Positions 1 through 51,955 of a stretch of DNA of 51,955 bases are shown in pieces (position 1 is the stretch's first letter; each line of letters starts with the position of its first letter). Below the pieces are notes generated by a model that did not search any database, was not told the DNA's origin, and was given only the letters and a program-made list of their open reading frames with translations. A program made the position numbers and the translations under genes. Origin of the DNA: Deltaproteobacteria bacterium (GTDB taxonomy: Bacteria; Desulfobacterota; Dissulfuribacteria; Dissulfuribacterales; UBA3076); NCBI GenBank assembly GCA_030262715.1, contig JAJSZR010000002.1, positions 1 through 51,955 on the forward strand. Direction: 5' to 3'.

Positions 1-1
1 A

Positions 2-130
2 ACTGCAGGTACGGTTCTTTATGGCGGCGAACAACGATTCATTGTCCGTGGAGTCCACATTCTCAATCCGCTCCTTGTAGAAGATATCTGGGAGACCCTG
101 ACTTCTCCGGTGGAGCAATGGGAATCCTGA
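2..130 (+). CDS. 3' end (partial) of probable AAA+/DUF4143-type ATP-binding protein
   Basis: Own translation TAGTVLYGGEQRFIVRGVHILNPLLVEDIWETLTSPVEQWES*; the 'vlYGGE' tail resembles DUF4143 C-termini. Truncated by the window edge. Confidence 0.5.
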   Translation, partial: TAGTVLYGGEQRFIVRGVHILNPLLVEDIWETLTSPVEQWES

Positions 131-274
131 CTTCCAACATCACCCGAGCAATCTCATCTAAAAGTGTTCCACCGATGGAATGCGCAGGACCGATCCGGGC
201 TCCATGAAAAGGGATTGTTCGTTAGGAATCTGCTCGGCAGCGCCCAATAGCGAGTCCGGCGATACCCACATGAG

Positions 275-616
275 TTAAAGCGCTTGTTGGGCGCTGGATC
301 CAGCTGATGTAACTGTTTCGATCTTAGATAGCTCGTCTTTCATTCTATGCTCAGCATACCACAAATCATATGCTTGCTGCATGCGCAGCCAGAGAACTGG
401 CCCATTGCCAGCGAATTTGCCAATCCTAAGCGCCATATCCGTTGTAATTGGATGAGTACAGGCCAAAACGCGGTGTAACTGCTGTCGTGATATTCCGAGC
501 CGCCTTGCGGCTTCGGTTACTGACAGACCAAAGGTTGGAAGCACATCTTCACGCAAAATCTCACCGGGATGAACCGGTGAACGTTTTAAAGGACGCTTAA
601 CAAAATATTCTCCCAT
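275..616 (-). CDS. higA: HigA-family antitoxin (HTH XRE)
   Basis: PVHPGEILRED...AARRLGISRQQL...MALRIGK...LWLRMQQAYDL motifs; lies downstream of the toxin. Confidence 0.93.
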   Translation of the reverse strand: MGEYFVKRPLKRSPVHPGEILREDVLPTFGLSVTEAARRLGISRQQLHRVLACTHPITTDMALRIGKFAGNGPVLWLRMQQAYDLWYAEHRMKDELSKIETVTSAGSSAQQAL

Positions 617-625
617 GACTTCACC

Positions 626-901
626 TCAGTGATATTGTTCAAAATCGACCCTCAGCGCCTCACCCTCTTCCCACTCAAAGGTAATACACCATGGGCCGTT
701 AACATGGATACAATAACGTTTAGGTATTCCCTGCAAACCGTGGAAATTGAATCCAGGTACGTTTATATCCGTTAATGACTCTGCTTGATCCAAAGCTTCC
801 AAACGTCGTAGGGAACGTGATTGTAAATCATGTTTTACCCGGCGGGAACTGCCCCGCTCGAACAGTTCAGCGAGTCCCCTGTGCTCAAAGCTTTTAATCA
901 T
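626..901 (-). CDS. higB: HigB/RelE-family toxin (plasmid maintenance killer type)
   Basis: MIKSFEHRGL...FHGLQG...IHVNGPWCITFEW...VDFEQYH; toxin-first order. Confidence 0.92.
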   Translation of the reverse strand: MIKSFEHRGLAELFERGSSRRVKHDLQSRSLRRLEALDQAESLTDINVPGFNFHGLQGIPKRYCIHVNGPWCITFEWEEGEALRVDFEQYH

Positions 902-907
902 TTTTTA

Positions 908-950
908 TATTGTATCATTTTTTGTTACAGCATCAACATTTATGTTACAG
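908..950 (-). promoter_or_regulatory. higBA promoter with two imperfect palindromic operators
   Basis: Minus strand TTGATG...TACAAT overlapping TGTAAC-ataaat-GTTGA and TGTAAC-aaaaaat-GATACA, directly upstream of the ATG. Confidence 0.55.
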
Positions 951-1144
951 TTGCTTTGCTAAAAATTAAGTGAGATTTGTTTTATAAATGGCTACGCCCA
1001 ATCGCCGCGGATGGTAATAGGCGGCGAATTTTTCAGTTGCTCCGCAATGTTATGACTCTTCCTCCAGAAGATCCTCGCCCATCATCATCTTATAGTGAGC
1101 AAAGTGACCTGTCTTCGACTTTCTCACAGTCCAGAACGTTTCTT

Positions 1145-1160
1145 CTCACCGAGCCGTGCA
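1145..1160 (+). repeat. 16-bp direct repeat CTCACCGAGCCGTGCA, copy 1
   Basis: Identical at 2820-2835; the 11-bp core TCACCGAGCCG recurs at 4805-4815. Confidence 0.85.
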
Positions 1161-1172
1161 GGATTTATTAAC

Positions 1173-1277
1173 ATGACACAGGGCAAGGTTTATCTCGTCG
1201 GTGCCGGGCCCAATCTGGTCAAAAAGGTGGGAGAATTCATTGGGCAATTAAAAGAGGCTACAAAAACGGGATATTAA
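1173..1277 (+). pseudogene. Chimeric mini-ORF: CobA/CysG methyltransferase N-terminus fused to an unrelated C-terminal helix (TrpA-like)
   Basis: MTQGKVYLVGAGP is the uroporphyrinogen-III methyltransferase start motif, but the ORF ends after 34 aa in NLVKKVGEFIGQLKEATKTGY. Confidence 0.55.
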
Positions 1278-1537
1278 CAAGATGCTTTTTGAAATATTAA
1301 CAAAAAGCCTTACGCTGTGATTTGATATTCTCGAATTTCATGGTCAAGGCGGTCTGCTATATGGTCTTCTGGCACATCAAGATTGAAGACGCCATGGCTG
1401 TTCAGGACAAGATGCGAATCACGCCGCTTAGCCAGTCCCTTGGGTTGCCTGCACCCGAGCCGGCATCGCTGAGAAACCTTATGCCCTTCAATCCGGAGGG
1501 GGGTCTACTTGCTGCGGCGGCTTTGTTAAAAAATTAT

Positions 1538-1586
1538 TTGACAAAATCACACCCATCAAATATAGTTAATTAACATATTTATTAAC
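1538..1586 (+). promoter_or_regulatory. sigma70 promoter and likely operator of abiE
   Basis: TTGACA(1538-43)-17 bp-TATAGT(1561-66), followed by the inverted repeat GTTAAT-N10-ATTAAC. Confidence 0.75.
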
Positions 1587-1595
1587 CTGGTATAT

Positions 1596-2192
1596 TTGAT
1601 GAGATTTCTTCAATTACAAAACATTGAAAAATTATACTTTGGGTACGAGGATATTGCGCGTGCGCTTGGCATCACGCTACAATCGGCGAAAGTCACTGCC
1701 AATCGTTATACAAAACAGGGACTTTTGATCAGACTGAAAAGAAATATTTACGTCCTCAAAGAAAGATGGATAAGCATTGATCGTGAGCAGGAATTTCTCC
1801 TCGCTAATATCATCCAGGTGCCGTCCTACATCTCTCTGATGACCGCCCTTGATTACTATGAAATAACGACGCAGGTTCAGCGAGACTTTGTCGAATCTGT
1901 CGCCGTTAAACGAACAAAAGGGGTTGAGATAGAGCAGACGTTTTTTAACTATACAAAAATCAATACTGATTTGTATTCCGGCTTTTCAAGGATACGAGGT
2001 TTCTTCATCGCCGTGCCTGAAAAAGCTTTTCTGGATGCCGTTTACTTGATGTCTTTCGGACGATACCGTTTTGATATCCCATCCATTGATTTCAGCAAAT
2101 TGAATCTGGAAAAGATTGAATATGTGGCCCGATTGTTTCCATTGAAAACACAAAGTTTTTTAAACAAAAATGAATATTTTCGAGAAGCATGA
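1596..2192 (+). CDS. abiEi: Type IV TA antitoxin, AbiEi-like transcriptional regulator
   Basis: N-terminal wHTH (GLLIRLKRNIY), PSYISLMTAL, IAVPEKAFLD; overlaps the abiEii start. Confidence 0.85.
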   Translation: MMRFLQLQNIEKLYFGYEDIARALGITLQSAKVTANRYTKQGLLIRLKRNIYVLKERWISIDREQEFLLANIIQVPSYISLMTALDYYEITTQVQRDFVESVAVKRTKGVEIEQTFFNYTKINTDLYSGFSRIRGFFIAVPEKAFLDAVYLMSFGRYRFDIPSIDFSKLNLEKIEYVARLFPLKTQSFLNKNEYFREA

Positions 2193-2844
2193 AATCTTTG
2201 AAATAGAGGCTTTGGAAAAGCTTAAAAACGAACGACTGATAGAACCTCTGGTATTCGGCGGCGGTAGTATGCTCCGCCTATGCCACGAGCTGAAACGCTA
2301 CTCTGTCGATCTGGATTTTTGGCGGATTAAAAGCGTTCCAGCAGACGCACTATTTGATAAATTTCAACATTTTTTCAAGCAGGAGTATGATGTAACCGAT
2401 GCACAAATAAATCATTTTACTCTCTTGTTCGAGATACGCTCAGCGCATTTCCCCAAACGACTCAAAATCGAAATCAGAAAAGAAATACAGGATTGGGATT
2501 TCCAGGAAAAGATTGCATATTCAAAATTCAGCACAAAACAAGTCGCCTTGAAAGCTCATACCTTAGAACAAACGATGAAGAACAAGATCGCCGCTTTATT
2601 GGAAAGAGGCGAGATTCGTGATGGCTTTGATATTGAATTTTTATTGCGGCAAGGAATCCCCTTGCCTAAACTGACAAAAAATGAAATTTCGAAATTGATA
2701 AATAGAATACACGGATTCAAAGCAAAAGACTTTAAAGTCAAGCTCGGTTCAGTTTTGGAAGGCGATATCCGGAAATATTACATTGAGAACAGATTTAATC
2801 TTTTCAGACAAAAGCTCCCCTCACCGAGCCGTGCAATTGCGTGA
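2170..2844 (+). CDS. abiEii: AbiEii/AbiGii nucleotidyltransferase toxin
   Basis: FGGGSMLRL...RYSVDLDF, KIEI, KIAALLER...RDGFD motifs. Confidence 0.9.
   Translation: MNIFEKHEIFEIEALEKLKNERLIEPLVFGGGSMLRLCHELKRYSVDLDFWRIKSVPADALFDKFQHFFKQEYDVTDAQINHFTLLFEIRSAHFPKRLKIEIRKEIQDWDFQEKIAYSKFSTKQVALKAHTLEQTMKNKIAALLERGEIRDGFDIEFLLRQGIPLPKLTKNEISKLINRIHGFKAKDFKVKLGSVLEGDIRKYYIENRFNLFRQKLPSPSRAIA
2820..2835 (+). repeat. 16-bp direct repeat CTCACCGAGCCGTGCA, copy 2
   Basis: Identical to 1145-1160; lies inside the last codons of abiEii. Confidence 0.85.
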
Positions 2845-2906
2845 AGCTGCAAGTGCCCCCCACCCATGCTGACCCCATATTAACGCTCACAGGACGTTCT
2901 ATGGAG

Positions 2907-2981
2907 TTACTGAGCATGAATAACTTGATCCAGGGTGTCAGAAACCCATTTGTTGAGGCTTTCGCCGCTGGTCTTAGCTGC
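2907..2981 (-). pseudogene. hicB: 3' fragment of HicB-family antitoxin
   Basis: Own translation AAKTSGESLNKWVSDTLDQVIHAQ* matches the HicB C-terminal RHH motif (AA..G.SLN.WV). Confidence 0.65.
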
Positions 2982-3300
2982 GGTTGTTTCCGATTTTTTA
3001 GAAAAGTGCCAAATTCACATGTCTTTTCCTGCAGGCTTCCGTCATCCTGCTCTGATAAAATTGTAGCCATGACGTTTTTTCTGTGGCGTCCAGGCCAGCG
3101 CTGACCTTAACCACAGGTTCCATCATTTTAATCCTCCTTACTGATGATAAAAAACAGAAGGAGGTCCATAGCTGTCTGGAGTTCCATGCACCGGCGAACC
3201 GAGTACAATTCTTTTTACCGTGCGTCCAATATCCTTTTGTGATATGAAATAGTCGAGGATACGGGCCAGATCAGCGGGTTCGTTTGGTTATCAGGGTCTA
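2982..3300 (-). mobile_element. IS110-family remnant: non-coding left end plus frameshifted, truncated transposase 5' end
   Basis: RBS AGGAGG, ATG at 3126, MMEPVVKVSAGLD[frameshift]HRKNVMATILSEQDDGSLQEKTCEFGTF, i.e. the GLDVHK...FGT N-terminus of DEDD IS110 transposases. Outer boundary approximate. Confidence 0.7.
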
Positions 3301-3519
3301 TGCCTCTAAAATTAGATCGACCTCTATCGGACTTCCTCCTGTCTGTACCTTTTATTATATATTATATTTTCATCTTCGGGGGTGACGAAAGGCCCCGTCA
3401 TGAACGTTTGGTAAACTTTTACCTGTACCTCGAAAATCAGTTGTTAATTCTCTTGTGGGTACGCTGCTTCGCATGGCCGCGTGAGACTTTTATGGGAAAC
3501 TTCAAATTGGAGATTGATC

Positions 3520-4617
3520 ATGGGGGAAAAAGACCTTTTTAAATTGACACTGGCTTGCTTGCTGGCGCTTATCGGATGGGTAAACCCAGGCTTGGCAGCT
3601 GATGTGGCTGATTACTGCAAGCAGCTCTACAAAGATGGTCAATACGAGCAAGCCTTTCCAGTATGCCGCGAGGCCTCAAAACAGGGGGATTCCCGTGCCC
3701 AATTCATTCTCGGAAAAATGTATTACTTTGGCAAAGGCGTTCAGCAGAACGATACTGAGGCGGTAAAGTGGTATCGCAAGGCCGCTGAACAGGGGTATGC
3801 CAAAGCCCAAAACATTCTTGGCTGGATGTATGACTTTGGCAAAGGCGTTCAGCAGAACGATACTGAGGCGGTAAAGTGGTATCGCAAGGCCGCTGAACAG
3901 GGGTATGCCAAGGCCCAATGCAATCTCGGCTGGATGTATGACTTTGGCAAAGGTGTTCAACAGGACGATACTGAGGCGTTAAAGTGGTTTCGAAAGGCCG
4001 CTGAACAGGGGTATGCCAAAGCCCAATACGGTCTTGCGGTGATGTATGCTCGCGGCAAAGGTGTTCAACAGGACGATACTGAGGCGTTAAAGTGGTTTCG
4101 AAAGGCCGCTGAACAGGGGTATGCCAAAGCCCAATACGGTCTTGCGGTGATGTATGCTCGCGGTAAAGGTGTTCAACAGGACTATGCCAAGGCGTTAAAG
4201 TGGTATCGACAGGCCGCAGAAAAGGGGAATGTCGATGCCCAATTCATTCTCGGCTGGATGTATGACTTTGGCAAAGGCGTTCAGCAGGACTATGCCAAGG
4301 CGGTAAAGTGGTATTTCAAGGCCGCTGAACAGGGGAATGCCAAAGCCCAATTCAATCTCGCGGTGACGTATGCTAGAGGCAAAGGCGTGCTGCAAAGCGG
4401 TGAGGCGGCAGCCGATTGGTATTACAAGGCCGGTCTTTCCAATCTGAAGGAAGGCAAAAAAGATGATGCATTGAGGTGCGTGGAGCGGATCAAGGACCTG
4501 AAAACCGCATTGCATCTGAGCGTGCCCAACGCCTTTCTGGCTGACAAGCTGTTAACTGATATCTATGGAGGCGTTGCGCCCAATACCTCGCCAGCGCCGA
4601 AAAGAAGTCGAAAGTAA
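3520..4617 (+). CDS. Secreted Sel1-like repeat protein
   Basis: Signal peptide, then about seven 36-aa repeats (AQ..LG.MY..GKGVQQD..EA.KWYRKAAEQG); GGAG RBS before ATG 3520. Confidence 0.92.
   Translation: MGEKDLFKLTLACLLALIGWVNPGLAADVADYCKQLYKDGQYEQAFPVCREASKQGDSRAQFILGKMYYFGKGVQQNDTEAVKWYRKAAEQGYAKAQNILGWMYDFGKGVQQNDTEAVKWYRKAAEQGYAKAQCNLGWMYDFGKGVQQDDTEALKWFRKAAEQGYAKAQYGLAVMYARGKGVQQDDTEALKWFRKAAEQGYAKAQYGLAVMYARGKGVQQDYAKALKWYRQAAEKGNVDAQFILGWMYDFGKGVQQDYAKAVKWYFKAAEQGNAKAQFNLAVTYARGKGVLQSGEAAADWYYKAGLSNLKEGKKDDALRCVERIKDLKTALHLSVPNAFLADKLLTDIYGGVAPNTSPAPKRSRK
3730..4390 (+). repeat. 108-bp tandem repeats encoding Sel1 units
   Basis: Units start at 3730, 3838, 3946, 4054, 4162, 4270 and 4378; the 3946 and 4054 units are identical in nucleotide sequence. 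Confidence 0.9.
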
Positions 4618-4665
4618 AACAGGGGACTGTCTCGTTTGGTACCGGCTGACCAGTGTGATATGGGG

Positions 4666-4794
4666 GATAGACATAGACGAAAATCATCTGTGATTACACT
4701 GCAAAAATCTTTGTGTCTCAACCGCCAGTAATTACCTGGCATGAAGTCATCGGTGATCCCACTATCGCAGATGCCATATGTGATCGCATCATTT
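4666..4794 (+). pseudogene. istB: IS21-family istB helper ATPase fragment
   Basis: Own translation DRHRRKSSVIT / SQPPVITWHEVIGDPTIADAICDRII (two frames) matches the IstB C-terminal motif. Confidence 0.75.
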
Positions 4795-4869
4795 TGTGAG
4801 AATTTCACCGAGCCGCCCTTTGGTCGGCTTAATTGCCTTTGTTGGATGAAGTTGCTGTCCTAATACCCT

Positions 4870-5511
4870 TCAAACCAAGATTACTTTACCTACCCCGCCA
4901 TCAACATAACTCTCTGGATATAAAGATTTTATCTCTGCTTTGTATTGAGTACAATGAGTAGGACAAATCAACCCTAAGTTTTTAAACAAATCAAATTCAT
5001 TAAATCCATGTAATCCACCAATGATTCCATAGAGTTTCCCAAATTGCGAAGCGGCTCCGAGAATATGTGCCATTCTTGGATGAGAACACCCTGCAATTAC
5101 CACTATCCCTCTATTTGTTTTAATTGCCATACTTTGCTCTATACCATCGAGCTCGCCAGTAGAGAAAACATTTTCATGAATTTGTTGAGGTTGTTTGATG
5201 CTAACTACTTCTTTTGCTCCAGAAGGTTCGGAACAGGAAATGGGAACATAAACCTTAACTTCTTTATTCGCTTTTAGGAAATCTGGAAGCCCCCCAACGT
5301 GATCAAAATGGGCATGGGAAATAAAAACCTCATCGATAGAAGCAGGATCGATATTAAGTTTTTTCATATTCGAAAGAAGTATGGAACCACTTGTACCTGT
5401 GTCAAAAAGAATTCTCGGCGTCTTCTCTACTTCTACAAGGCAAGAGAAGCCCCAATCGGATTTGAGACCTTTTTGGTAAACAGTGTTGTCATAAACAATA
5501 GTAACCTTCAT
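4870..5511 (-). CDS. MBL-fold metallo-hydrolase (COG1237-like)
   Basis: WGFSCLVE, LFDTG, SHAHFDHVGG, GCSHP, GGLH, PTHCT motifs. Confidence 0.9.
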   Translation of the reverse strand: MKVTIVYDNTVYQKGLKSDWGFSCLVEVEKTPRILFDTGTSGSILLSNMKKLNIDPASIDEVFISHAHFDHVGGLPDFLKANKEVKVYVPISCSEPSGAKEVVSIKQPQQIHENVFSTGELDGIEQSMAIKTNRGIVVIAGCSHPRMAHILGAASQFGKLYGIIGGLHGFNEFDLFKNLGLICPTHCTQYKAEIKSLYPESYVDGGVGKVILV

Positions 5512-5520
5512 TTTTAACTC

Positions 5521-5706
5521 CTATTTTCTTGTTCTTGCTCCTGAATATATAAAAGAATTTTGTTTCATCTTAATCCATTTTCCTTCAATAATGCCAATTA
5601 AATTACTGCACCGGCATTTAACCTCATTCCCATCTCTAACACTATAATCTGCCTCTTCGCTATTTAGTGTGGGTAGCACAATCCTATGATTACAGCCAGT
5701 TAGGCA
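5521..5706 (-). pseudogene. 3' part of a small Cys-containing gene interrupted by the IS3 remnant
   Basis: Open frame CLTGCNHR...VKCRCSNLIG...TRK* ends 9 bp before the MBL start. An orphan ATGAAA lies just outside the IS left end at 6313-6308. Confidence 0.4.
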
Positions 5707-6307
5707 GGGCACGGTATCGGCCCACATCGTAGCCATCGTCCCGAAGTTGACCGCTCATCCGCCGTGAACCATAGCTGCCTCTGGTTTTAGAATGAATTTG
5801 TCGAACCCTGGCAACTATCTCAAAATCAGGATCAATTCTATTCAAATGAACTCTTTTCAGGTACTTGTAATACCCGCTCCGGCTAACTTCCATAACCTTA
5901 CACAAAACGGTTGTGGGGTAGGCTTTCTGTTGCTGCCGGATAAAGCCGTATCTCAGTTCGACTCGTTGGCAAAGAAGGCCGCTGCTTTTTTTAAGATTTC
6001 TCGCTCCATTTGCAGCTGCTTGACCTCTTTGCGGAGCTGGTATAACTCCTGTTTTTCAGGAGTCATATGCCCTTTACCTGGAAAGGCGTGGGTGCTATCT
6101 TTTTCAAGTTGGTTTTTCCAGCGCCCCAGAGAGCTGTGATGGATCCCAAGGTTGCGTGCGGCTTCTGATACTTTATAGCCTTGTTCAGTTATCAGTTTAA
6201 CAGCGTCAATCTTGAATTGTTTTGAATAGTGCTTTCGTTTCTGGGCCATGGGGCACCTCCTTAAAGCTGGTAACACGCTTTTCGGAGTGTCCGCTATAAC
6301 TATACCA
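5707..6307 (-). mobile_element. IS3-family element, truncated (orfA intact, orfB 5' part only)
   Basis: Left end TGGTATAGTTATAGCGGACAC; orfA 6249-5953 (KQFKIDAVKL...SEAARNLGI...EREILKKAAAFF); A7G slippery site; orfB LCKVMEVSRSGYY...SYGSRRM...VGRYR breaks off near 5707, with no DDE domain and no right IR. Confidence 0.9.
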
Positions 6308-6591
6308 TTTCATACTTAATCTATCTTGTGTAAGCAAAAATATGCCCATTAGGTTTTGGGGTATTTCTTAAGTATGATGGCGGACAAAACATGACGATTT
6401 CAAAACAACCGTTTTTTCTGTATGAATGTAGTTGTATCTCTCTTTATATTGCATTCCTTTTCATGAAAGGTTGTGAGGTAAGGGGGGGGGAATGAAGGGG
6501 ACGGCCATGATTTTATGCATTTTCTTTTCTTCCAGGTTATAAATGACCCGCAACTCCTCCGTCTCCCTGTCTTCGATCAAGCTGGACGTCA

Positions 6592-7026
6592 TTAACTTTT
6601 AATTGTAAAAGGATTTTTTACCCTCAGGCTATCGAAGCAAAAACCGTCCTGAAGATCCTCTGAAAGGACCTGCGAACATCCGGCAGTCTTCGCAGCTTGG
6701 AGAATGAGGGCATCCCAGAATGAAATCATATGCTTCCTGTGGAGGAGAATAGCCATAACAACCATATCGAAATCAGGAAGCACTGTTTCAAAAACAGACA
6801 TGTAATTTAAATATTCGAGGGATTCCTCTGTTGAAAGCGGCACTTGAATTTTATGGGTCGCCACGTGATAAAATTCTTGAAGGACCTGAATGCTTATCAC
6901 TCCAGATTCGTTTCGAATATGTTCTTTCAAGATCTGCCGGGCCACATTCCTTTTCTTGTTCTGACCGGGTGATGCATCGATGGAATAAATTAAGATGTTT
7001 GTATCCAGAAAAACCTTATCTTTCAT
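6592..7026 (-). CDS. vapC: VapC/PIN-domain toxin
   Basis: VFLDTNILIY, SIQVLQEF, SFWDALI, LSEDLQDG, NPF. Confidence 0.92.
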   Translation of the reverse strand: MKDKVFLDTNILIYSIDASPGQNKKRNVARQILKEHIRNESGVISIQVLQEFYHVATHKIQVPLSTEESLEYLNYMSVFETVLPDFDMVVMAILLHRKHMISFWDALILQAAKTAGCSQVLSEDLQDGFCFDSLRVKNPFTIKS

Positions 7027-7246
7027 GAAGCTCGTTCCTGGTCCAGGTCTTCTTTCCTACCCTGGCTTTGCTCCGCCGAAAAAAAGCTTCCAGGCCCTTT
7101 AGGGTGGCCTCACGAGAGAGATCGCTGAGGATAAACTCTTCTAGTCTTTGTCGGACAACGGCATTGATGGACGTTTTCCTTTGGATGGTCAGTCGGCGGG
7201 CCTTTTCCAGAAGTTCGTCTTCGATTTTCAGTGTGATATTGGCCAT
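7016..7246 (-). CDS. RHH/CopG-type antitoxin partner of VapC
   Basis: MANITLKIEDELLEKAR...TSINAVVR...WTRNELHER; overlaps the vapC start. Start moved to ATG 7246. Confidence 0.85.
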   Translation of the reverse strand: MANITLKIEDELLEKARRLTIQRKTSINAVVRQRLEEFILSDLSREATLKGLEAFFRRSKARVGKKTWTRNELHER

Positions 7247-7281
7247 TTTTGGATTCCTATTCTCAGGATAATTTAGAAACA

Positions 7282-7305
7282 ATCTAGCACAAAAGTTGTG
7301 CCAGA
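7282..7305. promoter_or_regulatory. Palindromic operator upstream of antitoxin-vapC
   Basis: atctaGCACAA-aag-TTGTGCcaga inverted repeat about 40-60 bp upstream of the antitoxin ATG. Confidence 0.55.
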
Positions 7306-9348
7306 TCAATGCGGGTCAAAAACATTCCATCTCGGAGTGTTCAGAAGGTTTTTCTTTGGTACCGTCCTAAGTTCTTTGATCCTGTCCCGGAGTTCAGCAG
7401 CTTTCTCAAACCTGTGTTCCTTGGCAGCGGTCTTCATCTCCCGCTCAAGGACTTTGATAAGTTTTTTCACGTCTGGGATGTTCAGCAGCTCTACATAGGG
7501 AGCTGTTGCCTCAGCTATCTGCCTGTCCAACTGCTGCTTTTCCTCATAGATTGAAGAAAGGGCATCTTTAACTGCCTTTTTTATAGTGACCGGAGTAATA
7601 TTATGTATCCGATTGTATTCTATCTGTATCCGGCGCCTCCGTTCGGTTTCCTCCATGGCCCGCTTCATGGAACCTGTGACCTTGTCTGCATAAAGCAGCA
7701 CCATGCCACCGGCATTCCGGCTGGCCCGCCCTGCTGTCTGAATAAGGGACCGTTCCGAACGAAGAAAGCCCTCCTTGTCTGCATCCAGCACTGCTACCAG
7801 GGACACCTCCGGGATATCGAGCCCCTCTCTCAAGAGATTAATTCCTATCAGTACATCAAAGTCACCACGCCTTAGACCCTGGATCAACTGGCTCCTCTCT
7901 ATGGTTTTGATATCCGAATGGAGATATTCAACGCGAATCCCTACTGAGGAATAGTATTCTGTGAGGGCCTCTGCCATCCTCTTTGTCAGGGTAGTGACAA
8001 GGACCCGCTCATCTCTCGCAACGGTTTTTTGTATCTCCTCCATAAGATCATCCACCTGGGTGCCGGCAGGCCTCACTTCTATCGGCGGATCTGCAAGACC
8101 TGTCGGCCTTATGATTTGCTCCACCACGGCTCCTCCTGCCTTTTCAAGCTCATATGGCCCTGGAGTGGCAGAGATGCAAATGACCTGGCCCACGGCCTTT
8201 TCAAACTCGTCAAACCGTAATGGACGGTTGTCAAGGGCTGAGGGAAGTCTGAAACCAAACTCAACAAGGGTCTCTTTCCTGGAACGATCCCCGGCGTACA
8301 TGCCCCTTATCTGAGGAATGCTTATGTGGCTTTCGTCAATGAAGGTTACAAAATCCTTTGGGAAATAGTCCAAAAGTGCAGGAGGTGGCTCTCCCGGGGG
8401 ACGGCCTGAGAGGTGTCTTGCGTAGTTCTCGATCCCATGGCAATAACCCAGTTCCTGAAGCATCTCAAGATCCAGGTTGGTCCTCTGTTCAAGGCGCTGG
8501 GCCTCAACTAATCTATTCTGAGACTCAAAAAACAGGAGTCTTTCGTCCAGCTCTGCCTTGATGCTCAAAATGGCCCGGTCCAATCTGCCTTCAGATGCTA
8601 CATAGTGGCTCGATGGATATATGATGGTTTCTTTCAAGAAAGCAATGGCCTGCCCCTTGAGTGGGTCAATAATACTTATATTTTCGATTTCGTCTCCAAA
8701 GAGTTCGACCCTTATAGCGTATTTATCCTCGTGGGCAGGGAAAACCTCAACTATGTCTCCCCGAACCCTGAAGGTCCCCCGGTGGAAATCGATATCGTTT
8801 CGCTCATACAGCATGGCGACCAGCGAGGCCAGGATTTCTTCTCTGGGACGCTCATCGTCCACCCTCAAGTATAGCTGCATCTGCCGGTATTCTTTAGGAG
8901 AGCCCAGGCCATAGATACATGATACGCTGGCCACAATTATCACATCCCTTCTGGTGAGCAGTGAGTGTGTGGCAGAATGACGAAGCCTGTCAATAAAGTC
9001 ATTGATGGATGAATCCTTCTGAATGTAGGTATCGGATTGAGGTATATATGCCTCTGGCTGGTAGTAATCGTAATAGCTTACAAAATATTCAACTGCGTTT
9101 TCCGGGAAAAGGGTCTTGAATTCCCCGAAGAGCTGCGCAGCAAGGGTCTTGTTCGGTGCAATTACCAGGGCAGGCCGTTGCGCCTGGGTCATTATGTTGG
9201 CCATGGTAAAGGTCTTGCCGGATCCGGTGACTCCAAGGAGTGTCTGAAGGCAAAGGCCTTTTTGAAGGCCTTCGGCAAGGGTGACAATGGCTCCTGGCTG
9301 GTCTCCGCAGGGAGAGAAATCTGAGTATAGACGAAAAGGCAAATTCAT
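7306..9348 (-). CDS. uvrB: Excinuclease ABC subunit B
   Basis: [51 protein letters not shown]. Likely start MNLPF at 9348. Confidence 0.97.
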
Positions 9349-9434
9349 TGTCGCGTCTGCTTGTGGTTTTGTTGCTTCACCATTAGAATCAAACCGCAAA
9401 AAAGTTCCCATATTCAATAAACTCTATAAATAAC

Positions 9435-9642
9435 GGCGTCCTTCACGACAAGTCAAAAGTAGTTTACACTTTGTTGATCTTGTATTTTGGCGATGAAATT
9501 TGAAACTTGAAATTGGGAAAAACACAAAGATGTAGATGAATTACCTAATTTCGAATTTCGAATTTCCAGTTTCGACATCGGCATTCAATTCGATAATGCA
9601 CACTTTTTCAAAAAAAGTGTAAACTGGTGAATGAAGGATGTC
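9435..9642 (+). mobile_element. ~210-bp MITE-like repeat, copy 1
   Basis: Terminal IR GGC(G/A)TCCTTCA...TGAAGGATG(T/C)C, sub-terminal IR AGTTTACACTT/AAGTGTAAACT, inner facing GAAATT/AATTTC heptamer arrays; near-identical to the copies at 16727 and 30331. Confidence 0.85.
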
Positions 9643-9703
9643 TAAATCACTATAGGGAGCCGCTTGCAAAACTCAAGAGAAAGACGGAAACGGAGCCGCA
9701 GAT

Positions 9704-11416
9704 ATGACCACGACCGATTCTCATCCATCATCTGACTTCATTCGCGATATCATCGCAGAGGACTTGAGGATAAACAAGAATGAAGGTCGAGTTGTGACCC
9801 GGTTCCCACCAGAGCCGAACGGCTATCTCCATATCGGACACGCCAAGTCCATCTGCCTCAATTTTGGAATTGCTGCGGAAAACAAAGGTGGCGTCTGCCA
9901 CCTGCGTTTTGATGACACAGATCCCGGCAAGGAAGACATTGAATATATTGAGTCGATCAAAAGAGACGTCAAGTGGCTTGGTTTTGACTGGGGCAAACAT
10001 CTCTACTATGCATCCGACTACTTTGATCAGTTGTATGAGTATGCGGTTCAGTTAATAAAAAAAGGGAGGGCCTATGTCTGCAGCCTGAGCCCGGAGGAAG
10101 TCAAAGAATACCGCGGCACATTGACTGAGCCCGGCAAGGACAGCCCGTATCGCTCGCGTCCGGTGGAGGAGAACCTGGACTTGTTTGCGCGCATGCGCGC
10201 AGGAGAATTTGGGGACGGAACTCACATACTCAGGGCAAAAATTGATATGGCATCTCCGAATCTGAATATGCGGGATCCGGCCATCTATCGTATTAAACGG
10301 ATGCCGCATCACAGGACAGGCGACAAGTGGTGCATTTATCCCATGTATGACTACACTCACTGCCTTTCTGATTCCATCGAAGGGATCACACATTCCATCT
10401 GTACGCTGGAATTTGAGGATCATCGCCCCTTATACGACTGGGTGCTCGACCAATTGGACGTTGAGTGTCATCCCCAGCAGATCGAGTTTGCCCGCCTCAA
10501 TCTCAGCTACACCATCATGAGCAAGCGAAAGCTTATGAAACTGGTGGAATCCGGTGCTGTCACCGGATGGGATGATCCGCGGATGCCTACGATATCCGGT
10601 CTGCGGAGACGTGGATACACCCCGAAGTCGATCCGGGATTTTTGTGAGCGTATCGGAGTAGCAAAGAGGGACAGCACGGTCGATGTGGCGCTGCTCGAAC
10701 ACTGTGTGCGCCAGGATCTGAATCAAAAGGCACTACGTGTCATGGGGGTGTTGCGTCCGCTCAAGGTGGTCATAGAAAACTACCAGGAAAATCAGATGGA
10801 AGAACTGGAGGCCGTCAACAACCCTGAAGACGCTGGAATGGGCTGCAGGAAAGTTCCTTTTTCAAGGGTGCTGTATATAGAACAGGAAGACTTTCGTGAA
10901 GATCCGCCGAAAAAGTACTTCCGCCTGGCCCCGGGCCGGGAGGTGCGGCTGAGATACGCATATTATATAAAGTGTGTTGGAGTAAAAAAGGATGAACGGA
11001 CCGGCGAAATAATAGAGCTGCGCTGCACCTTTGATCCTGAAACTCGAGGCGGTGGAGCTCCGGATGGACGTAAGGTCAAGGCAACATTGCATTGGGTTTC
11101 GGCTGCCCACTCACTCGATGCCGAAGTACGCCTGTACGATCATCTCTTCCTGAAAGCAAATCCCGATGAAGTAAAGGATGGCACTGATTTCAGAGCGAAT
11201 TTGAATCCGAACTCCCTGGAGACCTTGACGTCGTGCCGTGTGGAGCCGAGTCTGGCAAACGCGACACCAGGGAGTCGTTACCAATTTGAGAGACAGGGCT
11301 ATTTCTGCGTGGATACTCAAGACTCTTCTGATGAATCACTGGTGTTCAATCGCACGGTGACGTTGCGTGATCCCTGGGCCAAGATCGAAAAAGCCATGAA
11401 AAACAAACCGCGATAG
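9704..11416 (+). CDS. glnS: Glutamine--tRNA ligase
   Basis: [37 protein letters not shown]. Confidence 0.97.
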
Positions 11417-11440
11417 GCTCAGAAACAATTAAGTTAAATA

Positions 11441-11515
11441 GGACACAGATTTTCGCAGATATACACAGATAATAATATTATTCATAGATTTGATAATCTA
11501 TGTTCATCTGTGTCC
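11441..11515. repeat. Inverted array of ~10-mer repeats (ACACAGAT / ATCTGTGT)
   Basis: GGACACAGAT (11441-50) pairs with ATCTGTGTCC (11506-15), with inner variant copies on both sides. Confidence 0.7.
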
Positions 11516-11548
11516 AAAAATGGAAATTCCTGTTAAGGATACAGCAAC

Positions 11549-13090
11549 ATGCAATCTCAGGACTACGATAAAACCAAGGACAACATACGTGTCCGATTTG
11601 CCCCGAGCCCCACTGGGTATCTCCATATTGGCGGGGCCCGTACTGCTATATATAACTGGCTCTTTGCCAAAAAACATAAGGGCGTTTTTATATTGAGAAT
11701 CGAGGACACAGACATCGAACGTTCCACAACCGATTCCATCCAGGGGATCATAGATGGGCTCGATTGGCTGGGGCTCAATTGGGACGAGGGTCCGTATTTT
11801 CAGTCGAAATACATTGAGGAGCATAAGAAGGCTGCTATGCGGCTGGTTGAAACAGGCCATGCCTACAAGTGTTTCTGCACCAAGGAAGAACTCGATGTAA
11901 AGAGGAAGGCCGCTTTGGCAGCCAAACAGTCTGTTCAATACGACAGGACCTGCAGGAGGCTCACATCAGAGGCTATAGCTGCCAAAGAGGCCCAGGGGAT
12001 TCCTTATGTCATTCGCTTCAAGGTACCTGAACAACAAGGTGCGGTATATTTCAATGACTCGGTCTACGGGCCGATTGAAAAGCAATATCAGGATATTGAG
12101 GATTTTGTTATAGTGCGATCTGATGGCTCTCCGCTGTATCTCCTTTCAAACGCCGTGGACGACATCCGGGATGGAATCACCCATGTGATCCGGGGGCAGG
12201 ACGGCCTTGCCAATACTCCCAGGCAGATCCTTATCTATGAGGCCTTAGGAGCAAGACCTCCGGTATTCGCCCACATGCCTCTTACCCTGGACCTCAAGAA
12301 GCGAAAGATATCCAAGCGGACTCATGGTGAACTGGTATCAGTGCAGTTTTACAGGGATCATGGATTTCTGCCATGGGCCCTTGTGAACTACCTTGTGCTT
12401 CTCGGCTGGCACACCCCTGATGACCGCGAGATATTCAGCAGGGAGGAGCTGATAGATGCCTTCTCACTTGAGGGCATAGGCCGGGCAAATTCTATATTCA
12501 ATTACACTCCGGGAGATCCAAAGTTTTTCACAGACCCCAAGGCCCTTTCAATAAATTCCCATTTTCTGAGGACATTGCCCATAGAAGAGATCGCCGAATC
12601 TGTAAAAGAGGAATTCATCACAGCGGGCATCTGGGACCCGGCATATGATGGGACAAAAAGGCAGTGGTTTCTTGCTACCCTGGATCTAATAAGGAGTCGT
12701 TTTCATACCTTCAAAGACTTTGCAGACATGGGAAGGGCATACTTCTCAGAGGACTTTCCCGTTGACCCCAAGGCCTTCAAAAAAAATGTGCTCAAGCATG
12801 AGGACCTCAAAGATTGGTTGCCGCAGCTTGCAGACCGCATGGAGCAGATCGATGCCTGGACAGTCGAAACCACTGAAGAGGTTATAAGGGTCTTTGCACA
12901 AGGGCTTGAAGTAAAGCCAGGTATCATTATCAATGCCATTCGCACTGTGGTTACAGGCCAGTTAGCGGGCCCGGGCATATTTGATGTGCTCAAAGCCATT
13001 GGAAAAGATCGGGTAGTCAAGAGGCTTCGCGGGGTACGTGAGCTGTTTACAAAGCACCGGGAGTCTTCACTACAATCCATTAAAGGATGA
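11549..13090 (+). CDS. gltX: Glutamate--tRNA ligase
   Basis: RFAPSPTGYLHIGG, LRIEDTD, THVIRG, KISKR. Confidence 0.96.
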   Translation: MQSQDYDKTKDNIRVRFAPSPTGYLHIGGARTAIYNWLFAKKHKGVFILRIEDTDIERSTTDSIQGIIDGLDWLGLNWDEGPYFQSKYIEEHKKAAMRLVETGHAYKCFCTKEELDVKRKAALAAKQSVQYDRTCRRLTSEAIAAKEAQGIPYVIRFKVPEQQGAVYFNDSVYGPIEKQYQDIEDFVIVRSDGSPLYLLSNAVDDIRDGITHVIRGQDGLANTPRQILIYEALGARPPVFAHMPLTLDLKKRKISKRTHGELVSVQFYRDHGFLPWALVNYLVLLGWHTPDDREIFSREELIDAFSLEGIGRANSIFNYTPGDPKFFTDPKALSINSHFLRTLPIEEIAESVKEEFITAGIWDPAYDGTKRQWFLATLDLIRSRFHTFKDFADMGRAYFSEDFPVDPKAFKKNVLKHEDLKDWLPQLADRMEQIDAWTVETTEEVIRVFAQGLEVKPGIIINAIRTVVTGQLAGPGIFDVLKAIGKDRVVKRLRGVRELFTKHRESSLQSIKG

Positions 13091-13109
13091 CAACAAGAAA
13101 CATGCTCAC

Positions 13110-13195
13110 AACTTACTTAGGTGTTTAGGTTGAAGGCTGTTAGATCACTTCAGCCTTCAACCTCCCACCTTCAGTCTATCACCTGAGTAGTTACC
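13110..13195. repeat. Heptamer-based inverted repeat element between convergent genes (possible bidirectional terminator)
   Basis: Perfect AGGTTGAAGGCTG/CAGCCTTCAACCT stem, TTCAGCC-type 7-mers, right end CACCTGAGTAGTTAC. Confidence 0.65.
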
Positions 13196-13201
13196 ATGGT
13201 T

Positions 13202-13681
13202 TTAGCGTAAGTTGCCGCCCTTGCAACTTCCCTTGTGCCCTCTAGGACCGCTTCCCCCAACCTGAAGCTGCATCACATCCATTTTTCTCTTCTGTTCCGG
13301 CGTGAGTATCGAGAGAAGATAGATCACTGATTTCGTACGAGCGGCGATCATCTTGCCCTTTAATTCACCAATTTGTCCAGCCAGTATATCTACCCTGGAC
13401 AGGTTTGGTTCGTCCTCACCCGTCTCGCTCCTGAGATCGACCCAGAGGGTCTGTAATTCCGCCCGCAGCTTGATCATCTGTTTCTGACTCTTTATACGTT
13501 CCTCTTTCAGTTTTTTGACCTGATCTGCAGTCAGATCGAGATTGGCCATTATTTGAGGGCCGGCCTTTATTACTTCAGGACCGTCCTGGCCTCCAGGTCC
13601 AAACGCACTTGCATTCCCTGCTGAGAACACCAGCCCCATAACAAGCAACATCACCATTACAGTCCTTGCATTTTTTCTCAT
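13202..13681 (-). CDS. Periplasmic Spy/CpxP-family protein
   Basis: Signal peptide, LDLTADQ and LTPEQ (LTxxQ) motifs. Confidence 0.85.
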   Translation of the reverse strand: MRKNARTVMVMLLVMGLVFSAGNASAFGPGGQDGPEVIKAGPQIMANLDLTADQVKKLKEERIKSQKQMIKLRAELQTLWVDLRSETGEDEPNLSRVDILAGQIGELKGKMIAARTKSVIYLLSILTPEQKRKMDVMQLQVGGSGPRGHKGSCKGGNLR

Positions 13682-13724
13682 TTTGATTTCTCCTTTTTTG
13701 TGTGTATTTTCTTGCGTTGTATCT

Positions 13725-14198
13725 TTAAATCAACAGCTTAGCTACTTCAGGCGGTATTCCAAACTCCTCATAATCAGAGGCATTGTCTTCTGAATAGACC
13801 TCCGTATTCCCAAAGCCAAGGACTTCGAGGTTCTCGGCATAGCCTGCCAGGACCTCCTGCTCAGTCATATGAATACGGGGGCCAAAAAACGCAGGCATGT
13901 ATAGGACCAGCATGATTATGACTGCTCCAACCAAGGCGGGCGCGATCCACCACCAGTACCTTGGAGCTGAAGGCTCGGGTTCCCTGGCGGCGTGGCGTAA
14001 GATACGCTGTACCAGGTCTTGAGGAGGATCGATGTCGGTGCCTTCACTTAAGGCCATAACGGATCGTTTAAACTCCTCAGCGACCTGACGGCAGGCGGCA
14101 CATTTCGCCAGATGCGCATCAAGCGCCTCTTTCTTTCCAGGAGATAAAATACCCAACTCTTGTTCGGCAAGCCGTTTTTCGACTTTACTGCATCTCAT
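13725..14198 (-). CDS. Membrane anti-sigma factor, zf-HC2 type
   Basis: HLAKCAAC (HxxxCxxC) followed by one TM helix; lies downstream of the ECF sigma gene. Confidence 0.88.
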   Translation of the reverse strand: MRCSKVEKRLAEQELGILSPGKKEALDAHLAKCAACRQVAEEFKRSVMALSEGTDIDPPQDLVQRILRHAAREPEPSAPRYWWWIAPALVGAVIIMLVLYMPAFFGPRIHMTEQEVLAGYAENLEVLGFGNTEVYSEDNASDYEEFGIPPEVAKLLI

Positions 14199-14200
14199 GT

Positions 14201-14740
14201 TTACTCACCTCCCAATGCCTGATAGGCCCTATGAAAGGCCTTCAGACCTCTGCTCATACGGGATTTCACTGTTCCTAGTGATATGCCCTGGATCTGAGCC
14301 ATTTCCTGCAGGTTCAAATCCAACCCAAAGCGTAAGGCCAGGCCTTCCCTGTATTTGGGTTTCACCTTTTGAAGTGCCTGCCGTACACGCAAATTCCGTT
14401 CGCGCTTAAGCATCTCCTGTTCTGCCTGCGGTTCAATCGCAAGTTCTGGCGGCTCGTCGTTAGTCGGGATCTCGCGTCGGCGGCGTAATCGATCGCGGCC
14501 CAGGTTTGTAACTACCTTAAAGAGCCAGTTTTCAAAGGGCCGCTTAGGATCGTAACGTCCTCTTTGCTCAAATATCCGGAGAAAAGCATCTTGCGTAAAG
14601 TCGGCCGCTTCATCGGTCTGACCAAAGAGCCGTAGGCCCAGCCGGAATATTTTTTCCTGATAGTGCTCTATGATCATTCGGAAGGCCTCCATGTCACCTG
14701 CCTGGAACCGGACAAGTGTCTCAGGACCGATAGAGGACAT
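14201..14740 (-). CDS. ECF RNA polymerase sigma factor
   Basis: GDMEAF, DFTQDAFL, FENWL, GISLGTVKSRMSR; AGGAG RBS before ATG 14740. Confidence 0.93.
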   Translation of the reverse strand: MSSIGPETLVRFQAGDMEAFRMIIEHYQEKIFRLGLRLFGQTDEAADFTQDAFLRIFEQRGRYDPKRPFENWLFKVVTNLGRDRLRRRREIPTNDEPPELAIEPQAEQEMLKRERNLRVRQALQKVKPKYREGLALRFGLDLNLQEMAQIQGISLGTVKSRMSRGLKAFHRAYQALGGE

Positions 14741-14758
14741 ATTTTTCTCCTTTCTATA

Positions 14759-14786
14759 TATACGCATGAATTAGGGAAAAGGTTCC
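14759..14786 (-). promoter_or_regulatory. ECF-type (probably autoregulatory) promoter
   Basis: Minus strand GGAACC-N16-CGTATA, about 20 bp upstream of the ECF sigma start. Confidence 0.7.
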
Positions 14787-14821
14787 AACTTTTAAGATTT
14801 TGTTTCCGGGTAAGATGAAAG

Positions 14822-14988
14822 GTAAGCGTTTACGAAATTGGAAATTGGAAATTGGAAATTTGGATAAGTGGAACAAAAAGGTTCAGAACATCGTGGGCTA
14901 TCAGTAATACGATCATCTAAAGCAGTACAAAAGCATGAAGACCAAATTTCCAATTTCTAATTTCAAGTTTCAAGCCGTGAACGGCTAC
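14822..14988 (+). mobile_element. Heptamer-flanked micro-cassette A with four-helix-bundle gene remnant
   Basis: GTAAGCGTTTAC-(GAAATTG)n-[DKWNKKVQNIVGYQ...STKA*]-(AATTTC)n-AAGCCGTGAACGGCTAC. Confidence 0.75.
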
Positions 14989-15060
14989 GATGAAAGGTGG
15001 GCTTGCGAGATATCCACTTCAATGATGTCGCTGGCTCAAAAAGGACTTTTTTCAGCGGAA

Positions 15061-15921
15061 TCATATCTCGTCTGCCCTGAGCAACCGTATAACTCGTTCC
15101 AGATCCTGGACAGAACGATAGCGTATCTCCAACCTGCCGCCCTTTTTGGTCTGCACTATTTTTACCTTAGAACCAAGTCTGCGAGTCAGGTCTTCGCAAA
15201 GATTCTTGATGTCAGGATCTTCCTTTCTAACTCTTGCACTTAGCCTTTTTCCTTTGGCTAATCGACGGGCCAGGGCCTCTGCCTTGCGTACGGAAAGACT
15301 TTTTTTAATTATCTGGTCTCTTAACTCCTTTTGCCTTTCAGGATCCTCCACCGTCAAAAGGGCCCGGGTATGGCCCATGCTGAGCCGTCCATCAAGCAGA
15401 TCGGTTTGAGCATAGCCGGGTAAATTGAGAAGTCTCAGGAAATTGGCCACAGTGGACCTTTCCCTTCCCACTCTTGAGGCTACCTGGGACTGTGTAAGTC
15501 CCAGCTCATTAATAAGCCTGCCATAGGCCATAGCCTCTTCCAGGGGGTTCAAATCGTCTCTCTGGATATTCTCAACCAGTGCCAGCTCAAGAGGCTCGTC
15601 CGGGCTCACGTCCTTTATGACCACAGGGACCGCCTTAAGCCCGGCCTTTTGGGCCGCCCTCCACCGTCTTTCGCCGACTATCAGCTCATAAACACCATCA
15701 ACCTGGCAGACCACCAGGGGCTGAAGGACCCCTTTCTCCTTGATGGATCTGGCAAGGCCTTCAAGGGAATCATGATCCATACGCCTTCGCGGCTGATCGG
15801 GATTCGGCCGGATCTTTTCTATGGGACAGAGGAAAAATCCGGGACTCTCTAAATCATATATGTCTTCTGTAGATAGAAGGGCTCCAAGCCCTTTGCCTAA
15901 TCCCCTTTTGGGCTTCATCAC
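15061..15921 (-). CDS. parB: Chromosome partitioning protein ParB/Spo0J
   Basis: RGLGKGLGALL, PNPDQPR, GERRWRA, ENIQRDDLNPLEEA, HTH. Confidence 0.96.
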   Translation of the reverse strand: MMKPKRGLGKGLGALLSTEDIYDLESPGFFLCPIEKIRPNPDQPRRRMDHDSLEGLARSIKEKGVLQPLVVCQVDGVYELIVGERRWRAAQKAGLKAVPVVIKDVSPDEPLELALVENIQRDDLNPLEEAMAYGRLINELGLTQSQVASRVGRERSTVANFLRLLNLPGYAQTDLLDGRLSMGHTRALLTVEDPERQKELRDQIIKKSLSVRKAEALARRLAKGKRLSARVRKEDPDIKNLCEDLTRRLGSKVKIVQTKKGGRLEIRYRSVQDLERVIRLLRADEI

Positions 15922-16706
15922 GACCTCCTCTGGCAGCCCAGGAACTCACGAGCCAGGGCCAGATAGCTTTCTGCCCCCTTGGATCTCGGTTCGTATGAAA
16001 ATATCGTCTTTCCATGACTTGGGCTCTCACCCAATCTTACGTTTCTGGGGATAGTAGTCCTGTAAACCAGGTCTCTGAAATGTGTCCGGACCTCACGTGC
16101 GACTTGAAATGCAAGACGAATGCGGTAATCGTACATGGTCAGCAACAGTCCTTCAATATGTAGTCTGGGATTGAAGTTGTGTTTTACCAGCCTTATGATC
16201 TTTATCAATTGGCTCAAGCCCTCAAGTGCATAATATTCACATTGCATGGGAATAATTACGGAGCTGGAGGCACTCAGGGCATTTATGGTTATCAGACCAA
16301 GAGAGGGAGGACAGTCTAATAATATATAATCAAACGAACTTAAAGGAGCTAAAAGTTCCTTCAGTACGCCCTCTCTATTCTTGCGTGCTGCCAGATCCAC
16401 CTCTATGCCCACCAGGTCCATATTTGAAGGAATAATTGAAAGATTGGCAACGGGCGTAGGCTGTATCACTTCGGCCGTGCTGGCTAAACCAAGGATAGCG
16501 TGGTAGAGGTGCCTATCCAGCCCTTTTTGGCCAATTCCGAGGCCGCTGGTAGCGTTTCCCTGGGCATCGCAATCTACAAGCAATACAGACTTCTTGAGAA
16601 TGGAAAGGCCTGCTGCCAGATTAACCGCGGTTGTGGTCTTGCCCACGCCACCTTTCTGGTTAGCTATACATATTATCTTGGTTTTTCGTAACTGTGAGCT
16701 TGTCAT
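15918..16706 (-). CDS. parA: Chromosome partitioning ATPase ParA/Soj
   Basis: NQKGGVGKTT, DCPPSLG, QCEYYALEG, IPRNVRL. The ORF-track extension to 16883 runs through the MITE. Confidence 0.96.
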   Translation of the reverse strand: MTSSQLRKTKIICIANQKGGVGKTTTAVNLAAGLSILKKSVLLVDCDAQGNATSGLGIGQKGLDRHLYHAILGLASTAEVIQPTPVANLSIIPSNMDLVGIEVDLAARKNREGVLKELLAPLSSFDYILLDCPPSLGLITINALSASSSVIIPMQCEYYALEGLSQLIKIIRLVKHNFNPRLHIEGLLLTMYDYRIRLAFQVAREVRTHFRDLVYRTTIPRNVRLGESPSHGKTIFSYEPRSKGAESYLALAREFLGCQRRS

Positions 16707-16726
16707 TATTTTTGCGTGAAACTGAC

Positions 16727-16937
16727 GGCATCCTTCACGACAAGTCAAAAGTAGTTTACACTTTGTTGATCTTGTGTTTTGGCAGTGAAATTGGAAATTG
16801 GAAATTGGGGAAAACACAAAAAAGATGTAGATGCGTTGCCTAATTTCGAATTTCGAATTTCCAGTTTCGACATCGGCATTCAATTCGATAATACACGCTT
16901 TTTCGAAAAAAGTGTAAACTGGTGAACGAAGGATGCC
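16727..16937 (+). mobile_element. ~210-bp MITE-like repeat, copy 2
   Basis: GGCATCCTTC...GAAGGATGCC ends; near-identical to copies 1 and 3. Confidence 0.85.
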
Positions 16938-16979
16938 AAACTAACTTTATACTATAATCAATTTCAGGAGTATTAAGCC

Positions 16980-18608
16980 ATAGCAAAAATCTTCGGAAAC
17001 ATAAAAAGCCTGTCACATTCCGAGCGCCGGGGCCTTGAGCGGCTCTTACGTAGAAAAATACCCCCCAACAAGTTGTTAACCCCTGAAATAGCAAGGGGCT
17101 TGACCGAAATCTCCGGCCATATGGCCAGGCAGGTCGGGGTCATAGTAAACCGAAAAGGTATAATACGCCATGTCATCCTGGGTGATCATCACGGTATACT
17201 AATACCGGATATAAGCTTCTACCGCAGGGGTCTTGGCCGTTTAAAGGGATTGCGGTGTATTCATACCCATTTTAATAGAAATGAAGGAATAAATACCGAA
17301 GATCTATCGGATCTTGCCCTGCTCAGATTGGACGCCATGGTAGCTATTGAGGTTAAAGATAACCTACCAGGCCAAGTGTATTTTGCTCACCTTCTGCCAC
17401 CCAATCCTGAAAACCGGCATTGGAAAATACTTACTTTCCGGCATCCCAGCGCTGTTGACCTGCCTTTTGGAGACTTTATTCAAGAACTTGAGACAGAAAT
17501 ACAGAAATCTCAGGACGGACTGGCCATTAAGGAGACGGAAGAGCGTGCGATTCTGGTACACGCAAGCCAACATCCCCGCTTTGAGGCAGAGCGATCCCTT
17601 GTGGAACTTGCGGAACTTGCCCGCTCCTCCAATGTAGAAGTGCTGGAAAGGATCTGGCAGCGTGTTCCTCACTACAACCCCGCACACCTGCTGGGTAAAG
17701 GAAAGCTGAGGGAAATTCTGATGAAGGGCCTTTATCTGGGGGCCACCATGGTGATCTTTGACCAGGATCTTGGGGCCGTACAGTTAAACAATATCGCCAG
17801 GATGGTAGATCTCAAAGTCATAGACCGCACCCAGCTTATCCTGGACATCTTTGCAAGAAGGGCCCAAAGCAAAGAAGGAAAAATCCAGGTGGAATTGGCC
17901 CAGCTCCGCTACCTTCTCCCCAGGCTCATAGGTCGAGGGACTGCCATGTCAAGGCTTATGGGAGGCATTGGGGGAAGGGGTCCGGGTGAAACCAAGCTGG
18001 AGGAGGATCGCAGGAGGGTAAAACAACGTATCAGCTCTCTTGAACGGGAACTAAAGGGCCTTTCTAAGGGAAGAAGGGAGAGAAGAAAGCACAGGGCCAA
18101 GGAAGGCCTCCCGGTGATCTCCATTATTGGTTACACCAATGCAGGGAAATCCACCCTCCTTAATCGACTCACCGGCAGCAAGGTCTTTGCTGAAAACCGA
18201 CTCTTTGCAACGCTTGATCCGACAACGCGACAGCTTGACCTCCCCGGAGCAAAAAAGGTGCTACTGGCAGATACTGTCGGCTTTATCCGGCACATGCCAA
18301 AAGATCTCCGGGTGGCATTTAAGGCCACCATGGAAGAGCTGGAAGATGCGCATCTTTTCTTACACGTAGTTGACGCAACCAGCCCGTATAGAAAGGGGGA
18401 AATAACGGCAGTCGAACAAATTCTTAAAGAAATGAACCTGTTAACAACTCCAAGGATACTGGTCTATAACAAAATTGATCTGTTGGCAGAAGATAAAATC
18501 CCTGCTTCCAATCCCGAAGAGGTTTATATCTCTGCAGTAACCAAAGAGGGTATTAACAGGCTTACTGAGATGTTGGCTGAGCGATTGCCCTTAGCTCATA
18601 CCTTATAA
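16980..18608 (+). CDS. hflX: GTPase HflX (long N-terminal form; probable ATA start)
   Basis: IDRTQLILDIF, GPGETKLE, GYTNAGKST, LFATLD, DTVG, NKID. The frame is open from 16980 (IAKIFGNIKSL...ERLLRRKIP) with AGGAG 9 nt upstream. Confidence 0.93.
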   Translation: MAKIFGNIKSLSHSERRGLERLLRRKIPPNKLLTPEIARGLTEISGHMARQVGVIVNRKGIIRHVILGDHHGILIPDISFYRRGLGRLKGLRCIHTHFNRNEGINTEDLSDLALLRLDAMVAIEVKDNLPGQVYFAHLLPPNPENRHWKILTFRHPSAVDLPFGDFIQELETEIQKSQDGLAIKETEERAILVHASQHPRFEAERSLVELAELARSSNVEVLERIWQRVPHYNPAHLLGKGKLREILMKGLYLGATMVIFDQDLGAVQLNNIARMVDLKVIDRTQLILDIFARRAQSKEGKIQVELAQLRYLLPRLIGRGTAMSRLMGGIGGRGPGETKLEEDRRRVKQRISSLERELKGLSKGRRERRKHRAKEGLPVISIIGYTNAGKSTLLNRLTGSKVFAENRLFATLDPTTRQLDLPGAKKVLLADTVGFIRHMPKDLRVAFKATMEELEDAHLFLHVVDATSPYRKGEITAVEQILKEMNLLTTPRILVYNKIDLLAEDKIPASNPEEVYISAVTKEGINRLTEMLAERLPLAHTL

Positions 18609-19606
18609 TAATCCTTATACCAGGCGATGAACCTGGGAATCCCTTCTTCCAGGGTGGTATCCGGCTTAAATCCTACATCTCTCATCAGGTCATCAATGTT
18701 TGCATAGGTTGCCGGCACATCTCCTGGCTGCATAGGCAGCAGATTCTTCCGGGCCTTCTTTCCCAGGCATTCTTCTATTATCTCAATAAAGCGCAACAAC
18801 TCCACTGGTTGATTGTTCCCAATGTTATAGAGCTTATAAGGCCCATAGCTCGAACTAGGATCAGGTGCTTCACCAGTCCAGCCGGGATTGGGCTCGGCAG
18901 GTTTGTCCAGGACCCGTACCACTCCCTTAACAATGTCATCTATGTAAGTAAAGTCCCGGCGCATTCTGCCGTAGTTGAATACATCTATGGGACGATCTTC
19001 TAATATGGCCTTTGTAAACAAAAAAAGGGCCATATCGGGTCTTCCCCATGGCCCGTAAACAGTAAAAAAACGAAGCCCTGTACAGTGCAGACCATATAGA
19101 TGGCTGTAAGTATGGGCCATTAGCTCATTGGCCTTTTTAGTGGCAGCATAGATGGACACCGGATGGTCTACATTGTCATGGACACTGAAAGGCATTCTGG
19201 TATTTGCCCCATATACAGAACTGGACGAGGCAAAGACGAGGTGCTTAATACCATTATGTCGACATCCTTCAAGGACATTCATAAAGCCCACCAGGTTTGA
19301 GTCCACATAGGAATGAGGATTTATAAGAGAATAGCGCACGCCTGCCTGGGCTGCCAGATTGATCACCCCATCAAACCCCTCTGTCTCAAAAAGTTCCTCC
19401 ATTGCCGTTCTATCTGACATATCCTTCCGAACTGATTTAAAGTTAACATATGGTGTAAGCCTGGAAAGGCGGGCCTCCTTGAGAACCGGATCATAGTAGT
19501 CGTTCATGTTATCAAGACCTACAACTTCTCTTCCCTCCTCAAGAATTAGCCTGGAAAGGTGATATCCTATGAATCCGGCAGCACCGGTAACCAGTATCTT
19601 TTTCAT
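18596..19606 (-). CDS. NAD-dependent epimerase (UDP-glucuronate 4-epimerase type)
   Basis: VTGAAGFIG, LAAQAGVRYS, YAATKK, GPWGRPDMA. Confidence 0.93.
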   Translation of the reverse strand: MKKILVTGAAGFIGYHLSRLILEEGREVVGLDNMNDYYDPVLKEARLSRLTPYVNFKSVRKDMSDRTAMEELFETEGFDGVINLAAQAGVRYSLINPHSYVDSNLVGFMNVLEGCRHNGIKHLVFASSSSVYGANTRMPFSVHDNVDHPVSIYAATKKANELMAHTYSHLYGLHCTGLRFFTVYGPWGRPDMALFLFTKAILEDRPIDVFNYGRMRRDFTYIDDIVKGVVRVLDKPAEPNPGWTGEAPDPSSSYGPYKLYNIGNNQPVELLRFIEIIEECLGKKARKNLLPMQPGDVPATYANIDDLMRDVGFKPDTTLEEGIPRFIAWYKDYYKV

Positions 19607-19645
19607 TATATGAGATGATTTAATAGTCATTCAATAATCCTCTTT

Positions 19646-19754
19646 GTAAGCGTTCACGAGGCACCGCATCTGCTTTGTTGTCGGGCACTTGAAGTACAGG
19701 GAGTACGTCTACGTACCCTCCGCCTCGCATCTGCAGCACCCTGTAAACGCTTAC
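19646..19754. repeat. Intergenic inverted-repeat element
   Basis: GTAAGCGTTCAC (19646-57) / GTAAACGCTTAC (19743-54); an additional end-like GTGAATGGTTAA at 19793. Confidence 0.7.
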
Positions 19755-19810
19755 AGTTCGGTAGGTTGCGGTAAAACGGGCGTTGTAATCCCGTGAATGG
19801 TTAATCCTCT

Positions 19811-21652
19811 TTATTCAACTGTCACGCTCTTTGCCAGATTGCGCGGCTGATCCACATCACATCCCCGGGCAACAGCAATTTCATAGGCCAATAACTGTAA
19901 AGGAATAGTATAAAGAAACGGGTTGATGTCAGGATCCTCTGGTCTGGGCACTGATACAACATACTGTGCGATCCTGGAAATGCCTTCATCACCCTTTTCT
20001 CCAAGGGCTATAATAATGCCACGCCTTGACTTTACCTCTTCAACATTGCTAAGCACCTTCTCATAGACATGATCATGGGGGGCCAGGGCTACTACAGGCA
20101 TTTTCCTGTCAATCAAGGCAATGGGGCCGTGTTTCATTTCCCCTGCTGCATATCCCTCAGCATGGATGTAAGAAATTTCCTTAAGCTTAAGTGCCCCTTC
20201 AAGGGCGATGGGAAAATGAATATCCCTGCCAAGATATAAAAAATCACTGTAACTGTAAAAGGTGTCTGCCAGCTCCATGGTCTGCTGATGCCACGGGACA
20301 AGGCCCTCTTCCAGCAACCCTGGAACACTCATTAAGGCTGAGATCTTGCCCATAATTGCTCCTCTGGTAAGACTATTTCTGACCTGGCTTAAATAAAGCG
20401 CAAGGACATAAAGGGCTGAAAGCTGGCTGGTAAAGGCCTTGGTTGAGGCAACCCCGATTTCAGGACCTGCATGAGTGTAAACAGTACCGCCTGACTCTCT
20501 GGTTATGGTACTCCCCACCACGTTGCAAATAGCTATTACAGGTGAACCCAACTCCTTCGCCATGCGGAGCCCGGCCAGGGTATCAGCTGTTTCTCCTGAC
20601 TGGGAAATCGGGACTGTGAGCACGGTCTCATCTAATATCAGGTGCCTGTAACGAAACTCAGAAGCAAGATCTACTTCTACCGGCAGCCTCGCCCATTTTT
20701 CTATCCAGTATTTTGCTACAAGGCCTGCATGCCAGGATGTGCCACAGGCAAGAAGTACTATCCTCCTAAGGCCCTTTATCAGATCAGGAGAAAGTTCTAT
20801 TTCAGGCAGGCTTACCTCTCCGAGCTCCGGCATCACGCGACCGCGGTAAGTGTTCAGCACGGCCTGGGGCTGCTCGTAAATCTCCTTTAACATGAAATGC
20901 TTATACCCGGCCTTTTCTGCCATGGTCGCATTCCAGGAAATGGTCTGGGAGACCTTTACTACAGGCTTGCCGTTATCTATGTGCCTCACCTCGGCACCGT
21001 TTCTGGACAGGATGGCCATCTCCCCGTCATCCAGAAAGATCACATCACGCGTATAGGGCAAGAGGGCAGGGATGTCCGAGGCCAGAAAACACTCATTGTC
21101 TGCAAGTCCCAAGACCATGGGGCTCTGCTTTCGCGCGGCAACCAATATGTCAGGATCGCCCTGCCATAGCACGCCTATAGCGTAGGCGCCTTTAACCTCC
21201 ATCAGGGCATCCCTGACAGCCTGGACCAGATTTCCATTCAGATGCTTTTCAATAAGGTGCGCCAGGACCTCGGTATCTGTCTCTGACTTGAAGATATGGC
21301 CCTCATTCTGGAGCTGCTGGCGAAGGGTGTAGTAGTTTTCAATAATGCCATTGTGAACCACTACCAGGTTCCCGGTACAGTCTGTATGAGGGTGGGCATT
21401 GGCCTCGGTGGGTTCTCCATGAGTAGCCCAACGGGTATGGCCCAGACCAACAGGGCTTGGCACATCCCGGATGCCGTCCAATAACAGGTCCAGCTTACCC
21501 AGCTTGCCTTCGCTCCTGACGCGGTGGACAGATCCCTCAAGGATATATGCCACCCCGGCTGAATCATAGCCCCTGTACTCCAGCCTTCGGAGGCCATCTA
21601 AGAGTATCGGCAATACGCACCTGTGACCAATATAACCTACTATGCCGCACAT
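19811..21652 (-). CDS. glmS: Glutamine--fructose-6-phosphate transaminase
   Basis: MCGIVG, LEYRGYDSAG, GHTRWATHG, C-terminal PRNLAKSVTVE. Confidence 0.98.
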   Translation of the reverse strand: MCGIVGYIGHRCVLPILLDGLRRLEYRGYDSAGVAYILEGSVHRVRSEGKLGKLDLLLDGIRDVPSPVGLGHTRWATHGEPTEANAHPHTDCTGNLVVVHNGIIENYYTLRQQLQNEGHIFKSETDTEVLAHLIEKHLNGNLVQAVRDALMEVKGAYAIGVLWQGDPDILVAARKQSPMVLGLADNECFLASDIPALLPYTRDVIFLDDGEMAILSRNGAEVRHIDNGKPVVKVSQTISWNATMAEKAGYKHFMLKEIYEQPQAVLNTYRGRVMPELGEVSLPEIELSPDLIKGLRRIVLLACGTSWHAGLVAKYWIEKWARLPVEVDLASEFRYRHLILDETVLTVPISQSGETADTLAGLRMAKELGSPVIAICNVVGSTITRESGGTVYTHAGPEIGVASTKAFTSQLSALYVLALYLSQVRNSLTRGAIMGKISALMSVPGLLEEGLVPWHQQTMELADTFYSYSDFLYLGRDIHFPIALEGALKLKEISYIHAEGYAAGEMKHGPIALIDRKMPVVALAPHDHVYEKVLSNVEEVKSRRGIIIALGEKGDEGISRIAQYVVSVPRPEDPDINPFLYTIPLQLLAYEIAVARGCDVDQPRNLAKSVTVE

Positions 21653-21691
21653 GTATCCTCCTTGATACATAAAGTGATCTAAAGTACTCTA

Positions 21692-23080
21692 CTAACGAGA
21701 CCCTTCCCTGAAAAGGATTGTCTTAACGGTCTTAAGCATTATGTAAAGATCCAATATTACAGACATGTGCTTTATATAGAAGAGATCGTACTCAAGCTTC
21801 TTTTTTGCATCTTCCTCTGACGCCCCATAAGGATAGCTGATCTGGGCCCAGCCCGTAATTCCCGGTTGAACAGTACTGCGTTGATTATAATATCGAATTT
21901 TCTTGTTGAGTTCGCTTACGAATTGCGGCCTCTCAGGTCTAGGCCCTACGAAATTCATTTCGCCTTTCAGGACATTCCACATCTGGGGGATTTCATCTAT
22001 CCTGAGTTTGCGGATTATTTTACCGACCCTGGTGACCCTGACATCATTCCTCCTTGCCCACTCAGCCTTTTCATGCTCTGCGTCCTGCCGCATAGAACGA
22101 AACTTTATTAAAACAAAGGTCTTGCCATCCTTGCCCACTCTCTCTTGCCTATAAAATATCGGACCCTGGGAATCCAACTTAATACATATGGAAGTCAACA
22201 AAATGATCGGGAATGAGAAAAAAAGGCCAAAAGCTGATATGCACGTACCAATAAGTCGCTTTGTTGCCATCATTACACACGACTTCTGAAAACCCTCGTG
22301 GAAAATCAGCCAACTGGGATTTATCTTATCAACCAATATCTTGCCAGTAAGCTCCTCAAAAAAAGTCTCTCCCTCAAGAACGGGCACGCCTTTCATTTTG
22401 CACTCCAGGAGTTCATCCAAGGGAAGACGCCCTCTGCGCTGATCCATGGCAACTATTATTTCCTCAGCCCCTGTTTCACTTATCCGCTGACACAGATTGG
22501 AAAAAGAATTAAAGACTCGTGTGTCACCGTAAGCCTCATCCTCGGCAAGCACTTTGTCCAAGACTGCGCCTGCAACCCTGAAGCCGCAGTCACTCTTGTC
22601 CTTGATTTCCCGGACTATCTCTTCAGAAAAGGTGCCGGACCCCACAATCAAGACAGGAATGGTCCACCACTCTTTTCTAAGCATCCAGCAATAGGCATAT
22701 CTCCAAAGACCACTGAGAAAAACGAAGACGAGCAGGCTCCCCAAAAAGACCCACCGGCCGGGCAAGAGGACCGGAAAGACAAAATAAAGAAATCCCAAAA
22801 AAATGGAGGCGCTACCAAGGGCCTGGATCAGGCGGATGGTCATCTCCACATAACTGAACCCAGACCTGAAAGTATATAGATCATAGTAGTAAAGACACAA
22901 AAGGCAGACAAAAACTATCAGAAACAATCTGGGCCACAGGGACAAGATATCAAATGCAGTAATATCTCCACCATGACGATAGGCTACAACCACAACCAAA
23001 GAAAAGAACAGAAAAATGCCTTCGCCACCAAAAAAAAGCAGCCTTCTGATGGAATATTTTTTCCCAAAAACTCTGATCAT
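21692..23080 (-). CDS. Priming polyprenyl glycosylphosphotransferase, PEP-CTERM/XrtA-associated type (TIGR03013-like)
   Basis: N-terminal TM helices, KFRSM, RIDEIPQ, VGPRPER, PGITGWAQ. Confidence 0.9.
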   Translation of the reverse strand: MIRVFGKKYSIRRLLFFGGEGIFLFFSLVVVVAYRHGGDITAFDILSLWPRLFLIVFVCLLCLYYYDLYTFRSGFSYVEMTIRLIQALGSASIFLGFLYFVFPVLLPGRWVFLGSLLVFVFLSGLWRYAYCWMLRKEWWTIPVLIVGSGTFSEEIVREIKDKSDCGFRVAGAVLDKVLAEDEAYGDTRVFNSFSNLCQRISETGAEEIIVAMDQRRGRLPLDELLECKMKGVPVLEGETFFEELTGKILVDKINPSWLIFHEGFQKSCVMMATKRLIGTCISAFGLFFSFPIILLTSICIKLDSQGPIFYRQERVGKDGKTFVLIKFRSMRQDAEHEKAEWARRNDVRVTRVGKIIRKLRIDEIPQMWNVLKGEMNFVGPRPERPQFVSELNKKIRYYNQRSTVQPGITGWAQISYPYGASEEDAKKKLEYDLFYIKHMSVILDLYIMLKTVKTILFREGSR

Positions 23081-23133
23081 AAACCAGCCATACGGATAAT
23101 GGAGCAGCCAATAATGGGCTCCCTTATTTTGAG

Positions 23134-24051
23134 CTAGCCCTGCTTATTTGAGCTGTAGTAAGGATATTTCTTTTTATAATAGGAATACTTCCCGGGCGGG
23201 CTTTCAAAACAGTTAAAGACTATTCCCAGCATCTTATCCTCACCCACCTTGGCAATGGCTTCTTCTATCAAATCCTGTTTGGAATAACCGTAGCGAACCA
23301 CAAAAACCACTGCATCGACATTTTGAGAAAGGCTCAAGGTTTCAGCCGCCAGGTTGACAGGAGGAGAGTCTACGATGATAAAATGATCCGGATATCTCTC
23401 TCGCGCCTCTTCGAGGAGATGTCTCATTTTGGCAGAAGTCAGAAGCTCTGCAGGGTTTCTCACAGAATGGCCTGCAGGAAGAACGGTCAACTTCATCATG
23501 GGAGTCCTGATCAGGTATTTTGACAGGGGCTCATTCCTCTGGAGATATTCTGAAAGTCCTTCGCTTGGCTCAAACCCCAGCACCCGGTGTACAGATGATT
23601 TTCTAATATCAGCGTCTATCAAGAGGGCATAAGGATCTACACTCTGGGCAATACTTACTGCCAGGTTACACGCTACCATGGTCTTGCCGGCCAGCTCCAT
23701 GGCAGAGGTCACAAGTATCACCCTGCGATCTTTACCGTCCTTGGGATAAAGGATTTGGGACCGAAGCACCTTAAAGTGCTCCGCAGCAGGAGACCCGGGT
23801 TCGTGAAACACCACCAGCTTAGGATCAACCGGACCCTGTAGAGCTTTTGATGCAAATCCGGCCTTTCCCCCAGTCTGAACATCTGCCTTGGAAGCAATCG
23901 CATCTTTATAGGCTGGTTCCGGACTCCCCTCATACTGAGTTCCTGCCTGCTCTTGCTCTCTCGACTCTATCTCGCTGGATGGCCCTAACCGATCCTTCTT
24001 CCTTGCCGGCTCTCTCCTTGCCTTATTCAAGGCATCAGCAATCTTACCCAT
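23134..24051 (-). CDS. EPS tyrosine autokinase (CpsD/Wzc cytoplasmic domain)
   Basis: GKT Walker A, LIDAD, IVDSPP, Tyr-rich C-terminus YSYYKKKYPYY. Confidence 0.9.
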   Translation of the reverse strand: MGKIADALNKARREPARKKDRLGPSSEIESREQEQAGTQYEGSPEPAYKDAIASKADVQTGGKAGFASKALQGPVDPKLVVFHEPGSPAAEHFKVLRSQILYPKDGKDRRVILVTSAMELAGKTMVACNLAVSIAQSVDPYALLIDADIRKSSVHRVLGFEPSEGLSEYLQRNEPLSKYLIRTPMMKLTVLPAGHSVRNPAELLTSAKMRHLLEEARERYPDHFIIVDSPPVNLAAETLSLSQNVDAVVFVVRYGYSKQDLIEEAIAKVGEDKMLGIVFNCFESPPGKYSYYKKKYPYYSSNKQG

Positions 24052-24078
24052 TTTTCTCCGTGCCTTTAACGTTCATTT

Positions 24079-25119
24079 TTATTTTACATCACCTGCAATC
24101 AGCTCATGTGCGGCCACAGGATTATCCTTGTCAAAACTATTGTAAATACTACTAGTTAGAATCCCATCATTCATCAGGACTCCCCACCACAGAATGAGCA
24201 ATCCCAACGATACAACTATAAATAATATAACTATAATCATCACAGCCTTGATGAGTCTGCTGTATCTGTGGTAAAATATATTTGTTATATTTTTTGTATC
24301 TTTTTCATCCTTGCTGCCAGGCAGCCTGAGTTCAGCCGCACATTCTTCGATTACTCTATTGTCAATCCGTTTCAGCTCTTTAACATAACCGGTAAGGAGG
24401 GCATGGTCTGCCAAGATATTTATTAATCTTGGAATGCCTCGGGTGTACTCATAAAGGCTTTGTATTGCAGAATCAGTGAATATGCCTAGGTCTTTAGCGC
24501 CTGACCTGAGCAAGCGGGTCTCTATATATTTAGTTGTCTCATCGAGGGTCATGGAAAACAAATGATACCGCAAGGTTATGCGCTGTGTCAGCGGCCGTAG
24601 CTCCGGACTGGACAGTTTTTCATCAAGTTCCGGTTGCCCCACCAGGATTATATTTACCAGCTTGTGGCCCGCGGTCTCCAGATTGGAAAGCAGCCTTATC
24701 TCCTCCAACAGCTCATGAGATAGAGAATGGGCCTCATCTACGATCAGCACGACGTTTTCGTCACTACTATAGGCCTTTTCTAAAAACTGTGTAAACTGAA
24801 CAAGAAAATGGGCCTTGTGTTCTATTACACCCAGTTTATATGCATCTGCTAAGAGGTAAAAAAACTCTTCTCTTGTCAGGGTAGGATTGGATATGAAGGC
24901 AACCCTCACTTTCTGTGGTACATCTGCAAGAAGGGCATGTATTAAAGTGGTTTTACCAGTACCCACCTCACCTGTTATTACTACAAAGCCTTTTCTTTGG
25001 GCAACTCCATAGGTCAGATTGGCCAGTCCTTCACGATGGACTTCGCTGAGATAGAGAAACCTTGGATCAGGAGAGATGGAAAAGGGCTGTTCATTCAGTC
25101 CATAATAGCTGAGATACAT
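24079..25119 (-). CDS. ExeA-like AAA ATPase, PEP-CTERM EPS locus type
   Basis: MYLSYYGL..PFSISPDP, GEVGTGKTT, VDEAH, LVGQPEL, GIPRLIN. Confidence 0.9.
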   Translation of the reverse strand: MYLSYYGLNEQPFSISPDPRFLYLSEVHREGLANLTYGVAQRKGFVVITGEVGTGKTTLIHALLADVPQKVRVAFISNPTLTREEFFYLLADAYKLGVIEHKAHFLVQFTQFLEKAYSSDENVVLIVDEAHSLSHELLEEIRLLSNLETAGHKLVNIILVGQPELDEKLSSPELRPLTQRITLRYHLFSMTLDETTKYIETRLLRSGAKDLGIFTDSAIQSLYEYTRGIPRLINILADHALLTGYVKELKRIDNRVIEECAAELRLPGSKDEKDTKNITNIFYHRYSRLIKAVMIIVILFIVVSLGLLILWWGVLMNDGILTSSIYNSFDKDNPVAAHELIAGDVK

Positions 25120-25255
25120 AATTACACTGCAAAAACGGATTTACTCAAAATGCCCCGGACACAGGGCACGAAACTCTTAAGGAATATGGAGGCCGTTGCT
25201 ATGACCTGTCTATATACAACGCATAGGCAGGCAAGGATGATTAAGTTACACTGCA

Positions 25256-26869
25256 TCATAAAAGGCCTGAAAAAGCACCGCCGCCCTTGCACCACAGAAT
25301 AAGAAAGAGGATTATTACTGCTGCATAACCCGCCATTGCGAATGAACTTAAAAACAAGGCATTGAGCCTCCTTTTCCGCTTCTCCGCATCAGTCAAAAGA
25401 AGGGGCACACAGGCCAACACAGAGATGTTTAACGCCTTTTTCACGTCTTCGGGATCATAAAATACATTACTGAGATACTCCCGGCCCAAAGCCAATCCCA
25501 GCCCTGCACCCGCAGCCAAAAGAAGGGTCATAGCCAGAATCTTTTTCACATCGGGCTTGAAAGAGGTTTCTGGTATTCTGGCTGGATCGATCACCCTGAA
25601 CTGCTCACCTTTTTGTCTCCTTTCCAGGGCTGCTGCCTGCTCAGCCTCTATCTTGCGAGTCATTAAGCTTTCATAGGACAGCCTCAAGTTGTCATAGTCG
25701 CGTGTGAGGTCAACCAGTTCCTGCTCCCTCTTGGGTGTGTTCTCAATACGCTTCTGATACACGACTATCTGTTTCCGGACCTTATTACTTGATTCCCTTA
25801 TAGCCTTGATGTCAAATTCCAGGCCCTTTAGCTGGTACTTGAGCCCTACGATGATGGCATTCTCCGGGCCTCCCATATCAACTGGAGCCCCACTTTCCAT
25901 ACTTACTCCTGCCCCCTCATTATCCGAGGCCAAGCCCTGGATACCCTGCTCTTTCTCAAGTCTGGCAATAAGTCTCTTGACAGTCACAACGTCCGGATGA
26001 GTATCAGTGTATCGCACTCTAAGGGACTTAAGCCTTTCCCTTAGACCTTCCATGGTAGTTGGGGTCTGGGAGACTGTCCCCCCCTGTGAACCGGCAGAAT
26101 CAGCGGCCATACTCAAGTTGCTCCTCTCTTCTGCAATTTGGCGCTGTAATAACAACTTCCTGTCTTCAGCACTCCTGATATTTTCTTGCAGGGTCTCAAT
26201 CTCCTCCTGGAGACGCTGGAGCATGGCCAGATTGCTCTCCCTTTGCTCGGGAAGCTCGCCTATATGCTTCATCTTATACTGTTTCAGGGCCTCTTCCCGG
26301 TGTTTCAGCTCAAGATAGACCTTTTCAAGCTCTTCGGACAGGAACTCTGCAGTACCCTTGGCCTGAACCTCTCTTAACTTGAGATTTTCCTCAATAAACA
26401 TGTTAGCCAGGGCATTGACGACCTTGGTAATGAGAATGGGGTCCGTACCCTCATAGGACAAAATAAATGTGTTTCCGCGGGCTTCCCTGGGACTGTCTAT
26501 TTGAATCTTCTCTTTCATTGCCTCTACAACTGTCTCCATTGGCAGACGCTCACTGGCCCCAGGGTAAAGGTTGAACTGTTCTATGACCCGCTCTAGACTT
26601 GTCCGGCTGGTGACCTCTTGCCATATGCCCCGAATACGTTCATCAATATCTCCTGTAACTGTGGACCGTATATATGCCTCAGGGACCCGCTGCGGCACGA
26701 CCACTATGGTAGTGCTCGTACTGTAAATCTTTGCAGAAAAAAGGCAGTACAGCAAACCTGCCAACAGAAACGGGATCATACCGAAGATGATCTCCCCCCT
26801 TCTGCGCAAAAGCAGGGAAAGATATAGATAAATGTCTAATGGCTTTTGTCCACCCGGTCTAATTGCCAT
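25256..26869 (-). CDS. Polysaccharide chain-length determinant (Wzz/GumC family)
   Basis: Two TM regions flanking a coiled coil, YTDTHPDV, GEQFRVIDPA. Confidence 0.9.
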   Translation of the reverse strand: MAIRPGGQKPLDIYLYLSLLLRRRGEIIFGMIPFLLAGLLYCLFSAKIYSTSTTIVVVPQRVPEAYIRSTVTGDIDERIRGIWQEVTSRTSLERVIEQFNLYPGASERLPMETVVEAMKEKIQIDSPREARGNTFILSYEGTDPILITKVVNALANMFIEENLKLREVQAKGTAEFLSEELEKVYLELKHREEALKQYKMKHIGELPEQRESNLAMLQRLQEEIETLQENIRSAEDRKLLLQRQIAEERSNLSMAADSAGSQGGTVSQTPTTMEGLRERLKSLRVRYTDTHPDVVTVKRLIARLEKEQGIQGLASDNEGAGVSMESGAPVDMGGPENAIIVGLKYQLKGLEFDIKAIRESSNKVRKQIVVYQKRIENTPKREQELVDLTRDYDNLRLSYESLMTRKIEAEQAAALERRQKGEQFRVIDPARIPETSFKPDVKKILAMTLLLAAGAGLGLALGREYLSNVFYDPEDVKKALNISVLACVPLLLTDAEKRKRRLNALFLSSFAMAGYAAVIILFLILWCKGGGAFSGLL

Positions 26870-26935
26870 AGATCTTCACTCTAGAACAAAATTCGAGTTT
26901 TTTGGCATCTTTTCTGTCTGTGCTCTTACCAGGAC

Positions 26936-28228
26936 CTATCTCCATTCATAGGTACCTCTCAGCCTAAAGAATATCAGGCTGTCCCGGAATTCATCCTCCT
27001 CATCAGAAGAGTTTCTCTCCAACTGGGTCAATTCAAGGGCACCTGAAAGCCAGGACAATATCTCATAGGACGTGCCTACCGAGATATCCCAGGTTTCATC
27101 TCTCGTGCGCTCTTCCTCCTCGGCCTTTTCATGCATGTACGAAGTTGATGCATATAGCTCGGTCCTTGGAGACATGCTGTAAGTGGTCGAAAGGGAAACA
27201 CCCTTGTATTCTGTAAAACCCTCGGTCTCTGCACCGGAATAATCTAACCTGTAGCCCCCTTCACCACTGAGAGTTACGGAGCCCCTGGAAAAACTGCGGA
27301 CCAGGTCAAGGCCATATAAAGGTCCCTTGTCTGACCCGGATTCCTTGGGATTATAAAAAAAGCACCCTAAAAAGCAGCTTAGAGAATACGATGGCCCAAA
27401 ATCATGATCAAAACCCGCGGCTATGCTTTGCACATTATAGTCATCATAGCGATCTCCTTCTTCCGCCGGGGCCTTAGACGAAAAAAGCACAAGCCCATAG
27501 TCCAAATGCAGCATAGTATGCGGAGACTGACGCCACTGATAGCCAAGGTCAATCTCATCGAATTGGTTAGATGGCTCTTCGTCTTCATAATCTATTCGGC
27601 TCCAGGAATAGCCCAAAATGAGACCGTGGCGACGGGTGAGCCAGTATTCAAGCTCCAAGCTGGGGCCATATTCAACATCATCTTCAATATCCGGATCAGT
27701 GTTTTTGAGACGGCTGTCAAGATACGATACGGTCACCCTGTCCTCTTGGCCAAATTGATAAGTAAACCCGGTATCCACCATGTTCCTGGAATACTCGTTC
27801 CTGGTCTCTCTTCGCCCGGTATATGCCGGATCCTCTTCCAGTGGTTCCTCAGACCTGTAGTAAGTATTCATTATATGCCAGGACAGGTTTCGGCTGAGCC
27901 GTTGATCCCAACTTAAGTCGGCCCCGTGCCCGATATAGTTATTCTCATCATGACTATTAAATCTATAGAGATTCATGATATAGCTGGCTGCAAAGGTCCT
28001 GTTTGCGCTGACCTCTTCCAACCTTAATTCAGGACTGAGCCTGGTTATAAAATCAGAGGTCTCATTATCAGAACTCAAGTATATGTTGCTGTCATAGCTT
28101 TCCTCAAGCTCAAGCGCTGGTAAAAAGCGCCACTCTGCCCATGAAGTCGCAGCAAATAAGACAGCAACCATAACCAGGATAAAGGCCCATCCTAAAAACC
28201 GCAAAGAACAAAAACCGAACGGCTTCAT
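26936..28228 (-). CDS. Outer-membrane beta-barrel protein of the EPS export locus
   Basis: Signal peptide, ESYDSNI..SDFIT, amphipathic strands, aromatic C-terminus; operon context. Confidence 0.8.
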   Translation of the reverse strand: MKPFGFCSLRFLGWAFILVMVAVLFAATSWAEWRFLPALELEESYDSNIYLSSDNETSDFITRLSPELRLEEVSANRTFAASYIMNLYRFNSHDENNYIGHGADLSWDQRLSRNLSWHIMNTYYRSEEPLEEDPAYTGRRETRNEYSRNMVDTGFTYQFGQEDRVTVSYLDSRLKNTDPDIEDDVEYGPSLELEYWLTRRHGLILGYSWSRIDYEDEEPSNQFDEIDLGYQWRQSPHTMLHLDYGLVLFSSKAPAEEGDRYDDYNVQSIAAGFDHDFGPSYSLSCFLGCFFYNPKESGSDKGPLYGLDLVRSFSRGSVTLSGEGGYRLDYSGAETEGFTEYKGVSLSTTYSMSPRTELYASTSYMHEKAEEEERTRDETWDISVGTSYEILSWLSGALELTQLERNSSDEEDEFRDSLIFFRLRGTYEWR

Positions 28229-28248
28229 GTCGATTTACCTCATAATAT

Positions 28249-28398
28249 TGTAACTTCTCAACAAGTTAGGGTGGATTACATTTTGCGACTATTCACTGGA
28301 TTCCGGCTTTCGCCGGAATAACGTTTGGATGTAAATACCCGTCATTCCTGCGAAAGCAGAAATCCAGACATCTTAACCTGAGTTATTGAGAAGTTACA
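28249..28398. repeat. Inverted-repeat element enclosing a pair of REP/dRS3-like palindromes
   Basis: 13-bp IR TGTAACTTCTCAA/TTGAGAAGTTACA; inner CTGGATTCCGGCTTTCGCCGGAATAACG faces CGTCATTCCTGCGAAAGCAGAAATCCAG. Confidence 0.75.
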
Positions 28399-28408
28399 TA
28401 AAATCGAA

Positions 28409-29056
28409 CTAAGGAACTATTATAGTATCACCTGGTTTTAAGACTATGTTTCTCTCCAGGTGCTTACCCTTTGAAACATTCTTGTAATCAAACTTTATGC
28501 GCGTTTGCTTGCCATTTTCCTTGCGCAGAATAACAACATCCCTTTTGTCTGCCCACTCTGCAAACCCTCCTGCCAGGGACAGTGCCTGAGGGACTGTCAG
28601 ATCCTGTTGAAGTGGATACTGGCCGGGAGATTCGACCTGTCCCAATACAAATATATTCTTGCTGTGTATTTCCTGGACAGCCACTGACACTGTAGGGGAT
28701 TCCACAAACTTAACCAACCCTTTCTCAATTCCGGCCTTTAGCTCCAGAGGAGTGAGTCCGGAGGCCTGCACATCATTCAATAAGGGCAAGGTTATTTTGC
28801 CATCAGGTCGTACAGGTATTGTGCGGGACAGGTCGGGTTCTCTCCAAACATGTATCTCAAGTATGTCTGCGGGACCAATGATGTACTCATCCTCCATAGA
28901 GGTTTTATCCTCTTTAGTATCATTTTTAGTATCATCAGTTGCTGCTATAGCTTGCCACATGGGACAAAAGAAGACGCTGACAACCAACAGAATTAGAATC
29001 GTCTCGCTTCTGAACCTAACCAAAGCCCACTGAAAAAATGAGCCTGTTTTCGCCAT
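28409..29056 (-). CDS. Polysaccharide export protein (Wza-like, Poly_export + SLBB)
   Basis: YIIGPADIL, VRPDGKITLPL, VLGQV, LKPGDTIIVP. Confidence 0.92.
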   Translation of the reverse strand: MAKTGSFFQWALVRFRSETILILLVVSVFFCPMWQAIAATDDTKNDTKEDKTSMEDEYIIGPADILEIHVWREPDLSRTIPVRPDGKITLPLLNDVQASGLTPLELKAGIEKGLVKFVESPTVSVAVQEIHSKNIFVLGQVESPGQYPLQQDLTVPQALSLAGGFAEWADKRDVVILRKENGKQTRIKFDYKNVSKGKHLERNIVLKPGDTIIVP

Positions 29057-29059
29057 CCT

Positions 29060-29371
29060 TTACTCCTTTCGCCCCTTAAGATATTCTTCCCACTCCATGG
29101 GCAACAGATATTTCTTGTTGTTATTGCATTCCTTACAGGCAGGCACCAGGTTGTTCTTAATGCTTCGACCCCCGCGAATCAGGGGAACCACATGATCCAT
29201 TGTAAGATTAGAGGGCCCTACGCGGCTTCCACAGTAAAAACAAACACCTTGAGCACACTTCTGGTGCCACCATCTGCTGCGCCTGATTTCTCTGGCCTTG
29301 GATTTTTCCCTCTCTATTGTCTCTTCGGCAATAAATACCGAAAAAAGAACTGTTTCTTTAACCTTCTTCAT
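29060..29371 (-). CDS. Small HNH endonuclease
   Basis: CFYCG...TMDHVVPLIRGG...NLVPACKECN. Confidence 0.9.
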   Translation of the reverse strand: MKKVKETVLFSVFIAEETIEREKSKAREIRRSRWWHQKCAQGVCFYCGSRVGPSNLTMDHVVPLIRGGRSIKNNLVPACKECNNNKKYLLPMEWEEYLKGRKE

Positions 29372-29525
29372 ACTATCTTACATATAGAACAGATGACAAA
29401 GTTTCGTTATTTTTATTTTATAACACAATCTACAATAAAAATACCCGCTTTCTTCAAAATGGGAAAGTATTCGATGTTGCATTAATTTAATTATTACAAA
29501 CGAAAAGGCACTATAAAAAAATATC

Positions 29526-30329
29526 ATGGATAAACGAGAATTAAGACGGCTGGAGAAGATACTTTTTGCAATGCTGGGACGGCGGCCGGATGCCTTTGGC
29601 ATGGTACTGGATGAAGGCGGATGGTTTTCCATCAAAGAGCTTCATCAGGCAGTTATGAAAGAAACGGGTTTCCCCCATATTACGCCAAGGGGCCTCACAC
29701 AATTCTTCTCCCTCTACAGACCAGAAAAATTCGAATGGCAGGAAAATCATGTCAGGGTGAGACCGGAATTGCAGGGCCCTGATCTTACCATATACAAAGA
29801 AGCTACACCCCCGGAATTACTTTACGTCACCATAAGACCAAAGGCTCACGCACACGTGATTGCTCGTGGACTACAATCAATCAATAACAAAAAGTGGATT
29901 GTATTATTTACAGAAAAGGAGATGGCTTTAAAAATCGGAATACGCAGAGACAGGGACCCAATTATAGCAGAGGTAATAGCACTCAAGAGTAATAAGGTAG
30001 GTGTAGTATACAGGAGAGCCGGCAAGCTTCTGTACCTTGTTGAAAGCCTGGATCCTCAGTGGATGAATATCCCGCCGCTTCCCCCTGTTCGAGAGAAGGA
30101 CAGATACAAAGAATCTAAATCCAGCGATTCCAAACCTGGCGGCAAAAAAATCCCAAAAGGCAGTGCCCCACCACTTGAGCAGATAGGGGCCTTTGTGCTC
30201 CGCAACATGCCTTCATACCATACGGTGTCATCTGAGCCTGGCAAAAGAAACAGGAATAACAAAAAATCCCGCAACCGTGACCCTGAATGGAAAAGGACCA
30301 GACACAGGAGAAAGAAGGGTGCAATTTAG
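29526..30329 (+). CDS. Divergent RNA 2'-phosphotransferase (Tpt1/KptA)-like protein
   Basis: LGRRPDAFGMVLDEGGW, PPELLY, ALKIGIRRD.DP, LYLVESL follow the KptA scaffold, but catalytic residues are altered. Confidence 0.7.
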   Translation: MDKRELRRLEKILFAMLGRRPDAFGMVLDEGGWFSIKELHQAVMKETGFPHITPRGLTQFFSLYRPEKFEWQENHVRVRPELQGPDLTIYKEATPPELLYVTIRPKAHAHVIARGLQSINNKKWIVLFTEKEMALKIGIRRDRDPIIAEVIALKSNKVGVVYRRAGKLLYLVESLDPQWMNIPPLPPVREKDRYKESKSSDSKPGGKKIPKGSAPPLEQIGAFVLRNMPSYHTVSSEPGKRNRNNKKSRNRDPEWKRTRHRRKKGAI

Positions 30330-30330
30330 C

Positions 30331-30551
30331 GGCATCCTTCACGACAAGTCAAAAGTAGTTTGCACTTTGTTGATCTTGTATTTTGGTAGTGAAATTTGAA
30401 ACTCGAAATTTGAAATTGGGAAAAACACAAAGATAAAGATATAGATGCGTTACCTAATTTCTAATTTCTAATTTCCAGTTTCGACATCGACATTCAATTC
30501 AATAATATACGCTTTTTCGAAAAAAGTGTAAACTGGTGAATGAAGGATGCC
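30331..30551 (+). mobile_element. ~220-bp MITE-like repeat, copy 3
   Basis: GGCATCCTTCA...TGAAGGATGCC perfect 11-bp TIR, starting just after the upstream stop codon; near-identical to copies 1 and 2. Confidence 0.85.
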
Positions 30552-30561
30552 AATATAGCTT

Positions 30562-31986
30562 ATGTGTAATCGTTTCTTTTATCTTTGCATTTTGATTTTT
30601 ACCTCTATCTTTTTGGCCTCTCCTGTCTCCGCAATGATGTCTGTTGAGGAAGAACGGGAAATGAGAGATAAATTGCTGCACATGGTTGAGTCCCAGGTCC
30701 CGCTGATAAAAGATCCGGAAATTGTCGGATATGTATCCGGTATAGGCCAAAAGGTGCTTGACCAGGTTGATGGTAAATTTTTTGACTATGAGTTTTTCGT
30801 CATACAAGACGATGGTCTGAACGCCTTTGCCATGCCTGGAGGTCTTGTGTTCGTACACACGGGCCTGCTCGAAGTCATAGATACTGAAAATGAGCTGTTG
30901 TGCGTTCTTGCCCATGAAACAGGTCACGTTCAGGGAAGACATATAGCCAGGCGCATGGAGCGAATGCAGCGGATAAACATAGCCACTGCCGCCATAGCCA
31001 TAGCCGGGCTCTTTTTGGGACAAGGACAGGTAGGTTCTGCTGTATTCGCAACTTCAGGCGCCCTAAATGCATCTATAGTCCTTAAATACAGTCGTGAAGA
31101 CGAAGAAGAGGCAGACCGGAGGGCGTGTCAGTGGGTATGCAAGGCTGGTTATGATCCCCGGGGGCTGGTTACGGTCTTAAAAAAAATGCAGAAATATCGC
31201 TGGCTCGGGACAAGCGCTATACCCAGTTACCTCTCCACCCACCCGGTAGACAGCGAGAGGATAACCTATCTGGAAGATCTCTGGGACAGGAAGCGATGCG
31301 TAGAAAAGTCCCCGGAAGATCAATTCAGGCTGAGAAAGATACAGGTCAAAACAAGGGTCTTAACCCATGATCCGATGGTCACGATAAAATACTACAAACA
31401 GGAACTCAGTGCCACTCCGGATGATATATTCCTCCTCTATGGTCTTGCCCAGTCGTTCCTTGCCGCCCGGGAATATGATGAGGCCCTGAAGACATTTGAC
31501 AATCTTGTGTCTTCAGCCCCGGAAAGGCCTGGGTTTAAGGTAGACCAAGGAAGGGCCTACTTTGCGGCGGGAAAATATCAAAAGGCCATCTCGATCATAG
31601 GTCCGTATAGCAAAAGACATCCCGGAGATTCAACTGCCAGGTTCTTTCTGGCCAGGTCGTATCTTGAGCAGGGAAAACCGGCTGAGGCCCTTCCCATACT
31701 CAAGACCCTGAAACAGTCCTGGCCTGATCCTGCAAGTATTTATTTGCAGTTGGGCAGGTGTTTCGCTGTCCTGGAAAAACAGGGTGAAGCCCACTACTAT
31801 TTCTACCTTCATTACAAGGCCATAGGAAATCAACGATCTGCCCAATATCACAAGAACAAGGCTATGGAGCTACTTCCGCCGGACAGCAAACTATATAATG
31901 ATATTAAATGCGATAAAAACCAGAAAAACCCGTATGAAAAAACGGGTGATAAAGAGGAAGTGCCTCAAAACAGTGAAGACCGATGA
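30562..31986 (+). CDS. M48 metalloprotease with TPR repeats (BepA/YfgC-like)
   Basis: Signal peptide, NAFAMPGG, HETGH, YSREDEEEAD, YLSTHP, C-terminal TPRs. Confidence 0.92.
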   Translation: MCNRFFYLCILIFTSIFLASPVSAMMSVEEEREMRDKLLHMVESQVPLIKDPEIVGYVSGIGQKVLDQVDGKFFDYEFFVIQDDGLNAFAMPGGLVFVHTGLLEVIDTENELLCVLAHETGHVQGRHIARRMERMQRINIATAAIAIAGLFLGQGQVGSAVFATSGALNASIVLKYSREDEEEADRRACQWVCKAGYDPRGLVTVLKKMQKYRWLGTSAIPSYLSTHPVDSERITYLEDLWDRKRCVEKSPEDQFRLRKIQVKTRVLTHDPMVTIKYYKQELSATPDDIFLLYGLAQSFLAAREYDEALKTFDNLVSSAPERPGFKVDQGRAYFAAGKYQKAISIIGPYSKRHPGDSTARFFLARSYLEQGKPAEALPILKTLKQSWPDPASIYLQLGRCFAVLEKQGEAHYYFYLHYKAIGNQRSAQYHKNKAMELLPPDSKLYNDIKCDKNQKNPYEKTGDKEEVPQNSEDR

Positions 31987-32477
31987 ATTTATCTATTTCT
32001 TTTTCCATAAAATCCTTTTTATTCGTGGTTTTCCTGGTTGTGCTCGCAGATCAGGTTACCAAAACATTGGTCGTCTCTAATCTCCGTCTTCATGAAGTGA
32101 GACCTGTTTTGCAAGGATTTTTTAACATCACTTACATAACCAACACAGGAGTTGCTTTTGGGTTTATGGCAGGATCCGGTAAATGGCGTCACATATTTCT
32201 CCAGATGGTAAGCGTAGTCGCCCTCGGTGGCTTATTTTACTTTTATTGCAACTCGCATTGTCGTAGCTATCCTCTTTTATGGGGAACCTCTCTGGTATTC
32301 GGCGGAGCGCTGGGAAACCTGATAGATAGAATCCGCTATAGATCTGTTATTGACTTTTTGGACTTCTATGCGGGTCCGTATCACTGGCCGGCCTTTAACA
32401 TCGCAGATTCTGCCATAACTATTGGCGGAGTTCTCCTGGCATGGCATTTCTTCCGCATTACCAACAAACAACCCTGA
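31983..32477 (+). CDS. lspA: Lipoprotein signal peptidase II
   Basis: DQVTK, NTGVAFG, GALGNLIDR, VIDF, PAFNIAD. Confidence 0.96.
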   Translation: MNLSISFSIKSFLFVVFLVVLADQVTKTLVVSNLRLHEVRPVLQGFFNITYITNTGVAFGFMAGSGKWRHIFLQMVSVVALGGLFYFYCNSHCRSYPLLWGTSLVFGGALGNLIDRIRYRSVIDFLDFYAGPYHWPAFNIADSAITIGGVLLAWHFFRITNKQP

Positions 32478-32526
32478 GAACTTATGGGAAGACGCGCTTT
32501 GGGTTGAGATGTTTTGAAGAAGACAT

Positions 32527-33351
32527 ATGAAAAGAATAGAAAGCTGCATGACAGAGTGCGGCCCTGAATTGGCAAACATTTTGGAAATGGCGGGGAAAGC
32601 CGCTCTGAGGGCCGGAAAGATCCTGAGGGAATTATACGGCAAACCTCACCAGATAAGGTATAAGGGTGATATAGATCTGGTCACAGAAGCTGACATCTCC
32701 TCAGAGAGCGCTATAATTGCCATGCTGAACAAGGCCAGGCTCCACGCTGAAATCCTTGCTGAAGAATCAAGATCTACCTATAACGAAATGCCGACTGGTC
32801 CGGTCTGGATCATGGACCCTCTTGATGGCACAACTAATTTTGTCCATGGCTTTCCATGGTTTGCCGTATCCATTGCCTATGCTGAAAAGGGCAGAAGTCA
32901 TGTGGGGGTCATATATTGTCCTATGCAGGATGAACTTTTTTGCGGATGCCTCAACAACGGAGCCTGGCTCAATGGCAAACCAATAAAGGTATCAGGGATT
33001 CCGGTTTTAGATAAATCCCTTCTGGCAACAGGCTTTCCCTATGATGTCCGTCAAAAACCCGCGAAAGTTATGTCCGCACTTGAAGCGGTTTTGATTAGAT
33101 CCCAGGGAGTCCGCCGGGCAGGGGCAGCTGCTCTGGATCTGGCTTATGTGGCCTGCGGCCGGCTGGACGGCTTCTGGGAGATTAAGCTCAAACCCTGGGA
33201 TACAGCCGCAGGCCAACTCCTGTTGGAGGAAGCTGGAGGTAAAATATCAGACTTTCGGGGTGGCAGCTATTCTCCGTTTATTCCGGAAATATTGGCAATG
33301 AATAGCCTGATCCATGAAGAGTTACTATCTATAATTAAAAACGTATTATAA
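32527..33351 (+). CDS. suhB: Inositol monophosphatase family protein
   Basis: DLVTEAD, DPLDGTTNF, GAAALDL, PWDTAAG. Confidence 0.93.
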   Translation: MKRIESCMTECGPELANILEMAGKAALRAGKILRELYGKPHQIRYKGDIDLVTEADISSESAIIAMLNKARLHAEILAEESRSTYNEMPTGPVWIMDPLDGTTNFVHGFPWFAVSIAYAEKGRSHVGVIYCPMQDELFCGCLNNGAWLNGKPIKVSGIPVLDKSLLATGFPYDVRQKPAKVMSALEAVLIRSQGVRRAGAAALDLAYVACGRLDGFWEIKLKPWDTAAGQLLLEEAGGKISDFRGGSYSPFIPEILAMNSLIHEELLSIIKNVL

Positions 33352-33374
33352 AAATATTTATTTTCAGAAAGGTA

Positions 33375-33427
33375 TTGCATTCCAAAAAAGCATAATTATA
33401 TTACCACTCGTCGTTAGCGAGTGCTAA
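33375..33427 (+). promoter_or_regulatory. sigma70 promoter and CIRCE (HrcA operator) of groESL
   Basis: TTGCAT-16-TATATT, then TTAcCACTC-N9-GAGTGCTAA at 33401-33427 (one mismatch to CIRCE). Confidence 0.9.
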
Positions 33428-33561
33428 TAAAACAGGGTTGGCCATCCTCTTAAATTAAACCGCTAACAAAAAGCTATTATATACTGACACCCAAGGTGGC
33501 AGTTCGTTATTTTAATTTTTTTATTCTGAATAATTTTATAGCAAAAAGGAGAAAAAATGCT

Positions 33562-33852
33562 ATGAAAATTCGTCCGTTGCATGACCGTATTTTGGTAACA
33601 CGCCTAAAAGAAGAAGAGAAGAGCAAGGGTGGAATTATCATCCCTGATACTGCAAAAGAAAAGCCGATTGAGGGAAAGGTCATCTCTACCGGGAACGGCA
33701 AGGTCCTTGAAAGCGGCGAGATCAAACCCCTGGATGTAAAAGAGGGGGATCGCATCCTATTTGGAAAATACTCCGGCACAGACGTAAAGATTGGCGGAGA
33801 AGAATATCTGATAATGAGGGAAGATGACGTCCTTGGCATTATTGAAGATTAG
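33562..33852 (+). CDS. groES: Co-chaperonin GroES
   Basis: [10 protein letters not shown]...[13 protein letters not shown]; GGAG RBS before ATG 33562. Confidence 0.98.
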
Positions 33853-33922
33853 TTAAATTAAAAATATTTCATCAGGAAAAAATAGCGCTTATAATAACCG
33901 AACAACGGAGGTTAAGTAAACA

Positions 33923-35560
33923 ATGTCAGCCAAAGAAATTAAGTACAACATAAAGGCCAGGGAAGCCATGTTAACAGGTATAGATTCCCTGTCCAATGCA
34001 GTAAAGGTCACCCTTGGTCCCAAGGGCCGCAATGTCATCATTGAAAAATCCTTTGGGGCTCCTGTCATCACAAAGGATGGCGTTACCGTGGCCAAAGAGA
34101 TCGAGTTTGAGGACAAGTTTGAGAACATGGGCGCTCAAATGGTAAGGGAAGTAGCATCCAAGACCAGCGATGTTGCCGGTGATGGCACCACTACCGCAAC
34201 CATCCTCGCTCAGTCGATATATACAGAGGGTTCGAGGCTTGTGGCTGCCGGAATCAATCCCATGGCACTCAAGAGGGGAGTTGACAAGGCAGTTGGCGCT
34301 ATCGTAGACGGACTCAAAAAAATGAGCAAGCCAACCAAGGACCAGAAGGAGATTGCCCAGGTAGGTATGATATCCGCCAACAACGATCCCACCATTGGTA
34401 ACATCATTGCCGAGGCCATGGACAAGGTCGGCAAGGAAGGAGTCATTACGGTAGAAGAAGCCAAGGCCATGGAGACCTCACTTGATGTGGTGGAAGGCAT
34501 GCAGTTTGATCGCGGTTACAGCTCTCCCTATTTCGCAACTGACCCGGAAAAGATGGAGTGCGTATTGGGAGATCCCTATATCCTGATCCACGAGAAAAAG
34601 ATAAGCAACATGAAAGACCTTCTACCAATCCTTGAGCAAATCGCCAAGATGGGTAAGCCCCTCATGATCATATCCGAGGATGTTGAGGGCGAAGCCCTGG
34701 CTACCTTAGTAGTAAACAAGCTCCGGGGAACCCTCCAGGTTTGTGCAGTAAAGGCCCCTGGGTTTGGTGATAGGCGCAAGGCCATGATGGAGGATATTGC
34801 CATTTTGACTGGTGGCGAACTGGTAGCAGAAGACCTGGGTATTAAGCTTGAAAACGTATCTGTCAATGACCTCGGGACGGCAAAGAGAATTATAATCGAT
34901 AAAGACAACACCACTATTATTGATGGTGCCGGTTCCAAGGAAAAGATCGGGGGCCGTGTAAGGCAGATCCGCACACTGATCGATGAGACAACCTCAGACT
35001 ACGACCGGGAAAAGCTGCAAGAGCGTCTGGCCAAACTCATCGGAGGAGTGGCGGTCATTAACGTTGGGGCAGCCACTGAAACCGAAATGAAAGAAAAGAA
35101 GGCCAGGGTGGAAGATGCCCTTAACGCCACCAGGGCAGCAGTAGAAGAGGGAGTAATCCCCGGCGGTGGTACCGCCTACCTCCGCTGCATAGGTGCATTG
35201 GACGACATCAAGGTTGAGAACCATGATGAAGAGCTAGGGGTCAATATCATCCGCAGGGCCCTTGAAGAGCCTTTGCGGCAGATTGCCTGCAATGCAGGAC
35301 ATGAGGGCTCCGTTGTTGTTGAACACGTGAAGTCCAAGAGCGGAAATATTGGCTTCAACGCTGAAAAGGCTGAATACGAGGATCTTATGCAGGCCGGAAT
35401 CATTGACCCGACAAAGGTCTCCCGCATAGCACTTCAAAATGCTGCCAGCGTCTCCGGTCTGCTCATTACCACAGAGGCCATGGTCGCGGAGGTTCCCAAG
35501 GAGGAGCCGGCAATGGGTATGCCTCCCGGCGGCGGTATGCCCCCAGGTGGTATGATGTAA
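33923..35560 (+). CDS. groEL: Chaperonin GroEL
   Basis: [18 protein letters not shown]-rich tail. Confidence 0.99.
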
Positions 35561-35616
35561 GACAGGTGAAAGCTATTGCAGGATCAGTTTTCTTAAACCC
35601 TGCAAGACAAAAACAT

Positions 35617-35654
35617 AAAGGCCTCTCTCACTTAACAGGGGGGCCTTTTCTTTT
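35617..35654. terminator. Rho-independent terminator between convergent groEL and rpoD
   Basis: AAAGGCCTCTCT-loop-AGGGGGGCCTTT followed by a T-rich tract. Confidence 0.75.
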
Positions 35655-35678
35655 ACACCGGATATTCCAAACCAAAGG

Positions 35679-37301
35679 CTAACCTTTGACAAAACTCTTC
35701 AACATCCGGCTCCTGCCGGGATGTCTTAACTTCCTCAGTGCCTTTGCCTCTATCTGACGTATACGCTCTCTGGTAACAAAGAAGTCCTTGCCAACCTCTT
35801 CAAGGGTGTGATCTGATTGCTCTCCGATCCCGAAACGCATTCGAAGTATTTTTTCTTCTCTTGGTGTTAAGGTACTAAGAGCAATCCTTGTTTGCTCCAC
35901 TAAATTTGTACCCATTGTAGCTTCATCTGGAGACTTGGCCTCTTTATCCTCTATAAAATCCACTAAGTGGCTGTGTTCGCCATCGCCTATGGGAGTCTCT
36001 AAAGATATGGGATCTCTGGCCATCTTTATGACCTGGGACACCTTATCCCTGGGCAACCCCAGATGCTTAGCAACCTCCTCCGGCGCAGGCTCCTTCCCTG
36101 TCTCCTGTATCAGGGCCCTTGTAGCCCAAATAACCTTGTTCATAGTCTCAACCATGTGGACAGGTATGCGAATTGTCCTGGACTGATCGGCAATAGCCCT
36201 AGTGATTGCCTGACGGATCCACCAGGTTGCATAGGTGCTGAACTTGTAACCTCTTTTATATTCGAACTTATCAACGGCCTTCATAAGACCTATGTTGCCT
36301 TCCTGTATGAGATCAGAAAGATGCAGGCCCCGATGGAAATACTTTTTGGCGATGCTGACAACAAGACGGAGATTGGCCCAGACAAGATGCTTTTTGGCGT
36401 CTCTGGCAAGCTCAACTCCTTCATTGAATCGGGAAATAACGTTTTCCAGTTCTTTGGCATATAGCCCAGACTTTGCCAGAAATTCTCCGTCTGAAACATT
36501 GCCTAATTCCCGTTTTTCCTTGTCGAAGGCCTGGCAGAGCAGCTCTTGAAAACATTTTTCGATTCGCGCCTCTCCAAAGGTTTTCATCATGGAAGACCGG
36601 TTTTCCGTGAGTGCCTGTTTAATCGCTTTCAGGGCATCGTCGTCCAGACCGGGCTTTATGGACCTTAGAAGCCTGCGATTTTTTTTCTGAAGTATCTGAA
36701 TCTCATCCAAAATATCTCTGAGACGGGCTTTCCCATTTCTTGAATTGGCCTGTTTTTTAGCTTTGATGTAATCTGCATCTGAATTCTCTTCAGCCATGCA
36801 ATTAACATTCTTCACGATGGCCCGCGCCTCCTTGATAAAGGCATCAACTACATCGGGAATAGATAATGAGGCCTCTACAAAAGTTTGCTCCCCTTCCTCT
36901 ATAGCCTTTGCTATGTTAATCTCCTCTGTTCTGCTAAAAACTCTGTCTCCCATCTCCTTAAGGTAGATTCTCACTGGGTCAACACACCCACCCTTTCCTT
37001 CATCCAGATAGATGTCTTTTACACTATCACCGGATTTCTCTTCAACAACCGGTTCTACCTCATCCTCTTTAAGCAACCCCAGTGTAAAGCCGCTATCCAG
37101 CTCATGCACGCCTTTGTCTTCTTGATCAATATCTCCATATAGGCTTTGCTCTCCTTTATACTTTTCACGACAGGTCCGGACCTGGATTTTCCGCCTAACC
37201 TTTCTTGTCCTTTGAGAAATAGCTTTCCTGCCATTTTTCGCCCAACTGGTTAGCTGATCCTCCATTAAGTAATGCAAATCATAACCCTCTTCTTTCCTCA
37301 T
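35679..37301 (-). CDS. rpoD: Primary sigma factor RpoD
   Basis: [44 protein letters not shown]; lies downstream of dnaG. Confidence 0.93.
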
Positions 37302-37367
37302 CAATTCCTCCTTTTTTACAAAAGTGGCATCAAATTGGACATTATAGTCTGCAGTTCCTGAAGATAC

Positions 37368-39137
37368 TCACCTGAGCTGTAGTAACTGTTTTAAAAGATC
37401 TTCATCATCCATTACCCCTGCAGGGGCTTTGATCTGTTCCAGAACATTCCATCTCAAGACCTTATTGCGACGATCCTCACAATATCTTTTTAGGCCTGAA
37501 AGCATCTCTTCTTCCATATCCTCAAACGGGGAAAAGTCTGCAGAAAGTCGCATGGCCAAGGCCCTTAATTCAGGCACAGGCTCAAGCTGATCATACAGGT
37601 CAGAAAGATTGAGATTCCCTGACATACTGTAGAGATGCGACATTGCCATCCAAAGATCCCTCAAAGACGGAACCTCAAGCCACAAATCCAGGCCGGCGTC
37701 CAAAAAAGCCTCCATATACCGGGGATGCCCGAGCAGGAAACCTATCAGCTTAGCCTCCGCCCTATTTTCAGGACCCTTGTGGATTTTGACTTCAGCAGAC
37801 AGTTCATAACGATTTCTAATATTGGAAACGACAGTACTGGAATTGCTGACATTCAGGCGCTCCCAAAGGCTCTCCTCTCTCACACCCAATTTTTGAGCCA
37901 CATATCCTACCAAAAGCGATTTTCTGACTGGATCACTGACAGGCTGAAGGATCAACAGCACATCTTCTGTTGTCCTGAATCTTCCTTCCGGGTCATTTCC
38001 ATAAGATAACAGGCCTTGCTGAATAGCAAAATCAAGGCCGGAACCGGCTGTATCTACCTGGGCCTCCCAAGCCTCCTTGCCTTCCCGCCTAACAAAGCTA
38101 TCCGGGTCATCTTCAGCAGGAAGATTAAGCACCCTGACCCTGAGATCCAGTTTGTAAAAGAATGGAAGCGCTCTGAGGGCAGCCTTGACCCCTGCGGTAT
38201 CGCCATCAAAAACCAGAATCCAGTCCTTGCAAAGCCCTTTTAATTGCTTGACATGATCTTCAGTCAAGGCTGTACCGAGTGTTGCAACAACCTGATCTAT
38301 ATCGAACTGGGCCAAGGCCAGGAGATCCATGTATCCTTCAACTACATAGCCTCTGCCGGCCCGTCTGATTGCCCCTTTATTTTGAGACAGACCGTAAAGG
38401 ACCCTGCTCTTGTTGTAGACAGGAGTTTCAGGAGAATTCAGGTACTTGGGTTGGCCATCTTTCAGAATACGACCGCCCAAAGCCACTACCTTCCCCGACC
38501 TGTCAAGGATAGGAAAGATAATCCTCCCACGAAAACGGTCATAGTATCCCTTCCCGCTCTCCCTGGAGACAATCAACCCCGCCTTTTCTGCCTTATCGAG
38601 TGACAGCCCTTCGGCATTTAAATGATTGATAAGACCATCCCAGCGATCATTGGCCCATCCCAGCCGAAACCCAGAAATGATCTCGAATTTCAGGCCACGG
38701 CCTTCAAGATATGCCCGCGCATCACTGGCTCCGGGTGAATGAAGGAGGTTTTGGTAATAAAATTCTGCTGCAAACAGATTGAGACTGACTAATTCTTCCG
38801 TCTCCATATGACGCTTTTGATCCCGGGATGATCTCGGTCTTTCAGGAATGATTATGCCGTAACGGTTGGCTAAGGCCTTCACTGCTTCCACAAAGCTCAT
38901 GCCCTGCATCTTCATAAGGAATTTGAAGACGTCTCCGCCTTCGCCACATCCGAAACAGTGAAAAATCTGTTTTTCTTCGCTAACTGAAAAGGAGGGATCT
39001 TTATCCGGATGAAAGGGACAGAGGCCGATCCAGTTTCGGCCGCTCTTTTTCAACGTCACATATTCTCCGACGACCTGCCGGATATTTGCAGCTTCAAGTA
39101 CGCTTCTAAGGACGTCCTCAGGAATATACGAGCTCAC
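37368..39137 (-). CDS. dnaG: DNA primase
   Basis: CPFH..CFGC zinc finger, KYLNSPET, VEGYMD, FDGD, DPD. Confidence 0.97.
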   Translation of the reverse strand: MSSYIPEDVLRSVLEAANIRQVVGEYVTLKKSGRNWIGLCPFHPDKDPSFSVSEEKQIFHCFGCGEGGDVFKFLMKMQGMSFVEAVKALANRYGIIIPERPRSSRDQKRHMETEELVSLNLFAAEFYYQNLLHSPGASDARAYLEGRGLKFEIISGFRLGWANDRWDGLINHLNAEGLSLDKAEKAGLIVSRESGKGYYDRFRGRIIFPILDRSGKVVALGGRILKDGQPKYLNSPETPVYNKSRVLYGLSQNKGAIRRAGRGYVVEGYMDLLALAQFDIDQVVATLGTALTEDHVKQLKGLCKDWILVFDGDTAGVKAALRALPFFYKLDLRVRVLNLPAEDDPDSFVRREGKEAWEAQVDTAGSGLDFAIQQGLLSYGNDPEGRFRTTEDVLLILQPVSDPVRKSLLVGYVAQKLGVREESLWERLNVSNSSTVVSNIRNRYELSAEVKIHKGPENRAEAKLIGFLLGHPRYMEAFLDAGLDLWLEVPSLRDLWMAMSHLYSMSGNLNLSDLYDQLEPVPELRALAMRLSADFSPFEDMEEEMLSGLKRYCEDRRNKVLRWNVLEQIKAPAGVMDDEDLLKQLLQLR

Positions 39138-39505
39138 GCCATACGCCCCTTAACTCAGCATACCTAAAGGAAATGATGCATGAAGGATCAAGGATTCCAC
39201 TCCCCAGAAATCCGACCGCAAAGTCATGAAAACCACTACTTTGTTGGACGGTCATATTAACAAGGCGAGGCAATCTGTCAATAAGTAGGACGTAACTTTG
39301 GATATTTCATAATATCGAAATCTGAAACAATATCGAATTACCAAAATTCTAATGACAAAAACGGGGCATGACCTGGAAGACGTTGAATTCCGAACTAACA
39401 CGAATAATTTCACTGTTGATTTTATTGAATAAGTCTGTAAAAAGCAAATAACGCTTGCGAGCCTTTTCAAGATACGTGTCGTGCAGCAGGGAGATAAATA
39501 ACGTT

Positions 39506-40348
39506 ATGAATAAAAAGGACCTTCCGGTAATCCCATCTGACAGGTCAGACGATCTTCATAATTTGGAAATTGCGGATTCATCTGATCTTGTCCTCTTTAT
39601 GGCAGGGAATCAATTTATGGCAATGGGAGAGATCATCTCTGCCTTTCAAAAGGAATACCATCATATCAAGAGGATCTTCTACGAAACCCTTCCTCCGGGA
39701 CTTGAACTGAAACAGATCTTATCCGGCAGCGCCGTTTTTGGTGATAAAACATTGGACATTTATCCGGATGTTTACACTTCAGTAAATGAAAAAGCAATGA
39801 AGATACTGGAACAGTCCGGCCATATCGATAAAGGTAACTATCACCTGTATCTTCATAACAGGTTGACCTTGATGGTTGTGAAAGAAAACCCTGCGAGGAT
39901 AGGTTCTGTTACGGACCTGGCGCGGGATGATGTCCGCATCTCACAGCCTGACCCTGAAAATGAAGATATTGCTTTCTTGATTATGGAAATGTACAGGCAG
40001 GCGGGCGGGGATAGGCTGGTCCATCGAATAATGGAGGAAAAGCGTGCTGAAGGATCAACCATTTTCACGGCTGTTCATCACAGAGAGACCCCGTTACGTA
40101 TTGCAAAAAAGACGGTTGACGTGGGGCCTGTATGGGCCACGGAAGCAATACATGCAAGATCATCCGGTCTCGCTTTTGATGTGGTTGAGCCTGGTGAAAA
40201 ACTCGATCAGAGAGACAGGACGAATTATTATATATGTAAATTAAAAAATGCCCCGCACCCGGATAATGCCGGGATGTTTCTGGATTTTATTGCTTCACCG
40301 TCTGCCCAAGAGATCTACAAGAAATATGGTTTTGAAAAGGAACCATAA
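39506..40348 (+). CDS. ModA-like (molybdate/anion) substrate-binding-fold protein without evident signal peptide
   Basis: LFMAGNQF, NPARIGSVTDL, HHRETP, DVGPVWATE, FLDFIASPSAQEIYKKYGF. Start moved to ATG 39506. Confidence 0.75.
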   Translation: MNKKDLPVIPSDRSDDLHNLEIADSSDLVLFMAGNQFMAMGEIISAFQKEYHHIKRIFYETLPPGLELKQILSGSAVFGDKTLDIYPDVYTSVNEKAMKILEQSGHIDKGNYHLYLHNRLTLMVVKENPARIGSVTDLARDDVRISQPDPENEDIAFLIMEMYRQAGGDRLVHRIMEEKRAEGSTIFTAVHHRETPLRIAKKTVDVGPVWATEAIHARSSGLAFDVVEPGEKLDQRDRTNYYICKLKNAPHPDNAGMFLDFIASPSAQEIYKKYGFEKEP

Positions 40349-41004
40349 TGCATATTCAAGCAACTACCATTTCGGATGCCTGGTACCAGATCCTGTACAA
40401 TATTGAATCCGAAGCCTATCGTCAGGATATCGAAAGGGGATCCTTTGAGAAAGAACACTACCGACTTCAGATACCCTGGTTGTCTTTGGAGATCATGCAT
40501 CCTCTTCAGGATATGATTCCAGTTATTCCTCCCGGATGCTCCGCGCCTCCCCCGAACACCATGGAATATGTGAAAAAATATTTTATCGACTACTTGCTGG
40601 GAGGAAAACTGCCGGGAAAGAACGAGGCCTATACCTATGCATCGCGGATAGACGTTCAGCTTTCCAAGGCTATACAGATTCTCAAAGATACTCCCAATAC
40701 AAATCAGTCTTCCATAATTGTTGGACGGCCGGAGGACTTAGACCTTCAAGACCCAGCCTGCCTTAGAGCGATAGACCTGAAAGTTCACGATGGCCAGCTT
40801 GATATCGCAACCTTTTGGCGCAGTTGGGATATTTGGGCTGGTTTGCCAACCAATTTAGGAGGTTTGGCATTGTTAATGGAATATGTCTCCGAGGAAATAG
40901 GATTTAGGGTGGGAGTCTTAAGAGCCGCAAGCCAGGGGGCCCATATTTATGAATATCAAATTCCTTTTGTGAAAGCTCGATTGGGACGGGAGGAGAATCC
41001 TTAA
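40348..41004 (+). CDS. thyA: Thymidylate synthase (short ThyA type)
   Basis: YTYASR, DPACL (catalytic Cys), WRSWD, GLPTN, HIY. Confidence 0.8.
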   Translation: MHIQATTISDAWYQILYNIESEAYRQDIERGSFEKEHYRLQIPWLSLEIMHPLQDMIPVIPPGCSAPPPNTMEYVKKYFIDYLLGGKLPGKNEAYTYASRIDVQLSKAIQILKDTPNTNQSSIIVGRPEDLDLQDPACLRAIDLKVHDGQLDIATFWRSWDIWAGLPTNLGGLALLMEYVSEEIGFRVGVLRAASQGAHIYEYQIPFVKARLGREENP

Positions 41005-41007
41005 TCC

Positions 41008-45913
<4,906 letters not shown>

Positions 45914-45961
45914 AGAAAGACTATACGTTGAGGGCTGGAAGGGGTCAAGAAATGACAACGG

Positions 45962-46163
45962 ATTTGATCACGGGATGGCCGTCCTTTGTCGCTCCATATG
46001 CTTTCGCCCCTTGTTTTCTAAGGCATTTGCAGCGGGGGATTTCTGCCCCCTCCCCGTTCTCCTTCGCTTCGCTCCGGAGCCGGGGTTTCCCCCACTCCAA
46101 ATGCCAAGAAAACTGCGGAACTTAGGCAGGTCGCTCCAAGGGACGGCCATCCCGTGATCAAAT
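45962..46163. mobile_element. 202-bp MITE-like element with 23-bp perfect terminal inverted repeats
   Basis: ATTTGATCACGGGATGGCCGTCC (45962-84) / GGACGGCCATCCCGTGATCAAAT (46141-63); no credible ORF. Confidence 0.75.
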
Positions 46164-46257
46164 ACATGACATCAGATGAATATCACCTTTGCGTTTTTCT
46201 ATAATTCCAGTTATTTTTACTGCCAATTGAGAATTCAGGGATTGAGAAATTGAAGGT

Positions 46258-46428
46258 TGTTCCGGTATCCTTACATAGTAAGCCAAAAGTTGTTTACACT
46301 TTATTCATCCTGTACTTTGGCAGTGAAATTTGAAATTTGAAATTAGAGCTGATTAATCGAGTTGTTATTCAGTTTTTATCCAAATTTCCAATTTCTAGTT
46401 TCCAGTTTCGGCATCCAGTACGGGAACA
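46258..46428 (+). mobile_element. Diverged fourth copy of the ~210-bp repeat with a different core and right end
   Basis: AAGCCAAAAGTTGTTTACACTTT...TTTGGCAGTGAAATTTGAAATTTG...TTTCCAGTTTCGGCATC aligns to copies 1-3; bounded by TGTTCCGGTA/TACGGGAACA. Confidence 0.7.
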
Positions 46429-46460
46429 ATGTTTTTTAAAATTTTTATTAAAGGTGCTAT

Positions 46461-47246
46461 ATGCTTAAAGCAGGAATTTTTTTGGATATTGAAAATCTGG
46501 TACGATGCGGGGGTTGGGGAATTCGATACCGCGTTGTTAGAGAGTTGGTAGAGGCTCAAGAAGCCACGATACTACGGGCAAACGCCTACATGGCAATCGA
46601 TTCGGAACGGGAAGAAAAGGATATCGATTATCAGAGGAAGAAACAAGAGTATCGAGATGCAGTCAGACGTGAAAGTTTCCACTTGGTTTTAAAAAAAGTC
46701 CAGCGGTACAGGAATTCTGAAGGGGATATTATTACCAAAGCAAATGCTGACCTTGATCTTGCGATAGACGCATTATTGCAGGCAGATAACCTGGATTACA
46801 TACTATTAGGCAGCGGTGATGGTGATTTTTTCAGGCTTGTCCGGACACTTCAGAACAGAGGAAAGCGAGTAGATCTCCTCTCTTTCTCCAACACGAGTGA
46901 AATCCTTCGGTGTGAAGTTGATAACCACTTTTCAGGATATCTGGTTCCCGGACTCTTGCCTTCCATAGACAATTCGTCGCGTAAACGCGGAGTAATGCAT
47001 GTCTTTAACGAGGAGAAGGGATTCGCATTTCTGGCTGTACGAACCGGTCTTGGTGTCTTGGATATTCGTGACGATGTCTTTTGCCATATTAGCGATTTCA
47101 AACACAGAGACGGACGTGTCGTGACCGATCAGTCCTTTGCTCAATTAAAGACCCAGCAGAAGATTATTGAGTTCGAACTTGTTGAGCGAAGCGATGGCAA
47201 GGTAAAAGCAATCAATGCCACTGAGTTTGAACCTGAAATGAAATGA
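46461..47246 (+). CDS. NYN (LabA/DUF88) nuclease-fold protein with C-terminal cold-shock/OB domain
   Basis: FLDIEN, KANADLDLAID, GSGDGDF, RGKRV; then FNEEKGFAFL...DVFCHIS...GKVKA (CSD RNP motifs). Confidence 0.85.
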   Translation: MLKAGIFLDIENLVRCGGWGIRYRVVRELVEAQEATILRANAYMAIDSEREEKDIDYQRKKQEYRDAVRRESFHLVLKKVQRYRNSEGDIITKANADLDLAIDALLQADNLDYILLGSGDGDFFRLVRTLQNRGKRVDLLSFSNTSEILRCEVDNHFSGYLVPGLLPSIDNSSRKRGVMHVFNEEKGFAFLAVRTGLGVLDIRDDVFCHISDFKHRDGRVVTDQSFAQLKTQQKIIEFELVERSDGKVKAINATEFEPEMK

Positions 47247-47250
47247 GCCT

Positions 47251-48612
47251 TCAGCTTGTAAGTTGTCTGGCAAGCCTTTCCGAATTTGCAACGCAGTCGT
47301 TGAGACTTATACCACCAAGCCAATTACATCTGATATAGAGCCCGGGATAAGACCTCAGAGTCAAATCGATTTCAGAAGCAATGGCCTGGTGTCCCTTCTC
47401 GTACTGTGGAATGGCCTCCTTCCACCTAAAAATCTTCACAAACTCCGGTTCACCCTTCAACCCAATGAGATCTGAAGATTCTTTTACCACCAGGTCCAGA
47501 AGGGATGCGTCAGGGAGTCTGGCCAGGTCCGGTGCCCTTGCACCACCTACCAGGGTCCTTATAAGCTGATAACCTTCAGGGGCTCTGTTGGGGAAAATGG
47601 ACGAATCCCAGAGGGCCCCAAGGATTGAGCGTTTCTCACTGCCCGGGGCAAGAAACCCGAATCCATTCAGGGAATTCTCAGTGGTTCCCTGTCTAATGCC
47701 CATACACACAATACTTACAGGGGGATAATTTATTTGCACTGCAAGTTTTACAATATCCGGGGCAGTCTCTTTAAGGACTTCTGAAACCGCCTTAACAGGA
47801 CATGCCAGCACCACGTGGCTTGCATCAAGTTCCTCCCCGTCTTGTAAACAGACACGCCAGCCGGTGTCCTGCTTTGAAATCGAAGCTACGGAAGAGTTCA
47901 ACCGTACTGCAGGACCCAGTGCCTTGACAAGGGCATCTACTAGCTCATTCATGCCGGTAGTAAAGGAAGTGAGAACGCCTCCAGGACCGGCACCCGGACC
48001 CTTTTCCCCTTTTTTCCTTGCCTTTCTCTGAAGCCGGATCATGGCCCTGATCAAGCTGCCGTAGTCACGCTCAAGTTCGTGGATCCTGGGAAAGCAGCTA
48101 CGAAGAGACAGTCGCTCCGGATCTCCGGCATAGATCCCGGTAGCCATGGGATCTATGAGATATTCAAAGGCCTCCCTGCCAAGACGCCTTCTTGCAAAGT
48201 CAGCCAGGGACTCGTCCTCAGAGAGGTCACCTTTTGACACCAGGGCCTCGGCCAGGACCCTCAATCGTCCGGGTAGAGAGAGTATTTTCGAGCTTAAGAA
48301 CTGCGCGGGCGATACAGGGAGTTGAATCAGTTGCCCGTTCTTTATCACAAAACGGCGCCTGGCTGCATCATTGCTTCTCAGGGGCTCAAGTCCGAGCCTG
48401 GCGGCAAGGGCAAGAGTTGAAGGCTTGTTGTCAAGCACGCCATTTACGCCCTTTTCGCACACAAAGCCATCCTCTTTTATAGTCCATGCCTTGCCTCCAG
48501 CCCTGGCCCCTGCCTCAAGCACCAGAACTTCCCAGCCGGGCCTGAGTTCCTTGAGGAACCAGGCAAGGGACAGGCCTGACAACCCGCCTCCTGCTATTAT
48601 TACTTTAGCCAT
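47251..48612 (-). CDS. hemY: HemY-type proto-/coproporphyrinogen oxidase
   Basis: GGGLSGL FAD motif, GIYAGDPERLS, GFGFL, AIPQY. Confidence 0.93.
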   Translation of the reverse strand: MAKVIIAGGGLSGLSLAWFLKELRPGWEVLVLEAGARAGGKAWTIKEDGFVCEKGVNGVLDNKPSTLALAARLGLEPLRSNDAARRRFVIKNGQLIQLPVSPAQFLSSKILSLPGRLRVLAEALVSKGDLSEDESLADFARRRLGREAFEYLIDPMATGIYAGDPERLSLRSCFPRIHELERDYGSLIRAMIRLQRKARKKGEKGPGAGPGGVLTSFTTGMNELVDALVKALGPAVRLNSSVASISKQDTGWRVCLQDGEELDASHVVLACPVKAVSEVLKETAPDIVKLAVQINYPPVSIVCMGIRQGTTENSLNGFGFLAPGSEKRSILGALWDSSIFPNRAPEGYQLIRTLVGGARAPDLARLPDASLLDLVVKESSDLIGLKGEPEFVKIFRWKEAIPQYEKGHQAIASEIDLTLRSYPGLYIRCNWLGGISLNDCVANSERLARQLTS

Positions 48613-48622
48613 GTAATCATGT

Positions 48623-48857
48623 TGAAATTGGAAATTGGAAATTGGAAGATAGAAAATAGAAAATAGAAATTGGAAATTTGACTTTCATGCTTTTGTACTG
48701 TTGATGATAGTATTATCTGATAACCTACGGTGTTCTGAACTTTTTTGTTCCACTTACCCAAATTTCAAATTTCAAATTTCAAGCCGTTCATTTCCCCCCA
48801 AATTTCCAATTTCCAATTTCTATTCCCAAATTTCAAGTTTCAAGCCGGAACGGCTAC
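48623..48857 (-). mobile_element. Heptamer-flanked micro-cassette B with four-helix-bundle gene remnant
   Basis: Minus strand GTAGCCGTTCCGGCTTGAAA-(GAAATT)n...[GKWNKKVQNTVGYQII / INSTKA*] (48748-48685)-(AATTTC)n. Confidence 0.75.
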
Positions 48858-48859
48858 TT

Positions 48860-49822
48860 TTACTCCAGCCATCCCGCCTTCTTAAGACCCTGCTCCACCA
48901 GATTGGAAAGTGCATTGATAAACAAAGGCCTGTCATTAAGGGAGGGCGTGCGAATAAGTCGTACCCCCTTTTCGGCCATCATTCCGGAATAAAGCATGTC
49001 TATTTCGTAGAGAGTCTCTATATGATCCGACACAAAACTTATAGGCAGGACCAAAAGGCTATGGAAACCCTTTTCTGCAAGCTCGTTCAGCAAAACATCG
49101 GTCCCAGGCTCAAGCCACTCCACAGGACCGCTCCTGCTCTGATAGCACAGATGGCCCTTAAGACCGGTCAGTTCCTCAAGGACCGTAATAGTACGATAAA
49201 GGTGATCCACATATGGATCACCTTCCTCTACCATGCTTTTTGGCAGGCTATGGGCGCTGTATACAAGGGCGAATTTCTCTTTGTCTTTTACCTTTTTCAT
49301 GCCCTCTTGCACGATATCCGCCAGGGCCGCGACATAGCCCGGATCATCCGGAAAGCTGTCTATGACAAGGGTTTCAAACCCAAGCCCTCCTGCGCATCTT
49401 TCAAACTCACTTATGGAAGAACCACTAGTGGCCCGGCTATAGTGTGGATAAAGAGAAAGGCCCAGCACTTTAGAGATACCCCTGTCTTTCATATTATGTA
49501 AGACGTCCGGGGTCCGCGGGTTCCAGTATCTCATTCCTGCAAGGCAAAATACATTTTCCTGCAGTTTTTTATTTAGCAATTGCTCAACGGCCTTGGCCTG
49601 AACTCTGGTAATAGAGGCAAGCGGGCTCCTGCCCCCGATCTTTGCATACGCAGCCCGGCTCTTCGGAGCCCGCCGCCTGGATATTGCCCAGGCAATAAGG
49701 GGTTGCAAAAAGCGCGGGCCCAGTTGAATAATTTCGCGGTCTGAAAAGAGGTTATAAAGAAAGGGCCTCACCGTAGCCAGGGAATCCGGCCCCCCCATGT
49801 TGAGGAAAACTATCCCTATCAT
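48860..49822 (-). CDS. hemH: Ferrochelatase
   Basis: NMGGP, GGRSPL, LYPHYS, SAHSLP, YQSR.GP..WL.P, FVSDHIETLYEID; TGATG overlap with hemE. Confidence 0.96.
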   Translation of the reverse strand: MIGIVFLNMGGPDSLATVRPFLYNLFSDREIIQLGPRFLQPLIAWAISRRRAPKSRAAYAKIGGRSPLASITRVQAKAVEQLLNKKLQENVFCLAGMRYWNPRTPDVLHNMKDRGISKVLGLSLYPHYSRATSGSSISEFERCAGGLGFETLVIDSFPDDPGYVAALADIVQEGMKKVKDKEKFALVYSAHSLPKSMVEEGDPYVDHLYRTITVLEELTGLKGHLCYQSRSGPVEWLEPGTDVLLNELAEKGFHSLLVLPISFVSDHIETLYEIDMLYSGMMAEKGVRLIRTPSLNDRPLFINALSNLVEQGLKKAGWLE

Positions 49823-50847
49823 CAGCAAGACAACTCGTGTACCAGTTCTACCAGGAGCTTTACCTTCTCAGGAGGTATCTCAGGTGGGATACCGTGACCC
49901 AGATTAAAGATGTGGGCCTTGGCCTCCCGGCCTTGGCGCAATACGGAATCCACCCTGGTTCTTAGCTTATGCTCAGGAAGAAACAGGGCACATGGATCCA
50001 GATTTCCTTGGACTATGGCATCGGATCCAAGTCTTGATATGGCGATCTCTATGTCCATACGCCAATCCAGCCCTATGACTTCGGCACCTGAATCACGTAT
50101 GATTTCAAGGACATGCCCTCCATTAAAGACAAAGTAGATAAAGGGCACCCCTGAACCCTCAAGTCCTTTGAGAATACTGGTTACATATGGGAGGGCGCAT
50201 CTATTGTAATCCTCTTTGTTCAGGATACCTGCCCAGGTATCAAATACCTGTATGGCCTGAGCGCCCGCCTTGATCTGGGCCTTGATGTAAGAAAGGACAA
50301 CTTCGGTAATGAGATCCATGAGTCGAGAAAAGAGGGAGGGGGACTCAAACAGCATCCTTTTTGTATTTACAAAACTCTTTGAGGAACCTCCTTCTATAAT
50401 ATAAGTCGCAAGGGTAAAGGGTGCCCCTGAAAAACCTATCAGCGGGACCTTGTCACTAAGTTCTTTCCTCAAGATCCGGATGGTCTCAAGTACGAATGAT
50501 ACATCGGCATCCGGATCTATAGGATGAAGCCTTTCAATATCCTGCTCAGTCCTTACGGGAGGATTCAAGACAGGACCCCTTCCCTCGTGGAAATCAAGCC
50601 CTATTCCCATGCACTCAAGGGGGATCAGTATATCGGAAAAGAGTATGGCTGCGTCAACTCCCAGTATATCCACCGGCTGGATGGTAACCTCTGCCGCAAG
50701 CTCCGGGGTCTTACAGAGGGTGAGAAAGTCTATTTTTTTTCTGACCTCCTGATAGGCAGGAAGATATCTCCCGGCCTGCCTCATGAGCCAGACCGGCACT
50801 GGCCTGACGGCCTCACCATTACAGGCCCTTAAAAAGGCTTCATTCAT
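49822..50847 (-). CDS. hemE: Uroporphyrinogen decarboxylase
   Basis: PVWLMRQAGRYLP, ILFSDIL, QGNLDP, FNLGHGI; AGGAGG RBS before ATG 50847. Confidence 0.97.
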   Translation of the reverse strand: MNEAFLRACNGEAVRPVPVWLMRQAGRYLPAYQEVRKKIDFLTLCKTPELAAEVTIQPVDILGVDAAILFSDILIPLECMGIGLDFHEGRGPVLNPPVRTEQDIERLHPIDPDADVSFVLETIRILRKELSDKVPLIGFSGAPFTLATYIIEGGSSKSFVNTKRMLFESPSLFSRLMDLITEVVLSYIKAQIKAGAQAIQVFDTWAGILNKEDYNRCALPYVTSILKGLEGSGVPFIYFVFNGGHVLEIIRDSGAEVIGLDWRMDIEIAISRLGSDAIVQGNLDPCALFLPEHKLRTRVDSVLRQGREAKAHIFNLGHGIPPEIPPEKVKLLVELVHELSC

Positions 50848-50891
50848 CCTGTCCTCCTGGAGGTTGAAATTGGAAATTGGAAATTTGGCCT

Positions 50892-51080
50892 TCATGTTTT
50901 TGTACTGTTGATAAATGCATTCAATTTTGGGCCGATTTTTTCAACTATTGCTTTGTATTCCGTCGCATTTGACTCAGATAAAATTTTTCTTCTGATAAGT
51001 TTTCGCAACCATGATTTGGTTTCTTCATCTGATAACTCTTCTGCCAGTTTGTAAACATCCAACTCATAGACTCGTTTCAT
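50892..51080 (-). pseudogene. Four-helix-bundle protein (23S IVP/TIGR02436-like) with in-frame internal deletion; cargo of micro-cassette C (50863-51128)
   Basis: MKRVYELDVYKLAEELSD|EETKSWL...KLNAFINSTKT, 62 aa. It has the family's N- and C-terminal motifs but lacks the central Q..RS..S...NIAEG segment. Flanked by facing heptamer arrays. Confidence 0.8.
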
Positions 51081-51129
51081 GTTTCCCAATTTCCAATTTC
51101 TAATTTCCAATTTCAAGCCGGAACGGCTT

Positions 51130-51955
51130 TCAACTCTTCTTTCTCATTTTTCTCGGCACGTAGTTACAGAAAGGCTCTTCGGCAAGATAATCACCATAGA
51201 TTGCATAGGCCCTGGCCCTGCATCCCCCGCAAACCCGGATATACTCACAGGCACCGCAACGTCCCTTGTAGGAAGAAAAATCTCTTAGTTCCTTGAAAAG
51301 ATGGCTCTCTTCCCAAATTTCCTTGAAGGAGTGTTTATGAATATTTCCTGCCGGTAAGGGGAAGTAACTGCAAGGAAGCACATTTCCATCCACGTCGATA
51401 AGTGAGATCAACTGACCTGCCAGGCAGCCCTTGGAGCCGCCGGTGGAAAACTTGAGGCTCCTGTGCTCTATCCTTTCGCCCTGTTCCTTGGCCCTCTGGA
51501 GACGAATACGGTAGTAATGCGGCGCGCAGGTAGGCCTGACAAGAATATCTTTTTCCTTCTTTTCCATCTCGTAATGCCAGTTGAGCAGGGTCTCATAATC
51601 TTCAGGGGAGATAAGCTCTTCCATGATCTCCTTTCCCCGCCCGGTCGGCACAATCATGAACATATACCACGCAGTAGCCCCTATCTGCTTGGCCAGTCTG
51701 TAAACCTTAGGGATTTCCTTCTGGTTCCTGCGAGTAAAGGAAGAATTGATCAGAAAGCTTATGCCATGTTCTCTGAAGAGCCTGGCGGCATTTATGGCGT
51801 ATTCAAAGGCACCCGGCTGCTGGCGGAAATCGTCATGGACCTCGGCCGTGGCTCCGTCAAGACTGAGAGAAACCATGCATATGCCGGAGTCCTTTATCCT
51901 GGTGCAGACCTCCGGGGTTACAAAGGTGCCGTTCGTGGCAAGGCACATCCTCAGG
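51130..51955 (-). CDS. Radical SAM/SPASM protein, AhbD/NirJ-like (5' end outside the window)
   Basis: ATNG, SLDG...[35 protein letters not shown]...PFC; directly upstream of hemE. Confidence 0.85.

Follow-up and report, generated by a model that had tools for sequence, protein, structure and literature searches.

Array-flanked elements in the window

The window, by which we mean the whole stretch of 51,955 nucleotides that was analysed, contains on its minus strand a run of heme-related host genes (47251..51948) that comprises a HemY-like oxidase gene, the ferrochelatase gene, URO-D and a radical-SAM/SPASM gene. Two of the gene junctions in this run are occupied by short elements, named B (48623-48857) and C (50863-51128), and a third element, A (14822-14988), lies between genes for an ECF-type sigma factor and ParB. 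An earlier note had described the three elements as sharing a layout in which (GAAATTG)n precedes the cargo and (CAATTTC)n follows it, and we found this layout in each of them at the positions given above. The reading frames quoted there were correct. In the run that contains B and C, the HemY-like oxidase belongs to the amine-oxidase family. A search for GAAATTGGAAATTG with 2 or fewer mismatches yielded 37 occurrences in the window, whereas shuffled sequences averaged 1.09 and never exceeded 6 (0 of 100 shuffles reached 37). Four more array hairpins with other core types were detected at 9502-9573, 16787-16868, 30405-30482 and 46325-46402, and an Rfam scan of the window at gathering scores returned no family match. 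The common 3' end of the cargo, CAGTACAAAA(A/G)CATGAA, is present on the plus strand in A and on the minus strand in B and C. The end motif GTAGCCGTTC(A)CGGCTTGAAA, which had been attributed to all three elements, is complete in A (14968-14988, as the reverse complement) and in B (48838-48857), but only partial in C, where it is reduced to GAAAGCCGTTCCGGCTTGAAA (51111-51131) and lacks the leading GTAG.

Element C, read on the minus strand, opens with this remnant of the left terminal repeat (51111..51131), which forms a small GCCG..CGGC hairpin and overlaps the stop codon of the radical-SAM gene. It is followed by a 5' heptamer array, (GAAATTG/A)4, at 51087..51114, by a gene relic of 62 aa in frame (50892..51080), in which positions 3-106 of the parent described below are joined to 259-432 and the DKWNKKVQN segment is missing, and by a 3' heptamer array at 50863..50886. 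There is no right terminal repeat in C, and the ribosome-binding site and ATG of hemE (50847) come directly after the 3' array. The relic scores 15.6 bits against PF05635 and 19 bits against TIGR02436, below the respective cut-offs of 33.8 and 24, and a search with the same two profiles gave no match for the relics in A or B.

Element B, on the same strand, is a composite in which an extra left end, an array and a start-codon remnant are fused to a truncated second left end. It consists of the left terminal repeat GTAGCCGTTCCGGCTTGAAA (48838..48857), an outer 5' array (48800-48837), the start-codon remnant with the truncated second left end (48780-48799), an inner 5' array (48760-48781), a cargo relic of deletion class D1a (48680..48759) and 3' heptamer arrays (48623..48679). 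In the relic, parent positions ~127-180 are joined to 377 onward at TCATC, the microhomology that had been suspected at this junction. Beyond the 3' arrays, the overlap between the hemY start and the hemH stop is duplicated, so that both genes are kept whole.

Element A begins, on its left side, with a right-type terminal repeat (GTAAGCGTTTAC, 14822..14833), followed by a (GAAATTG)4 array (14834..14861, plus strand), a plus-strand cargo relic of class D1b (14862..14943), which joins parent positions 122-181 to the 3' end, and a stretch (14944..14988) made up of a (CAATTTC)n array and a reversed left-type terminal repeat (TTTCAAGCCGTGAACGGCTAC, 14968-14988). The earlier description of A as opposite to its neighbours is valid for the cargo but not for the terminal ends, which are co-oriented with the neighbouring genes, because the cargo has been flipped relative to the two ends.

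The RNA stems predicted from the arrays had z-scores of -2.6, -4.6 and -4.4, and the genome contains a gene for RNase III. A promoter and terminator scan of the full element found a single promoter-like site, located inside the gene; the arrays contained no promoter, no terminator was detected, and the result was no better than that obtained with shuffles. None of the sequencing runs, all stored as contigs, held more than 0.40 of the sampled words. A 131-nt contig from an RNA library, possibly DNA carry-over, runs from the end of the radical-SAM gene into element C and has one heptamer fewer.

The full-length parent and its deletion derivatives

The three elements had been interpreted as relics of one gene, and a full-length gene uniting their segments had been predicted. 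Such a gene does exist in this genome, on a contig other than that of the window (C73:9819-10275), and encodes a 117-aa protein of the TIGR02436/PF05635 family (81.2 bits against PF05635, cut-off 33.8; 82 bits against TIGR02436, cut-off 24) that reads MKRVYELDVYKLAEELSD, ...DKWNKKVQNTVGYQ... and ...EETKSWL...INSTKA in the predicted order, and it therefore contains both the segment kept in A and B and those kept in C. The segment absent from C is also retained by the orthologous copy at the radSAM-hemE junction of a sister genome (G006), and full-length copies were found in four sister species as well. The parent cassette measures 457 bp. Inverted GAAATTG arrays enclose the gene and are bounded in turn by imperfect terminal inverted repeats, which in the intact form read GTAGCCGTTCACGG... 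(left) and GTAAGCGTTCACGG... (right). The 117-aa gene is the only ORF inside the cassette, which holds no transposase. By sequence, the protein matches the solved chain 2GSC (XCC0516; E 2.6e-4, residues 6-114); it is basic (pI 9.55), and intact genes of the family show dN/dS values of 0.05-0.25, indicating purifying selection.

In this genome, 42 derived copies were identified, only one of which is full length. The deletions form recurrent classes, namely D1 (12 copies), D2 (10-11), D3 (3), D4 (2) and D5 (2-3), alongside unique forms such as that of element C. Their breakpoints coincide with short microhomologies, for example TCATC and TTTG, and one insertion, at C41, is nested. A and B belong to the twice-deleted class D1, and the derivative classes recur in sister genomes. 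The proposal that the cassette moves first and collapses afterwards holds for one of the three elements: C is a true in-place collapse, whereas A and B represent a derivative class that was deleted twice and spread afterwards, and they are not local collapses. The copies that persist are mostly in tight junctions of co-directional genes with the cargo in host orientation, as seen in 21 of the 25 copies located between co-directional ORF pairs.

The breakpoints could be explained differently if every short form were an independent in-place deletion of a full-length insertion and the recurrent breakpoints were deletion hotspots. The microhomologies at the junctions, the in-place collapse demonstrated at radSAM-hemE and the existence of two junction types (D1a and D1b) that yield similar D1 products would all fit that scheme. 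However, the 12 D1 copies have two deletions in common and the approximately 10 D2 copies have one, at different loci; several copies possess target duplications of their own (e.g., C32, C49, C77), intermediates are rare (3 copies of D3) and the same classes are found in sister genomes, making this scheme highly improbable.

Terminal repeats, target duplications and orthologous junctions

The left (GTAGCCGTTCACGGCTTGAAA) and right (GTAAGCGTTCACGGAACGTTGAAA) terminal inverted repeats gave 32 and 25 motif matches genome-wide under loose mismatch limits, and nearly all of these 57 matches are at cassette copies; none of them flanks a transposase gene. Target-site duplications of 8 bp abut the ends. 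Of the 18 two-ended copies, 11 agree at 8 or more of 9 flank bases, as opposed to 10 of 306 mismatched-pair controls, and in other genomes at least 7 of 8 flank bases are identical in 10 of the 13 copies with both ends, 6 of them perfectly. Long flank duplications were also considered as a general insertion signature and were dropped, since only 1 of 64 loci (L048, 52 nt) rose above controls.

Ends beginning with GTAAGCG and direct repeats of 8 bp are given for the IS66 family in two reports (PMC11946415, PMC12888890). The right end of the cassette begins with this same GTAAGCG, whereas the left end, GTAGCCG, agrees in 5 of 7 bases and so departs from the canonical IS66 start; a degenerate motif covering both cassette ends is GTA(A/G)(G/C)CGTTCACGG. 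An IS66 copy in a sister genome (G011), with a 516-aa ORF scoring 110 bits against PF03050, begins with GTAACCGTTCAC, which is identical at 11 of 12 positions to both cassette ends in the genome studied here and at 12 of 12 to the right end in relatives; matching 8-bp flanks were not found around this IS66 copy itself. PF03050 scored above its cut-off in 8 of the 17 sister genomes. A PF03050 profile search of the present assembly (G000), which is 94% complete and divided into 220 contigs, reached at best 13 bits, below the cut-off, so that no cognate IS66 transposase was found in it. Repeats are often missing from fragmented metagenome bins. The earlier note saw no mobilising enzyme in the window, and none is encoded inside the copies; their ends, together with duplications of 8 bp, suggest that they are moved in trans by a transposase of the IS66 family. 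Element C, element A and several other copies lack one canonical end. Moreover, both B and an insert at the same point in another species (G014) are flanked by a duplication of ~20 nt, which an 8-bp staggered cut leaves unexplained.

The cassette family was detected in 17 of 17 genomes of the genus and in 0 of 20 genomes of other families of the order. A comparison of the three junctions across relatives had been proposed as a check on mobility, and across the 17 sister species empty, filled, differently deleted and differently filled alleles were all found. The radSAM-hemE junction is empty in two species (G011 and G016), holds a solo right end in a third (G007) and in four genomes (G000, G001, G002 and G006) contains one insertion in four internal states. 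The hemH-hemY junction, where B resides, is empty in 11 relatives and also in a metagenome contig ~98% identical to the window. At the sigma factor-ParB junction, where A resides, the left flank was recovered only in G015 and G005, and the contigs break at the element, making presence or absence uninformative there.

These alleles bear on the idea that the hairpins are REP-type host regulatory elements, such as attenuators or elements acting in mRNA processing or stability, that are vertically inherited, with the gene fragments being incidental. The location of the copies in tight co-directional junctions, their co-orientation with the host genes in 21 of 25 cases and the strong predicted stems agree with such a function. 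Nevertheless, vertical inheritance is contradicted by the empty hemH-hemY junction of 11 sister species and the empty radSAM-hemE junction of 2, and unrelated inserts that different species carry at one and the same point, target-site duplications and the occurrence of the same cassette in other phyla also speak against a regulatory origin, which we consider very unlikely.

The array-gene-array module and its interpretation

The arrangement of a gene between two arrays extends well beyond the genus, as it was found in at least 10 phylum-level groups. Orthologous cassettes were found in the complete genomes of Desulfosarcina alkanivorans PL12 and Desulfonema magnum 4be13. Among 66 loci, arrays are present on both sides in 48 and on at least one side in 65, while 9 of the loci have an IS66-type end motif at each side and a further 8 have one at a single side. 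Most cross-phylum modules, as well as PF05635 cassettes of other subfamilies, thus have arrays without recognisable IS66-type ends, which implies that IS66-type mobilisation cannot be the general route of the module. Within the phylum, PF05635/TIGR02436 genes were found in 82 of 151 genomes sampled, and none of 36 loci tested had an rRNA match within ~1.5 kb of the PF05635 gene. Inverted period-7 arrays flank 43 of 59 other PF05635 genes, compared with 10 of 220 control windows, and the unit differs from one paralogue to another, which shows that such arrays, each paralogue having a unit of its own, characterise the family in general. Where synonymous sites have reached saturation the GAAAYTN unit is still retained, and other subfamilies carry other units (GAWAYTN in 0 of 30). 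Flanks and proteins also vary together, as at least 20 flank 7-mers are common to 10 of the 15 pairs with at least 60% protein identity but to only 2 of the 420 other pairs. Over all 435 pairs, flank similarity follows protein identity only weakly in rank (rho 0.126; 81 of 2000 permutations gave a value at least as high) because the flank 7-mers include homologous coding ends, and our argument uses only the strongly sharing pairs and not this overall correlation.

Altogether, A, B and C are probably decayed copies of a non-autonomous cassette of the mobile-insertion-cassette or MITE type, with IS66-type ends and a module of the rRNA-intervening-sequence type. This reading builds on the parent gene, the deletion series, the terminal repeats, the target duplications and the spread of already-deleted derivatives; on the in-place collapse at radSAM-hemE, the presence or absence of inserts between species and the absence of B from the ~98% identical contig; and on purifying selection acting on intact genes and an array-gene-array module kept across phyla. 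Movement of the cassette would be catalysed in trans by an IS66-family transposase, a proposal drawn from sequence comparison, since the ends and the duplication length fit and transposases with matching ends exist in sister genomes. Where an operon is transcribed through the element, the two arrays in the transcript would pair into a long stem that RNase III may cut, by analogy with the 23S rRNA intervening sequence of Coxiella, and operons would tolerate the insert because of this processing. The gene would then be eroded by internal deletions between short microhomologies, with hairpins left behind. We also infer a role for the four-helix-bundle protein.

A different view of the same data makes the array-gene-array module a mobile or selfish unit in its own right. 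Its protein would recognise the module's heptamer arrays, at the DNA or the RNA level, and so favour spread or maintenance, and the IS66-type ends would be a lineage-specific add-on that captured the module. The modules without recognisable IS66-type ends in many phyla (end motifs in only 17 of 66 loci), the persistence of GAAAYTN at saturated synonymous sites and its subfamily specificity (0 of 30 other-subfamily loci with GAWAYTN), the co-variation of flanks with protein subfamily (10 of 15 vs 2 of 420 pairs) and the purifying selection on a basic protein (pI 9.55) can all be accommodated by this view. Yet binding and catalysis are putative, the helical bundle of 117 aa has no known nuclease or recombinase motif, the correlation of 0.126 is weak and could be produced by co-inheritance alone, and classes D1 and D2, devoid of an intact gene, have still spread with 8-bp duplications beside the terminal repeats, as predicted for trans-mobilisation by a transposase. 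We therefore regard self-mobilisation of the module as unlikely in the present case. A further alternative would treat the genes as Avd-type accessory components, or remnants, of diversity-generating retroelements, whose Avd protein binds nucleic acid. PF05635 proteins do resemble Avd (PMC10053308), the two belonging to a related small, basic four-helix-bundle fold family, and a paralogue (C44) weakly matches NF033474 (25.7 bits). The cut-off, however, is 80, far above this score, and the Avd model finds no match in the parent of A, B and C; an RVT_1 search of the genome, whose assembly lacks ~6%, found no reverse transcriptase, the cassettes hold a single gene and neither a template repeat nor a variable repeat accompanies them, leaving this alternative barely credible.

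Several known systems come close to the cassette, proposed here as an IS66-type passenger unit. Intervening sequences of 23S rRNA with an S23p ORF are reported from Coxiella burnetii, Leptospira and Xanthomonas by Warrier et al. (2016, PMC4990558), who regard them as selfish elements, probably of horizontal origin, that transposition may have left behind; in Coxiella, the ORF is preceded by tandem heptamers, the first of which is the site of RNase III cleavage, the number of repeats varies and the ORF is deleted in one strain. The likeness comprises the same protein family in the loop, complementary arms, tandem heptamers of variable copy number just upstream of the ATG and occasional deletions of the ORF. 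The differences are that the copies in the window lie between protein-coding genes and not in rRNA helix 25 or helix 45, that terminal inverted repeats, 8-bp duplications, dozens of copies and amplified deletion derivatives are found here, and that cutting by RNase III, shown for Coxiella, is put forward here by analogy. In the literature searched, heptamer-array cassettes of the PF05635 family are described only for the Coxiella intervening sequence. With IS66-derived mobile insertion cassettes and MITEs, the elements share IS66-type terminal inverted repeats, 8-bp duplications, the lack of an internal transposase, one passenger gene in the long form, many short forms, nested insertions and the existence of both empty and filled orthologous sites; unlike in those cassettes, the passenger is flanked by long inverted heptamer arrays of its own, which accompany the gene even where IS-type ends are absent.

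Eukaryotic foldback transposons have long terminal inverted repeats made of short tandem subrepeats and undergo frequent internal deletions and inversions, which is an analogy only, given that they are much larger and unrelated in sequence and coding content. REP/BIME, ERIC and Correia elements are also dispersed, co-transcribed intergenic palindromes, some of them cut by RNase III, and REP elements are moved by tyrosine-type transposases and are not known to make 8-bp duplications. To our knowledge, none of these bacterial repeats carries a gene or is built from heptamer arrays, unlike the family in the window.

PF05635/TIGR02436 proteins are very common, often multicopy and without a settled function. 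Where the 23S intervening sequences after which the family is named come from, and whether they move, has been debated since the 1990s, with hypotheses outlined in PMC4990558. To that debate the locus family contributes the missing intermediates between an intact gene and a bare hairpin, terminal repeats, 8-bp duplications, a candidate transposase family, empty and filled alleles between sister species and evidence for the same module crossing phylum boundaries. It is possible, though doubtful, that throughout bacteria these proteins are not free-standing genes but the coding core of an ancient selfish module formed by the gene and two inverted, subfamily-specific heptamer arrays, and that the protein reads its own arrays, as a dsRNA stem or as DNA, promoting processing, maintenance or movement. 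The 23S rRNA intervening sequences, the operon-junction hairpins and Avd would then be offshoots of a single partnership of protein and repeat, and the period of seven with one unit per paralogue would constitute a recognition code. Whether the intervening-sequence module is a transposable cassette, whether the stem is an RNase III site that permits life inside operons and rRNA, and whether the four-helix-bundle protein recognises its own repeats are now directly testable questions. As regards annotation, the cassettes account for many of the contig breaks, and of the ORFs with spurious extensions, that are seen in bins from sediment metagenomes.

The parent gene and its shortened copies

Re-reading of the window recovered three small intergenic elements, A (14822-14988), B (48623-48857) and C (50863-51128), with the positions, array-cargo-array layout and shared 3' cargo end described in the earlier note; the end motif reported there was also present, without its first four bases in element C. 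The double heptamer GAAATTGGAAATTG, allowing at most 2 mismatches, occurs 37 times in the window, against a mean of 1.09 and a maximum of 6 in shuffled sequences. The neighbours are those previously named: B and C are surrounded by minus-strand genes for a HemY-like oxidase, ferrochelatase, URO-D and a radical-SAM/SPASM protein, and A has an ECF-type sigma factor and ParB beside it. The mechanically called hemE ORF (49822-50895) runs 16 codons too far, through a heptamer array, the real start probably being the ATG at 50847. Summed contig depth in the element bins of 48557-48913 and 50818-51174 exceeded the depth over the flanking genes by a factor of tens to hundreds in metagenomes from salt marsh and marine sediment (runs X1-X3), a value that fits many related copies in many organisms and is not a copy number.

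The predicted full-length parent containing both cargo segments in order was found in the source assembly G000 (2.62 Mb, 220 contigs, 94% complete; the window is its contig C2) at C73:9819-10275. From left to right it consists of the left end GTAGCCGTTCACGGCTTGAAA, a heptamer array, a 117-aa ORF, an inverted heptamer array and the right end ...TTTCAACGTTCCGTGAACGCTTA. The ORF opens with MKRVYELDVYKLAEELSD, continues with the DKWNKKVQNTVGYQ segment retained in A and B, and finishes with EETKSWL...INSTKA; its product scores 81 bits against PF05635 and 82 bits against TIGR02436, and matches the solved chain 2GSC in sequence (E 2.6e-4). A PF05635 profile search of the genome hit nine places, six of them over the cut-off. 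Blastn of the 457-nt parent element against its own genome gave 53 clusters with 42 cargo-bearing copies, full length in only one, these counts varying with the blast thresholds. The assembly contains 173 heptamer arrays (87 on one strand, 86 on the other) forming 55 close plus/minus pairs, most of them surrounding a 28-50 nt core that belongs to one of three types; in one type, the start codon of the four-helix-bundle gene is fused to its last 16 bases.

Shortened copies fall into recurrent classes. Class D1, with 12 copies including A and B, keeps parent positions 1-48, 127-181 and 377-457; D2 (10-11 copies) keeps 1-59 and 395-457, D3 (3 copies) 1-180 and 377-457, D4 (2 copies) 1-105 and 317-457, and D5 (2-3 copies) about 1-55 and 302-457. 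Several copies have unique forms, among them C, which retains 3-106 and 259-432. The TCATC microhomology suspected at the join in B proved to mark a D1 subtype comprising B and three others, and the same join is found in three D3 copies; the other D1 junction, ...TCTGAAACAGTAC, occurs in A and seven others. The collapse after insertion proposed in the earlier note holds for C, which was deleted in place; A and B belong to classes already deleted before spreading. The cargo is flipped relative to the ends in A and in the copies on C150 and C41, which suggests recombination between the inverted arrays. Within the C41 copy (C41:15745-16076), an array element of core type 1 is nested.

Terminal repeats, target duplications and a probable IS66-type transposase acting in trans

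The cassette, which has terminal repeats and target duplications, is best read as a non-autonomous element. A loose genome-wide search with the two end motifs returned 57 matches, nearly all at cassette copies, and no transposase gene lay beside any of them in the whole assembly. At least 8 of 9 flanking bases match in 11 of 18 two-ended copies, compared with 10 of 306 mismatched-pair controls; the target repeats are 8 bp long and abut the ends, as in the C73 copy, which has AGTTTCTT on both sides. Among copies with both end motifs in other genomes, at least 7 of 8 flank bases are identical in 10/13, with 6 perfect; two of these two-ended copies come from bins titled Neomarinimicrobiota.

Passages of two reports (PMC11946415, PMC12888890) give ends starting GTAAGCG and 8-bp direct repeats as hallmarks of the IS66 family. 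No IS66 transposase was detected in the source assembly (best score 13 bits), and one was found in 8 of 17 sister genomes. The copy in sister genome G011 is 1.65 kb long with a 516-aa ORF (PF03050, 110 bits), and its start, GTAACCGTTCAC, matches both cassette ends in G000 at 11 of 12 positions and the right end of the relatives' cassettes at 12 of 12. Because of the cassette ends, the 8-bp duplications and the ends of the G011 copy, we infer that the cassette is moved in trans by an IS66-family transposase.

Occupied and empty junctions among relatives

The element is present in 17/17 genomes of the genus (11-39 matches each), weakly present in one of three genomes from the family's other genera, and missing from all 20 genomes searched in the order's other families; sister genomes G004, G005, G012 and G017 carry full-length copies. 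The junction comparison proposed in the earlier note revealed empty and filled alleles at both radSAM-hemE and hemH-hemY, and differently deleted ones at radSAM-hemE. At the sigma factor-ParB junction of element A, the left flank was recovered from G015 and G005 alone, on contigs that break at the element. Among 13 informative relatives, the radSAM-hemE junction is empty in G011 and G016, where the radical-SAM frame continues into the hemE ATG and overlaps it; the G017 allele is 15 nt long, and in G007 the right end alone is left. One insertion is common to G000, G001, G002, G006 and G008, with the same unusual right junction lacking the right end. Its G006 copy is near full length and retains the segment missing from C, although another repeat interrupts it; positions 107-258 are gone in G000 (element C), G001 has an in-frame deletion unlike that of G000, nothing but arrays is left in G002, and the G008 copy is broken by another small element. 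In filled alleles the stop codon (window 51130-51132) comes from the element boundary. A different element, with GGTTCAG/CTGAACC arrays, occupies the junction in G004, G009, G013 and G014 (loci L030, L033, L032 and L025), and a third kind in G010. The ~50-nt core of the GGTTCAG element has opposite orientations in G014/G004 and G013/G009, indicating that cores flip between inverted arrays.

At hemH-hemY, the junction is empty in eleven relatives, with the genes overlapping (sequence read in five). In G014 the position of B is taken by another kind of array element, and G016 has an unrelated 128-nt insert. About 20 nt of the gene overlap is duplicated in G000 and G014, so that both genes remain whole. 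A metagenome contig of 1761 nt, with ~98% identity to the window, lacks exactly 48599-48860.

The array-gene-array module, possible RNA processing and competing explanations

A search beyond the genus with an alignment of three paralogues, at one genome per species, returned 80 loci, all close to the C73 protein (62-97% identity over the best segment). Their titles name Desulfobacterales, other Thermodesulfobacteriota, Neomarinimicrobiota, Bacteroidota, Verrucomicrobiota, Kiritimatiellia, Lentisphaerae, Fibrobacterota, Nitrospinia, Nitrospirae, Anaerolineales and Pseudomonadota, phylum labels that were taken from record titles and grouped by us, and single bins may be mis-binned. All but a few of the genomes compared are metagenome bins; the complete genomes of Desulfosarcina alkanivorans PL12 and Desulfonema magnum 4be13 are among those with loci. 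Sixty-six loci have 100 nt or more of sequence on each side. In 48 of these, inverted double GAWAYTN units flank the gene on both sides, in 17 on one side and in 1 on neither; IS66-type end motifs occur at both sides of 9 and at a single side of 8. Intact genes show dN/dS of 0.05-0.25, ratios by which they are under purifying selection. Relative to the G000 copy, most of the tested Desulfobacterales bins have a dS of 0.12-0.24 and the Desulfosarcina isolate has one of 0.54, with 0.135 at L048, a locus on a 44-kb contig of a Neomarinimicrobiota-titled bin whose protein is 95% identical to the G000 parent; Bacteroidales and Verrucomicrobiota copies, with dS above 1 or saturated, still keep GAAAYTN arrays. 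The host sequence flanking the L048 copy forms a perfect 52-nt direct repeat instead of an 8-bp duplication, the only case among 64 loci.

Of 151 genomes sampled in the phylum, 82 carry PF05635. Other paralogues in the source genome lie between arrays of GAAGGTA/GAAGGCT, GAACATC/GAACGTC or a 9-mer, and the GAWAYTN unit occurred in 0/30 other-subfamily loci. Complementary arms, scored as at least three 8-mers common to the upstream 130 nt and the reverse-complemented downstream 130 nt, were detected at the best locus of 21 of 30 genomes (shifted control windows 6/110), the clear arrays having period 7. The same test in five genomes, reached via loci titled Bacteroidales, Chryseolinea, Pontiellaceae, Verrucomicrobiota and Anaerolineales, gave 22/29 against 4/110 controls, with best period 7 in 18/19. 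Twelve locus pairs share at least 20 flank 7-mers, 10 of them among the 15 pairs at 60% protein identity or more. The unit changes yet the arms stay complementary, a covariation in favour of pairing. Many other-subfamily cassettes have no recognisable ends outside the arrays. Three paralogues are damaged: C35:6426-6806 (in-frame TAG, 9-mer arrays), C190:1-287 (similarity ending after about 60 residues) and C28:6721-6924 (a C-terminal fragment that immediately follows a long helicase-like ORF). Upstream of the C202 cassette, at a distance of about 1 kb, a group II intron match (RF00029, L005 38-109) scores 40.3 bits, just above the gathering score.

The 23S intervening sequence of Coxiella is described, in passages of Warrier et al. 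(2016, PMC4990558), as a selfish 428-nt element with an S23p ORF, three tandem GACAGAT heptamers ahead of the ATG whose number differs by strain, a 176-bp ORF deletion in one strain, and excision by RNase III, whose 5' cut lies at the first of the heptamers; older ideas quoted there regard such elements as left behind by transposition or mobile elements. The cassettes share the anatomy set out in those passages but lie outside rRNA, none of the 36 PF05635 loci tested being inside an rRNA gene. In predicted RNA folds the arrays, together with the ends in the full element, make a single long stem around the ORF (z-scores -2.6 for C, -4.6 for A, -4.4 for the parent), and the source genome encodes RNase III. 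By a crude ORF call, 25 copies lie between co-directional ORFs, and in 21 of these the cargo has the host orientation; the gap to either neighbouring ORF is as a rule between a few and a few tens of bases. From the Coxiella anatomy, the predicted stem, the RNase III gene, the co-orientation and the short distances, we infer that the cassette may be read through in the operon transcript and its stem cleaved, with insert and operon RNA thereby uncoupled.

A vertically inherited host regulatory hairpin is contradicted by the empty alleles and target duplications, and a retroelement link by a reverse transcriptase search of the genome, which found none. Independent in-place deletion of every short copy does not explain why twelve copies at different loci share two junctions, several having their own duplications. 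A serious rival to the trans-mobilised cassette is that the real unit would be the array-gene-array module, whose protein would read its own repeats, with the IS66-type ends a local add-on; the persistence of unit and gene across phyla without such ends, the one-unit-per-paralogue pattern, the purifying selection and the basic protein (pI 9.55) speak for it indirectly.

Literature searches outside subscription journals and supplements returned no published account of this cassette family or of IS66-type ends on S23p modules, nor, except for the Coxiella case, of inverted arrays with period 7 as a trait of the whole family. We file the cassette as joining two known kinds, the mobile insertion cassette/MITE and the rRNA intervening-sequence module.

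Other small array elements were also observed. GAAATTG-type array hairpins with a different 30-nt core (GGTAACGCATCTACATC...) occur at 9502-9573, 16787-16868 and 30405-30482 of the window, within a separate ~140-250 nt element with its own terminal repeats GGCATCCTTCAT...GTTTACAC and 57 blastn matches genome-wide; one array type is therefore common to two unrelated element families. The same outer element holds a third core type (GAGCTGATTAATCGAG...) at window 46325-46402, C110:7488-7729 and C43:2503-2723. On C110 and C43, the loop of this core contains a further small element with ends GTAAGTTCTCAATAAG..., bounded on C110 by the 8-bp duplication GTTTTTAT, and a candidate second IS66-type MITE. 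Another small element of the same end family, ~146 nt long with ends GTAACCGTTCACGGGG and GTAAGCGTTCACAGGG, was found in sister genome G008 (C139:12004-12150; L136 5-150).
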